From Mobula hypostoma (lineage: Eukaryota), in the NCBI RefSeq assembly GCF_963921235.1, contig NC_086097.1, positions 92,320,001-92,384,000 of the forward strand: a stretch of DNA of 64,000 bases, given 5' to 3'. Shown one piece after another: positions 1 through 64,000 of the stretch. The translations under genes were made by a program, and so were the position numbers. Below the pieces are notes generated by a model, which had not been told where the DNA came from, ran no database searches, and was given only the letters and a program-made list of their open reading frames with translations. The first letter of the stretch is position 1. Each line of letters starts with the position of its first letter.

Positions 1-1598
1 GGCAGGCTGACCTGTCAATCTCAAGGCTGGGAACACGATTCCCCCGGCGAGGTCATTACCGAGCAAGACTTCCACGCCTTTCATCGGTAATTTGGGCCTC
101 ACCCCGATCGTGACTAGTCCAGAGACCAGGTTGCTTTGTAAGCGTATCTGGTGCAAAGGGACTGCCTCTGTCCCTTCCCCAATACCTTTGACCTTGACCT
201 CCCCAGTCTGGGTCTCTGAGCTAAACTCTAATACACTCTTCAGTATCAGTGACTGACACGCTCCCGTGTCTCTCCAGATCTGCACTGGAACTGGTTTTAA
301 CCCCTCCTTCACTGACACCAATCCGGCCAAGATAAACCTCTCGCGCCCTTCCTGAACTTTGGCAGACCTTTCCTCTCCTAGCGGTTCGTTTACCAGCTCG
401 ATACAGCCAGTCAAAATCGCCGTTTTTCCTTTTCCCGTCTCCTTCTTTGGGGCAAAGCACCTGGACGCAAAGTGTCCGACTTTCCCGCAATTATAATAGA
501 CGACCCCAGGAGACTTCCTACCAGACTGCTCCCGGCCTACCTTATCCTTCTCACTAGTCCCCGGCTTACTTTCTGACTTTTCTGGCAGACTCTCCCCACC
601 ATCCTGACTACCCTTCTGGTAGCCTTTACTTGGGGCAAACTTCATTTTATGCGTCAACGCATACTCATCCGCTAACTTAGCAGTTGCGGCTAACGTGGCT
701 GCCTCTTTCTCATCTAGGTAGGGTCTCATACCCTCAGGGACACAACCTTTAAACTGCTCAATCAGGATCAGCTGTAGCAGTCTGTCATAATCCCCCTCTA
801 CCCCCTTCGAGGCGCACCAACGCTCACAATATGTCTGCATCTCACGGGCAAACTCTAAATACGTGCGGTCCCACTGCTTCCTCGCATTCCGGAACCAACT
901 CATAAATCCTGAGGATGGCCTCCTTCACCACCTCATACCTCTGGGCATCTTCCACGGACAAAGCTGAGTAAGTTTGTTGGGCTTTCCCTTTCAGTACACT
1001 CTGAAGCAAAACATCCCACTTATCCCTCGGCCAGTCCTGACTTGTAGCAACTTTTTCGAAATGGAGAAAGTACCGATCCACGTCGGTATCGTCAAATGGG
1101 GGAACCAGCCTAACCTCCTGGGTCGCCCGGAACCCTCCACCTTGGTTCGGCACGGGCCCCTGCTCTGCCCTCATCTTTAACTTCTCCAGCTCAAATTCCC
1201 TTTCCCTCTGTTTCTCCTCTCGCTCCAACTGTCTCTCTCTCTCTCTCCTGCCTTTCTAACTCTCTCTCCTTCTCTTCTTGCTCCAACTGTCTATCCCTCT
1301 CTTTCTCTTCTCGCTCCAACTGCCGTACCCGGAACTTGTGCTCGAGTCTCAGTTTTTCAAGCTGCACCTGTACCGCGTCTCCAGCAGGTTTTTCAATAGA
1401 CACCACCTCCAGCTCGCCTTGGGGAAACACACCTTTAGATACATAGTGCTCTACGATAGCTCTGTGTATCTCCTCTCTCCTCATTGTCGACTTCCCCTTA
1501 GCAAGATTCAACCGTTTGGCCACAGCTACCAATTCCGATTTCCTGGCATCCTCTAATGCCTCCAAGGTCGGCACCTTTATAATTTCCTCAGCCTCCAT
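1..1598 (-). pseudogene. gag-(pro) of the LTR element, frameshifted
   Basis: ORFs 1191..1598 and 842..1228 are consecutive gag pieces in different frames, including an E/R-rich coiled coil. Confidence 0.85.
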
Positions 1599-1674
1599 TT
1601 CTGCTGTTTGTCTTTTCTTTCTTTCAGGAATTTTGACCCAATCAATTTACTCCGTCCCAAATTTAGCGTTTAAA

Positions 1675-1693
1675 ATCGCGGACGAGAACCCCA
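1675..1693 (-). promoter_or_regulatory. Primer-binding site, tRNA-Pro-like
   Basis: TGGGGTTCTCGTCCGCGAT lies 4 nt after the LTR end and is close to the canonical tRNA-Pro PBS TGGGGGCTCGTCCGGGAT. Confidence 0.75.
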
Positions 1694-1697
1694 CTTA

Positions 1698-2560
1698 TGT
1701 TACGTACCCCGTAACTGGGTTGCCAAACCAGCAGAAATGGATCACTCAGTTGGAGTCTGGATTACTAGAACTAAGAAAGTTTTATTAAAGAAACAAGCAA
1801 CACAGTACTCTAATCAAAAGGATAATGAATGCAACAGTTCAGCAATGATAAACATACATGTACACAGAATTAAGATAACAGGATCAATCAAGCTCTATCG
1901 TTGTCTAGGGGTAAATGACCAGTTTCAAAGTGACGCACGGTTCAGTTCAGTTCGCAGTAATCGCTGCCATGGCGATGGACAGTGGGGGGAAGGAGAGAGA
2001 GAGCAAAACGAATGAATATTCAAAACGGCTTCCACACACAGACCTTCGCAGTCAGCTTTCGGGCGAGTCCTTTGTGATGTCATCTGAGGTCACTGACCAT
2101 GACCCCTCCGTTTCCAGATACGATCGTTTCTCTGTGGTGAACCCGGCACCCAGGCAAGGGTGGACACACACCAGGTTCCCGCCGATCGTGCCTTTCCACC
2201 CTGTGCGTCTATGGCCTGGGCCCGCAACCGGCCTTCCAAAACTTCCCACTGACTTGTGGGAGACGCACCGCTTCCAGGGTCTCGTTACCTCGGGTGTCGT
2301 ATGTGTTGCCTTAGCGAACCTGTCCCTTTTTATCCCCCTGCTGGGGTATCGCCTGTCCATCACTTCAAACAGTTCGGGGTTCAAAGGGGGAGCCGATCTT
2401 GACAGCTCTCCTTCCCCTTCATTAACATCTCCAAATGCTGTTCCATTGTTAACCTTATCTCTCTCTCTCTTTCCTGAAGACAGGTGGCAGACCAACTGCT
2501 GATCCCACTGGTGCCAGCACAGGCCAGCTAACATCTTAATCTATGTGTATTCTTGTCACA
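1698..2560 (-). repeat. 5' LTR (~863 bp)
   Basis: On the minus strand it starts TGTGACA and ends GTAACA. AATAAA lies near 1781-1786 (minus), and the PBS is directly adjacent. Confidence 0.8.
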
Positions 2561-3660
2561 CTGTCTCCTCAGAATGCTTCTCTGGGGTCCGAATGGATAT
2601 TGATTAGACGTCGTGATCTGGTTGGCTGGTTCAAAACACTGAGCAGTTCAGCAGTAAAAGATTCTGATTGGCTAGCTTCGAGGGAGGGCTGTTGGACATG
2701 TCTGCTTCGCTGACCAGATCCCAAGATTACTGGCGGTTCTAGATTGTTGACGTCGTTGTTTCCTCTTTCCTCTGTCAGGGTTCATAGACCAGATATATGC
2801 TGATGTGTTTATTGATGGATCCTTCTGTAGAGGACCACGCTTAGAGAAATTCTCGTTCTTGCTTGAGTCAAGACGCTGGATGTCGTCCATTTGAAATGGT
2901 GTCCTTCTTCATCTTCATGAGCTAATACTAGCGAGAGTGGGCCGTACCTTCTGCTCGTTAGCTGATGTTCGGGTAGCCTGGTCGATAGTTCTCTTCCTGT
3001 CTGACCAAGGTAGTACTTGTCGCAGTCACTACACTGGATTTTGTAGGTAACATTTGTTCTATCAGTCACATTTTGTTGAGCTTTGAGCTTGCATCAGTTT
3101 GCGAGCAATTGATGTGTTGCTGAAACAGTCTTGCTGTCATTTCCAAAACTTTCATTATCAACGGCAATACAATTTGTTTATTCATCATTCGTGTAGTTTG
3201 TATATTCAGGTGTCTGACCTTGAGGTACCTTTAGATGAGGCTTCTTGGAAATCTGTTCTGTTGAAACGTCTTGAAGAGGTCTTTTTCTTCATCAAGCTTT
3301 GTGTCTGTGTTGTAATGGGGCCCAACCCTCTTGAATAAGATCTTCACACAGCTTTTTTGTGTCACTTTGTGTGATTGCTATCGTGTGAAGTTCAGAATTT
3401 GATCGGAGCATGTCGTTTTCCTGTAGACGACGTCTGTAATTGACCAGCAGTAGTTCTCTTGATAAGAACATCCAAGAATGCGAGCTGGCTTTCCTTTTCA
3501 ATTTCCATCTACATCTCTGCTATACATACAAACTCAAAGGGATAAAGGTAACGAAGGCGTAGAGCTTGAAGAGTGTGTCGAGAATGGTTTCAGGATAGAA
3601 CTGTACATCTTGGTGCCAACCAGACAGCTGGCACCAGACTGGACAAACTTACTCCAATCT
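2561..3660 (-). mobile_element. Decayed Penelope-like element (RT C-terminus plus GIY-YIG endonuclease)
   Basis: ORF 2809..3069 has NVTYKIQCSDCDKYYLGQTGRELSTRLPEH (GIY-YIG with CxxC). ORF 3292..3501 resembles an RT thumb. Confidence 0.8.
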
Positions 3661-3719
3661 ACACAATTTAATTTCACATTCATGGGTCCAAAGTTAAGAT
3701 TTTATACTTGAATTGGGGA

Positions 3720-6700
3720 AATCTGAGGACATGAAGCAGTGAGCTGGCAAATTCTATTAAAGATTGGTCAATTGAAATGCAGTGGTAAATACTTAGAGGA
3801 TCCTTCTAAATGTTCAGGATAAAAATACTCCAATACAAAGACTCCAAGGGTAGGAATCATCACTGACGGCTAATTTATGGAGGTAAAGACAGCAAAAAAT
3901 GGCAGGAAAGACAGCTGGGCAGAATATGAAGCAAAGAATAATTAAAAGGAAGGGGTGGGGGGTGGGGGAGAAAAGAGACATCAAAGCACAAGACCAAGCT
4001 AATTAGAAATACGAAAAGTGGTAATAGTCAATCTAAGAATTGCTATGGATATTTAAAAGAGCATAAGAGAGATTTGGTCCTATTGAAAATGAGTCTGGGA
4101 AATTAATATTAAAAAATATTTATTTCAAGCGATACCGATTTTTATTCCTAAATCTTTTTTTGATATTATTGACTCTAAAATTTCTTCTTATATATGGCAA
4201 AATAGAAATCCCAGATTAAATAAAAGATACTTACAGAAATCTAAGAAAGAAGGTGGTTTGGCATTGCCTGTCCTAAGATTTTACTGCTGGGCAATTAATA
4301 TCCGATACTTAATATTTTGGACACAAGATTGGAATATAACTCCAAGCCCACATTGGGTAAACCTTGAAGGCTATTCTGTACAAGGGTTTTCTTTAGCCTC
4401 CATTTTAGGAACTTCATTGCCTTTTGCACTATCTAAATTGAACAAACAAATCTTCAACCCTATAGTTAAACATACATTGCGAATATGGTTTCAATTTCGT
4501 AAATATTTTGGCCTGAATAAATTTATGTTATCAAGTCCTATTATGTCTAATTTTTTTTTCCAACCTTCGGTAATAGACCAAGCCTTTTTGATATGGAAAA
4601 CGAAAGGCATAATATGTTTTCGCGATTTATTTTTGGATAACTGCTTTATGTCTTTTGAGCAGTTATCTGAGAAATTTGATTTGCCTAGATCCCACTTTTT
4701 TAGATACTTACAAATAAGAAATTTTTAAAATATTACGTTGCCTACCTTTCCGACTTCCAATCCTTCTGGCACTCTTGATAAAATTTTAGGCTTTAATCCT
4801 TTGCAGAAGGGATTAATAGCAATAATTTATGATATAATTATGAAATTACAGCCAGATATATCTGATAAGATTAAAAATGAATGGGAAAGGGAACTTCAAC
4901 TTTCCCTACCTACAGAGAAATGGGAAAAAATTTTTCAATTAGTTAGTACTTCTTCTATATGTGCTAAACATACTTTAATACAATTTAAAGTAGTACACAG
5001 AGCTCATATGTCCAAAGATAAACTAGTTCATTTTTATTCCCATATAAACCCTACTTGTGATAGATGTCACTCTGAAGTGGCTTCTTTAACTCATATGATT
5101 TGGTCCTGTCCACTTTTGGAAAAATATTGGAAAGACATTTTTGCTATTATTTCAACAGTTCTATGCTTTGATTTACAACCCCATCCTATTACGGCAATTT
5201 TTGGATTGCCAATGGTAGATCATAGATCTTTGTCTTCTTCAGCCTGTCGAATGATAGCTTTTGTTACTTTAATGGCGAGAAGATCTATTTTGTTGAACTG
5301 GGAGGAAACTAATCCTCCAACTACATTCCAATGGTTTTCTCAAACCGTATTAAGTTTAAACTTGGAAAAAATTAGAAGTGATATTTTTGACCCTTCAGTT
5401 AAATTTGAAGAAACTTGGAAACCTTTTATACAACATTTTCATATGATGTAATCTGACCTTTCTGAATCTTTTTTCTAAACTTAAATTATATGAGGAGAGG
5501 AGCGGAGTTAATGACATTGTTGAACATGTTCGATATAAGCTGTTGGTCTAGCCCTGTTTTGTTTCTTTTTCTTGGGATTTTTTTTTCTTTTTTTTTCTTT
5601 TGGGGCTTTTTTTGTTCATATATATTTTTTTCTTTTTATTTCTTTTTTAATGTTTAATCTCATTATGAGTTTGGAAGTCTTTTATATCTGTGTTACTTAA
5701 AATTCATTTTATATATGTTGATGAACATTTTTCCAATTTCTGCATACCAACTTTGTTATTGAGTTTGTAATTTTGAAAAATTAATAAAAAGATTTAAAAA
5801 GAAAAGAAAGAAAAAATAAGGTAAATGAATTCAACAGGCATCTTGCATCAGTCTTTACTGATATAAGCAACATCCCGGAATATAGCTGTAGATGGTCGGA
5901 AGAGATTGCTGACTTACAAGTCCCAGGTGGGAAAGGTTCCACTAGTTTGGAAAATAGCACATGTAATTCCTTTGCTCAAAAAGAGAGAGAAGCAGAAAGC
6001 AGGAAAATACAGGCTAGTTACTTTAACATTTGTCATCAGCAAAAACATTAGAAGCTTTTATTAAAAATGTTACAGCAGGGCACTTGGGAAACTTCATGGA
6101 ATCAGGCAAAGTCAACATGGTTTATGAAACAGAAATAATGTTTGACCAAGTTGCTTGTTATTTGAAGAAGCAATCTGTGCTGTGGAAAAATGAGAACTGC
6201 TGGACGTATTAGACAGATTTCCAGGTGTTTGATAAATTGCCGTATTAAAGGTAATGATGAAAAATAAAAGCTCAGAGTGTAGAAGGTTGGACAGAGGATT
6301 GGTTGGTTAATAGGAAACAGTGCTAGCATGATGGCATCTTTATCTAGTTTCCAAAACCTGACACGTGATGTGACACAAATGACTTGGATGAGGACTGAAG
6401 GTATGGTTGATAAATTTGCTGTTAGCACAATAATGGTTACAGAACAAGCAAGTTGTGACAAGGACATAAAGAAGCCACAAGGGCTATAGACAGGTTAAAT
6501 GAATGGGCAAAAATGGAGTCTGTTTTACCAGGAAACATAGAAAGATTAACTAGGAGGTGAGAGATTGAAGAATTGAGATGTTAAAGAATCTGTGTGTCCT
6601 AGTGCAAGATTCGCTGACAGCTGGTGTGCGGGTATAGGATGAAATCGGAAAGCTAACAGAATATTATTGTTATCGCTTCAGGAAATCGAATGCAAAAGTA

Positions 6701-7200
6701 AAGAGGCTAAGCTTCATTTATAAGGTGCATTGGTGAGATTACATCCAGTGCAAAATATTGGTCTCCTTTAAGGAAGGGTGTTCATGCTGCTCAGAGAATA
6801 TTTTTGATGCTGATAGCTGGAATGGGAAGGTTTCCTGGAATCTGGAATGGAGGAATGGTAGTATAGGATAGATACTGGAGTTTAAATGAATGAGAAGAAA
6901 CAAATGAAACAAGGTGGCTATGTAGAGGATTTTTCTTCTTGTACGGGTAAATCTAGAACCAGGGACCACTGCCTAATCAAAGGGATCAAGTGTTTATGTC
7001 ATCTTCCTTTATGTTTTCCCTCGGAAGGCGGTTTATGTTTGGAACACACTTACTCAAAAGATTGTTTAAGTCGCAGGCAGATAGATGACTGACACACTAG
7101 GGAAAAGAAATGTTGCGAGCCATAAACATAATGCAACTTGGAGGTTACAATGAGATCAGCCATTTTATCAAATGGCTCAAAGGACAAAGTGGTCTACTCA
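3720..7200 (+). mobile_element. Old CR1 LINE ORF2 remnant, split by an L1 insertion
   Basis: CR1-like peptide traces continue across the L1 (GPIENESGKLI...NEFNRHLASVFT), followed by KFA-like and 3' end remnants. Confidence 0.65.
4119..5810 (+). mobile_element. 5'-truncated L1-clade LINE (ORF2 C-terminus, 3' UTR, A-rich tail)
   Basis: ORFs 4258..4728 and 4738..5451 contain GGLALP and the CCHC motif CDRCHSEVASLTHMIWSC. AATAAA and an A-rich tail follow. TSD AAAAAATA at 4111-4118 and 5811-5818, at a TT/AAAA site. Confidence 0.9.
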
Positions 7201-8069
7201 TGTCGAAGGTCAAGATCTTTGGAAAATTGCTACCAAGGCCACCAGAAAAAAGTATTTTAAACTATTCTGTTTTGAAATAGTGTTGAGTATATTGAACAAC
7301 AATCCAAGAGGCAGCTGATACAGTTTTGGTTCGCTATTTCATGCAAACGACAGAGGGCTGCAGATTGAACTAAGGGTTAGGAACACAATCCTCTGTGTGG
7401 GATTTGAAGCTTCAGGCTTCCCTAATATAGAATTTCCTTACATTGGGCCAGTGCTGGCTGATGCCAGAAAACACGAAGAGATTTTTGTAAACCAAAAACA
7501 CTGGAAATATGATACCAAAACAAGGAAATATTGACCTTTGGGACCATTCAAGATGGAGAAATGAAAGTACAGTACTACAACTAAACCAACTGGCGTGCAG
7601 CCAGTAAGGGCTGATTGTTACACAGAATTAAGGATTTTCCCCCGATTGTTGGAGGAGAGAACAACTTCTCAGGGTAGCAGTTGATTGGATTCCACTTAAA
7701 TTTTGGGTTTGATTAATTTAATAAGAGGTTGTTATAGCCCTTTAGGTATTATGATACCCCTGCTGAAAATGAACTAGACAGAATGATACTATATTCCTTC
7801 CTTTGATTCATAGAGCAACACGGAACCAGGCCCTTCAGCCACCATATCCATGCCAACGATCAAGGGCCCATCAAGCACTTGGTCCACAGTCATCCATGGC
7901 TTGATGATTCAAGAACACATCCTGATAGTTTTACAAAAGGTTGCATTCAAGATCATAGCCATGCTTCAGGTGAAAATATTTAATTCTCACTTAAACCCAT
8001 GCCCTCTGGCTTTCAATGTGTCTCATTAGCAGGTCTCAAGTTCAAACTTACTATCAAATGTCATGCATA

Positions 8070-8601
8070 GACTCAGGGTCACTTTATTAGATAAGCCTGT
8101 GTACCTGGTTGTTAATGTAAATATCTAATCAGTCTATTGCATGCAGCAACACAAGGCACAAAAGCATGCAGACATTGTCAAGAGGTTCTGTTGTTCAGAC
8201 AAAAGTTTAGAATGGGGAAGAAACGTGATCCAAGTGGCTTTGACTGTGGAATGATTGTTGGTGCCAAACAGGATGGTTTAAGCATCCCAGAAACTACTGA
8301 TCCCCTGTGATTTTCATGCACAATAGCATCTGTAGTTTAAAGAGAATGGTGGAAAAAACAAATAGCGTCCAGTGAGCAGCAATTTTGTGAGCAAAACTGA
8401 CTTGTTATTAAGCGAGGTCGGAGAAGAATGGCCAGACTGTTTCAAGCTGACAGCAAGGCGACAGAAACAATAGTGGTGTGCCGAATATACAAACATATTG
8501 AACCTTGAAGTGGATGGGCTACATCAACAGAAGACTACAAACGTACACAGAGGACACTTTATTAGGTACGGGAGGTATCTAATGAAGTGGTCACAGAATG
8601 T
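8070..8601 (+). mobile_element. Non-autonomous Tc1-like DNA transposon
   Basis: TIR core CACTTTATTAG at ~8080 and inverted at ~8579-8589. Internal transposase HTH trace (GMIVGA). Homologous to 44904-45376. Confidence 0.75.
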
Positions 8602-10409
8602 GCATTGGGTACAAATGCCATGAAATCCATAAACACATCAATTATATTGACTGAACTTGCCTGTTGTGCAATATGATTAAAATCATGTGGTTGCCTGATT
8701 ATTCATAAAGGCAATAAAAATGTTAAGAAATCCTGCAAAACAACATTTCCTATAAACAGATGTTAGAAACTAGAATGAGCTTTTAAAATGAAAATAAGCA
8801 CAACGTTAATGTTTTTAAAAACTTTTAAACTGTTCCTTCCACCCCTTCCCATAATGTTGGTGCCTCCTTCCTCCAGTATCTCCCAGGTAGTATTACTGTT
8901 TCACCAGCCGTGTCCAAGATCACCGACTGGCTCTTTCACCTAGGCTGTTCAAAGTTAAAACCACTCTTACTCCATGTTGCCCATTTTGCCAGTACAGAGG
9001 GGTGACTGGGAGAGGAAGGGGGTTGTCCTGGTAGAAGGAAAACATCCCAGCACAAGGTGCACAGATGGGTCCCTGGGGGCTTGCATGACTTAACCACTCA
9101 CAGTGAAAAGGAACAAAACCACAGACAAAGCATATAAAATGAGGGAAATAAGTTCTGGTGAAAGATGGAGAGGAAGGGGTGAAATCATTTGACAATGAAA
9201 AACTTCTGAAGGAGAAGTTCTTAATGAAAGGGAATTGTCCCATGAGAGAGCCTCTGGTTTCACATTAAGATGCAAACTTGGGGCATTCCAATTCACTAGA
9301 GAACATGCATTTGTCTAAATGAGTGTGGCTCAGTTTGCAGTTTTACTTCACCTTGAGCTACAGCCTCCACTAATGCAGCAATTATTGCAGAACAGAACAA
9401 CACAGCCGGGATTCTGTACTGCAGCAGCATTCCTGCAAATTTGTCTCAGCCTAACTTTTGTACTTGCCCTGGCCATAGCAACACCATTGAACAGTAACAA
9501 CATTAGCACACAAGTCCTGCCAGATAAAAGAAAAAAATCACCTCATGTACAGTCTTTTGAGCCCATTAGCATGTACCCTGACACACTGTACCTGCTATAC
9601 CATACATTAAAAGATTGCCCAAGCATGTTTTAGCAAGAAAAATTGTTATATCAGCATATTTTCTTTCAGGGTTCTCCAAAGCACATTATAACCGAAGTAT
9701 CTTCCAAGATCAAAGTTAATTGCAATGCTGCAAGATGCCGTGGCCAATGTACACATAGTAAGCTCTCATAAAAAACTATCATGTGTTTGATGATCTTGTT
9801 GAGGAACAAATATTGGCAGAATCTAATACTAAAGAAGTACCTTGTTCTTCAAATGCCACTGGACAGTGCATCATAGGGAATGGCTTGGTTAGTATTGCAC
9901 CAGTATCACTGATGCACTGAATTTCTCTCAGTACTGCACTGGACTGTCAGCCTTTTTATTGTGTTGATTGTACAGGATACAAACTTTCCAGAGCTAGAGA
10001 CAAAGTGGCTACCACTGGATATCTGCTAACACACCAGAGGATGTATCACACTGACTGGATGTTTGCAGCCCTATTCACACTAATTAGCACCATTTAGACC
10101 CAAAAGCAGAACCAATATTCTACTGATACTTACAGTAAACTTAGAAAGCAACATCCAGCCCCCAAATAATAAAGCCACTCTGATCTTGCTATCATAAACC
10201 ATTAATAACCTATAGGCAACAGCCAGAGACCATTCCACAAATCCACCAAAAAACTCCAGCCATCGAATCCAACATGAAACCCACTATACTGACTCCAGTG
10301 TTAAAAGAATCCACATTGATGCCACCATGCAGGCTCCAAAGACTGAACAGAGCCTAATGACCATCCTATTCAAATAGTAGTTCAGACTATCTACACCATG
10401 AGAACCTTT

Positions 10410-11276
10410 CACCCAAAAATCTCCAAAATCTGATTTCTTTTCTTCTTCTGAGTGCTGACATGATGCCACAAATGGAAGATTCCACAAGGCGCTAGGAAGT
10501 TTCCCAGACGATATGCAAGTCTCTGTGCACCTCAGACAGTTCTGGGAAGTGACCTCACATATGTAATGAACAGAAGTTAATGAAAATTAGAACACTACAT
10601 GAAGTGAAAAATGACGATTACTGTCACGTACTGAAAGAGTGGATTCAGTGTCAAAGTGAACATACACTGGTTAATGGTACACTGATCATGGAACAAGCAA
10701 AGATCCATCACAATGAATTGAAAAGTGAAGGTAATTGTGAAAATTCAGCCGTCAGCTTGCATAAATTAAAGAAAAGACACAGCATAAAATTTCTGAAGCA
10801 CCTGATCACCAAGCAGCAGAAAATTTAATTGGTTTGCTGAGATCATCACTGATGAAAACCTAACACCAGAACAAGTCTACAATCTGATTGTTTTTATGCC
10901 TTACATAAAACCTTTAAAAAGAGTTGACCGTAATTCTTAAATCAAAGCAAGACATTGTAAGTGAAGATTGAAAACCTGCTATTGTTTGTTGTTCAACAGC
11001 TGATTCAGGTATTCTCTCCCGATGCTGCTCTGCTGGTTTTGTTACCCTGCACATATTATAGTTTCATTATATTAATGGTATGGAATAATCTTTACTGTTA
11101 AGTACCTGTGTGATGAAGTGCAAGACAAAGACTGGTTACTGGTAGCACATAAATTCGGGGTCGGAAATGATGGTCACCCCAAGGTATCTTATTATACATT
11201 CCAAAAGCCAACAAAAATATCTGAAATCTGAAATAATTCTGGCCCCAAGCAATTCAAATAAGGGGTACACAACCTG
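10410..11276 (+). mobile_element. Internally deleted pogo/Tigger DNA transposon (Tigger4/Zombi-like)
   Basis: ORF 10580..10828 is CENP-B-HTH-like (LKEWIQ...LIMEQAK...LHKLKKRHSI). The right end is ...AAGGGGTACACAACCTG followed by TA. Confidence 0.8.
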
Positions 11277-11446
11277 TACAAACCAGCATGCTATCCCCAT
11301 AATAAAACCCACCATAATAATCCCACTATCAAATCAATACTAATTGACCCCCCAATAAACCACACAATAATAACCTCATCAGCTTAAACCTGCCATAAAT
11401 TCCTCAACATGAAGCCCATTATAGAAGTCACTGGAATAACAAAATA

Positions 11447-14400
11447 TATAGAAACAGAAAACCTACAGCACAATAAAGGCCCTTCAGCCCACAAAGCTGT
11501 GCTAAACATGTCCTTACATTAGAACTGCCTAGCCTTACCCATAGCCCTCTATTTTTCTAAGCTCCATGTACCTATCCAGGAGTCTCTTATAAGACCCTAT
11601 CATATCCGCCTCCATCGCTGCCACCAGCAGCCCATTCCACGCACTCACCACTCTCTGCGTAAAAAAAAAACTTACCCCTGACATCTCCTCTGTACCTACT
11701 TCCAAACACCTTAAAACTATGCCCTCTCATGCTAGCCGTTTCAGCCCTGGGAAAAAACTTCTGACTATACACATGATCAATGCCTCTCATCATCTTGTAC
11801 ACCTCTATCAGGTGACCTCTCACCCTCAGCCTTTTTTTTGCTTGGAGACACAAAGTTCACTCAACCTATTCTCATAAGGCATGCTCCCCAATACAGGCAA
11901 CATCCTTGTAAATCTCCTCTGCACCCTTTCTATGGTTTCCATGTCCTTCCTGTAGTGAGGTGACCAGAATTGAGCATAGTACTCTAGGAGGGGTCTGATC
12001 AGGGTCCTATATAGCTGCAACATTACCTCTCAGCTCTTAAACTCAATCCCACGGTCGATGAAGGTCTGCACCGTATGTCTTCTTAACCACAGGGTCAACC
12101 TGTGTAGCAGTTTTGAGTGTCCTATGGACTTAGATCCCAAGATCCCTCTGATCCTCCACACTGCCAAGAATCTTGCCATTAATGCTATATTCTGCCATCA
12201 TATTTGACCTACCAAAATGAACCACCACATACTTAACTGGGTTGAACTCCATCTGCCACTTATCAGCCCAGTTTTGCATCCTATCAATGTCCCGCTGTAA
12301 CCTCTGACTGCCCTCCACACTATTCACAACACCCCCAACCTTTGTGTCATCAGCAAACTTACTAACCCATCCCTCCACTTCCTCATCCAGGTCATTTATA
12401 AAAATCACAAAGAGAAGGGGTCCCAGAATAGATCCCTGAGACACACCACTGGCCACCAGCCTCCATGCAGAATATGACCCGTCTACAACCACTCTTTGCC
12501 TTCTGTGGGCAAGCCAGTTCTGGATCCACAAAGCAATGTCCCCTTGGATCCCACTCTTCCTTGCTTTCTCAATAAGTCTGGCATGGGGTACCTTATCAAA
12601 TGCCTTGCTGAAATCCATATACACTACATCTATGGCTCTACCTTCAATGTGTTTATCACATCTTCAAAAAATTCAATGAGGCTCATAAGGCATGACCTGC
12701 CTTTGACAAAGCCATGTTGACTATTCCTAATCATTTTATACCTCTCCAAATGTTCATAAATCCTGCATCTCAGGATCTTCTCCGTCGACTTACCAACCAC
12801 TGAAGTAAGACTCGCTAGTCTATAATTTCCTGGGCTATCCCTACTGCCTTTCTTCATTAAGAGAACAACACCTGCAACCCTCTAATCCTCTGGAATCTCT
12901 CCCATCCTCATTGATGATGCAAAGATCATCGCCAGAGGCTCAACAATCTCCTCCCTCACACCCACAGTAGCCTGGGGTGCATCCCATCTAGTCCTGATGA
13001 CTTATCCAACTTGATGCTTTCCAAAAGCTCCAGTACATCTTCTTCCTTAATATCTACATGCTCAAGCTTTTCAGTCCACTGCAAGTCATCCCTACAATTG
13101 CCAAGATCCTTTTTTGTAGTGAATACTGAAGCAAAGTATTCATTAAGTACCTCTACCATCTCCCCTGGTTCCATACACACTTTTCCACTGTCAAACTTGA
13201 TTCATCTCATTCTCTCACATCTTATCCTCTTGCTCTTCACATACTTACAGAATGCCTTGGGGTTTTCCTTAATCCTGTCTGCCAAGGCCTTCTCATGGCC
13301 CCTTCTGTCTCCTAATTTCTTTCTTAAGCTCCTTCCTGTTAGCCTTATAATCTTCTAGATCTCTATCATTACCAAGCTTTTTGAACCTTCTGTAAACTGC
13401 TCTTTTCTTCTTGACTATATTTACAACAGGCTTTGTACACCACTGTTCCTGTACCCTACCATCTTTTCCCTGTCTCACTGGAACGCATCTACGTAGAACC
13501 CCACACAAATATCCCCTGAACATTTGCCACATTTCTTCCATACGTTTCCCTGAGAACATCTGTTTCCAAGTTATGCTTCCAAGTTCCTGCCTGATGGCCT
13601 CATATTCCCCCTTACTCCAATTAAATGATTCCCTAACTTGTCTGTTCCTGTCCCTCTCCAATGCTATGGTAAAGGAGATAGAATTGCGATCACTGTCTCC
13701 AAAATGCTCTTCCACTGAGAGACCCGACACCTGACCAGGTTCATTTCCCAATACCAGATTAAGTACAGCCTCTCCGTTTGTAGGATTATCTACATATTGT
13801 GTCAGGAAACCTTCCTGAACACAGCTAACAAACTCCACCCCTTCTAAACCCCTCACTCTAGGGAAATGCCAATCAATATTTTGGAAATTAAAATCTCTCA
13901 CCACAACAACCCTGTTATTATTACTCCTTTCCAGAATCTGTCTCCCTATCTGCTCTTCGATTTCCTGGCTATTATTGGGTAGTCTATAAAAACACCCAGT
14001 AGAGTTATTGACCCCCTCCTATTCCTTACTTCCACCCACAGAGACTCTGGAGAACCCCTCCATGACTTCCTCCTTTTCTGCAGCTGTGAAACTATCTCTG
14101 ATCAGCAGTGCCACATCCCCACCTTTTTTGCCTCCCCCCCACCCCCGTCCCTTCTGAAACTTCTAAAGCCTGGCACTTGAAGTAGCCATTCCTGCCCCTG
14201 CACCATCCAAGTCTCTGTAATGGCACAACATCATAGCTCCAAATGCTGATCCACACTCTGAGCTCACCCGCTTCATTCATGATACCCCTCGCATTAAAAT
14301 AGACACATCTTAAACCATTGGTCTGAGTTCGTCCCTTCTCTATTACCTGCCTATCCTCCCTTTTGTGCTTTCTCCAACCTTCCTCTATTTGTGAGCCAAC

Positions 14401-15008
14401 CTCCCTTCCTCTGTCACATCAGTTCAGTTCCCAACCCCCAGCAATTCTACTTTAAACTCTCCCCAATAGCCTTAGCAAACCTCCCCACCAGGATACTGGT
14501 TCCCCTCAGATTCAAGTGCAGCCCATCCCTTTTGTACAGGTCACACCTACCCCAGAAGAGGTCCCAATGATCCAGAAATCTGAATCCCTGCCCCCTGCTC
14601 CAATCCCTCACCCACGCATTTATCCTCCACCTCATTCTATTCCTATACTCATTGACACATGGCACAGGCAGTAATCCCGCGATTACTACCTTTGAGGTCC
14701 TACTTCTCAACTTCCTTCCTAACTCCCTGTAGTCTGCTTTCAGGACCTCCTCCCTTTTCCTACCTATGTCATTGGTACCAATATGTACCACGACCCTGGC
14801 ATCTGGGAGGCAAACTACCATGTGTTTCTTTCCTGCGTCCACAGAATCCCTTGTCTGACCCCCTAACTATAGAGTCCCCTATGACTGCTGCCATCCTCTT
14901 CTTTTCCCTACCCTTATGAGCCACAGGGCCAGACTCTGTGCCAGAGGCATGGCCACTGTTGCTTCCCCCAGGTATGCTGTCCCCCCCAACAGTACTCAAA
15001 CAGGAGTA
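11447..15008 (-). mobile_element. Near full-length CR1 LINE with frameshifts (ORF1 SGNH esterase, ORF2 APE+RT)
   Basis: ORF1 motifs VIGDSIVRG, VHIGTNDI and DGLHLN. ORF2 motifs YMDFSKAFDKVPH, QGSILGPLLF and KFADDTK. The 3' tail is at ~11447-11460. Confidence 0.93.
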
Positions 15009-16128
15009 CTTTGCCATACAACACATACACTTTCCATTAGAACAACCACACTGACACTGCCAGATTACTCCAGCACGAGTCCACCAGTTAACATACACCG
15101 ACCCCAACAAAGAACCCACACCATACAGAATAAAACCCATTATACCCATCCTTTTGTAAATCCTGCCATATTAGTCCCAACAATAAAAATGTGACTGTGT
15201 CAGCTTGATAAAACCCCACTGTACCTCCTCAGCACAAAACACCAACCCACGATGAAAGCTGGTGTACTGACCCCATCCAAAGACCTCTACTCTTCTTAAT
15301 CTAACAAACATATCAAAATTAAATACATCTCTTTCACCCTACCATTAAATCCTAAAAACTGACATCATTCCAAGCCTTTCTTTCTGACCTGAGCACAAAT
15401 CCCAGCACCAACTCCACCATCAAGATCTAGCAGTGACCCAGTGTGTGTACACTAACCAGACTCACCTTCCCACGAAATCTATTATGATCACACTACAAAG
15501 CCACACCAAACGACTATAATTCAACACACCAACATTGCAAAATATATCATACCGTCCCAATATTTACACACTCCCCATCTCATTGACCCTACTATGAAAT
15601 CCATTACATTCTCTCCACGGCAGATAATTTGAAGTAAAACCCACCTTGCTGGAAATCCCACCACTGCACAACTTCAACCGCACAGTTCTTACCGTAACAC
15701 TAAGCACCCCCCTCCCTGAACTCTTAATGGTCTGTCCTTGCAATGAGATCTACTACTGTGGGTCAACCAACCCCCATTATAAAAGCCTCCATCCTGACCA
15801 GCCACCATACCGAAAATCACACTAATGATGACCTCATCAGAAAATTCTGCCGTATTAAAACCACCATGCAACTCAACTAAATGACCCACCCATCACAAGA
15901 TCCAACACGGTGCCCCCCCCCCAGGAAGCCCATAAGTTGGCCCCACAATAAGACGAACACTCGCCACAAGAAAGCCCTCTACATGGAGCGTATCATAAAA
16001 CTCCAATCAAACTGACGGCACAAACACCACCGTGGTGCATCATGTAGACCACCCAACAGGACCACTTCAGTGTAAACTCACCTTTAACCTAAGCACACCG
16101 ACCTCCGTCAATACACTCATCAATACAG

Positions 16129-16132
<4 letters not shown>

Positions 16133-16185
<53 letters not shown>
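16133..16185. repeat. (TG)n microsatellite
   Basis: Perfect TG run of ~53 bp. Confidence 0.97.
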
Positions 16186-16188
<3 letters not shown>

Positions 16189-16582
16189 ACTATAAAACAT
16201 ACACCGTTCTCACTACGAGTCCCTTCTCACTGACACCAGTCTAACCTTCACCACTCTGACACCACCGTAACTCTGCAACTACCATCACTCCCGCAGCACA
16301 ATCCCAACATACTCACACCATACACATCCCCTCCGTCCCTTTCATTTTACCCCAGTACGGTGAACCCCGTTCATGATTATTCCATATCACATGCCATGCA
16401 ATAAGGTACCCCACAAAGAAATTGAGATTTGGCCCGCTCATAAAATCCACGCCATTTCTGCTCAGGGAATACTACTTTTTTCCCGTACCCCGTTTCTGCC
16501 TGACCTCAGTCCTACCTGAATCGAAGGGACAGGGATTGGGATTCAGACCCTTGGGACAAAGCGGAGGCATGTGTCTACTTAC

Positions 16583-16646
16583 CCAAGGAAAGGAGCAGGT
16601 AAAGCATTAGGAGGTGGGGGCGGGCTGCCACCGGTGTTGAGCCCAT
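16583..16646 (-). CDS. First coding exon (signal peptide MGSTPVAARPHLLMLYLLLSL/G) of an unidentified secreted or membrane protein; remaining exons not found
   Basis: Kozak context GCCATGG, a hydrophobic Leu-rich core and a consensus donor TGG|GTAAGT in phase 1, inside CpG-rich DNA. Confidence 0.7.
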
Positions 16647-17216
16647 GGCTCCGCCAGAGCCGTGTCGTAGAGTTCTCCCTCTTGCCTTCAGTCCCGTACT
16701 GATGTGCTTTCTGACTCGGGGAGTGGATGCTGCGCTGCTCTGCTCTGCTCCAACGGAGCGACGCCCGACACTGCCGACACTCGTGGAGTTACACGTTAGA
16801 CTCTTCTCCAAAACTAAATCATATGACCCGCTTAATTTAATCGAGCCAAAGAAAAATCTCTCAATCAGAGCTGCAAAGATGCGTCATCTTATTCAGACTG
16901 AACTTCTGACAGACATCGGATGTGAATTCAGCACTCTTTTCAACGACCCCCTTGTATTGAAATAGAGGAGCGCGCTTGTACTACGCATTCGCCACTATGC
17001 TTTAAAATATTGTGTTGGTGATGCATCCACACTTCAAATAAATTAAATCAATCACATTTAACCAAAACATTCTCGCCCGTTCAGCACTCCTCTATTTTAA
17101 TGCCCAGCAAGCTGCCGTGAAACGACCTGCAATAGTTTAGTACCTATCACGGTCTTACGGGTAGTCCGAGCGCATTTTACAAGCTACTGTTGTATAGAGT
17201 TGTCGTCACTGCTGTA
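16647..17216. promoter_or_regulatory. CpG-rich promoter/5' UTR region, possibly bidirectional
   Basis: Local CpG enrichment without recognisable TE sequence. CRE-like near-palindrome AGATGCGTCATCT at 16877-16889 and CCAAT-like TCAATCAG at 16861-16868. Confidence 0.55.
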
Positions 17217-17342
17217 ATGGAGAACAACACCCAGGGCTTTAATAGAGTCGAAACGGAGACTGCTGCTTGGAGCAAGTCTCTTCGGAATGGTCACTTGGAA
17301 ATACGGTTGCCAACGCGGAGTTCAGAACCACAGGGAACTGAG
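17217..17342 (+). CDS. Candidate first exon of a head-to-head gene (MENNTQGFNRVETETAAW...QGTE)
   Basis: GTAATGG Kozak context, 42 open codons and donor GAG|GTGGGC in phase 0. No homology recognised. Confidence 0.3.
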
Positions 17343-18577
17343 GTGGGCATAATAAATGCAGAGGATGGAGGGAGAGGGGCGAGAAAGCTATGCGCGGAGG
17401 TAGATGAGGAAAGGCTGTGTATGAACCGCAACATCACAAAATGTGATTAGCCCTAATTACACTCTCCGTTTTTACGTCACACCTGCCTTGAATGCCAGTC
17501 TGGTCTTTGACTATTGATACCAGGGTGTGACTTCAGATTGACACCATCCTGAACGCGTGGGTTTGAGGGTAATTCCTGCAAGTGCACCCCCTCCTTAAAA
17601 ATAGTGTTTAAACTGTCTGCTAACTCTCCCTTTCCACCACTGACTGACAGATCAGTCTCCCCTTTAATCTAATGCTAAACAATTAACTGGAATATTTTTG
17701 GAAACATGGGCTAATTAACTGCATTTAATGTTGACTGTTAAAGGTGATTTTGTTTAACATGACTGAACTAGTTAAAGCTAAAGACGAGAGTGGGTGAGGG
17801 GTGCATTGATGTTGTCCGTGGTTTGGAAAGGAATTTGACAAACTTTTCATAATAAACACTAACGGAATTGTAGCCTATGCGAATCTAGAAGCAGGGACCC
17901 TCAAGGAACAGAAAGCTGGAAACAATAATTTAAATATCTCACAAAACAGTGGGAGGCTATTCAGTCAACTGAGTCTATGCCATATCCTAGGAGAGAAATC
18001 CAATTGGTCCCATTTCCTCTCTCCTTATTTCCGTGTCTCCCAGCTCCCCTTTGATTCTTTTTGCCTTCAATCTTCACCAGGTGGTAATTGACACTACCAA
18101 CACATATCCGGGAGGAGCAGTCAAAGGAAGAAGACATCCACTCCACACAGCCAGCATCCGAGATCAGGATGGAACCTGCCCCATAGGAGCTATCTACTGC
18201 ACCTCCAGTGGCTGGCTTTGGAATTGCTGTTAGTTCTTGATAGCGATTAGCGACGGGTTGGAATTATTTCAAGTTTGCTGTTGGCTCAAACATTGAAATG
18301 CAGTAAACAGATGGGAAAGTAGTTGTAAACTTTATTAGGTATTAGGCAGATGAACTTCACCTGCCATGTTTCATTTGGCAGAATGAACAAGAAGCCATGT
18401 AAATTAACTTACCTAATTTTAAAGTTGGCAGTATAGAAAGTGCCCAAGGGCCAATCATTTGGTAGGCTTAGATTACTGGTTAGGCTTCAACTGAGGTACT
18501 GCATCCCACTCTACGCAACAGACTTCTTGATGTCAACTTCTTAGTGATGGTGTAAGGGAGATGGATTCCACAGAGAG

Positions 18578-18862
18578 TGGCACTGTGGTATTGCAATGAA
18601 GAGAATGTTAGTGCAACGCTTTACACTACCAGTTGTAAGATTGGGGTTTGATTCCTGGTGCTGTGTGTAAGGAGTTCTCCCATGACCACGCGGGTACTCC
18701 AGTTCCAATATTCTAATGACATACTGTTAATGACTTGTGGGCATGCAGTGTTGGTGCAGTGAGCACAGAACACTTGGGGCTGCCCCGCACCATTCTCGCT
18801 GATTTGATCTGATGCAAATGACATGCTTTGATGCAGATGTGACAAATAAAGCTAATCTTTAT
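18578..18862 (+). mobile_element. tRNA-derived SINE (V-SINE-like)
   Basis: B-box-like GGTTTGATTCC, TTCTCCCATGACCACGCGGGT core and an AATAAA-containing tail. Confidence 0.6.
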
Positions 18863-20526
18863 TTGTAGCAGGGATGTGACGCATTTCGTAATGATGAGAT
18901 ACAAGAGAAACGAGTGTTATTTGATTCAAAGCAAAGATTGGGGTGGGGGAGATATGACTTATATTAAAAATCTTAAATGTTTTTAATAGATTCAATCGGC
19001 AGTAAAGTCAGCAGCCCAGAAATGGATTGTAGATTATTGGCAACAGGGCAGAAGTGACGTAGGTTTTATGCATTGAGCTATTATGATCTGGATATTGAAC
19101 AGCCTCCAAGCTTGATGCAGGCAAAATCATCAATAACTTCTGAAAGGAAATTGGTTGAAAAAAAATGGTAAAATATGGGAAAAGCATATGACATTGGGGC
19201 TTGTTTGATAGTCAGTCGAAGGAACCATCATAAAGCGAACAATCCTCTTCTCTGTTAAATTTCTTTGTAACTGCATGATACTCTTCTTGGACTGGACACA
19301 CTCCTTTAAAACTGATGTTTACCAATCTCTTTAATCTGGGCATTCTCCATTTTTTACTTGTGTTTATCAGTGACATTGATACAACTTGACTAAAAACATC
19401 ATTTATTGACACTTTTTCTGAAATAAATTGTGGTCTAAAATTGATGGACTATCACCACAAATAATGAAGAGGCAAGTGGAGTTCAAAAATTATTAATATA
19501 AATCTTTAAAAAATTGAAAATTAAATATAAGTGGAGGCACTAAATTACATTCATATTTAACATTGTTATCGGTGTTCACTTATAAACAACAGTAGAAAAA
19601 ACGGAAGCAGGCGAAGCCAATGCCAACTAGCCCAGCTGTTTGCCATCTAAATACTGATGTGTGCACCAGGTCTGTGAAGATTTCAAAATGTATCATCCAA
19701 TGTCAAAATGTATCATCCAATGTCATGTGCTGTTGCAACCATCTAGCTGGTACCATGTTGCGTGATATATTTTCTGTGAAAACATCTCACTGCTCTCGGA
19801 TTGTAAAAAAAATCATTCACTGCTTCATTTGGCAGTAAAGGTAATCATTATGTATTGTTTTATTATGGGTGGGAGTTTAAAGAATCAAAGGGTAGGACTA
19901 CTTGCTACCTGCCAACAAAATGTTTTTGAAAACACCTATCATAGATTTGCCACCCCTGTGTAGCACAACTCTGACTAAGTTCTGATTCAGGTCCTCCACT
20001 GGACAGTTTCTCTCCCACAGGTGCTGCCTGACTGCTGCGCATTTCCAGCATTTTCTGTTTTTGTTTTAGATGAACGGCATCTGCAGGATTTTATTTTAGC
20101 CTTTCTATTTCTTTGGGGAACTCATTTATTCTAGTCTGCGATATTTTGGCCATGATACCTCACTGAGAAATGGATCCCGGGTGATCCAGATTGTTGGCTC
20201 TTCTGTTGTCTCCTCGCCTGTTACTGTGTCGAGCATAAGGCAATCAGGAGGATTTTGGAAGGAGATATTGGGTGCCTGGATGGACCATTGAGTGGTTTGC
20301 TGTACTCTCTAGAGAGGTTCTCAGCACACAAAGAACATTAATCTGATCTAAATTGCCCCTTTAAATTCTACATTAGGTCTTCAGTCTCACCCTATAAGAG
20401 CTATTCCCTTTGTTCCACCTACTCCCTTCTCCCACTTTCTTTGCTATCTAGTTTTCCTTCTTTCCAAGTTCTGATGAAATGTCTCAGATTCAAAAAGTTA
20501 AGTTTCTCTCTTGGCAGATGTTGAGG

Positions 20527-20832
20527 TTTCAGAATCAGGTTTAACATCACTGGCATATGTTGTAAAATTTGTTGTTTTGTGGCAGCATTACATTGCAATG
20601 CATGTATGTTAAATTAAATAAGTAGTGCAAAAACAGAAAAAAAAGTGTTGAGATAGTGTTCATGGGTTCAATGTCTGATGGTAGAGGGGAAGAAGCTATT
20701 CCTGTATCGTTGAGTATGTATCTTCAGGCCCCTGTACCTCCTCCTTGATGGTAGCAATGAGAAGAGAGCATGTCCTGGGTGATGGGGTCCTCAATGATGG
20801 ATGCCGCCTTTTTGAGGCATCATTCCTTGAAT
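20527..20832 (-). mobile_element. LINE 3' end fragment (Rex/L2-type tail)
   Basis: Shares CCTGTACCTCCTCC...GATGGTAGCAATGAGAAGAGAGCAT with the fragments at 30785-31418, 45843-46460 and 52228-52690. Confidence 0.65.
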
Positions 20833-21199
20833 ATTTCCAGTATCTTCTGCTTTTACTTCATTTTCCCAGTGTCTGCAGTGTTTTTTAAATTTTTTATTAA
20901 CAATACCAACTGGCCTGGCACCATTAATATCAGTTTACTTTGACTTAGATTCATTCTTGTTGAGGGTCTAACTACAAGGTTTCCACATGAGTTGCTATTA
21001 ATTCTCAGTGGCTGAAGCTATTTCCAGGATCTGCCATGAGTTCCAGTTTGAAGGGACATTAACCTGGGGAATTTACAGCCTCCATGTACTGTTCTAGTTT
21101 CTTCAGCTGAACAAAGCAATCTGATAACAAATACTAAACATGCTCAATCTATCTAACCATCTTAGCAGTATTGGGGAGAAGTGCGACATACCCCTGTAC

Positions 21200-21690
21200 T
21201 GGTATTGATATTGGTTTATTAATGGCACATGTACCAAGATACAGTGAAAGACTTGTCTTGTATGCTGTTCATTCAGATCAAATGATTACACAGTGCATTG
21301 TGGAGGAACAAGGTAAAACAATAACAATGCACAATAAAGTGTAAAGGCTACAGAAAGAGTGCAGTGCAGGTAAAGAATGAATTACAGCATAATAATGAGA
21401 TAGATTGTGAGGCCAGTAGTCCATATTTTCATTCAAGAGATCCATTCAAGTGTCTGATAACTGTGAGATAGAAGCTATCATTAAACCCAGTGGCATGTTC
21501 TTTCAGGCTTTTGTATCTCCTCCCAATGGGAGAGAAAATATTTGGGGTGGGTGCGGGGGGTCTTTGATGATGTTGGCTACCTTACTGAGGTAGTGAGAAG
21601 TATAGACAGAGGCCATAGAGGGGAGGCTGGTTCCTGTGATGTGCGGAACTATTGCCATACCAAGCCAGTATGCATCCAGACAGAATGCTT
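21200..21690 (-). mobile_element. Decayed LINE 3' end fragment
   Basis: GGTTTATT tail start and decayed RT C-terminal similarity to the other Rex/L2-type fragments. Confidence 0.5.
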
Positions 21691-22058
21691 TCTCAAGTGC
21701 TTATTTTCTCAAACTAAGTTCAGCTCCTGATTACATTAATTATAGGAAAGTATCTACAAGAAGATTAATGTCATTACTACTGCTGCTCTTCCAAACAGTG
21801 AAAAGGCAGTACTTGCCCTTTGAGGTTAATGGCTACATGTGCCATTGCTTACAATATCAATTACTCTGCCAGCTTTATGCCCTTGTGATCCCAGTGGTCA
21901 AGAGTGTGTGAAAGATTATGCTCACAATGAAAACCTTGTACTGTTTATGGCTTCATAGCTGGAGGAATTCATTTGTAAGCATGAGATAACACACAATGGA
22001 TTCTTTGCATCAGAAGGGTCACAACTAGATGATTCCCTTCTTGTTTGTATTTTCCGAG

Positions 22059-22355
22059 GTCTCTATTAGCGGATCTTCCCACTTCTTCCATCCAACCATT
22101 GTTGAGGGTTTGGAAGGGGGTCACCAGCAGAAGCCTGTTGATTTAGCTGTAGACACAATAAATCTACCTCCCTCCCAATGTCAAAGTCAAATACAACCAG
22201 TAATAGAGGAAGAAATTGACATATCAATCGATTACATAGAGCACAACACATCAATTGCTGCACTCCATGCTTTGGGCATGGATCCTCCATCATTCCCACA
22301 GCACAAAATAGATCATATGGATTGTACATCAAACAAATACTTGAAAACAAAATGA
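22059..22355 (+). CDS. Candidate terminal exon (VSISGSSHFFHPTIVEG...KYLKTK*)
   Basis: Polypyrimidine tract with an atypical GAG acceptor, then 98 open codons of unique sequence, phase-compatible with 17217-17342. Confidence 0.25.
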   Translation, partial: VSISGSSHFFHPTIVEGLEGGHQQKPVDLAVDTINLPPSQCQSQIQPVIEEEIDISIDYIEHNTSIAALHALGMDPPSFPQHKIDHMDCTSNKYLKTK

Positions 22356-22924
22356 AAAGAGTATTTCCACTTATATACCATTTATGTTTAACATCACCTT
22401 CGTGCTTTCCTTTAGTAACACTTTCAAAGCTGGTCTGGTGGGCCTTCTCTGTCTGACACTGATCTTCCTGCACGCGTGTGGGAGGATGCGGCATTACAGT
22501 ACAGACCGCAGTCGGAACTGATGAGCGCCCTAATGACTCTGGGCCGAGGCAGCTGCTCTCTACCCATTAAATCCAAGAGTCTCGCCAGATCAAATGCACC
22601 TCTTTGAAGGGTCCACTAAGAAACATTCCACTAAGTGTTCAGATCTGAGCTGATGCTTGGATCTCCCAAGCACGATGAAACTATGTTCCCCTCCCCTTTC
22701 TGAGTTTAGCACATCCAGGCAGAGATGGTCGCCAGCCAACATCCCCTATGATTCTTCTGCAATATAGGTCAAAATGTGAAGGGAAGGTGCTGACTAGTAA
22801 GAGATTACACTGACACAAGGCAAAGCATGCAATGTCATTAAAGGGGGAAGATCTAAAAGGTTAGACTAACTATATAAGTCGATCATCATCATTCAAATGT
22901 ATTACATCCTGCATGGAAGCAGAG

Positions 22925-23115
22925 AGCAACAAACAGCTCGTTGTCAGGACTCAGCAAGTCGAGCAGTTTTTGTGGGAGGAAAAGAATTGACGATGTTCCA
23001 GATCGAAGGGCTTCAACCCGAAATGTCAACAATTCCTTTTCTCCCACAGATGTTATTTGACCCATTGAGCTCCTCCAGCAGATTGTTTGTTACTCCAGAT
23101 GCCAGCATCTGTCAT
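22925..23115. mobile_element. Miniature inverted-repeat Penelope-derived element
   Basis: Two inverted copies of the PLE terminal motif (TGTGGGAGGAAAAGAATTG vs CAATTCCTTTTCTCCCACA). Confidence 0.6.
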
Positions 23116-23399
23116 CTTTTCCACCTTCATACAAACATAGAAAACAGGAGGAGAAATAGGCCATTCAGTCCTTCAAATCTGTTCCACCATTCTTCAGGAT
23201 TCTATATTCTTTTCCTAGTTCTTTGCATATCTCCCAATCCCTTGGCATTAAGAAATATATCTATTGCCTCCCTGAATATAATGATTTGGCCTCCACTGCA
23301 TTCTCTGCCAGAAAATTCCAAGGTTCATCACCCTCTCCCTCTTGGTTCTAAATGAAATACCCCTAACCTGAGTCTGTAACTCTCGGTCCCAGCGGAAGT

Positions 23400-26200
23400 C
23401 TTAGAACACTACAGCACAGAAACAGGCCCTTTGGCCCATAGACCATGCTGAACCATTAATCTGCCTACTGCCATCAACTTGGATCCAGACCATAACAACC
23501 CCCCATACCCCTCCCATCTGTGTACCTATCCAAATTTCTCTTAAAGATTGAAATTGACCCTGCATCCACCTTTTGTGCTGGCAGCTCGTTCCACACTCTC
23601 ATCAACCTCTGAATGCAGTAATTCCCCCTCATGTTCCCCTTCAACATTTCATCTTTCACCCTATACCCATGACCTCTAGTTCTAGTTTCACCCAACCTCA
23701 GTGGAAAAAGTTTGCTTGCACTTATCCTACCTATCCCCCTCATAGTTTTGTATACCTCTATCAAATCTCCCCTCAATCTTCTACACTCTAGGGAATAAGG
23801 TTCTAACCTATAAAACCTTTCCCTATAACTCAGGTCCTCAAGTCCCGGCAACATCCTTGTGAATTTCCTCTGCACTCCTTTGGTCCTATTTACATCTTTC
23901 CTATTCACACAATTTCAGCATAACGTCCCAGCTCCTGTACTCAATACATTGATTTATGAAGGCCAATGTGCCAAAAGCCTTCTTTGGTACCTGTGATGCC
24001 ACTTTCACGGCATTATGGATCTGTTTCCCCAGATCCCTCTGTTCCACTGTACTCCTCAGTGCCCTAAAAGTCACTGTATAAGATCTACCCTGAGTAGTCC
24101 TCCCCAAGTGTAACAGCTTGCACTTGTCTGCATTAAATTCCATCTGTCACTTCTCAGTCCATTTTTTTCAGGTGGTCCAGACCCGTGACAAACTTTGATG
24201 GTCTTCCTTGCTGTCTGCTACACCCCCAAACTTGGTATTATCAGCAAATTTGCTGATCTAGTTTCCACATTACTATCCAGATCGTTGATGTAGATGATAA
24301 ACAACAATAGACAAAGCACCAATTCATGTGGCACACCACTAGTCACAGGCCTCCAGTCAGAGGGGCAACTCCACTACCACTCTCTGGCTTCTCCTGTGAA
24401 GACTACGTCTAATCCAATTCACTACTTCACCTTGAATGCCAAGTGACTGAACCCTCTTGACCAATCTCTCATGTGCGACTTTATCAAAAGTCTTGCTAAA
24501 GCACTTGTAGACAACATCTATTGCCTTGCCTTCATCAACTTTCCTGGTAACTTCATCGTAAACTCTATAAGATTGATTAGACACAATTTACCATGCACAA
24601 AGCCATGTTGACTATCACTAATCAGTCCTTGTCTATCCAAGCACTTACAGTATATATCAGATCCGTTAGAATACCTTCCAATAACTTTCCCACTACTGAT
24701 TTCAGGCTCACTGTCCCATAATTTCCTGGCTCTTTCTTAAACAATGGAATATTCACTATCCTCCAGTCCTCTGGGACCTCACCTGTCACTAGGGATGTTT
24801 TAAATATCTCTGCTAGGGCCCCTGCAATTTCTGCACTTGCCTCCCACAGAGTCCAAGGGAACACCTTGTCACACCCTGGGGATTTATCCGCCCTAATTTG
24901 CCTCAAGACAGCAAACAGCTCCTCTGTGATCTGTATAGGGTCCATGACCTTACTGCTGTATTGCCTCACATCTACAGACTCTGACTGTCTCCTGAATAAA
25001 TATAGATGAAAAAATCTATTTAAGATTTCTCCCCAACTCTATCGGTCCCATGCATTGATTACCATTCTGGTCTTTCAGAGGACCAATTTTGTTCCTTCCA
25101 ATGCTTTTGTTCTTAACTTACCTGTAGAAGCCTTTAGAATTCTCCTTCACCTTGTCTGCTAGAACAACCTCATGCCTTCTTTTAGCCCTCCTGATTTCCT
25201 TCTTAAGAGTTCTCTTGTATTTGTTACATTCCTCAAGCACCTCATTTGTTCTTACCTGCCTATAGCTGCTCTGCACCTCCTTTTTCTTAACCAGGACATC
25301 AATATCTCTCAAAAACCAAGGTTCCTTAAACCTGTTTTCCTTCCCTTTTATTTTGACAGGAACATGCAGACTCTGTATTCTTAGACTTCCTCTTTTGAAT
25401 GCCTCCCACTTACCAAATACAACTTTGCCAGAAAACAATCTATCCCAATCCACAATTGGCAAATCCTTTCTGAAGCAATCAAAATTGGCCTTTCTCTAAT
25501 TTAGAATCTCAACCCAAATACTGGACCCATCCTTTTCCATAATTACCTTGGAACTAAAGGCATTATGATTACTAAATGCAAAGCATTCCCCTACACAAAC
25601 TTCAGTCACCTGTACTGCCTCATTCCCTAATAGGAGATCTAGTACCACACTTTCTAGTTGGGACTTCTATGTACTGATTAAAAAAACTTACCTGAACTCT
25701 TTTAACAAACTCTATCCCATCCAGCCTTTTTACAGTATGGGAGTACCCAGTCAATATGTGGAAAGCTAAAATCATTACTACCATAACCTCATATTTCTTG
25801 CAATGTTCTGCAATCTCTCTGCAGATTTGCTCCTCGAAATTCCATGGACTGTTAGATGGTCTGTAATATAACCCTACTAATGTGGTCATATCTTTTCTTA
25901 TTCCTCAGTTCTACCCATATAGCTTCACTAGATGAGCTCTCCAGTCTGTCCTGACTGAGCACCACCGTGAAATTTTCCCTGACCCTTAATGCCACCCCTC
26001 CCACTTTAATCCCTTCCCCTCTATCACATCTAAAACAACAGAACCCTGGAACATTGAGCTGCCAGTCCTGACCGTCCTGCAACCAAATCTCAATAATGGC
26101 TACAAAGTGATAATTCCACGCTCTAAGCTCACCTGCCTTTCCTACAATACTTCTTTCTTTGAAGTATACACAGCTCTCCAGCCATCGGGAACATCCTCCC
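23400..26200 (-). mobile_element. CR1 LINE ORF2 (APE+RT), frameshifted, nested in an older CR1 (~23130-26830)
   Basis: ORF pieces GGVAL, YYRPSNS, KSPGCD, FSKTFDKVAH, MEFNADKCK and RRLRGDLIEVYK. Confidence 0.9.
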
Positions 26201-26851
26201 TGTATCCAGTCTGTCTAGGATTTTACAGTTTATTGAGGATCTCTCTCATTCTTTTACACACCAATGAACATAGGCCTAACCAACCCAGTTTCCTGATACA
26301 TCAGTCCTGCTATCAAGGAAACAGTCTGGTTAACCTCTCTTACATTCTCTTCATCTCAAAAACATTCCTCCCTCATATCAACTGACCAAAACTACAGCTA
26401 GTGGTTCACCGAGTCCAAAATATTCTAGCTCCTGAACTCAAACCCTCTTGCAAACACAGCCAACCTTCCTAAATGCTTGCTGCATGTGAATATTTGCTTT
26501 CAATGACTGGTGTACAAGGATTCCTAGGTCTTGTCAAAGTCTTCCCTTTATCCAATCTATCACCATTTAAATAGTACTCTGTTGTTCTGTTTTTGAAACC
26601 AGAAGGGATTTATCCTTGTTAAATTGTATCTGCTGTGCATTTTTACACTCACTCAACTTGTCCAAATCACACTGGATTCTCCACACAACTCACAGTACTC
26701 TCAATGCCTAATAACATCTGAAAGCTCGGAGATGTTACATTGAGCTCCTGAATCACTGATGTATATTGTGGTTATCTGGCACTGATCCCTATGGCACCCA
26801 TACAGTCAGTGCCAGCCAGCCACCTTGTCTTACTATCTCTTCTTTCATTTT

Positions 26852-26886
26852 GTCCTGACGAAGGGTCCCAGTCTGAAACGTCAACT
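26852..26886 (+). ncRNA. Minimal type I hammerhead ribozyme motif in a short Penelope-derived fragment (~26840-26950)
   Basis: CTGACGA-AGG(GTCCCAG)TCT-GAAACGTC core, near-identical to 55663-55698. Confidence 0.6.
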
Positions 26887-29609
26887 GTACCTCTTCCTAC
26901 AGATGCTGCCTGGCCTGCTGTGTTCACCGGCATTTTGTGTGTGTGTTGTTAAAAGAAGCTTTATTCTCTGTTTCCAATCAATTTACAGTCCATGCCAATA
27001 TCTTTTGTGCTTTAATTTTGCACACTTATCAAAGATCTTCTTACCAGATCTATGGTATTCTGAAGTTCTCCTCCTGCTGAGGTTGAAATTGAGTCTGGAG
27101 CAATCCCCTTCTTTTATTGGTGATAATTCCTTACCATCTCCATATGAAGGCAAGAAGAGACAAATGCCAATATGGAAGTGTGTGTGTGTGTGTGTGTGTA
27201 TACATGCACATATGTCAACACATGCAGATCTGTGTACCAGCTATGATGCATTTGAACATTGAGAAGTGCTGAAGGTGGTTTCTTTCTTAGTCATTTCTGA
27301 AGGAACTTCAATCTGAAACATTGATTCCTTTTCTTCCAAAGATAGTGCTTGAGTAGTTGCTGAGTATTACCAGCATTTTCTGTTTATAGTTCAGTTTTCC
27401 AGCATTTGTTGTTTTTTTAAAATAACCTTATACTACCTATTTCATTGTAACACTAGACAATAAGTTCTTCCAGCAATACTCAGCAAGTCAAGCAAGTCAT
27501 CAGAACCGAGCGAGACAGAAAACAAGCTAGTCTAGGTAGCAAAGTATATAGTTTGTTTACCATTCAGAGTTACAGAGAAAGGTCTAGTACAAAGAGAACA
27601 CGTAGTCTGAAGAGAGTGAGAAATATGCAAAATAATGGCATTTTTTACCACCCTAACTTGCTGTAAAATATTCTAGAATCTAAACAAGTTGCAGATGTCA
27701 GAAGCCTGAAATAAAAATAGAAAATGAAGGAAAATATCAACAGATTAGAATGGTTTGTGGTAACCCTCAGCTCATTCCTTTTTTTTTGCAAAAAACTCAG
27801 GAGTGGGTAATCTGAATTAGTATTCAATGCTGCCATCAAGCAGGAGGTTTGGGAGCCAGAGAACCTACACCTAAAGGTACTTAAACCCACTGGAAAACTC
27901 CTAAAACGACCCCGGATTATGTTTCTTTTTTCTCACCCTCTCAACTTGCACTAATGTTGTTCAGCATTTTGTTGTATAAGCTAAGAATAATTTATGTTCG
28001 TTTAAATTTATTTTAACCGCACTGAAAAAGCTGATTTTCATCACATTAATACTTTATGCATGCACCTTTACAACAGCAAACGTGAATTTGAATGTAACTC
28101 CAGAATGGAAACTTTCCTGCCATCTTACAGATTTTCCAATAACTAGAGAGTGGATGGTTCACGGTAACTCTGGACAGGCGTACATCCCAAAATAGTCTCC
28201 TATCAGTGCTGTATATTCGACAGTTATTCTAGAGTGGAGGCTCCTTCATTACATTTGTGATTTCACACTCTTTTGAGACTGGAAACTCTTGATTTGTAAT
28301 TCACAGAAACTCTGGGCCAAAACTCCCCTCATTGTTGTGTGTGCTTTGCACTGCCTCTGGTTCAATTCCCAAAGCTGCTGTGTGACCTGTGTGATGTGCT
28401 ATTTTTCTTAAACAATTGACCAACAGTTCTTTGTGACAAGCATTTTATGTTTTATTTTGGACTTTCAGCACCTGCAGATCTATTTTATATATGCTTTCAC
28501 TGACCTGCAAACCCTCCTTTGACACCAAGCAACTCACAGGAACTCCTGAGCCGGCACTCCAACTTTACATTTCTAGTTTTGTAGGAACTCCAAACAGGAA
28601 CGCTTGCTTTAATAGTACATCTTTCAGTGTAACTGCTCATTTTAATTTCTGTTAGGCTGTAATTTCACTCGAGCTTTGTAGGTATACTGCATGAAACCGT
28701 ACCCTTCAGACCACTCAACTCCATCAGCCAAGGTGCCAACCTACCTGAGCAAGCATTTCAAATGGTTGCTATCCATGTGCCTGTATTTAAAATGTTGTTT
28801 TTGTATCCATCTCAACATGTTCCCCCAGGTGCTCAATCTATGTACCTACCATCCTCTGTGTGGAAAATTTTCCCCTCGGGTCCACTTTAAATCTTTCTCT
28901 CCTCGTCTTAAATCTATGCCATCTAGTTTTAGACTCCCCTATCCTGAAAAAAAGACCATGAGCTTATCTTTGTTTCGCATAATTTTACATCCTTCAAAAA
29001 GGCAGGTTTCACAGTAAATCACATAGGATGGTCTCTAATATTATATTCTCCTGTAATAAAACATAGGACAAACAATTTAGTGTTGGAAAGGCCCTTCAGC
29101 CGACAATAGCTGTGTTGAACATGATACCAAATTAAATTAAATCTCCTCTGCCTGCACATGGTCCATAGCCCTCCAAACCATGCATATTCATGTGCCTGTT
29201 TAAATGCCTTTTAATCTTTACTAATGTATCCTCTTCTGCCACCTCCCCCGGCAGTGTTCTTCCAGGGATCTGCCACTTACATACAGAACCTGTCCCAGAC
29301 ATCTCCTTTAGCCTTTCCTTCCCACTTTAAACACATGCATTTGATATCACTGGACTGGGAAACTGCTCTTCACTATGCGTACCCTGCACGCATTCCAGAC
29401 TAGAAGCTTTGCCTTATGCGGTCATACCCAAATAGAAAGCACTGCATGATTTGTAGTAAGCCTAGCATGAACCAATCCTTTTATATTGTATGTTTTGCAT
29501 TACCTGTGATCTGGAAATTACCTGTAGCATTTGGTAGTAGCTGCAGTCCGAGAGCTCCCCCTTTATCTTACATCTCTCCTACCCTGTTTAGTAGTCACTC
29601 AAGTGGAAA

Positions 29610-30070
29610 GTAATGTGCTTCCCACAATGGTTCACTTGGTTTCCCAGTGGCCGATGAGGCCTGAATGAGACCCGGGCACTTGTCCACAGGAGGTGCCAGA
29701 TGAGGCAGGTGGTAGGTGTTGAGATGGTGAGTTCATGGAGTTGCTTATTCAGGGCTTCTAAATGCTCCTGATGCAAGGACTCGAGGTTCCCAATGCCACC
29801 CTGAATGTTTCCTCTTCATACAGAGAAGTCATGGGCCATGTATTCCTGGGAAACAGAGAGGGTGCTGCATTTTCCAAGCCATCCTTGAATCTTTTGCTCT
29901 GTGTGCTTGTTAATCTCTCTCCACAACAGAGTTTGGAATAGAGTGAGTGTTTCTGGAGTGTAATGTTGGGCACATGGAGACTGCCAATTGCCGAATTGAG
30001 CCAAATGAGTACAACTGGGCCACAAAGCTGGGAACATTAGCCTGTGAGGACACTGATGTTGGTTTGCTGA
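29610..30070 (-). mobile_element. RTE-clade LINE 3' fragment
   Basis: MPNITLQKHSLYSKLCCGERLTSTQSKRFKDGL resembles the RTE C-terminal motif MPxxRLPKxxLYxELxxGxRxxGxQxKRFKD. Confidence 0.65.
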
Positions 30071-30784
30071 TTATTCCAGTGGTAATTCTTTCTATCCTGC
30101 CTGCATGACAACTATCTTCTAATATATTCACTGTACCTCTTGACTGGGAAATATTAGTTTGTTTCAAAACTCAAGTGAATGTTTCGCATTCACTCCTTTA
30201 ATAATACATATTTATCAGTGACTCCTGACTGCAAACTCTGCATTAATATTGTATTGATTGCAGAAAGTGTAGACTGGTAACTCTTAAGTTACATTACATA
30301 CATTTTTCAGTAACACTTGTCAAGAATTCTTCCTTTACATTTTTAATTTTCACAGTAACTACTGAATGACTGCTTCCCTAACATAGCAGGATTCACAGAA
30401 CCTCGCCATATTACAATTTTCACCAATTGCGTAATGCTCTTTTTATTGCAGGTCTCCAACTGTCTTTGGGCTCATAATTCTCCCTATTCATTCCATGTTT
30501 CACAATAACTCTCTACAGGACACTCTTGTATTTTACAAACACAAGAGATTCTGCAGATGCTGAAAACACACACAAAATGCTGGAGGAACTCAGCAGGTCA
30601 GGCAGCATCTATGGAATTGAACATACAGTCGAGGTTTCAGGCTGGGACCTACATTATACCACATGTTTCAAACTATTCCACAAAGACTAATCTCCTTTCA
30701 GGCTTCGTGTTTCAGAGCAACTCTGGCCTCAAAATCTTGCACTAAAAGGTTGTCACAGTAACATGAGACTCAAACCTCTCACTC

Positions 30785-31418
30785 AAAGTTCAAAATAAAT
30801 TTATTATCAAAATACCTATATGTCACCATATCAACCCTGAGAATCATTTTATTGTGGGCATATGCAATAAATCTATAGAACAATAACCATAATAAAATCA
30901 ATGAAACACCGCTCAATTTGAACATTCAGACAGGGTCCATAAGACATCAAACTGTGCAATACAAAGAGAGAAATAATAATAAATAACAAAGCAATAAATA
31001 TAGAGAACATAAGATGAAGCGAGCTTGAAAGTGAGTCCATTGGCTGTGAGAACAGTTCAATGATGGGGAAAGTTAAGTTGAGTGAAATGATTTCCTTTGG
31101 ATCAAGAGCCTGATGATTGAGGGGTAATAACTGTTCCTGAGCCTGGAGGTGTGAGTTCTGAGGTTCCTGTACCATCTTCATGGTGGCAGGAGCAAGAAGA
31201 GGGCATATCCTGGGAGGTGGAATCCCTAATGATGGATAATGCTTTCCTGCAACAGCATTTCATGTAGATCTGCTCAGTGGTTGGAAGGGACTTACCCGTG
31301 ATGCACTGGGCCGCACCCACTGCTTTTTGTAGGATTTGTTCAAGGGCATCGATGTTTCCATACCAGGCTGTGATGCAGCCAGTCAATACACTCTCCACCA
31401 CACATCTGTAGAAGTTTC
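30785..31418 (-). mobile_element. Rex/L2-type LINE 3' fragment
   Basis: ORF 31102..31401 (VESVLTGCITAWYGN) and a TTTGAAC-type tail. Confidence 0.8.
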
Positions 31419-32358
31419 ACCTTCAGGCTGGAAATTCTCTCTTTATATTGAATGTTTGCAGTAACCTGCATAGAAAGCTCTCCCTCTAGGTCACATATTT
31501 CATGGTACTGGAGGTACTCACATAATTATGCATAATTTAAAGTAAAACCATCTGGCAAATCTGCCTTGATATTGCATGTCCTGTATTAACATTGCAGTGA
31601 ACAGTTACTGATTGTTTCAGGGTAACTCCAGACTAGTCTCCCAGAGGATTGTATTATTTCCCAGTAGCTCTGGACAGGAAAATCTCTCACTCTTGTGGAT
31701 ATTTCACATTATTTCAGGCTTGTCAAATTTTTACTGTAGCTGTCGAAGCATCTCTGCCCTGGGATCCACTTGTTAGAACTGTTCCATTTGTTGGAATTTC
31801 GGACTGGAATCCCTCACTTTGTACTTAGCATTCCAGACAGGATATTCTCTATATCTCATATTGGTCACCATGGACAGAGTGCACCAAAGTCCCTGTTCCC
31901 ACGTGCAACGTTCTATGTTTCATGTCCTTCATAGAAGCTGCAGACTGCACATTCTTCCTTCTTGTTGTACGTTTCCCAGTAACATCATTCTGGAACATCT
32001 GCCCTACGTTCCAACTTTCATCCCAACACCAGTAGGAAACATTTCCTTTACACTGCATAGGTCATCGACAGCACACTGGAAACACTCCTGTGTTATTGCA
32101 CCTTCCTCTATATCACTTCCTTTGCTCGGTAATACAAAACTAGAATGGCTTCCTCCATAGTGCATATTTCACACTAATGTCCCACAGGAAATTCAAGACG
32201 GATATTGCATATTAGACATTCACACCTGTCTGGAATTCTTATACTTAAAGTGTCACAGTAACACCAAACAAGACATCTCCTTCACATTGCATATTTTGAA
32301 GTAATACTAAGCAAAAAAAAAAATTGTTTTTGTTTGTTCCAGAGTTCTGTGACAAACA

Positions 32359-32621
32359 GAGCACTGTGCAAAAGTTATAGGTACAGATATAGAGTTAGGG
32401 TGCCTAAGACTTGTGCACAATACTGAATCTGTCAACGTGGAGTGGAGAGTGAGTTGGTAAATCTGGCGGAAGCAAAGGATGGTGGGAATGGTGTGGGTGG
32501 AGCGCCACTGGAGGAGGTGTGGGACAGGTGGCAGAGTAAGAGTGCCAGGGGCAGGGTTTGAAGTGGTTGCAGACCCACCCAGCCCTGAGATATCTAAGAC
32601 TAAGACTTTTGCACAGTACTG
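32359..32621. mobile_element. Tc1/mariner-type MITE
   Basis: TIR CACTGTGCAAAAG...CTTTTGCACAGTACTG followed by TA. Second copy at 48811-49258. Confidence 0.75.
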
Positions 32622-33606
32622 TATTTCACAGTATGATCAGCCTAGAAACTTTTGATTATTACTGAGAATAACACTATAATGAAATCTTTTCTGATATATT
32701 GTACCTGACAGGGATTTTACAGCAGCACCAGACTGGAATCTCTCCCTTCACACTCCTCTCAGACTGGAACCTAATTTTTAATGCTGCATGTTTCACAGTT
32801 ACACCAAGCAGTAAATTCTCTTTGTACTGTATATTTCACAGTCACACCATACAGTAAAATTCCCATTTACGCCACATGTTTTGGAGTAAAATGTCACTGA
32901 AAACTCTCCCTTTTAAACATATTCTTGCCAGCAGATGGGAAAATCACCAGAATGGAAATGATCCCTTTATATTGTTTATTTTTCTGGAACATGAGACTGG
33001 AAATTCTTGCTTTTTACATGGTAATTTTGCAGATGCACCAGACTGGAAGCTCTTCCTAAATATTGCATTTTTCGCAGTAACATCTGAGCAGTACAGCAAC
33101 TTTTGCTGTATGTTCCAGTGAGCAGCCAGACAAGAATTTCTTCCTTTAGTTCGTTTGATCCCGAGTAACACCACACTGGAACCCTTCCATAATGATGCAG
33201 GGTTCACAGTTGCACCAGAATGGCACCTTATCCTTATATAGCACATTTCACAATAAAATAAATGTGCAACCTTCTTATTTATGCTCCATGTTTCACACTG
33301 ACACTAAATTGGAGTTGTACCTTAATGCTGTGCCTTCCACAGGAACTTTTCCCTCATATGGTAGTTTGCGTGTTTCACAGAATCACCAGACTGGAATCAC
33401 TTTCTTCATACTCAACACTTTCATCAGACTGTAAACTCCTTGAAAGTTTCACCACAACACTATATTGAATATTTTGATTTCACTAGACTGTAAAACACTG
33501 CAGGGTTCACAGTAACGGCAGAGAGAAATTCCTTTCTTGATATGTGTTTCACAGCAACACTATATTTGAAACTCTTGTGTTATGTCATAGTATTTGCAGT
33601 GATAGT

Positions 33607-36470
33607 AAGACCATAAGATATAGGAGTAGGATTAGGCCATTTGGCCCATCAAGGCTGTTCTGCCACTTCATCATGGCTGATCCATTTCCCTCTCAACCCC
33701 ATTCTTCTGCCTTCTCACTGTAGCTTTTCATGCCCTGACTAATCAATAACCTATCAACCTCTGCCTTAATTACACCCAATGGCCTGGCCTCTACAGCTGC
33801 CTGTGGCAATGAATTGCACAGATTCACCACCCTCTGGCTAAAGAAATTCCTCCTCATTCCTGTTCTGAAGGGTCATCCTCATATTCTGAAGCTGTGCTCC
33901 CTGGTTCTAGACACTCCTACTATTGGAATCATTGACTGCATGCCCACTCTATCTAGGGCTTTCAATATTTTGTATGTTTCAATAAGATCCCCTCTCATTC
34001 TTTTAATCGCCATCCAGTACAGGCCCAGAGCCATCAAAAGCTCCTCATATGTTAACATTTTCATTTCCAGGATCATTTTCGTAAACCTCCTCTGGACCCT
34101 CTCCAATGACAGCACATTTCTTAGACAAAGGGCCCAAAATTGCTCACAATTTTCCAAATGTGGTCTGACCAATGCCTTATAAATCCTCAGCACTACATAC
34201 TTGCTTTTATATTCTAGTCTTCTTGAAATGAATGTTAGCATCGCATTTGACTTCTCTACCACTGGCACAACCTGCAAGATAACCTTCAGGGAATCCTGAA
34301 GCCTTCTCCCTCCACCCCTCCCTCCCCTCTGGTGAGTGCTGCTATTCCAAACCCCCCAGCTTTGGAGTATCCTGCCTCCATGGGGATGACCACCCTCCCC
34401 TGCCTGACAGTGACTGCAGGTCAGGTTAAGAGACAGCTGGACAGACTACATCAAGGCAAGGCTACTGGACCCGACAGTATCAGCCCCAGGGTACTGAAAG
34501 CCTGTGCAATCCAGCTGTCTGGTATTTTGAAGCATCTTTACAATCTGAGTCTGAGTCAGGAAAAGATACCGGTGCTATGGAAGACTTCCTGCTTGGTTCC
34601 TGTACCCACGAAGGCAACTCCATCTGAAGTTAGTGACTACAGACCAATTGCCCTCACATCTCACATGATGGAAGTGCTAGAGAGGTTGGTCCTGACTTAC
34701 CCTGGACCACAGGTGAGATCTTCATTGGACTCTCTACAGTTTGCCTCCCAACCTCATGTGGGAGTGGATGATGCCGTCATCTCCCTGTTGCAGAGAGCTC
34801 ACTCCCACCTGGATGATGCTGGTGGCATTGTGAGAATCATACTTCTTGGTTTCTCTAGTGCCTTCAATACAATCCAGCCACTTCTCCTGAGTGAGAAGCT
34901 GCAAAAACTGGGCGTAGACAAATCCACTATCTCCTGGATTACTGACTACCTGACACATAGACCCCAGTTTGTGCGGCTGGGTAGTTCTCTGCCTGAGATG
35001 GTGATGAATGGCACTGGAGCCCCACACGGGACTGTCATGTCTCCATTTCTGTTCACACGGTACACCTCAGACTTTCAGAACAAATCTGAATCTTGTCACT
35101 TGCAGAAGTTCTCTGATGACTCTGTGGTGGTTGGGTGTATCAGAGATGGGCAGGAGTCAGAGTTCAGAGGACTGGTGGACAAGTTTGTGGAGTGGTGTGG
35201 GAGGAATCACCTGCTCCTAAATGTGGCCAAAACCGGGGAGATGGTGATTGATTTCAGGAGGAAGAGGACTGTGACGAGTCCTGTATACATTCTGGGAGAA
35301 GAAGTTGCCGTGGTGGAATGCAAATACTTGGGTGTTCAACTCAACTACAGACTTGACTGGAAGACCAACGCCAAGGCTGTTTATAAGAAGTGATGAGCAG
35401 ACTCTATTTTCTAAGGAAGCTGAGATCTTTCAATGTGTGCAGCAGGATGTTGAAGATCTTTTACCAGTATGTTGTACTGAATACAGTCTTCTTTGCGGCT
35501 TTATGTTGGGGGAACAGCATTGGTGCTGGTTATGCAAAAAGACTAAATATATTCATCAAAAAGGCTCGATCCATCCTTGGTCACAACCCAAATTTTTAGA
35601 GATAGTGATGGAGAGAAGGTCACGAAACAAACGGTTATCCATTATGGACAATCAGGCGCATCCTCTCCATGACCTACTGAATAAGCAGCAGAGCACCCTT
35701 TTGTACAGACTCATTCAGCTCTGCTGTCACGAGGATCGTTACAGAAAGTCTTTGCTACCAAATGCAATAAGCATATACAACAGTTCATCCCTGTGCGACA
35801 GGAGAACGCACATCATAGTACAATAGTCTGTTTTAATATTTTGACATTATTGCACATTGGTAAATTATTATTGTGTATATTATTATTCTGCACTTTATTA
35901 TTATTGCTAAGTGTGTTTTCAAATGTTGCTGCTGTAATGAAAGAATTTCCCACTCGGGATCAATAAAGTATTTAATATTTTTATAATAATAATAATTATT
36001 ATTATTAATCCTGCACTAGGACTCCCAAGTCCCTTTTCACTTCCTATTTCCAAATTTGCTCCCTGTTTAGAATATAGTCCACACCTTTATTCCTTCTACC
36101 GAAGAGCATGATCTTACCCTTCCCTACACTGTATTCCATCTGTGGTTTCTTTGCCCATTCTCCTCATCTGTCCAAGTTCATCTGCAGACTTCCTGCTTCC
36201 TCAACACTACCTGCCCCTCCACCTATCTTTGTATCGTCTGCAAATCTGGCCACAATACCATCAATTCTGTCATCCAGACCATTAATATATAATGTGAAAA
36301 CAAATGGTCCCAACACCAACCTCTGCCAAATACCACTAGTCACCAGCAGTCAACTAGAAAAGACTCCCCTTATTCTCACTCTGCCCTCCACCAGTTAGCC
36401 AAACTTCTGTCTTGCTAGTATGTTTCCTGTAATACTTAACTTGTTCAGCAGCCTCCTGTGCTTTATAGTA
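33607..36470 (-). mobile_element. CR1 LINE 3' part, split by a Rex/Babar insertion
   Basis: ORF 33879..34277 (YKALVRPHLENCEQFW). CR1 sequence resumes after 36013. Confidence 0.85.
34299..36006 (+). mobile_element. 5'-truncated Rex1/Babar-like LINE (RT)
   Basis: ORF 34332..35393 has KATGPD, DYRPIALTS, FSSAFNTI, GAPHG and KFSDD. AATAAA and a (TAA/ATT)n tail follow. TSD AATCCTG at 34292-34298 and 36007-36013. Confidence 0.9.
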
Positions 36471-36927
36471 TATTTTGCAAAGTTACAGCAGACAGGAAAC
36501 TCTTCCTTTACCTTGGGTATTTCACAGTGAAATGAGAGTAAAATATCTTCCTTTGCATATTTCACTGTAATATGAGGCTGTAGACATCTGTTATTTCATA
36601 TCTGACAGAAACATCAGCCTGAAACTTTATTTTATTTGACATTTCTCATGGTAACAGAGAAATAGCTATTTTTCATCATTGCTGAGTGTATTGCTGCTTC
36701 TCTGGGACTGTCCTCTTTGTTTTACATTTCTTCAGTAACTCCAGACTGGAATCATTCCTCTTTTTATTATGTGTCTCATTGCTCGTGTAAATTTCTCTGT
36801 CCATGACATGTTTTGCAGTTTCTCTAGTCAAGAGATCCTCCCTTTAGTGGCATGTTCACAGTATTTCAAGACAGTCAAATTTACTTTATACCATATCGCA
36901 CAGAACAATTCTGACATAAAGCTCTTT

Positions 36928-37133
36928 GCCGCCGGTGGTGTCGTAGCATCTGCACCGGACTTCAAGGCGAGTGGTCCCAGGTTCAAATCCTGTTGTCTCC
37001 TTGCACACTTCCCATCTGTGCTGGGTTGATCATCAAGCTAGCAACTCGGCCTCATAAGAAACAGACAAAAATGCTAAGAAGTGGCAAAGGTTGCTGCCCA
37101 GTGCTCCACAAGGCGCAGAGAGGAACAACAAAG
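36928..37133 (+). mobile_element. tRNA-derived SINE
   Basis: A-box-like TGGTGTCGTAGCA, B-box GGTTCAAATCC and an (ACA)n tail. The head is shared with 39604-39852. Confidence 0.7.
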
Positions 37134-38112
37134 CTCTGCGATGGAAACGTCTCAGATCGATCTTCAGGTCAAGTTTTACAGGTTATACTGAGTAGAACAA
37201 AAATTTATCAAGAAGTTGAACAGCACAATCTGACCTTCTATTGGTTTTTCCCAGGGCAAGTGTGGTCACTCAATAGTATCCATTCCCTTGATAGGCTGAC
37301 CTCATAGGAAGGTGTGGGCCTGAACTGATAGGGTACAATCAGGGTCTCAATCAGATCTACACCCTGGAATAGCATGCTCCACTGCATTGCAATGACAGAA
37401 GAACTTCCTTCCATTTTAAGCAAATCTTGTCAGGTACAGAGCCACCCCAGTTACCTGAGTCATATTTCTTACTTAATAAAGAAGAGTAACACATTCTCTC
37501 AGGTTCTTCCCTTTCAGAACTGCTCTGCACAGTCCATCATTTCCCAAAAAAAAACAGGCACCATCCTCCTTGGATTCTCACATCTAGTATTAATATCCTC
37601 CCTCATTTTGCCACACTCATAACAGTGCCTTTTGCACCCACTTGCTTCTTGTGATTGATGTGAAACTTTTTGGGTCATTACAACAAAAATCACTGGACTA
37701 GTTTTACCATGTCCGCCCGAATTGACAGCTTCTCCGCCAAAAGGAGAGAAAAACAGGACTGGCTTGCTGAGGATAAGCATGGGGTTGAACCGTAAAATTT
37801 TACTGGATTGGAAGCTCCATAGGTCCTCAAGAGAGGCGCAGCAGAAAGCCCAGGATCCAAGCAACAGGTGAGGACGCTGAAGTCTCAGCAACCTGTAGAT
37901 ATGATTTACGTGGGTTCTGAAGTGCCACGCGGAACTGACAGTTAAACTCATTAGGGAAATCAAGCAGTCAACACCTGCTATAAAGGATCTTGATAACCTC
38001 CTCAAACCTAACGCTGTCCCAGAACTTTTATTGATATTTCTTAGCACCATGTCTCACCTGATCTCCAACAAACTCCCTGCTGGTTTGCAAATAATCTTAA
38101 GAACTAATGAGG

Positions 38113-39394
38113 GTGTAATATATAATTGGTGTAAAAAATTATATTGTACTAATCTAAGTCAAACATTTATTGTATTTGTCATACTGTCAAGACAAAGTCT
38201 TGACCAATTAGTTTCATCAATATTAATATTCAGATCTGTTTCCCATTTTTGCTTTGACTTATGGGTTCCTTGTTTAATTGTCTGTTCTTGAATTAAATTA
38301 TACATAGAAGAAATAAATTTTTTAATTTTCCCTTTTTGAATGAAAATTTCAATTTCATTAGGTTTTGGCAAAAACATTGTTTGACCCAGGTTACCTTTTA
38401 AGTAAGCCCTTAATTGAAAGTAACAAAAGAAAGTATTATTAGATATTTTATATTTATCCTTTAATTGTTCAAATGACATCAATATACCTCGTTCAAAACA
38501 ATCTCCTATAAATTTAATCCCTTTTTGGTACCAATTGTATAAAAGTTGATTGTCCATTGTAAAAGGAATAAGTCTATTTTGGAACAAAGGTCTCCTTGCT
38601 AATAGAGATTTCTGTGTTTCATTATCAACATTTATCTTATTCCATAGATCAATCAAATGTGTTAATATAGGAGATTCTTTCTTTTCCCGTATCGATTTAG
38701 ATTCCCATTTATATATAAAATCTTCTGGTCTATTTTCTCCTATCTTATCTAGTTCTATCTTAATCCATGCTGGTTTTCGATCATCGAAGAAAGATGCAAT
38801 AAATCTAAGTTGATTTGCTTTATAATAGAATCTTATTGGAACAAATTACTGCAACTCAACTTCCACATAACCCTGTATTATTTTTATTAGGTGATATTGA
38901 AGGGATAAAACCGAAACTTAAATTGAATAAATATCAGAAAGAATTTATAAAAATTGCATTGGCGGTAGCTAAGAAGACTATAGCAGTTACTTGGAAATCT
39001 GATTCGTATTTAAGTATGGATCGTTGGAATAATGAAATGGCTAGTTCTATTCCACTCGAAAAAATTACTTATAATTTAAGAGATAAATATGTAACATTTT
39101 TGAATATTTGGCGCCCGTATTTACAAAAGATAGGATGGCATATTTAAGTGCTCCGATAAAGATTTTGGTCACTTGGGGAAAGTAACGAATAATTATACCA
39201 AATTTGTTTTGAATCCCATGGAGCATGTGGAAACCTTCCAATACCCAGGCGGTTCTTTTCTTTTTTTTCTTTTTCTTTCTTTTTAGGTAGGACCATATAT
39301 GGGGGGGGGGAGGGTTAAGGGCAGGGGGGAGGGTAGACTCTTTTTTTTCATGTATTCTTTTTGAAAATTCAATAAAAATTATATTACAAAAAAA
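38113..39394. mobile_element. L1-clade LINE with 5' inversion (twin priming)
   Basis: ORF2 pieces lie on minus (38113-~38826) and plus (~38828-39147). The polyA end is followed by a 14-bp TSD AAGAACTAATGAGG at 38099-38112 and 39395-39408. Confidence 0.9.
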
Positions 39395-39603
39395 AAGAAC
39401 TAATGAGGAAGTGTGCAACTTTGATGTAGGATAGAAGTCATCCTGGCTTCAATAGTGGGAGTTGTAGTACAGTTAAGTGCTGGGCCGGCTGGTGGTGTAG
39501 TCTGTCCTTTCCAGACAATACGCTTCCCCCAACAAATAACTTCACGGTTAAGATCTTGGAAAACATGGCCAGCATCCACATCGTGGAAGCCACTTCTTAG
39601 TGA

Positions 39604-39852
39604 GGAAAGGAAAGGAAAGGTACGCCGCATCCGGAGTTTCTCCGGTTAGCGGACGATTTCCCTCCACGTAGTGGGGAACCGCGTACGAGGTGAGTTACAG
39701 CAGTGGTTTGCCATTACCTTCTGCCAGTTGAGTTTCCAAAGAGATCACCAGCTCGTAACCCAGCATGGATGGAAGGCGTGCAGGGGAGCCGGCTAGATTT
39801 GAACTGGGGACCTTTCGTCCCGAAGTCCGACGCTGATGCCACTACGCCACCA
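39604..39852 (-). mobile_element. tRNA-headed SINE with RTE-type tail
   Basis: Minus strand TGGTGGCGTAGTGG (A box), AGTTCAAATC (B box), GAAGGTAATGGCAAACCACTGCTG and a (CCTTT)n tail. Confidence 0.75.
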
Positions 39853-40229
39853 CTGAAGGCAGAGATCAATAATGAAATTCAGAGCACTAGCGCCACCACT
39901 GGTCATGTGAGGAAAAGTATATTTGAAGACTGAAACATCAGACCTGGCACAAATCTCATGGTCTACTGGGTAGCAGTGATTCCTGCCTCTTGTTTGCTTC
40001 TGAGACCTAGACTACCTACAGCCAGCATGTCACAGCTCTGGAAGCATACTGCCGATATTGTCTCCCCAAAATCCTCTACATAGACTTTTGGTTTAAGGTG
40101 GTGTTGGTGAAGCACGGTGACGACTTGCTGGCTGCAAACAAAAACTACTTTATTAATCATACTTTATCATAAAAATGATCACTGCAATCAATAGGCTATA
40201 ACTTCCCTTTTGGAGCTGAGCTCTTGAAT

Positions 40230-40960
40230 TGCCTGTAGGACCTGCCATTTTTGTGGCGTGAACTGAAGTCTCGAAGGTGCAGGACAGTTGTGGTGTGGTG
40301 TGTCTGGGCCCATCTGAGGCGGCAGGGCCCAGCCCCGAAGACAGGGAACAAGCCAGTGTCTATCCATTGCTAGAGCTGACTTGGGGGCAATTTGAAGCAA
40401 CAGCACCAAAGTGGGGCAGAGTTGAATTGGCAGGGCCCAGGCCCGAGACCAAGGAACAATCCGATGTTTGACTGATTTAAGTGCCTGGGCAGTTTGGAAA
40501 GGTCAGTTATCGGCCGAATCGAGATGGCAGGGCCCAGTCTAATAGTGAAGAATGACCCTCTGTTTGGCCAATAGAAGTGTCAGGCTGGATTGAAAAGGTC
40601 AGGGTGTTGGGGTTGGATGGGAGGAATGGGCTGGTATTCAGCTCACTGCCTGTGAGGTTTACTCATCCCTGCACTGAACTGCAGCTGTGCTTTGCAACTA
40701 CCAGGCTCCCTGATCGACTCTGACTGGCTTCGTGGCTGTGGACTCACTTTTGTGAACTTCAGTTCTGAATGCTAGTTGCTTATTTTTATTGTTTGCACAA
40801 TTGTTTTTTTCTCTTTCTGCACATTGGGTGTTTGATGGTCTTCTTTGTTTAATATGTTCTATTAGGTTTCTCGCTTTTGTGAATGCCTGTAAGGAGATGA
40901 ATCTCAAGGTCATTAGTAATACGCATACTTTGATCATGTGTACTTTCAACTTTGAACTTT
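40230..40960 (+). mobile_element. Non-autonomous retroposon with a LINE-type (TTTGAAC)n tail
   Basis: The 3' end is similar to 52985-53703 (GCCTGTAAG...AATCTCAAGGT). Confidence 0.55.
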
Positions 40961-41314
40961 AATACCCCCAGCACTGAGGTCCCACTTCCTCCTGTTCATC
41001 TACATTGAGCAGGCCTTGATAACGCCTGTGCCCAGTATCATTCCTGAAATGGACACTCTGCTCCGAGCTCTGCCGTGGGAAGAGATTACCAGGTGGACAG
41101 AGTTTGACTGAAGAATGTGCTCACAGGTTTCCACTGGCTCCTGGGAATCTGGGCTTCAGTTCTGCTCAAAGTGAAGAAGAGCCGTTCAGGATGGTTTTGA
41201 GAACCTCGTGCCCACGTGTGAGAAGCACACGCAGAGATGGAAAGAGCGCACCACCTCAAAGAAACTAGCATTCCACTCAATCCCCCGGTCACCTCCTACC
41301 CCATTTATTTTCTT

Positions 41315-41546
41315 TTCTTTAGAGCTACAGCACGGTAACAGGCCCTACGAGCTCACGCTGCCCAGTTACACCAATGTGACCAATTAACCTCATGAGCTCG
41401 ACATCGTGGGAATGTGGGAAGAAACCGGAACACCCAGAGGAGCCGCATATTCTCACAGAGAGAACGTGCCAACAGCTTATAGACAGCGGCGGAATTAAAC
41501 CCTTGTAATATCGTCTTGTTATCTGATACGCTCCCATGCTGTCCCA
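41315..41546 (-). mobile_element. HE1/V-SINE-like tRNA-derived SINE
   Basis: Minus strand GGGACAGCATGG head, GGTTTAATTCC B box and CTCTGGGTGTTCCGGTTTCTTCCCACATTCC core. Homologous to 56058-56293. Confidence 0.7.
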
Positions 41547-42479
41547 AAGCACTTGTGCAAATAGTTCCAATTAGCCTCATCAGCCACTTCAGAACCCTCC
41601 AAACTGGAGTGGATGCAAGGGACTGCACAAGAAGACTGACTGCTTGCATATGACAAGCAAAATAAAAAGAAGAAATTGCAAGACGTTGGAAATCCGAAAA
41701 AAAAAGGTAGAAAATAGTTGAGTAGCACAGACAAAATGCTGGAGGAACTCAGCTGCTCAGGTGGCTCCAGTGGAGGGAGAGGAACTGTTGACATTTTGAG
41801 CTGAGACCCTCATTCAGAATTGGAAGGGACGAGGGCAGAAGCCACAGCTCCAGCGACTGCAGAATTTGTTGTGTTTAGAAAATGCTCAAACATTCTATAG
41901 GTTAGGCAGAAACTGTGGGGAGACAGGCAGTTAACGTTTCAAATCTGAGGCCACTTGTTAGAAGCGTTAACTGTCACTACTTGCAGAATTCAGATACTTG
42001 AAAGTAGTTTGCTGTCTGCTGGTGTAAATCTTTGATCTTCCCAAGTAGCCTGAAATATTGTTCGTGAATTACAGAGAAACGTAGAATCCAAACAAATGGT
42101 GAAAAGAGGTGGGAACTGAACTGAGCGGGTCTCTATGTATGCAGCATTTGCTGGCCATGCCTGCTGGCCACTTGGATCTCGGTCATTTTGGTGATATTCC
42201 ATACTCAGACCTTCAGCTTCCCATCCTGCCTGCCTTCCCCACTTTCTTGCGCGACTGAACCATCTACAGACAGACAGGAGAGACTGAAGATGCTGGAATT
42301 AAGAAAGGAATGACCTGCTGGGGAACTCAGTGGGTTGAGCAGCGTCTGTGATTCTGATGCAGGGTTTCCACTCAAGCAGATTCCAAAACTCCCTCCCCAT
42401 GGCTCCTGACTGACCTGTCAATTTCCTCCAGCAGTTGGTCTTTTCACTCATTCTACAGAGATCTCTGCCTTTTGGGTCA

Positions 42480-44340
42480 ATGCCTCTGCAATAACTCTTG
42501 TTACAACAATATACCTTTATGGGCCACGCCTTCAATGAAAAGCCAAGTCATCAGTGTGTTGAATCAATTGCCAGGAGGTTCTTCCCAATACTACCTAAGC
42601 ATCCATTGTTGTAACATAGACAGGCTCTTCTGGCCCCTTGTGATAACATGAGCAGGTGAACAGCTGCCCATTGTGACAGACATGTCCAGCTGAACAGCTG
42701 GGACCTTGAGATGGGAATTCCTGGGTATACCATTTCCCCTTTGTGATAAGTATCTCTAGGTGTATATCTTCTACTTCCAGCAAGCTCGCCTAGGTGTATT
42801 GTGCACTGTGAGAGCTCAAGACAGGCATGTCTCCTTTCTTAACAAGTCCATGGTTGATCTTCCATGGCCTTCCTACCAGAGCCAACACAAGTATCCCTGG
42901 ACTTGATAGCTCCAACTTTTATTGGGGTGCTGGAGGTGTCAGATGGTCTCAGCTAATGTCCCCCTCTGTTTCCTCCATGGATGGAGTAGCCTTCGGCTAC
43001 AGTCTCTTAAAACCTGGGTTCGTTGGTCTACCTGATCTCAAGACTGATCTGTCCCAAGTGTTCTTTCTTTGCCTGTCATTCTCCCTCAGAACACAGCAAT
43101 CCTGAGTCCTGTAACCAAGTCTCCTGCATCGATGATATTCTGTTATTTGTTAGGTTGGTTACTTTGAATTGATTCCCCTTTTGCTAATTTTGCTACCTTG
43201 ACTCTTCCTCATTCCCCTGGCTCAGTTTAGTGGTCGATACTGGAATAATCTGTGGTTACTATTCTTGTACCTGTTCTCTCATTTTTCCCTTTAGGCCTGC
43301 TTCTACCCCACTTCTCCTCCTAGCAGAACCAATGTCTGTAACCTCTACCAGATCAAATCCCAGCAAGAATGAAGGTTAGCTCTAGTCCATTGATGTCAAT
43401 CTCATCCTTCTCCCTATAATTCATTATAAATAAATTATAATCCACCAGTGAGTGCATCTGGGAGTTCACCCTTCCTTCCTATTGTGAGTTTAAAGGGTTC
43501 ACCTTTTCTGTATCACAAGCATTGCTGACATGTTGCTTTGTATCTTCCCAGCTACTGCACTTGGAGCCCTGGCACAATCCAACCAACACTGCCTGATCTA
43601 AACTTTATTGCGTCAGTCTCATCAAAAGGCCTCCAGAGCAGCTATTGTCTCCAAGTACCATAGGCAACCTTCCACATCTTGTCCCTATTCAGACTGCCCA
43701 GAGCTCTTACCACTTCCCCTAATTCTCAAGAAGATGAAGATTTATCATATCAGTATCACTGGAACTCTTCATTTACTGTTTCCATGTGTCTCACTGGATA
43801 TACTACTCTTCCATCTACCACATCCCGCCCTCCACAGCTTTGTCCTGCAGCCTTTTCCACCTTGTGTCTGAAACATTCCCTTCTTCCGCAGCCCAGCCCT
43901 GTCATAACACAAACCTCTGTCTCTATGACGTCTGCTTCAGCATGTAATCTCTCCTCTGAATTACCAGCACATGCCCCGATTCCATTTCTTTCACCCAGTA
44001 TGATGCCTTTAAATCAATCCTTAAATATCCAATTATTTTCTTCCCTTTCATCATTCAGAGCGTATCAATAGTGTAATTCAACTCCCTGTAGCTCTAAGTA
44101 ACTATATCTTGTCTCCATTCTCTTTTCCCCTTTTCTCCCCTGTCGTCATCCTATCCACCATCTATTTCTTCCTGGAACTCAACTTCCTTTGCTCCCAGGT
44201 AGCATCATTCTCCTGCATCCTTCCATTCTTTCCTTGGAATTTTTCAATGTTCCTGCCATTTTCACCCTTTTCTTTCCAGCAGTTTTTCTGCCTTTTCCTG
44301 AAATGTTTTACTTCTTCCCAATGGTTCCCTATTGTTTTGA
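42480..44340 (-). mobile_element. Possible heavily decayed LTR/ERV pol remnant
   Basis: Purine-rich minus strand with fragmentary RNaseH-end-like (GNSEERLHAEAD) and integrase-Zn-like (WIVPGLQ...TCQQCL) peptides, and many stops. Confidence 0.3.
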
Positions 44341-44344
44341 TTGA

Positions 44345-44903
44345 ACATCTGGAGAAACTTCTGAAATGCCCGCTTCACTGCCGCTGCTACTGTGCGATCG
44401 AGAATCTCCGGAGGGGAAGGCCCCAAATCCTTGGCTTTGCCTATTGCCTGTTGCCGGGGCCGGGGTTGGGGTCGAAGAGCTCGGTGCTCGGTGTCAGAGA
44501 GCTGGTCGGAGGCTCGAAGTTTTCAGATGGACTCAGAGTCGGACTGTGGTCGGGTGCTTCCAGGATGCTGCATCGGCAAGTTTGCCGCACTGGAGGTTTA
44601 TGGCAGGGAGAGTTTCTCCGTTCAACCGTCTATGTGAGATGATGGGACTTTCGAGAGACTTTGAGACTTTTTACCGTGCCCGTGGTCTGTTCTTCTATCA
44701 AATTATGGTATTGCTTGCACTGTTGTAACTATATGTTATAATTATGTGGTTTTTGTCAGCTTTTTTAGTCTTGGTTTGTCGTGTGTTTCTGTGATATCAT
44801 TCTGGAGGAACAAATTGTATCATTTCTTAATGCATGCATTACTAAATGACAATAAAAGAGGACTGCGTGTCCTCGTAATCTAATCTAATCCAATCTAATC
44901 TAA
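44345..44903 (+). mobile_element. Young non-coding retroposon with a (CTAAT)n tail
   Basis: CpG-rich body, then AATAAA followed by TAATC repeats at 44876-44903. Confidence 0.65.
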
Positions 44904-45376
44904 TGCAGATGTGATCAGTTGTTGCTCAGGCCATACATCTGAAGGGGGAAAAGTCTGATCTAAGTGATTTGGCTGTGGAATGATTGTTGGTGCCAGATAG
45001 GGTGGTTTGAGTAACTCAGAAACTGCTGATGTCCTGGGATTTTCACGCACAACAGTCTCAGAGGATTTACAGAGAATGGTACAAAAAAAAACCCAAAAGA
45101 AAATATGTCCAGTAAGCAGTCGTTCTGTGGGCAAAAATGCCTTGTTAATGAGAGAGTTCAGAGAAAAATGGCCAGGGTGGCTCAAGCTGACAGGAAGACA
45201 GCAGTAGGTCAAATAGCCACACGTTACAATGGTGGTGTGCAGAAGAGCATCTCTGAATGCACAACATGTTGAACCTTGAAGTAGATGGGCTACAGCAGAG
45301 AGAAGACCACAAACGTACCCTCAATGGCCACTTTATTAGGTAAAGGAGGTACATAATAAAGTGGTCACTGAATGTA
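44904..45376 (+). mobile_element. Non-autonomous Tc1-like element (same family as 8070-8601), left end missing
   Basis: GGAATGATTGTTGGTGCCAGA, GGCCACTTTATTAGGT and terminal AATAAAGTGGTCACTGAATG followed by TA. Confidence 0.75.
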
Positions 45377-45842
45377 TTCCTCCAATAGTAATTTATTACA
45401 AGGTACTACTCTATCTTTTCATCCATTCCTTTTATTCATTCCCTGCATTCAAAACCAAATTTGTGTGTACCCTCTGAATCTGCCCTGAATCTGTCCAAGC
45501 AGAGAAAATAACTTGAAGGAGAATTCAGAACACTTCTACAACATTATTCAAGTCCATCTGAACACCAGGAAGCAAATAATAAATGTATAAACTATGTAAA
45601 TAGAAGATATATGAACTATGCAAATAATAGATATAAAAACTATGCAAATATTACCTGAGCTATGCTATAAAATATCACAGTCTGCAGTGCTTCGATACGA
45701 CCTCTGGGTTCTACTCCACACACAGTGTTTAGCCGTTAACGGTAACTCGTGACATCCCTTTCCATCTTTCTCTCTACGCAAATGGTCAGTTCCCATGTTA
45801 TTTCCTTGCATGGTACCTCTCAGTTCCAAATATGACATCCTT

Positions 45843-48790
45843 TAAGTCAAAGTTCAAAGTAAATTTGTAATCCTATCCTACCTTGAGATTATTTTTTGCA
45901 GGCATTCACAGTAGAACAGAGAAATACAATATAATCAATGAAAAGCTGCATCAAAGACTGACAAACAACCAATGTGCACAGGAAGAATAGGTGTGCAACT
46001 AAAAGTTAAATAAATGATACCGAAAACATGAGCTGTAGAGTCCTTGAACGAGAGTAAATAGGCTGTGGAATCAGTTCAGTGTTGAAATAAGTGAAGTTAT
46101 CCACACTGGTTTAGGAGCCTGATGGTTGAAGGATGCTAACTGTTCCTGAACCCGGTGGTGTGGGACCTCAGGCTCCTGTACCTCCATCCAGATGGCAACA
46201 GCAAGAAGGAAGCGTTGCTTAGATGGTGGGAGTCCCTGATGATAAATGCTGCCTTCTTGCAGCTATGCTTCTTGTAGATGTTTTCAGTGATGGGCAGGGC
46301 TTTTCCTATAGTGGACTAGACTTTGCCCACCTCTTTTTGTAGGCTTTTCCAATTGATGGGCATGGGTATTCCTATACCAGCTTGTGATTAAACCAATCAG
46401 AATACTCCCCACTGTGCACCTATGGAGGTTTGTCAAAGTTTTAGATGACATACAAAATTTACACAGACTTCTTTGTAATAGGTGTGCTGGTCCCAGGACA
46501 AATCCTCAGATATGGTAAAGTCAAGGAATTTAAAGTTATTGACCTTCTCTGCCTCCAATCCCAAATGAGAACTGGCTCATGGACCTTCTCTTTCTTCCTC
46601 CTGTAGTCAACAATCAGCTCAATGGTTTTGCTGGTTTTGAGTGTGAGGTTGCTGTAGTGGCACCATTCAACCAAATGTTCAATCTCCATCCTATATGCTG
46701 ATTCATCAGCACCTTTATTTCAGACAACAACAGTGATGTAGTTTTCAAAGTTAAGTATGGCATTGGAATTGTACTTAGCCTCACAGTCATAAGTATAAAG
46801 CGAGTAGAGCAGGGGGCTAAGCACACAGACCTGTGGTGCATCAGTGCTGATGGAGGAAATGTTGTTGCCAATCCAAACTGACTGAGTCTGCAAGTGAGAA
46901 ATTTGAGGGTCCAATTGCATAAGAAGCTATTGAAGCCTAGGTCTTGGAGCTTAGTGATTAGTTAAGAGCGGATGGTAGTGTTGACTGCTGAGCTGCAGTC
47001 ATTGAAGAGCATCCTGATCTATGCATCTTCATTGTCCAGATGTTCTGTGAAGGTGGAAGCTCATGTGGATAGGGCGGTGAAGAAAGCTTTTGGTATGCTG
47101 GCCTTTATAAATCAGAGCATTGAGTATAGGAGTTGGGATGTAATGTTGAAATTATATAAGGCATTGGTAAGGCCAAATGTGGAGTACTGTGTACAGTTCT
47201 GGTCACCGAGTCATAGCAAAGATGTCAATAAAATTAAGAGAGTTCAGAGGAGATTTACTAAAATGTTGCCTGGGTTTCATCTCCTATGTTACAGAGAAAG
47301 GTTGAGCAAGTTAGGTCTTTATTCTTTGGAGCATAGAAGGTCGAGGGGGGACTTGATAGAGGTATTTAAAATTATGAGGGGGATAGATAGAGTTGACGTG
47401 GATAGGCTTTTTCCATTGAGAGTGGGGGAGATTCAAACAAGAGGACATGACTTGAGAGTTAAAGGGCAAAAGTTTAGGGGTAACATGAGGGGGAACTTCT
47501 TTACTCAGAGAGTGGTAGCTGTGTGGAATGAGCTTCCAGCAGAAGTAGTTGAGGCAGGTTTGATGTTGTCATTTAAAGTTAAATTGGACAGCTATATGGA
47601 CAGGAAAGGAATGGAGGGTTATGGGCTGAGTGCAGGTCGGTGGGACTAGGTGAGAGTAAGAGTTTGGCACAGACTAGAAGGGTTGAGATGGCTTGTTTCC
47701 ATGCTGTAATTCTTATACGGTTATATGTTCCAGAGTTGAGTGACGAGCCAATGAAATTGGCATTTGCTGTTGACCTATTGTGACGGTAAACAAACTGAAC
47801 CGGATCCAAGTCACTCCTCAGGCAGAAGTTGATATGCTTCATGACCAACCTCTCAAAGCACTTCATCCCAGTGGATGTAAGTGTTACATGATGATAGTCA
47901 TTGAAGTAGGTTACCTCATTCTTCTTGGGCACTATTATCATTGAAGCCTGCAGGTGGGTACCTCAGACTGCCAAAGTGAGAGGTTGAAGATCTCGGTAAA
48001 TGCTTCAGCCAGATTATTAGTACAGGTCTTCAGTACTCGGTCGGATAGACTGTATGGGTTAGATGCTTGCTGTGAGTTCATCTTCCTGAAGGATGTTCTC
48101 ACGTTAGCGTCAGTGACTGAAATTACAGGGTCATTAGCAGCTGTGTGAAGTATCTTCCATGTTCCGTTGGTCAAAGTGAGCAAAAAGTACATTGAGCTCA
48201 TCTGGGAGTGAAACCTCTTCATCATTTATGTTGTTTAGTTTTGCATTCAAGTGATGGCACTCAGCCACTGCCATAGTTCTCAAGGATCCTACTGTGATTC
48301 ATGTGAGGTGGCTCTCTGGAGCTTATATCTGGGCCTCGTGTACTTTCCTGGGTCACCAGTCGTGATTACCACCAACCTAGCCCTCAGCAGATTGCAGATG
48401 TCTTGTTTCATCCAAAACTTCTAGTTGAGGAAGGCTCTGAATGATTTTCAGACACACTCATCTACGTGTCTTTATAAAGTCCGTAACAACCATGGTGTAT
48501 TCATTTAGATCCTCTGATGAATCCTTGAACATGGCCCAGTCCACTGACTCATTGCAATCCCATATAGTTCCTCTGCCTCTGGTAACCACCTCTTTGTTGT
48601 TCTTATCTCTGATGCCTTTAACATCATCTAGTCTGGATGATATTAAACAGAACTGACTCTGGAAAACACTCAGGGTTGTCTGGATATGGTTCCTTGCAGG
48701 TTTGACCCCTTTCTCTGAGCCCTGTAGTGACTCAAGTATCAATCCCATGCCACTATCAACGATGCAACCTTCCCTTTTGGTGATACAGGA
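45843..48790 (-). mobile_element. Rex/Babar-like LINE, decayed, split by CR1
   Basis: ORF pieces [37 protein letters not shown] and TIELIVDYRR. Confidence 0.85.
47046..47724 (+). mobile_element. 5'-truncated CR1 insertion
   Basis: Intact ORF2 C-terminus (YKALVRPNVEYCVQFWSP). TSD ATGTTC at 47040-47045 and 47725-47730. Confidence 0.88.
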
Positions 48791-48810
48791 TCCATCCTGT
48801 TGGTCTAATA

Positions 48811-49258
48811 TACAATACTGTGCTAGGGTGTCTAAGACTTTTGCACAGTACTGTATTTGTCAACGTGGAGTGGAGAGCGAGTCTGTAAATCTGGCAGGGG
48901 AAAAGGATGGTGGGAATGGCGAGAGTGGAGCTCTGCTGGAGAGGTGTGGGACAGGTGGCAGAGAAGGAGTGCCAGGGGCAGCTGTTGGCATGGCTGCAGT
49001 CACACCCAGCCCTGAGACAATTTGATTCCAAACAATTGATTTATTGATCATCACAGAATGTCTCTCTGGTGCTTCCCATTCTCTCCCCTCTCCCTTCCTC
49101 TTTTCCCAACCATGATTCCCCTCTCCCTGTCCCTTTCCTACTCTCAGTCCACAATACAGACCCATATCAGAACCAGGTTTATCATCACTCACGTATGCAT
49201 TAAATTTGTTTTTTTTTGTGGCAGCAGTGTGTGTGTTTAAGACTTTTGTACAGTACTA
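48811..49258. mobile_element. Tc1/mariner-type MITE (copy 2) with an internal insertion at ~49020-49230
   Basis: AAGACTTTTGCACAGTACTG TIR copies; the body matches 32359-32621. Confidence 0.7.
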
Positions 49259-49814
49259 AAGGAATGCTTGATGTTAGTTGAACAAAGCTGCTTTGATGGA
49301 AAAATTGTTTATCAGCAGTGCAGAATTACATTTGCAGGTACCTGTTAATAGGTTTAGTTGCTCTGGAGTCATCTTATTTATGTGATCACCTTGGTACTTT
49401 GATGATACTGTCATATGGCAGAGTTCCAGAAGAAACGACTGTGCTTGGATAAATAGTTCAGGATTTCCTTGGCAGTTTACCACCTGTTTGAAAAGTTGAG
49501 TGCTGACACCAGGCTCCTGCAACACATCAGGTTCGAGGCACAGTCTCCTTTTGGTTCAGCATGTTCTCTACGTTATTGCCAAAAGCATCTGATAAGAGGG
49601 GAGAATGGGGGAAAGCAAGGGATAAGGACGGGGAGACTAAGAGGGGAACAGTGGGAGGCAGATTGAAAGAGGAGAAAGACCTGACGAGACCGAAAAATGG
49701 GATCAGTTAGCAAGAACAGGGAAACAAGGAGAGTGGGGCTGAAGAAAGAAGAATTTTGGGGCTGGAATGGGGATGCCTGAAGAAAAGTGTAAGGGCAAAC
49801 TCAAGTGACTGTTC

Positions 49815-50140
49815 CTGTGTATGTGTGCCCACATGAGAGTCACACGTGTGTGTTTCTCTGTGTGCACATGTCTATATATTTGTGTGTTTGTGTATGAGTC
49901 TGCTGTTCATGTGTTCACCTGGTGGCTTAGTTTAGGTGTGCATAGGCGTGTGTATGTATAGGTATCTGTGTGCTTGTGTGTATGGGTATTTATATGTGTG
50001 TGTGTGTGTGTGTATCAGTGTATGTGTATTCATATGTATATCATGTGTCTCTGTGGGTGTTCATACAGACACATGTATCTGGGTGTATGTTCAGGTGTGT
50101 ACATTTCACGTATGTGGGGGTGTGTGTACTAAGTCTGTGC
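49815..50140. repeat. Degenerate (TG/TA)-rich microsatellite tract
   Basis: Interrupted TG runs. Confidence 0.8.
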
Positions 50141-50269
50141 ATTACAAATCTCATCACTGGCTCAGGGCCATGATTGTAGCTGCTCCATGTTGGATGAGAT
50201 GAATAGTCCTTGAAAATGAGTCCATAGGTTGTGGGAACATTTGAGTGATGGGGCAACCTTTGATGTAGT

Positions 50270-51130
50270 GTTGTTTACTTCACCACAACTCAAAGAAAAA
50301 TGCAAGCAGCTTCACTGTATGTGACTTATTTTGACCTCACAAGAGCCTTTGACTCCCTCAATCCATGGAATTGTAGAACACTCTCCTTAAATTTGGCTGC
50401 CACAGAAACCTGTTTCTCTCCTGTGTTTGCTTGATAATGGCAACACCCCCACTAACAGGCCTACAACAAGGCTGATCTCAGTGAAGACCAGTTTCAAATA
50501 AGGCTGCGTCATTATCCAGAAAGCTCAACCATTCTCACCACAATGCCACATCTTGCCATCAACAAGTGTCCTGTGGGGCTGGAGTAATCTACAGGACCAA
50601 CCTGCTGAGAAGTTTGAACATTCATGAAGAGGGATTTGAGGGATATTGTCCAGGTGCAGGTTGAGGGGATGAGGCAGAAGATCAGGTTCAAATGGACTAG
50701 TTGGTCCAAAGGGCCTGTTTTTGTACTGTAGTATTCTACAACTCTGAGACCAATAAGACACCCAAGGTTCCCACACTTCATAACTAAATGTCCTCTAACC
50801 TCAGTTGTTAAGCTGCAATGTGCAAATGTTGCTTGATTCAAGTCCAAGACTATATCAACTCATTCAGTGAAATAAAGAGGATGAGACACTTGATGTCTGC
50901 AAGACAGTGATTCTCTACCAATCTAGTGCGACTACACAGAATAAGCTTTGACCAAGGTCCATACCATGACCATGGAAAGGCTTTACCACTTCCTGTATCC
51001 AGGAAGCAGCACTCAACAAAGGCAAATATGCATGATAACGTTCACTATTACCTTCAGTGAGCCTGTGTGGCCTTTCACCAGCTAAGGAAGAGTCACCCCA
51101 GTTCACACACTGGCCTCATCTCACCTGAGA
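50270..51130 (+). mobile_element. Decayed RTE LINE RT fragment
   Basis: TYFDLTRAFDS and LKFGC motifs at ~50320-50400. A short unrelated insert lies at ~50630-50750. Confidence 0.6.
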
Positions 51131-52227
51131 ACCTACAAAACTGGAGTGGAAGCATGTTAGTCCTTGACTCAGTGGCTGCCAAAGAAGAGGAATACATTCC
51201 AGAAACTTTCCTGATGTTGGAATTTACAGTAATTTTCCTAGCGTTGGCTGTTGCTTCTCTTCATCCATTCTTGAACAATAATTCTACATTTTGTGTGACA
51301 ATCATTTGGATCTGTTTAGAACGTGGAGAAATCTGGAAGATTAGAGCAAATTCATATACTGTCCAGGGAATTTTTCAGCCCTTAACCCCAACTGTTCTCC
51401 TAGTATTTTTTTCTCTTGCAATATGTGTCATTTTAAGATCCCTGTCCTTGGTTGTCTACTATTTCTGCTTTGCATTTTGTGCCTCCTGCTGTAAAGACTA
51501 AAACAAAATATTTATTTAATATCTCTACTCTTATTCCACGTTATTTAATTTCTTTGTCTCAGTGTCAAAGAGGCCAATGTTTAGTTTGCCATTCTTTTCC
51601 TATCTACGTTCGCAGCAAGTGATAGATGCAGCTGTATACTACTCAGTACCTCATACTTCTTCCATTATTCAATAAGATCACGGTTAATTTTTACCTCAAT
51701 ACCACTTTCCTGCAATGTTAATATCCCAAACTCTATTGACCTTGAATGTAAAGTATTCTAAAGTTGCATTATCCTTTGTGTCAAGAGATATTTGTCATCC
51801 CTATTCTGAAATATTGATGCCTTATTTTGAGGCCGTGATGTCTAATTCACAGAAGCCAGTGGAAACATCAGCTCTGGATCTGCAAGGAACAAAACAGCCA
51901 CAGCAGTGGAGCAAATTCATATGTTCCTCATATGAAAAACCCAGCATGCCAGTAATAAATCTGGTGAATCTTTGCTGCATCTATTCAATTGCAAATATAC
52001 CCGTCCTTAACTAGGAAGGCCAGACCTGCACATAGAAACCGTTTCACGAGGGGTGGAGCTATAATAAAGCAAATTCTCTTGCAACAAATACCAACATACA
52101 ATTTCCTTCCTACTAACTTGCTGAACTTGCAAGTAAAAATTTCCCTGACCTGTGTTCAAGAACGCCCAGGTACTTCTGAACATCTGATGTCCCCCTTAAC
52201 ATCAATGCAATTCCATCTCTCGCCGTG

Positions 52228-52690
52228 TTAAAAAACACAGAGAAATACAATAGAATCAATGAAAAACTACGGATTAACAAAGACTGACGAACAACCAATG
52301 TGTAAAAGAAGACAAACAGTGCCAATACAAAAAAATGTAAATAGATAATATTGAGAACATGAGTTGTAGTGTCCTTGAAAATGAGTCCATGGATTGTGGA
52401 ATCCGTTCATAGTAGAGGCGAGTGAAGTTATCCATGTGGGTTCAGGAGCCTAATGGTTGAAGAGTAATAACTGTTCCTGAACCTGGTGGTGTGGGACCTA
52501 AGGCTCCTGTACCTCCTTCCCAATGGCAGCAGTGAAAAGAGAGCACAGCCTGAATGGTGGGGATTCTTGGCGATGGTTATCAGTTTCTTATAGCTGCACT
52601 GTTTGTAGATTTGGTCAATAATGGGGAGGGCCTTGCCTATGATGGACTAAGCTGTGTCCGCCACTTTTTGTTGGCTTTCCCATTCATAGA
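52228..52690 (-). mobile_element. Rex/L2-type LINE 3' fragment
   Basis: Closely similar to 45900-46370. Confidence 0.75.
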
Positions 52691-52984
52691 AAGTGGTGGA
52701 ACCTCATATCCCACACGATCACATGGCCTAGTATCCAAACTGAGTCAGAAACAATGAGACATGCAGCATTGGTACCAACCCGCCACTTACACTCCAAGCA
52801 TCAAGCACCCATTTATCTAAAGCCCATTTTTCCTCTCACATCCCCAGCTTCAGCGCTACTGAAAACATGCGATACCTTAATGGTAGTTTGAAAGCAAAGA
52901 AATTTGATTTAAAAACATTACTAATAACCCTTTTTGGAAGTAAATTGTGGTATACTATCACCACAAACAGTGAGGAGGCAAGTG

Positions 52985-53703
52985 AAGGCAATGCAAATTC
53001 AAGAGATGTGCCATGCTGGTGAGCTGCAGAATTGGTGCACCTGGAGTTGGAGACATGCTGGTTGGAGTGAACGATTCGGAGAGGAGAAGCCAAGGCAGAG
53101 AAGTTTCGATGCCCGTCCAACTAACCCGGGTGCGAGGGTGGATTGCTAGAAGCGCCAAGCCAATTTGGAATAGTTAAGAACGGCTTCTTCAGCAGCAAAA
53201 TCTGTGCCCGAAGCAAATTGTTAGGCCATGTGTTCTAGGCCTGGAGCGATTCTCCACTGCGGAGCCGGGATCCTAATGCAAGGTATGATCCACTATTAAT
53301 ACAATTTAAACACAGGCCCAGATAGACTGGGGCTCCTCGCTCCATGACACTGAGGCTGTGAGACTGCCCCCGGCTGCTGTGCTTCGTGTCTGAGAACTTT
53401 GCAGCGTTTTGCCCCGCTAATATAATGAGCTGAATACCGAGGCTTTAGGCCTACCCCGGGCTGCTCTGGGGATTTGCATCTGAGGACTCAGTTTGGTTCG
53501 ACACGCTGTTTTGGCACACTTCTATTGTTTGCATTATTTGTGTTTTTTTTCTCTTTCTCTGTGCACATTGGGAGTTTGTCTTTATTTTGTTTTAATTGGG
53601 TTCTTTCGGCTTTCTTGTTTTGTGGCTGCCTGTAAGCAGACAAATCTCAAGGTTGTATAATTTACATATTCTTTGACAATAAATGTGCTTTGAATCTTTG
53701 AAT
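52985..53703 (+). mobile_element. Non-autonomous retroposon with a (TTTGAA)n tail
   Basis: Ends AATAAATGTGCTTTGAATCTTTGAA; related to 40230-40960. Confidence 0.55.
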
Positions 53704-53885
53704 TCATCACCCCATACTGCAGATCCAACCTCTTATCTTTAAATGATTATTTTATTCCTATCTCTTTTCTGTCTGATAACCAACCCTTAACTTGCACCAA
53801 TAAACTGCCACCAATACTGTGTGCAATACACATAAAAGTTGCTGGTGAACGCAGCAGGCCAGGCAGCATCTCTAGGAAGAGGTGC

Positions 53886-53921
53886 AGTCGACGTTTCAGG
53901 CCGAGACCCTTCGTCAGGACT
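53886..53921 (-). ncRNA. Minimal type I hammerhead ribozyme (left arm)
   Basis: AGTC-CTGACGA-AGG(GTCTCGG)CCT-GAAACGTC-GACT. Confidence 0.7.
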
Positions 53922-54216
53922 AACTGAAGGAAGAGTGAGTAAGGGATTTGAAAGTTGGAGGGGGAGGGGGAGATCTAAAATGATAGGAGAAGACAGGAGG
54001 GGGAAGGATGGAGCCAAGAGCTGGACAGGTGATAGGCAAAAGGGATACGAGAGGATCATGGGACAGGAGGTCCGGGAAGAAAGACGGGTGGGGGGGGGGA
54101 CCCAGAGGATGGGCAAGGGGTATATTCAGAGGGACAGAGGGAGAAAAAGGAGAGTGAGAGAAAGAATGTGTGTATAAAAATAAGTAACAGATGTGGTACG
54201 AGGGGGAGGTGGGGCA

Positions 54217-55147
54217 TTAGCGGAAGTTAGAGAAGTCGATGTTCATGCCATCAGGTTGGAGGCTACCCAGACGGAATATAAGGTGTTGTTCCTCCAACCT
54301 GAGTGTGCCTTCATCTTTACAGTAGAGGAGGCCGTGGATAGACATGTCAGAATGGGAATGGGATGTGGAATTAAAATGTGTGGCCACTGGGAGATCCTGC
54401 TTTCTCTGGCGGACAGAGCGTAGGTGTTCAGCAAAGTGGTCTCCCAGTCTGCGTCGGGTCTCGCCAATATATAAAAGGCCACATCGGGAGGACCGGACAC
54501 AGTATATCACCCCAGCCGACTCACAGGTGAAGTGTTGCCTCACCTGGAAGGACTGTTTGGGGCCCTGAATGGTGGTAAGGGAGGACGTGTAAGGGCATGT
54601 GTAGCACTTGTTCCGCTTACAAGGATAAGTGCCAGGAGGGAGATCAGTGGGGAGGGATGGGGGGGACGAATGGACAAGGGAGTTGCGTAGAGAGCAATCC
54701 CTGCGGAATGCAGAGAGAGGGGGGAAGGGAAAGATGTGCTTAGTGGTGGGATCCCGTTGGAGGTGGCGGAAGTTACGGAAAATAATATGTTGGACCCCGA
54801 GGCTGGTGGGGTGGTAGGTGAGGACCAGGGGAACCCTATTCCTAGTGGGGTGGCGGGAGGATGGAGTGAGAGCAGATGTACGTGAAATGGGGGAGATGCG
54901 TTTAAGAGCAGAGTTGATAGTGGAGGAAGGGAAGCCCCTTTCTTTAAAAAAGGAAGACATCTCCCTCGTCCTAGAATGAAAAGCCTCATCCTGAGAGCAG
55001 ATGCGGCGGAGACGGAGGATTTGCGAGAAGGGGATTGCGTTTTTGCAAGAGACAGGATGAGAAGAGGAATAGTCCAGATAACTGTGAGAGTCAGTAGGCT
55101 TATAGTAGACATCAATGGATAAGCTGTCTCCAGAGACAGAGACAATA
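54217..55147 (-). pseudogene. Truncated Penelope ORF: RT thumb plus GIY-YIG endonuclease
   Basis: DVYYKPTDSHSYLDYSSSHP, CKRNKCYTC and GVIYCVRSSRCGLLYIGETRRRLGDHFAEH. The N-terminal part of ORF 54217..55239 is read from the inverted arm. Confidence 0.9.
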
Positions 55148-55662
55148 TTTGCTGAACACCTACCCTCTTTCCGACAGAGAAAGCAGGATCTCTCAGTGGC
55201 CACACATTTTAATTCCGCATCCCATTCCCATTCTGACATGTCTATCCATGGCCTCCTCTACTGTAAAGATGAAGCCACACTCAGGTTGGAGGAACAACAC
55301 CTTATATTCCGTCTGGGTAGCCTCCAACCTGGTGGCATGAACATCGACTTCTCTAACTTCCGCTAATGCCACACCTCCCCCTCGTACCCCATCCGTTACT
55401 TATTTTTATACACACATTCTTTCTCTCACTCTCCTTTTTCTCCCTCTGTCCCTCTGAATATACCCCTTGCCTATCCTCTGGGTCCCCCCTCCCTCCTTGT
55501 CTTTCTTCCCGGACCTCCTGTCCCATGATCCTCTCGTATCCCTTTTGCCAATCACCTGTCCAGCTCTTGGCTCCATCCCTCCCCCTCCTGTCTTCTCCTA
55601 TCATTTTGGATCTCCCCCTCCCCCTCCAACTTTCAAATTCCTTACTCACTCTTCCTTCAGTT

Positions 55663-55698
55663 AGTCCTGACGAAGGGTCTCGGCCTGAAACGTCGACT
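55663..55698 (+). ncRNA. Minimal type I hammerhead ribozyme (right arm)
   Basis: Stem I AGTC/GACT, core CTGACGA and GAAA, stem II AGG/CCT, palindromic ACGT stem III, and a GTC site ending at 55694. Confidence 0.7.
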
Positions 55699-56057
55699 GC
55701 ACCTCTTCCTAGAGATGCTGCCTGGCCTGCTGCGTTCACCAGCAACTTTTATGTGTGTTGCTTGAATTTCCAGCATCTGCAGAATTCCTGTTGTTTGCGT
55801 TTTTAAAAACCAATACTGTGTGGTCTGATTTGTATAATAATCTCCCTCACAGCGTCTTATCTGGAAGGCCATCTGAAATTCCAAACACACTACAGTTTGT
55901 CCTCACACAGTCTGCCTGCAAAGTTGGCAAACTTTTCTTAGTATTTGCTTTTTGATTTTTTGCTAGTTTACTCTTATATTCTATTCTATTGATCACTTTT
56001 TGAATCACCATTTACTGGTTTCTGAACGGCACCCAAACCCAAAACCTACAACTAAGT

Positions 56058-56293
56058 GGGCAGCACAGTGGCTTAGCAGTTAGTGTAATGGTCTTACAGC
56101 GCCAACAACCCAGGTTCAATTCCACCAACATCTGTGTGTTCTCCCTGAGACCGCGTGTGGTTCCTTCAGGTGTTCCTCTTTCCTCTCACATTCCAAAGAT
56201 GCGCAAGCTAGCAGGCTAATTAGTCATATGGGTGTAACTGGATGGCAAGGGGTTAAACGGGCTGGAACAGCCTGTTATAATGCTGTATCTCTT
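56058..56293 (+). mobile_element. HE1/V-SINE-like tRNA-derived SINE
   Basis: GGGCAGCACAGTGGCTTAGCAG A box, GGTTCAATTCC B box and a CR1-like GCTGTATCTC tail. Confidence 0.75.
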
Positions 56294-57666
56294 AAAAAAA
56301 CAAATCTGCTGATACTTAAAATCCTTTCCATTCAGCTTAATTTTACTTAGTATAGGTTGGTGCCTTTTTTTTCAATCGAATATTACTTCATTTTCACCGA
56401 GAGTTGTGAAATATTTCTTTAATTGTATTTCACTGTTATATTGTGCCTGCAAACATAAAATTTTTTCTAATTTTCTATTTTGTTCCAAGTTACTGCATTT
56501 ATTAGTGCATAACTCCCTAGTTTTAAACGTGTTTGTCAATCTCAAACAAATTACGAAATCCTATCCTATTGTAAACACTCTTCCCAAGGGATCCTTATTC
56601 TAATGAGATTAAGATTAAATCCTGCCTCACTGCTGTTAATCAGATTTTTAAAAACCCTGTCCCCTAGCTGGGTTCACAATACTATCTTGAAGGTATTCCT
56701 TGAACTCAATTACCTTTGCCAATTTGAGAATGAAAGTTGATTATGATTACTGCATTACCTTTAACTCTTTCGGGCTTCAGGAGCTTGTAAGGTATCAAGA
56801 ATCCTGGTAGGGTGAGCACTGAGGAAGTACCTCCTCCTGTGGGGCAATCTAGAATGAGGGGATACTGTTTAACAACAAAGGATCCCCATTTAAAACAGAT
56901 GGGATGAATTAATTTTTCTCTCAGTGGGTAGTGAGGTTATGGGACCCTCTTCCTCAAGGAAGGTGGAAGTGGTCTGTGAATATTTATAAGGCAGATGTAG
57001 ATGTATTCTTGGTAAGCAAGGGGGTGAAAGAATACCAGAGAGGACAGTAATCTGGATTTGAGGTTGCAAGCAGATCGACTTGATCTTCTTCAATAGCAGA
57101 GGAGATGGGCCAAATAGCCTACTCCTAATTTGTTTGTTCTGATGTTATAAAACTTGTATGGCTTGAATGATGGTAGCACCCTTTGCCACAGGTGAGAGCA
57201 AAAGACAGGTTGGATAAGAGACAAAGGGAGAATATTTTCATTTCTCCTACCTTATTTCTGAGGGTACCCATACATGGGTGAAAAATAATACATGTCCTTT
57301 TCCTTCATCTCTAGACTTGGCCATTCCAATGATGCCCTGGCCAGCCCTTCCAACTTCCACCCTCCATATTCTTAAGCAGCTTTCATTCTTAAGCTTGTAT
57401 CCTTTCTTGTGTTCGCTGATCAGGTTCTGTTCGGGTCAGGTAGTTCCTCAGTATTAAAATCCTCAGCTTAGGTTCATTCTCCATTGCTCTCCCACGTACC
57501 CATCCCTCCTCCACACCCACAACCCTATAATGCAGCATTTTCCCAATCTTAGCTCGTTGACACCCCCGATTTAAATTGCAACACCTGGAGGGGCACCCCC
57601 AGGTGCTCCAAACCTCAACTTTCCCCTAAGACCTTATAAAAACGATGATCATGCTTTAAATAATAT

Positions 57667-57850
57667 GGGGTGTTCAAGGAGAGGAAATACCTCTGGTGAA
57701 GGGGCTTGGTGTGTCCACTCCGGGCCAGCTCACTCACCTTTGGTCCCCCACTGGACACTCGGCTCTCACCTGTGGCTCCAAGTAGCTGTTTGTATGCGAC
57801 AGCAGCCACGCCCTGGTATGCTGCTTCAACAGGTGGCTAAACCAGGTGAG
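57667..57850 (+). ncRNA. Predicted HDV-like self-cleaving ribozyme, copy 1
   Basis: P1 GGGGTGT/ACGCCCT, P2 CTCACCTG/CAGGTGAG, P3 GGC/GCC, L3 TCCAAGTA, P1.1 CC/GG and J4/2 GGCTAAA. Confidence 0.65.
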
Positions 57851-58183
57851 GGTGGCCAGCAGCTTCATACTTCAGAGAGATAGGGACACACTTGTCCTAG
57901 CGTGCAAAGTCAGATCTGACAGACTAGGCGGAGAAGAAGCACAGTGAGATTCGGTGGTACTACAACACTTGGAGGAGAGTGTAGGGCATGACAAGGCACA
58001 AAAGACTTCATGGTCACCCACTGCAGCCAAGGAAGACCCCAGTTTGTGACGTTTGTTCATACCACTGGACCCAGAATTCTGAGATCGGGGGAGCAGAACT
58101 GCCCCAGTGCGACGGCTTTTCCACTTTAAAAACTCTCCCGCACAAGTTTCCTGTCATCGTTGGACATGATGGACAACCACCAC
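57667..58183 (+). mobile_element. Non-coding RTE-type retroposon headed by an HDV-like ribozyme
   Basis: TSD AATAA(T/C)ATG at 57659-57667 and 58184-58192, and a (CAC/CAA)n tail. The first ~380 nt are homologous to 61575-61947 (minus). Confidence 0.75.
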
Positions 58184-58384
58184 AATAACATGCCATAATA
58201 TCACATTTGTATTGTGAGTCCTCCCGTGAGTCATAGAATCTCTAATTCATACAACAAAAGAATTGTCCTCTCAGGCCAACTCGCCCATGCCAACCAAGAT
58301 GCTTACCTGAGCTAGTACTATTTGCCAGTGTTCAGCCCATAACCCTCTAAACCAAGGGTTCCCAACCTAGGGTTTACTGATCCC

Positions 58385-59555
58385 TCAGCCTCTGTACCTC
58401 CCTCTTCAACTGGATCCTCAGCTTCCCAACTGGAAGACCACAATCTGTATGGATTGGTAATAATATCTCCTCCTCGCTGACAATCAACACTGGTGCACCT
58501 CAGGGATATGTGCTTAGCCCACTGCTCTACTCTCTCTACACCAATAACTGTGTGGCTAGGCATGGCTCAAATGCCATCTAAAAGTTTGCTGATGATGCAG
58601 CCCTTGTTGGCAGAATCTCAGATGGAGACAAGAGGGTGTACAAGCGTGAGGTGTATCAGCTACTTGAGTGGTGTCACGACAGCAATCTTGTACTCAATGT
58701 CAGTAAGACCAAAGAGCTGATTGTAGACTTCAGGAAAGTTAAGACGAGGGAACATAAACCACTCTTCCTAGGGGGATCAGAAGTGGAGAGAGTGTGCAAT
58801 TTTAAGGTCCTGGGTGTCAATATCTCTGAGGATCTAACCTGGTCCCAACATATTGATGCAGCTATAAAGAAGGCAAGACAGCAGCTATATTTCATTAGAA
58901 ACATAGAAACATAGAAAAACCTACAGCACAATACAGGCCCATCATCCCACAATGCTGTGCTGAACATGTACTTACTTTAGAAATTACCTAGGGTTACCCA
59001 TAGCCCTCTATTTTTGAGGAATTTGAAGAGATTTGGTTTGTCACCCAAAACACTCAAAAACTTCTGCAGATGTGTTGTGGAGAGCATTCTGACAGGCTGC
59101 ATCACTGTCTTGTATGGGCTGGGGTTCCGCACAGGACCGAAAGAAGCTACAGAAAGTTGTAAAATTAGTCCGCTCCATCTTGGGTACTAGCCTCCCTAAC
59201 ATCCAAGACATCTTCAAGGACCGATGCTTCAAAAAAGTGGCCTCCATTATTAATGCCCCCCATCATTATACCATCAGGAAGGAGGTACAGAAGCCTGAAG
59301 ACACACACTCAATGATTCAGGAACAGCTTCTTCCCCTCTGCCGTCTGATTCCTAAATGCACATTGAACCCAAGAATACTATCTCACTTTTTTAAAATATT
59401 TCTGTTTTGCACTATTTCTAATTTAACTATTACATACATATACTTACTGTAATTGCTTTACTTATTTTTTCTATACTATCATGTACTGCTGCCACTAAGC
59501 TAACATGTTTCATGACATATACCAGTGAAATTAAACCTGATTACAATTCTGAACT
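58385..59555 (+). mobile_element. Rex/L2-type LINE 3' half with an inserted CR1 3' tail (~58897-59013, minus)
   Basis: [22 protein letters not shown] and KTKELIVDFRK. The insert matches the CR1 tail at 11447-11555. Confidence 0.85.
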
Positions 59556-59747
59556 TCTTTTCCAATTATTTTTTGAGGCCAAACTTAGAAAACAGGAGAA
59601 GGAACAACTTTAGTGAAAGGGAGGAGGTTTTTGGGAAGGGATAATGATTCCTGATCCATGGAGCAGATGGAATATGACGTCTGAACCTTGGGAATGAGTA
59701 TAGAATCCACAGTAATGGAGCTGGTGGGACGAGGAACCCTAGAGACA

Positions 59748-62488
59748 TTAATTGTCGGGCCCAAGAAAGCTGAGGTAAACAGAAAGGGACAGAGAATGAA
59801 TGAAGCTTTGAGATAGCCTAACCCCGCAAAAATGTCCCTGGAAAGTAATTCAAGCATGTGTTGATTTTCCCTATCCTTCCATCACATCTGGTACGATGCT
59901 TTCTCCACATGTGTGGGACTACAGTTTGCAAATCAGGATAATTGAGTGATCCTGACATGATTCTGGGACTTCCTTAGTTCTGTAGAAGCAACAATTACGT
60001 CTCCATCGTGTTCTTTAAAGCGGGGGGGGGGGTGTGGCACCTTTTCAGTGAATTCCAAAGGAGTATTACTTGCAGAGCCTCTGCAATGGCTCAACAACCA
60101 AGTGTTGCAAACACGTAGGAGCCTGGAGTTTTTGCAATCACGTACTTTATTTCTTTGGCAGGTTGCTAATTTTTCACTCTGATGAATTTCCATGAAATCT
60201 CAGTTGCAGTATAAGTAATTAATTGTAGAAAAGTTCCTGGGAGTTTCCTTTTTGCTGATCTAATCCATCCGATCTTCCACATCAGAACACAAACCTCAGA
60301 CCTTATGAAGGGTCTTAGCTGTTTTCCTCCACCATTTTGTGTGTGCTGCACACTTACCCTTTCACCCCACCATAAACTCTGACCAAGATGCTAGGAAAAT
60401 AACTGATGAAATACTAGAACATTGCGCTCTTCAGTTCTTCAGTGATAAGGCACAGGTAACAGATCAGGTATTGTAGGTCTGGGACTGGGCTTGGGGGTTA
60501 AGGGTGTATGCCCATAGAGACCATGTTTTTGGAACTGGGATGATGAGTTCCAGCAGACTTGGGACCAAATTCCAAATTCTAGTGGACAAGTCAGTCTAGA
60601 TAACTTTGATAAGCCTATGTTATATATGGGAATAGTTCTCATTGCCACAAATCAATTCTAATTAATGAGACTTGGTCTCACAATGAGTTCTACATGGCCC
60701 CTTGAGAAACAGATTATATTAAACAGATTTTAAAGTGTCCTATGTTGAAATTAGTAATTCTGGACAAATGTAAAGCCAGTTAGATTCCCTTCAATTGTTT
60801 TCACAATAATTTTCACACCAAGTTTTCCAAGAACCTGTTTGACATGTTGTTCAAAGCCAGTGTACATTCCTTTTCTTTTATTATTAAACAATATATATTA
60901 GTTCCTCTCCTTAATACACAACAGCACTTTAAACCTCACCACCATCCCTACCCAGCCACAAGTCAATTCTTATATTTGGTCACACTTTGTACATTAGCAT
61001 ACTTAGATGTTTTTGACAACACCACTGTTGTTGGCCGAATCAACAGTAGTGTCAACTTGACATATGGAGGCGGGGGGGTGGGGGTGCGGAGATTGAAAAT
61101 CTGAAAATCTGCTGGAATGGTGCCACACAACAACCTCTCACTCTACGTCCGCACAACCAAAGACTACAGCAGGAAAAAGCTGGAGGTCCATGAACCAGCC
61201 TCAATGGGGGTTTGGAGGCGGAGGGATGTCAGTAACTTTAAATTCTTTTGTATTATCATATCAGATGACCTGCCCATGGGCCAGCAATGGGGCATTTTGA
61301 GCTATTCTGGAACCCATATGAGAGAAAATAAGTGCTGGCACTGGAGAAGATCCAGAGGAGTTTTACGAGAGCACTTGTACTCACTGGAGATTAGAAGAAT
61401 GAGCGGGGGGGGGGGGAATCTCATTGAAACATTTTTTTTCGTTAGGTCGCATCTGGAAATTCCAGTTGGTGGACGATTTCACTCCACGCAGCTCTGACAT
61501 ATTGGGAAATCATGTTCGTGGCAGGTTACAGCAGTGGTTTGCCTTTGCCTTCTGCCGGGTGAGATCACCACCTCTTGCAGTGGATGACCAGGACGTCTAA
61601 GTGCCTTGTCGTGCTCTTAGCGCTCCACCATGCCTGCTGCCCGGCCTTCTTGACCGTTGGACCATTAATCGGTCTCCTCCGCTCCATCCGCCAGGGCCAG
61701 ACTTCACATACTGGGACAGGCAGATCCCCTACCTCACTGAGGGTCGAAGACCCAGTTGGCTACCCTCACCTGGTTTGGCCCATCTGCCAAGACGGTTTAC
61801 CAGGGTGTGGCCGCTGCGCGTGTTACAGCTACTTGGAGCCACAGGTGAGAGCTGAGCGCCAGGCGGGGACCAAAGGTGGACGAGCTGCCCTGAGAAAGGG
61901 CATGGCAGACCCCCCCACCAGGGGTGCTACCCCTCCCTAGACACCCCATACACCCCCATTGAAACATACTGAATATTAATATAAACATCCTCTCCACATA
62001 CACTCTATCTCGGAGTTTTAACATTGAAATATACCAAGTATTAAAACTCCTCAATAGAGTATATGTGGAGAGGATGTTTCTATTGGTAGGAGAGTCTAGG
62101 ACCAGAGAGCATAGCTTCAGAATAGAAGGACGTCCCTTTAGAACAGAGATGATGGAGGAGAATCTATGGAATTCATTGCTACAGGCGGTTGTGGAGACCA
62201 AATCATGGGGTATATTTAAAGCAGAGGTTTAAACGCTGATACTACAAAGCTTGGTGGGAAGATGACCTGTGAGAAAGGTTCAAGGATTCTGCAAAGGAAT
62301 CTGAACACGTTAATAGATAGATCACGTGGTCACATGGTCTTATGGTCCTATTACATTAGCGGTTATATATGTTATATGTTTGAGGATGTGAAAGCTAACT
62401 AGAAATAAAATCTATTTTGCTTTATTTACCCTGACCCCAGTAACACCGCAACTTTATCAGTGAAATAAGCTTTACCATGTGTTTGTCC
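59748..62488 (-). CDS. Candidate last three exons (62488-62430, 60390-60358, 59769-59748) of an unidentified gene: GQTHGKAYFTDKVAVLLGSG-ILVRVYGGVKG-FLGPDN*
   Basis: Each exon has a pyrimidine-rich AG acceptor. Donors are AGG|GTAAAT and AGG|GTAAGT. Phases 0/2/2 join into an open frame. No homology recognised. Confidence 0.25.
61433..61956 (-). mobile_element. Non-coding retroposon headed by an HDV-like ribozyme, inserted in a CR1 fragment
   Basis: 11-bp TSD CATTGAAACAT at 61422-61432 and 61957-61967, and a short polyA. The tail is shared with the SINE at 39604-39852. Confidence 0.8.
61765..61947 (-). ncRNA. Predicted HDV-like self-cleaving ribozyme, copy 2
   Basis: P1 GGGGTGT/ACACCCT, P2 CTCACCTG/CAGGTGAG, P3 GGC/GCC, L3 TCCAAGTA, P4 CCGTCT/AGATGG and J4/2 GCCAAA. 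Confidence 0.65.
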
Positions 62489-63744
62489 CTGCTTGAGATA
62501 AGATCAGGAAAAAAATAGAAAAGCATGGAAACTGGCCGAAAGCAGAGTCAACATACCCTGTCATCTTCCCTTTGAATTATTATGAATAATATATTAATCT
62601 CGGTTGTGTTATTTTAGTAGGTTTGAATTTTCTGCTGTGAGACAGGTCCATCAAATGAAGTCCTTGTGCTAAGCAATTTTCTTGGGTGAAGTACATTGCA
62701 AAAGGTTGCTACATAAAATGCCCTCATGAGTTTGAAGGAATGACACATTAGCACAGACAGAGAACTGACTGATGGCAGGAAGAAAGAACAAATCAGGTGG
62801 GCATCGTGTTCGGTGCCTCAGGGATCAGTTGTGGCCTGTCAAATGTTCGCATTAAGGCTTGTTTGAAATGATGGGGAGTGTTGAGTATACAGGATTGCTG
62901 ATACTACAAAGCTCGGTGGGAAGGTGACCTGTGAGAAAGGTTCAAGGAATCTGCAAAGGAATCTGAACACGTTAATGGAGTGGCTGGCAAAGTGTTCGAT
63001 TGAACAGAATATAGGAAGACTAGAGTCTGTTCATTTTGTTCAGTAGAAAAGGCCGAAAAAACGTTACCACTTTGCATATCTTTTTGAGAAGCCACATTGG
63101 CACGCAGGTCATACAAGTCCACCAGGATGGCTTTTCTTTCATAAAGGTCTCATAAGTCTGGGAACACGTATATGTGGCTCCAGGCATGTTAGACCTTGCA
63201 AGCTAATCAGTTTAAGGACAAGAAAGCACATCAATAGCTAACTGGATGTCCATCCTCAATTTGAATACCAAGGTGAAAGTCACAAACTAGACATAACTTA
63301 GAAGCCCCACTAATCTTGAGAGACATACAACAGGATGAGGGAAGACCAAGATTACCCAAAGGCGCACTATCAACACAAACCCCTATCACATTCCACGAAT
63401 GGTAGAGCACATTGCTCCAAGATGAGACAGATAAGGTCATAAGGCCATAAAATACAGGAGCAGAATTAGGCCATTTGGCCCATTGAGTCCTCTCCACTAT
63501 TTCATTGTGGCTGGTCGATTTCCCCTCTCTGCCCCATTTTTCTGACTTCTGTCCGTATCCCTCCATGCCCTGACCAATCAAGAGTCTATCAATTTCCACC
63601 TCAAATATATCCCAATGATTTGGTCTCCACAGTTGCCTATGGAAACATCAACATCAAGATGATGCTATGATTGAGTACCTTCAGTTAGGTGGGCTTGGAA
63701 AGATTCCCCACCACCATTAAAATAAAAAAAAACTGAAACAAATG

Positions 63745-63900
63745 CAAAAAAATACACACTCAGCAGGTCGGACTGCATCTGTGGAAAGAGGAATAGAGTT
63801 AATGTTTCCAGTCAAGAATTTTCATCAGATATTAATCCTGTTTCTCTTTCCACAGAATGTGTCTGATTTGCTGAGTGTTTACAGCTGTTTTTGTTTTTAA
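63745..63900. mobile_element. Miniature inverted-repeat Penelope-derived element
   Basis: ACACTCAGCAGGTCGGAC...CTGTGGAAAGAG pairs with CTCTTTCCACAG...GTCTGATTTGCTGAGTGT. Confidence 0.65.
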
Positions 63901-64000
63901 TCCTTAATACCTTACAGTGGATGCACTGTAAAATATCCATACTGGTTGCAACATGCCCCAGTACAGCAATTTCAATGCACAAGAACACAAGATGATCTGA

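Follow-up and report, generated by a model that had tools for sequence, protein, structure and literature searches.

The window, that is, the whole 64-kb stretch of DNA that was analysed, carries two copies of non-coding retroposons of approximately 525 nt that contain no ORF, and a candidate HDV-like ribozyme lies in the head of each of them. One of the two, copy B, is a complete non-autonomous retroposon of 524 nt that belongs to family B1 (61433..61956, minus strand) and is delimited by its TSDs and by the family alignment: the 5' TSD, ATGTTTCAATG (61957..61967, minus strand), directly adjoins G61956, and the 3' TSD (61422..61432, minus strand) follows the tail ...CCTAACGA(A)n. The other, copy A, is a member of an old family (57664..58182, plus strand) and ends, as family A does in general, in ...GGACAACCACCA without poly-A.

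A first-pass annotation of the window had described both places as the 5' end of a retroposon family whose RNA folds like an HDV-like ribozyme with an additional stem in loop L3, and it had treated copy A as intact. Both copies lie where it placed them, and all the elements that it named are found at both loci, including P3 (GGC/GCC), the start of L3, the GG of P1.1, P4 and the C of J4/2. Its account of the 5' end, of the first base pair and of the length of P2 has to be revised, as described below, and so does the integrity of copy A, which starts at T57664, lacks the first of the two GGGGTGT repeats that open the family, is 5'-truncated by 6 nt and shows no TSD of at least 8 nt.

Copies and families

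The two copies can be aligned from TATGGGGTGT onwards over approximately 400 nt, at approximately 75% identity, and families A and B have a head and body of approximately 400 nt in common, with 3' tails that differ. In the 3.48-Gb assembly that holds the window, a first look yielded 2,274 candidates for the old family A, which includes copy A, and 2,457 for the young family B1, which includes copy B; the 40 best-scoring of the former are 83–87% identical to copy A over the ribozyme, and the copies scored among the latter are 91–94% identical to copy B. A 24-nt core query, made of P2, P3, L3 and the start of the L3 hairpin, has 5,471 genome matches at two mismatches or fewer (0 for the reversed control), and the 27-nt doubled 5' end has 997 (0 in the control). 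The copy sets examined comprise 30 members of family B and 29 of family A, which makes 59.

Three further full cores were found with a degenerate pattern in public metagenome contigs, and all of them were confirmed by the covariance model R1. Two (L067 and L070) make up family C, and the third (L069), a single decayed copy, stands for family D.

The nested double pseudoknot

A strict descriptor of the fold asks for a G-initiated P1 of 7 bp, a P2 no shorter than 7 bp, a P3 of 3 bp directly before UCCnnGy, an L3 of at most 45 nt, then P3', P1' and GG, a P4 hairpin, and CNAA before P2'. This descriptor, which was defined after the candidate had been seen, finds these two loci and no others on both strands of the 64-kb window, and has no match in 200 dinucleotide-preserving shuffles of it. 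At both loci the elements follow the order of a nested double pseudoknot, P1-P2-P3-L3-P3'-P1'-P1.1-P4-J4/2-P2', with ribozyme-like parts that run from 61956 to 61763 on the minus strand in copy B and over 57667..57852 on the plus strand in copy A. The family layout consists of P1 GGGGUGU/ACACCCY, a 10-bp P2, P3 GGC/GCC, a 6-bp P4 and J4/2 GCYAAAC, and L3 opens with UCCAAGUA, whose first 8 nt fit an HDV-type L3. Across the 59 copies, 93–95% of the cells of this layout are paired, against 35–49% when the partners are slid by one to three columns.

The 5' strand of P2 in copy B, CTCTCACCTG (61842..61851, minus strand), forms 10 bp with the 3' strand CAGGTGAGGG (61763..61772, minus strand), and in copy A the corresponding strands are 57763-57772 and 57843-57852 (plus strand); the 8 bp given earlier for this helix are too few. 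P3 follows, with its 5' strand GGC at 61838..61840 (minus strand), paired in 19 of the 19 rows of the family alignment and invariant, and at 57774-57776 with 57805-57807 in copy A (plus strand). The 5' part of L3, TCCAAGTA (61830..61837, minus strand; 57777-57784, plus strand, in copy A), contains the CC of P1.1 as well as the U and the G that make up the reverse wobble, and is exact in 29/30 copies of family B and 19/29 of family A. The P3 3' strand GCC, the P1 3' strand ACACCCT and the GG of P1.1 succeed one another at 61800..61811 (minus strand) in copy B, while in copy A the P1 3' strand lies at 57808-57814 and the GG at 57815-57816 (plus strand). The two pairs of P1.1 are invariant and are formed in 57/59 and 55/59 copies. 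P4 is the hairpin CCGTCT-TGGC-AGATGG (61780..61795, minus strand), in which one pair is C-G in A and U-A in B, and it has a 1-nt deletion on its 3' side in copy A (57821-57836, plus strand). Finally, J4/2 reads GCCAAAC in copy B (61773..61779, minus strand), with a candidate catalytic C at 61778 that corresponds to C57837 (plus strand) in copy A. GCYAAAC is present in the J4/2 of all families, and its C, conserved in 30/30 B and 24/29 A copies, would be the catalytic base.

Between P1 and P2 lies the long J1/2 (61852..61949, minus strand, in copy B), a linker of 2–3 nt, a long irregular hairpin domain that resembles P1.2 and a second linker of 2 nt, with compensatory pairs between families. 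The MFE folds of this region agree, whether computed for the consensuses of A and B or for individual copies of families C and D: two to three bases remain unpaired after P1, a long irregular hairpin follows, and two more unpaired bases precede P2. In all four families the helix that closes this domain is formed by the second GGGGUGU with the 5–8 bases located just 5' of P2, where the partner strand is GGACACUC, CGCUC, ACACUC or UGCACUC; in copy B the predicted partner is 61854-61858 and its neighbours.

Other structures compete with this fold. Nested folding favours an extended P3 (UGUGGC/GCCACA) at the expense of P1 and the top of P2, and the RNAalifold nested consensus, at -16.8 kcal/mol, takes the extended P3 and is not HDV-like; a weak consensus of this kind is expected when a nested model is applied to a pseudoknot. 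The fold z-scores of the 3' domain are modest, from -1.3 to -2.0. A local hairpin, CCTGGT/ACCAGG, had been raised in the earlier annotation as an alternative, and its pairing is complete only where CpG decay has set in. A G-quadruplex pattern also fits the first 27 nt, and the G-rich 5' end could form such a structure instead.

The 5' end of the element and the choice of the P1 strand

The family starts with GGGGTGTATGGGGTGTC..., that is, with two tandem GGGGTGT repeats, which occupy 61950..61956 (first) and 61941..61947 (second) on the minus strand in copy B. The first-pass annotation had assigned P1 to the second repeat, with cleavage 5' of it. Both repeats stand at the start of 29/30 family-B copies, and one family-B copy (L060) begins at the second. 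In 13/30 family-B copies there is an exact TSD of 9 nt or more, with the end of its upstream copy located between -1 and +2 nt from the first G, and in 7/30 it ends exactly at this G; the +1 and +2 cases are ambiguous since they end in G, and the remaining 17/30 yielded no exact TSD of this length in the strict search. In family A the first repeat is kept at six or more of its seven bases in 14/29 copies and is missing in 6/29, so that small 5' losses are evidently common, and in 4/29 it reads GGAGTGT, which gives an A.C mismatch in P1. Both family-C copies have flanks that are unrelated right up to the first repeat.

By its TSDs, the family begins exactly where a P1 strand begins, and, as far as the sequences indicate, it is most likely cut immediately before the first GGGGTGT (before G61956 in copy B) and not at G61947. 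On comparative evidence, the HDV-like fold at a retroposon 5' end stands as a structure of the family, with its 5' end 9 nt upstream of the G formerly taken as position 1; the strand GGGGTGT can pair with ACACCCY, with the first repeat as the proposed P1 and the second as the likely closing strand of J1/2. The cut formerly placed at the second repeat does not agree with the TSDs of the family, which abut a repeat that copy A no longer has. Copy A is truncated and probably dead, and what had been read there as P1 (57667-57673, plus strand), its sole GGGGTGT, is probably the strand that closes J1/2, with 57753-57760 as its partner.

We infer the choice between the two registers from these observations. 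The opposite choice, with P1 at the second GGGGTGT (57667 in copy A and 61947 in copy B), cleavage at that point and the first repeat as a leader that is removed, is distinctly unlikely. It draws on the fact that the two repeats are identical, either being able to pair with ACACCCY, on copies that start at or just before the second repeat (copy A and L060), and on the losses and GGAGTGT variants of the first repeat in family A (6/29 and 4/29). Against this, a main cut at that place would deprive new copies of the first repeat, yet this repeat is found in 29/30 B copies, in 14/29 A copies and in both C copies, with TSDs that abut it and 997 doubled ends in the genome; moreover, in the MFE folds of all four families the closing helix of J1/2 takes up the second repeat.

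A G.U wobble at the cleavage-site pair is typical of HDV-like ribozymes, without being strictly defining, and such a wobble had been claimed for position 1. The base opposite G1 is C in 21/30 young and 14/29 old copies, the other young and old copies having T, and it is also C in families C and D. Given that the site (CCCCGG) is a CpG, the G.U at position 1 of both window copies is attributed to CpG decay, and the family state of the cut-site pair, judged from the copies, is G-C.

A helix within L3

The extra stem on the 3' side of L3, seen in two copies by the first-pass annotation, occurs in all four families. The insert consists of a hairpin, 17 nt long (19 nt in A), and a single purine that precedes P3'; the hairpin corresponds to GCTGT/GCAGC with a 7-nt loop in copy B (61813..61829, minus strand) and to 57785-57803 (plus strand) in copy A. 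Its stem, GCUG/CAGC with an additional U-A or U.G pair, is identical in the four families, and its loop varies between them in sequence and length. A pattern that bears the hairpin has 285 exact matches in the genome (control 0), while the same flanks separated by 1–9 nt have only 8 (control 1). These 8 matches are scattered and look like deletions in single copies, for which reason a hairpin-less subfamily or ancestor was rejected. From the presence of the hairpin in four families and the rarity of matches that lack it, it follows that the hairpin is constitutive.

Since L3 is the catalytic loop, an insert in it could in principle inactivate the fold. The loop is not the short L3 of 7–8 nt by which HDV-like ribozymes are recognised, as the hairpin interrupts it. 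The insert falls after the eighth base of L3, and the U and the G, which form a reverse wobble in HDV-like ribozymes according to PMC3774820, both lie upstream of it. The possibility that the inserted hairpin is itself P3 and L3 was considered and rejected, because a CC for P1.1 is missing from its loop and the strands would come in the wrong order.

Conservation and covariation

Old repeat copies decay neutrally, and for this reason lineages were compared. The core was taken as 57 positions, chosen after the model had been seen (the strands of P1, P2 and P3, the first 8 nt of L3, P1.1 and J4/2). Between the CpG-corrected consensuses of A and B, the core is identical at 55/57 positions, the periphery of the ribozyme at 112/139 and the downstream body at 136/189 (Fisher p 0.003 for core vs periphery and 2e-5 for core vs body). 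The six pairs that can be formed among families A–D give the same contrast, with 52–56/57 in the core and 60–79% in the periphery (p 3e-4 to 1e-6).

Aligned in 19 rows, the four families show 12 pairs with changes on both sides, compared with 4.1±1.5 in shuffles, where 0/500 reach 12, and with 1–4 in slid controls; these are few independent events from four families, of which C has two copies and D a single decayed one. In P4, a pair is C-G in 11 rows (the family A side) and U-A in 8, and in J1/2 a pair is G-C in 9 rows and A-U in 8. Both copies of family C add two changes from G-C to A-U and one from C-G to U-A in J1/2, and P2 shows a swap from C-G to A-U in L069 alone. Several one-sided changes retain pairing through G.U. 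Covariation, which the first-pass annotation had named as a check, is therefore seen in P4, in J1/2 and, through one copy, in P2, but not in the invariant P1 and P3. More generally, P1, P3, P1.1 and the L3 hairpin stem never vary and consequently draw no support from covariation; for these four, at the level of sequence, the support is conservation only.

These results bear on two other explanations. According to one of them, a GC-rich repeat resembles the motif by chance and its RNA has no structure of functional significance. The fold was initially spotted by eye and its nested MFE z-scores are modest, as such an explanation would have it, yet the descriptor has no match in 200 shuffles, the 12 double-change pairs stand against 4.1 in shuffles, the contrast between core and periphery is sharp in four families, and the element has its 5' end exactly at a P1 strand, all of which makes coincidence hardly credible.

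The other holds that the head is structured and does not cleave: it would fix the 5' end as an internal promoter or initiator, or bind proteins of the partner LINE, and its HDV likeness would be vestigial, inherited from a LINE or coincidental. The invariance of P1, P3 and P1.1, which do not covary, is compatible with this, and two features, the L3 insert and the cut-site G-C pair, are at odds with the canonical form of HDV-like ribozymes; there are also reported precedents in the 77 nt of L1Tc that act as both promoter and ribozyme (PMC3383444) and in the R2 protein, which binds a pseudoknot inside the R2 ribozyme region (PMC6765202). Against it, the best-conserved positions are those that matter for HDV catalysis (UCC...G of L3, GG, the C and AAA of J4/2, and the strands of P1, P2 and P3), P4 and J1/2 drift with compensation as expected of a working fold, ARAGORN and Rfam detect no Pol III-type head, and a role in translation would be needless in a non-coding element. 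On balance, a non-cleaving head seems unlikely, and a cleaving one is the reading pursued here.

Tails and class of the element

In most family-B copies the tail closes with ...GCGACCTAAC and a (GAC)n-like microsatellite after it. Six deviate from this, four of them with a tail like that of family A and two (L034 and L057) with another variant. In all, at least four different tails occur behind the same head. Across copies, the tails terminate in ACCACCA or in a microsatellite of the (GAC)n type, and the TSDs measure 9–13 nt. The commonest B tail also occurs in an unrelated SINE of approximately 250 nt, with 5,505 candidates. A stretch at 39.6 kb that carries the B1 tail was considered as the partner LINE and rejected, as it turned out to be this SINE. 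The search for a partner also included 11 ORFs at 37.5–47.6 kb, for which Pfam gave no match, and a Blast of the tails against the recovered element loci, which revealed no LINE; the family-A tail, used as a query, found 40 places in the genome.

A tRNA-like head was sought with ARAGORN (0 in 57000-62500), and tRNA, 5S and 7SL were sought in Rfam (no match at E<=10 in 57400-62300). On this count the elements do not qualify as classical SINEs with a Pol III head. They are probably best described as bipartite non-autonomous LINEs, in which one head is joined to exchangeable 3' tails of the LINE type.

Relation to known ribozymes and retroposons

HDV-like ribozymes are reported to define the 5' ends of R2, R4, R1, RTE, Ingi/L1Tc and LOA elements (Kojima 2018, PMC5786205), and RTE, Ingi and R2 give rise to bipartite non-autonomous elements that retain the 5' end of the LINE (PMC5786205; PMC3414825). 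A review mentions the use of HDV-like ribozymes by non-autonomous elements, as well as hundreds of intergenic copies that are conserved downstream and variable upstream (PMC6765202). Given that LINEs headed by a ribozyme and their bipartite derivatives have already been described, the setting found here is of a known kind.

The fold resembles the HDV-like ribozymes of non-LTR elements in its nested double pseudoknot, its long J1/2 and its variable P4, and also in the predicted cut at the first base of the element with a small variation of the 5' junction (PMC3774820); in R2, J1/2 ranges from 23 to >700 nt, P4 is variable, and the 5' junctions vary where cleavage falls at the end of the element itself (Eickbush et al. 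2013, PMC3774820). It differs from them in the L3 hairpin, the G-C pair at the cut site, the tandem P1 strand and the absence of an Rfam match.

The closest parallel for J1/2 is offered by drz-Agam-2, which has in common with the present fold a short single-stranded linker, a stable J1/2 domain (P1.2) and a long P2 (12 bp, compared with 10 bp here; PMC4908430). Large HDV-like ribozymes are described as cleaving faster when the linkers are short, the J1/2 helix is stable and P2 is extended (Webb et al. 2016, PMC4908430), and this layout is reported to 'pinch' P1 and P2 together (PMC4908430). Unlike drz-Agam-2, the 5' strand of the closing helix is here a copy of the P1 strand, the domain spans approximately 90 nt, and a helix is added in L3.

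As elements, the two copies are comparable to the R2 SIDEs (PMC3414825) and to NARTc/SIDER of trypanosomatids (PMC3383444, PMC4035085), which likewise have no ORF and carry at the 5' end a ribozyme, here a candidate one; with these and with bipartite LINEs (PMC5786205) they share a tail of the LINE type and thousands of dispersed copies with TSDs. In contrast to those derivatives, one head is accompanied here by at least four tails, one of which is common to the unrelated SINE of approximately 250 nt.

Existing models miss the motif, as the first-pass annotation had anticipated. Rfam 15 at gathering thresholds gives 0 matches over the whole window, and none of its HDV-type families matches 57400-62300 even at E<=10. 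Neither a helix in L3 nor a duplicated P1 strand was found in the literature searched, including PMC8495972, and a search of the same literature returned no paper on HDV-like ribozymes in the genomes of cartilaginous fish. Relative to the literature searched, the L3 helix and the duplicated P1 strand are probably new.

A proposed mechanism

Taken together, these observations make it probable, in our judgement, that the head is a self-cleaving HDV-like ribozyme of bipartite non-autonomous retroposons, with a new helix in L3 and a clamp that a duplicate of the cut-site strand would provide. We infer the order of folding, the catalysis and the mode of transcription as follows. The RNA of the element would be made as part of longer host transcripts, since no promoter can be recognised in the element itself. 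While the RNA is still being made, the second GGGGUGU would pair with the bases just 5' of P2 and close the long hairpin domain of J1/2; its partner is transcribed long before P1', and hence the second repeat is likely to be already paired when the core forms. The first GGGGUGU would stay free for ACACCCC and form P1 once the core has formed, that is, the 10-bp P2, the 3-bp P3, L3 with UCCAAGUA, the 2-bp P1.1, the 6-bp P4 and J4/2 GCYAAAC. The L3 helix would be a constitutive peripheral helix of 17–19 nt that extends from the eighth nucleotide of L3 to the 3' strand of P3. The ribozyme would then cut 5' of the first G (G61956 in copy B) and leave an exact RNA 5' end, and the reverse transcriptase of the partner LINE would copy the cleaved RNA into new sites. 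Sequestration of the second repeat would explain why it is the first repeat that is found at genomic 5' ends.

A wider proposal, on which our judgement is evenly balanced, is that the L3 helix ('P3.1') marks a subclass of ribozymes that current descriptors and models miss and that may be common in vertebrate retroposons, and that the tandem strand acts as a clamp that would steer folding, so that the first copy is cut and daughters that lose a few 5' bases, like copy A, are left with a P1 strand. L3 is a part of the delta-type active site, being the place of P1.1 and of the U.G reverse wobble, and searches assume that it is short; if a helix is tolerated in it, a looser L3 would be needed in those searches, and ribozymes hidden in vertebrate repeats could surface. 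If the ribozyme is active, copies transcribed in sense inside host transcripts would cut them, and there are thousands of copies; in a cartilaginous fish, RNA processing could thereby be tied to a repeat family in a way that experiments can address. The duplicated cut-site strand, as the closing strand of J1/2, would be a natural example of the 'pinch' architecture of the mosquito ribozyme, and it would offer a system in which to study how a ribozyme picks between two identical substrate strands.

Matches in other sequence collections

The degenerate pattern that led to families C and D gave four loci in the metagenome scan, and one of these (L068) is a chance match, as is the sole match (L071) in the scan of a collection of genome contigs. 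The exact 24-mer of the core had 0 matches in the metagenome scan, and the pattern scan of a collection of viral contigs had none. The window was also compared with contigs from four sequencing runs: those from three runs cover repeats only, and those from the fourth also reach unique parts of the window, with a difference of approximately 5%.

The 5' end of the element

The retroposon begins with two tandem GGGGTGT repeats, the first of which is the proposed 5' strand of P1 in the putative HDV-like ribozyme, and its first 27 nt (61930-61956 on the minus strand in copy B, the complete young-family copy) carry the G-quadruplex pattern GGGG N5 GGGG N6 GGG N1 GGGG. This 27-nt 5' end has 997 matches across the genome, and the predicted quadruplex could be a rival to P1 or could have some other role at the RNA's 5' terminus. 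In four old-family copies (L002, L004, L009 and L013) the first repeat reads GGAGTGT, which places an A.C mismatch at position 3 of P1; these copies are relevant to the question of which repeat is P1, and the variant is possibly the marker of a subfamily.

Diverged relatives of the element are found in public metagenome contigs (L067, L070 and L069), which are probably host DNA of other animals present in the sampled material. The 5' end of L069 includes a (TA)n run as well as a third GGGGTGT-like unit, which is decayed.

Tails and the probable LINE partner

The commonest tail of the young family has in common with a SINE of ~250 nt (39610-39852, minus strand), for which a first look at the genome gives 5,505 candidates, the last ~130 nt of that SINE, and because of this common sequence the SINE and the ribozyme-headed element would probably have the same LINE partner. 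A further tail variant is present at the 3' ends of two young-family copies, L034 and L057, so that at least four different tails occur on one ribozyme head.

Genomic surroundings and other repeats

Identical ribozyme cores at G000:C9:96115616, 96122562 and 96129508, spaced 6,946 bp apart, seem to represent a single copy caught up in a tandem segmental repeat. A near-perfect hairpin of ~100 nt (61981-62081) lies directly upstream of copy B. Its matches to miRNA models are all below threshold (mir-999 scores 30.7 bits, where the gathering threshold is 58), and the hairpin is probably an inverted-repeat element rather than a known miRNA. Elsewhere in the window, two adjoining inverted-repeat pairs (53823-54435 and 55148-55761), with arms of 349 and 277 nt that are 96% complementary, suggest a young fold-back or head-to-head insertion.
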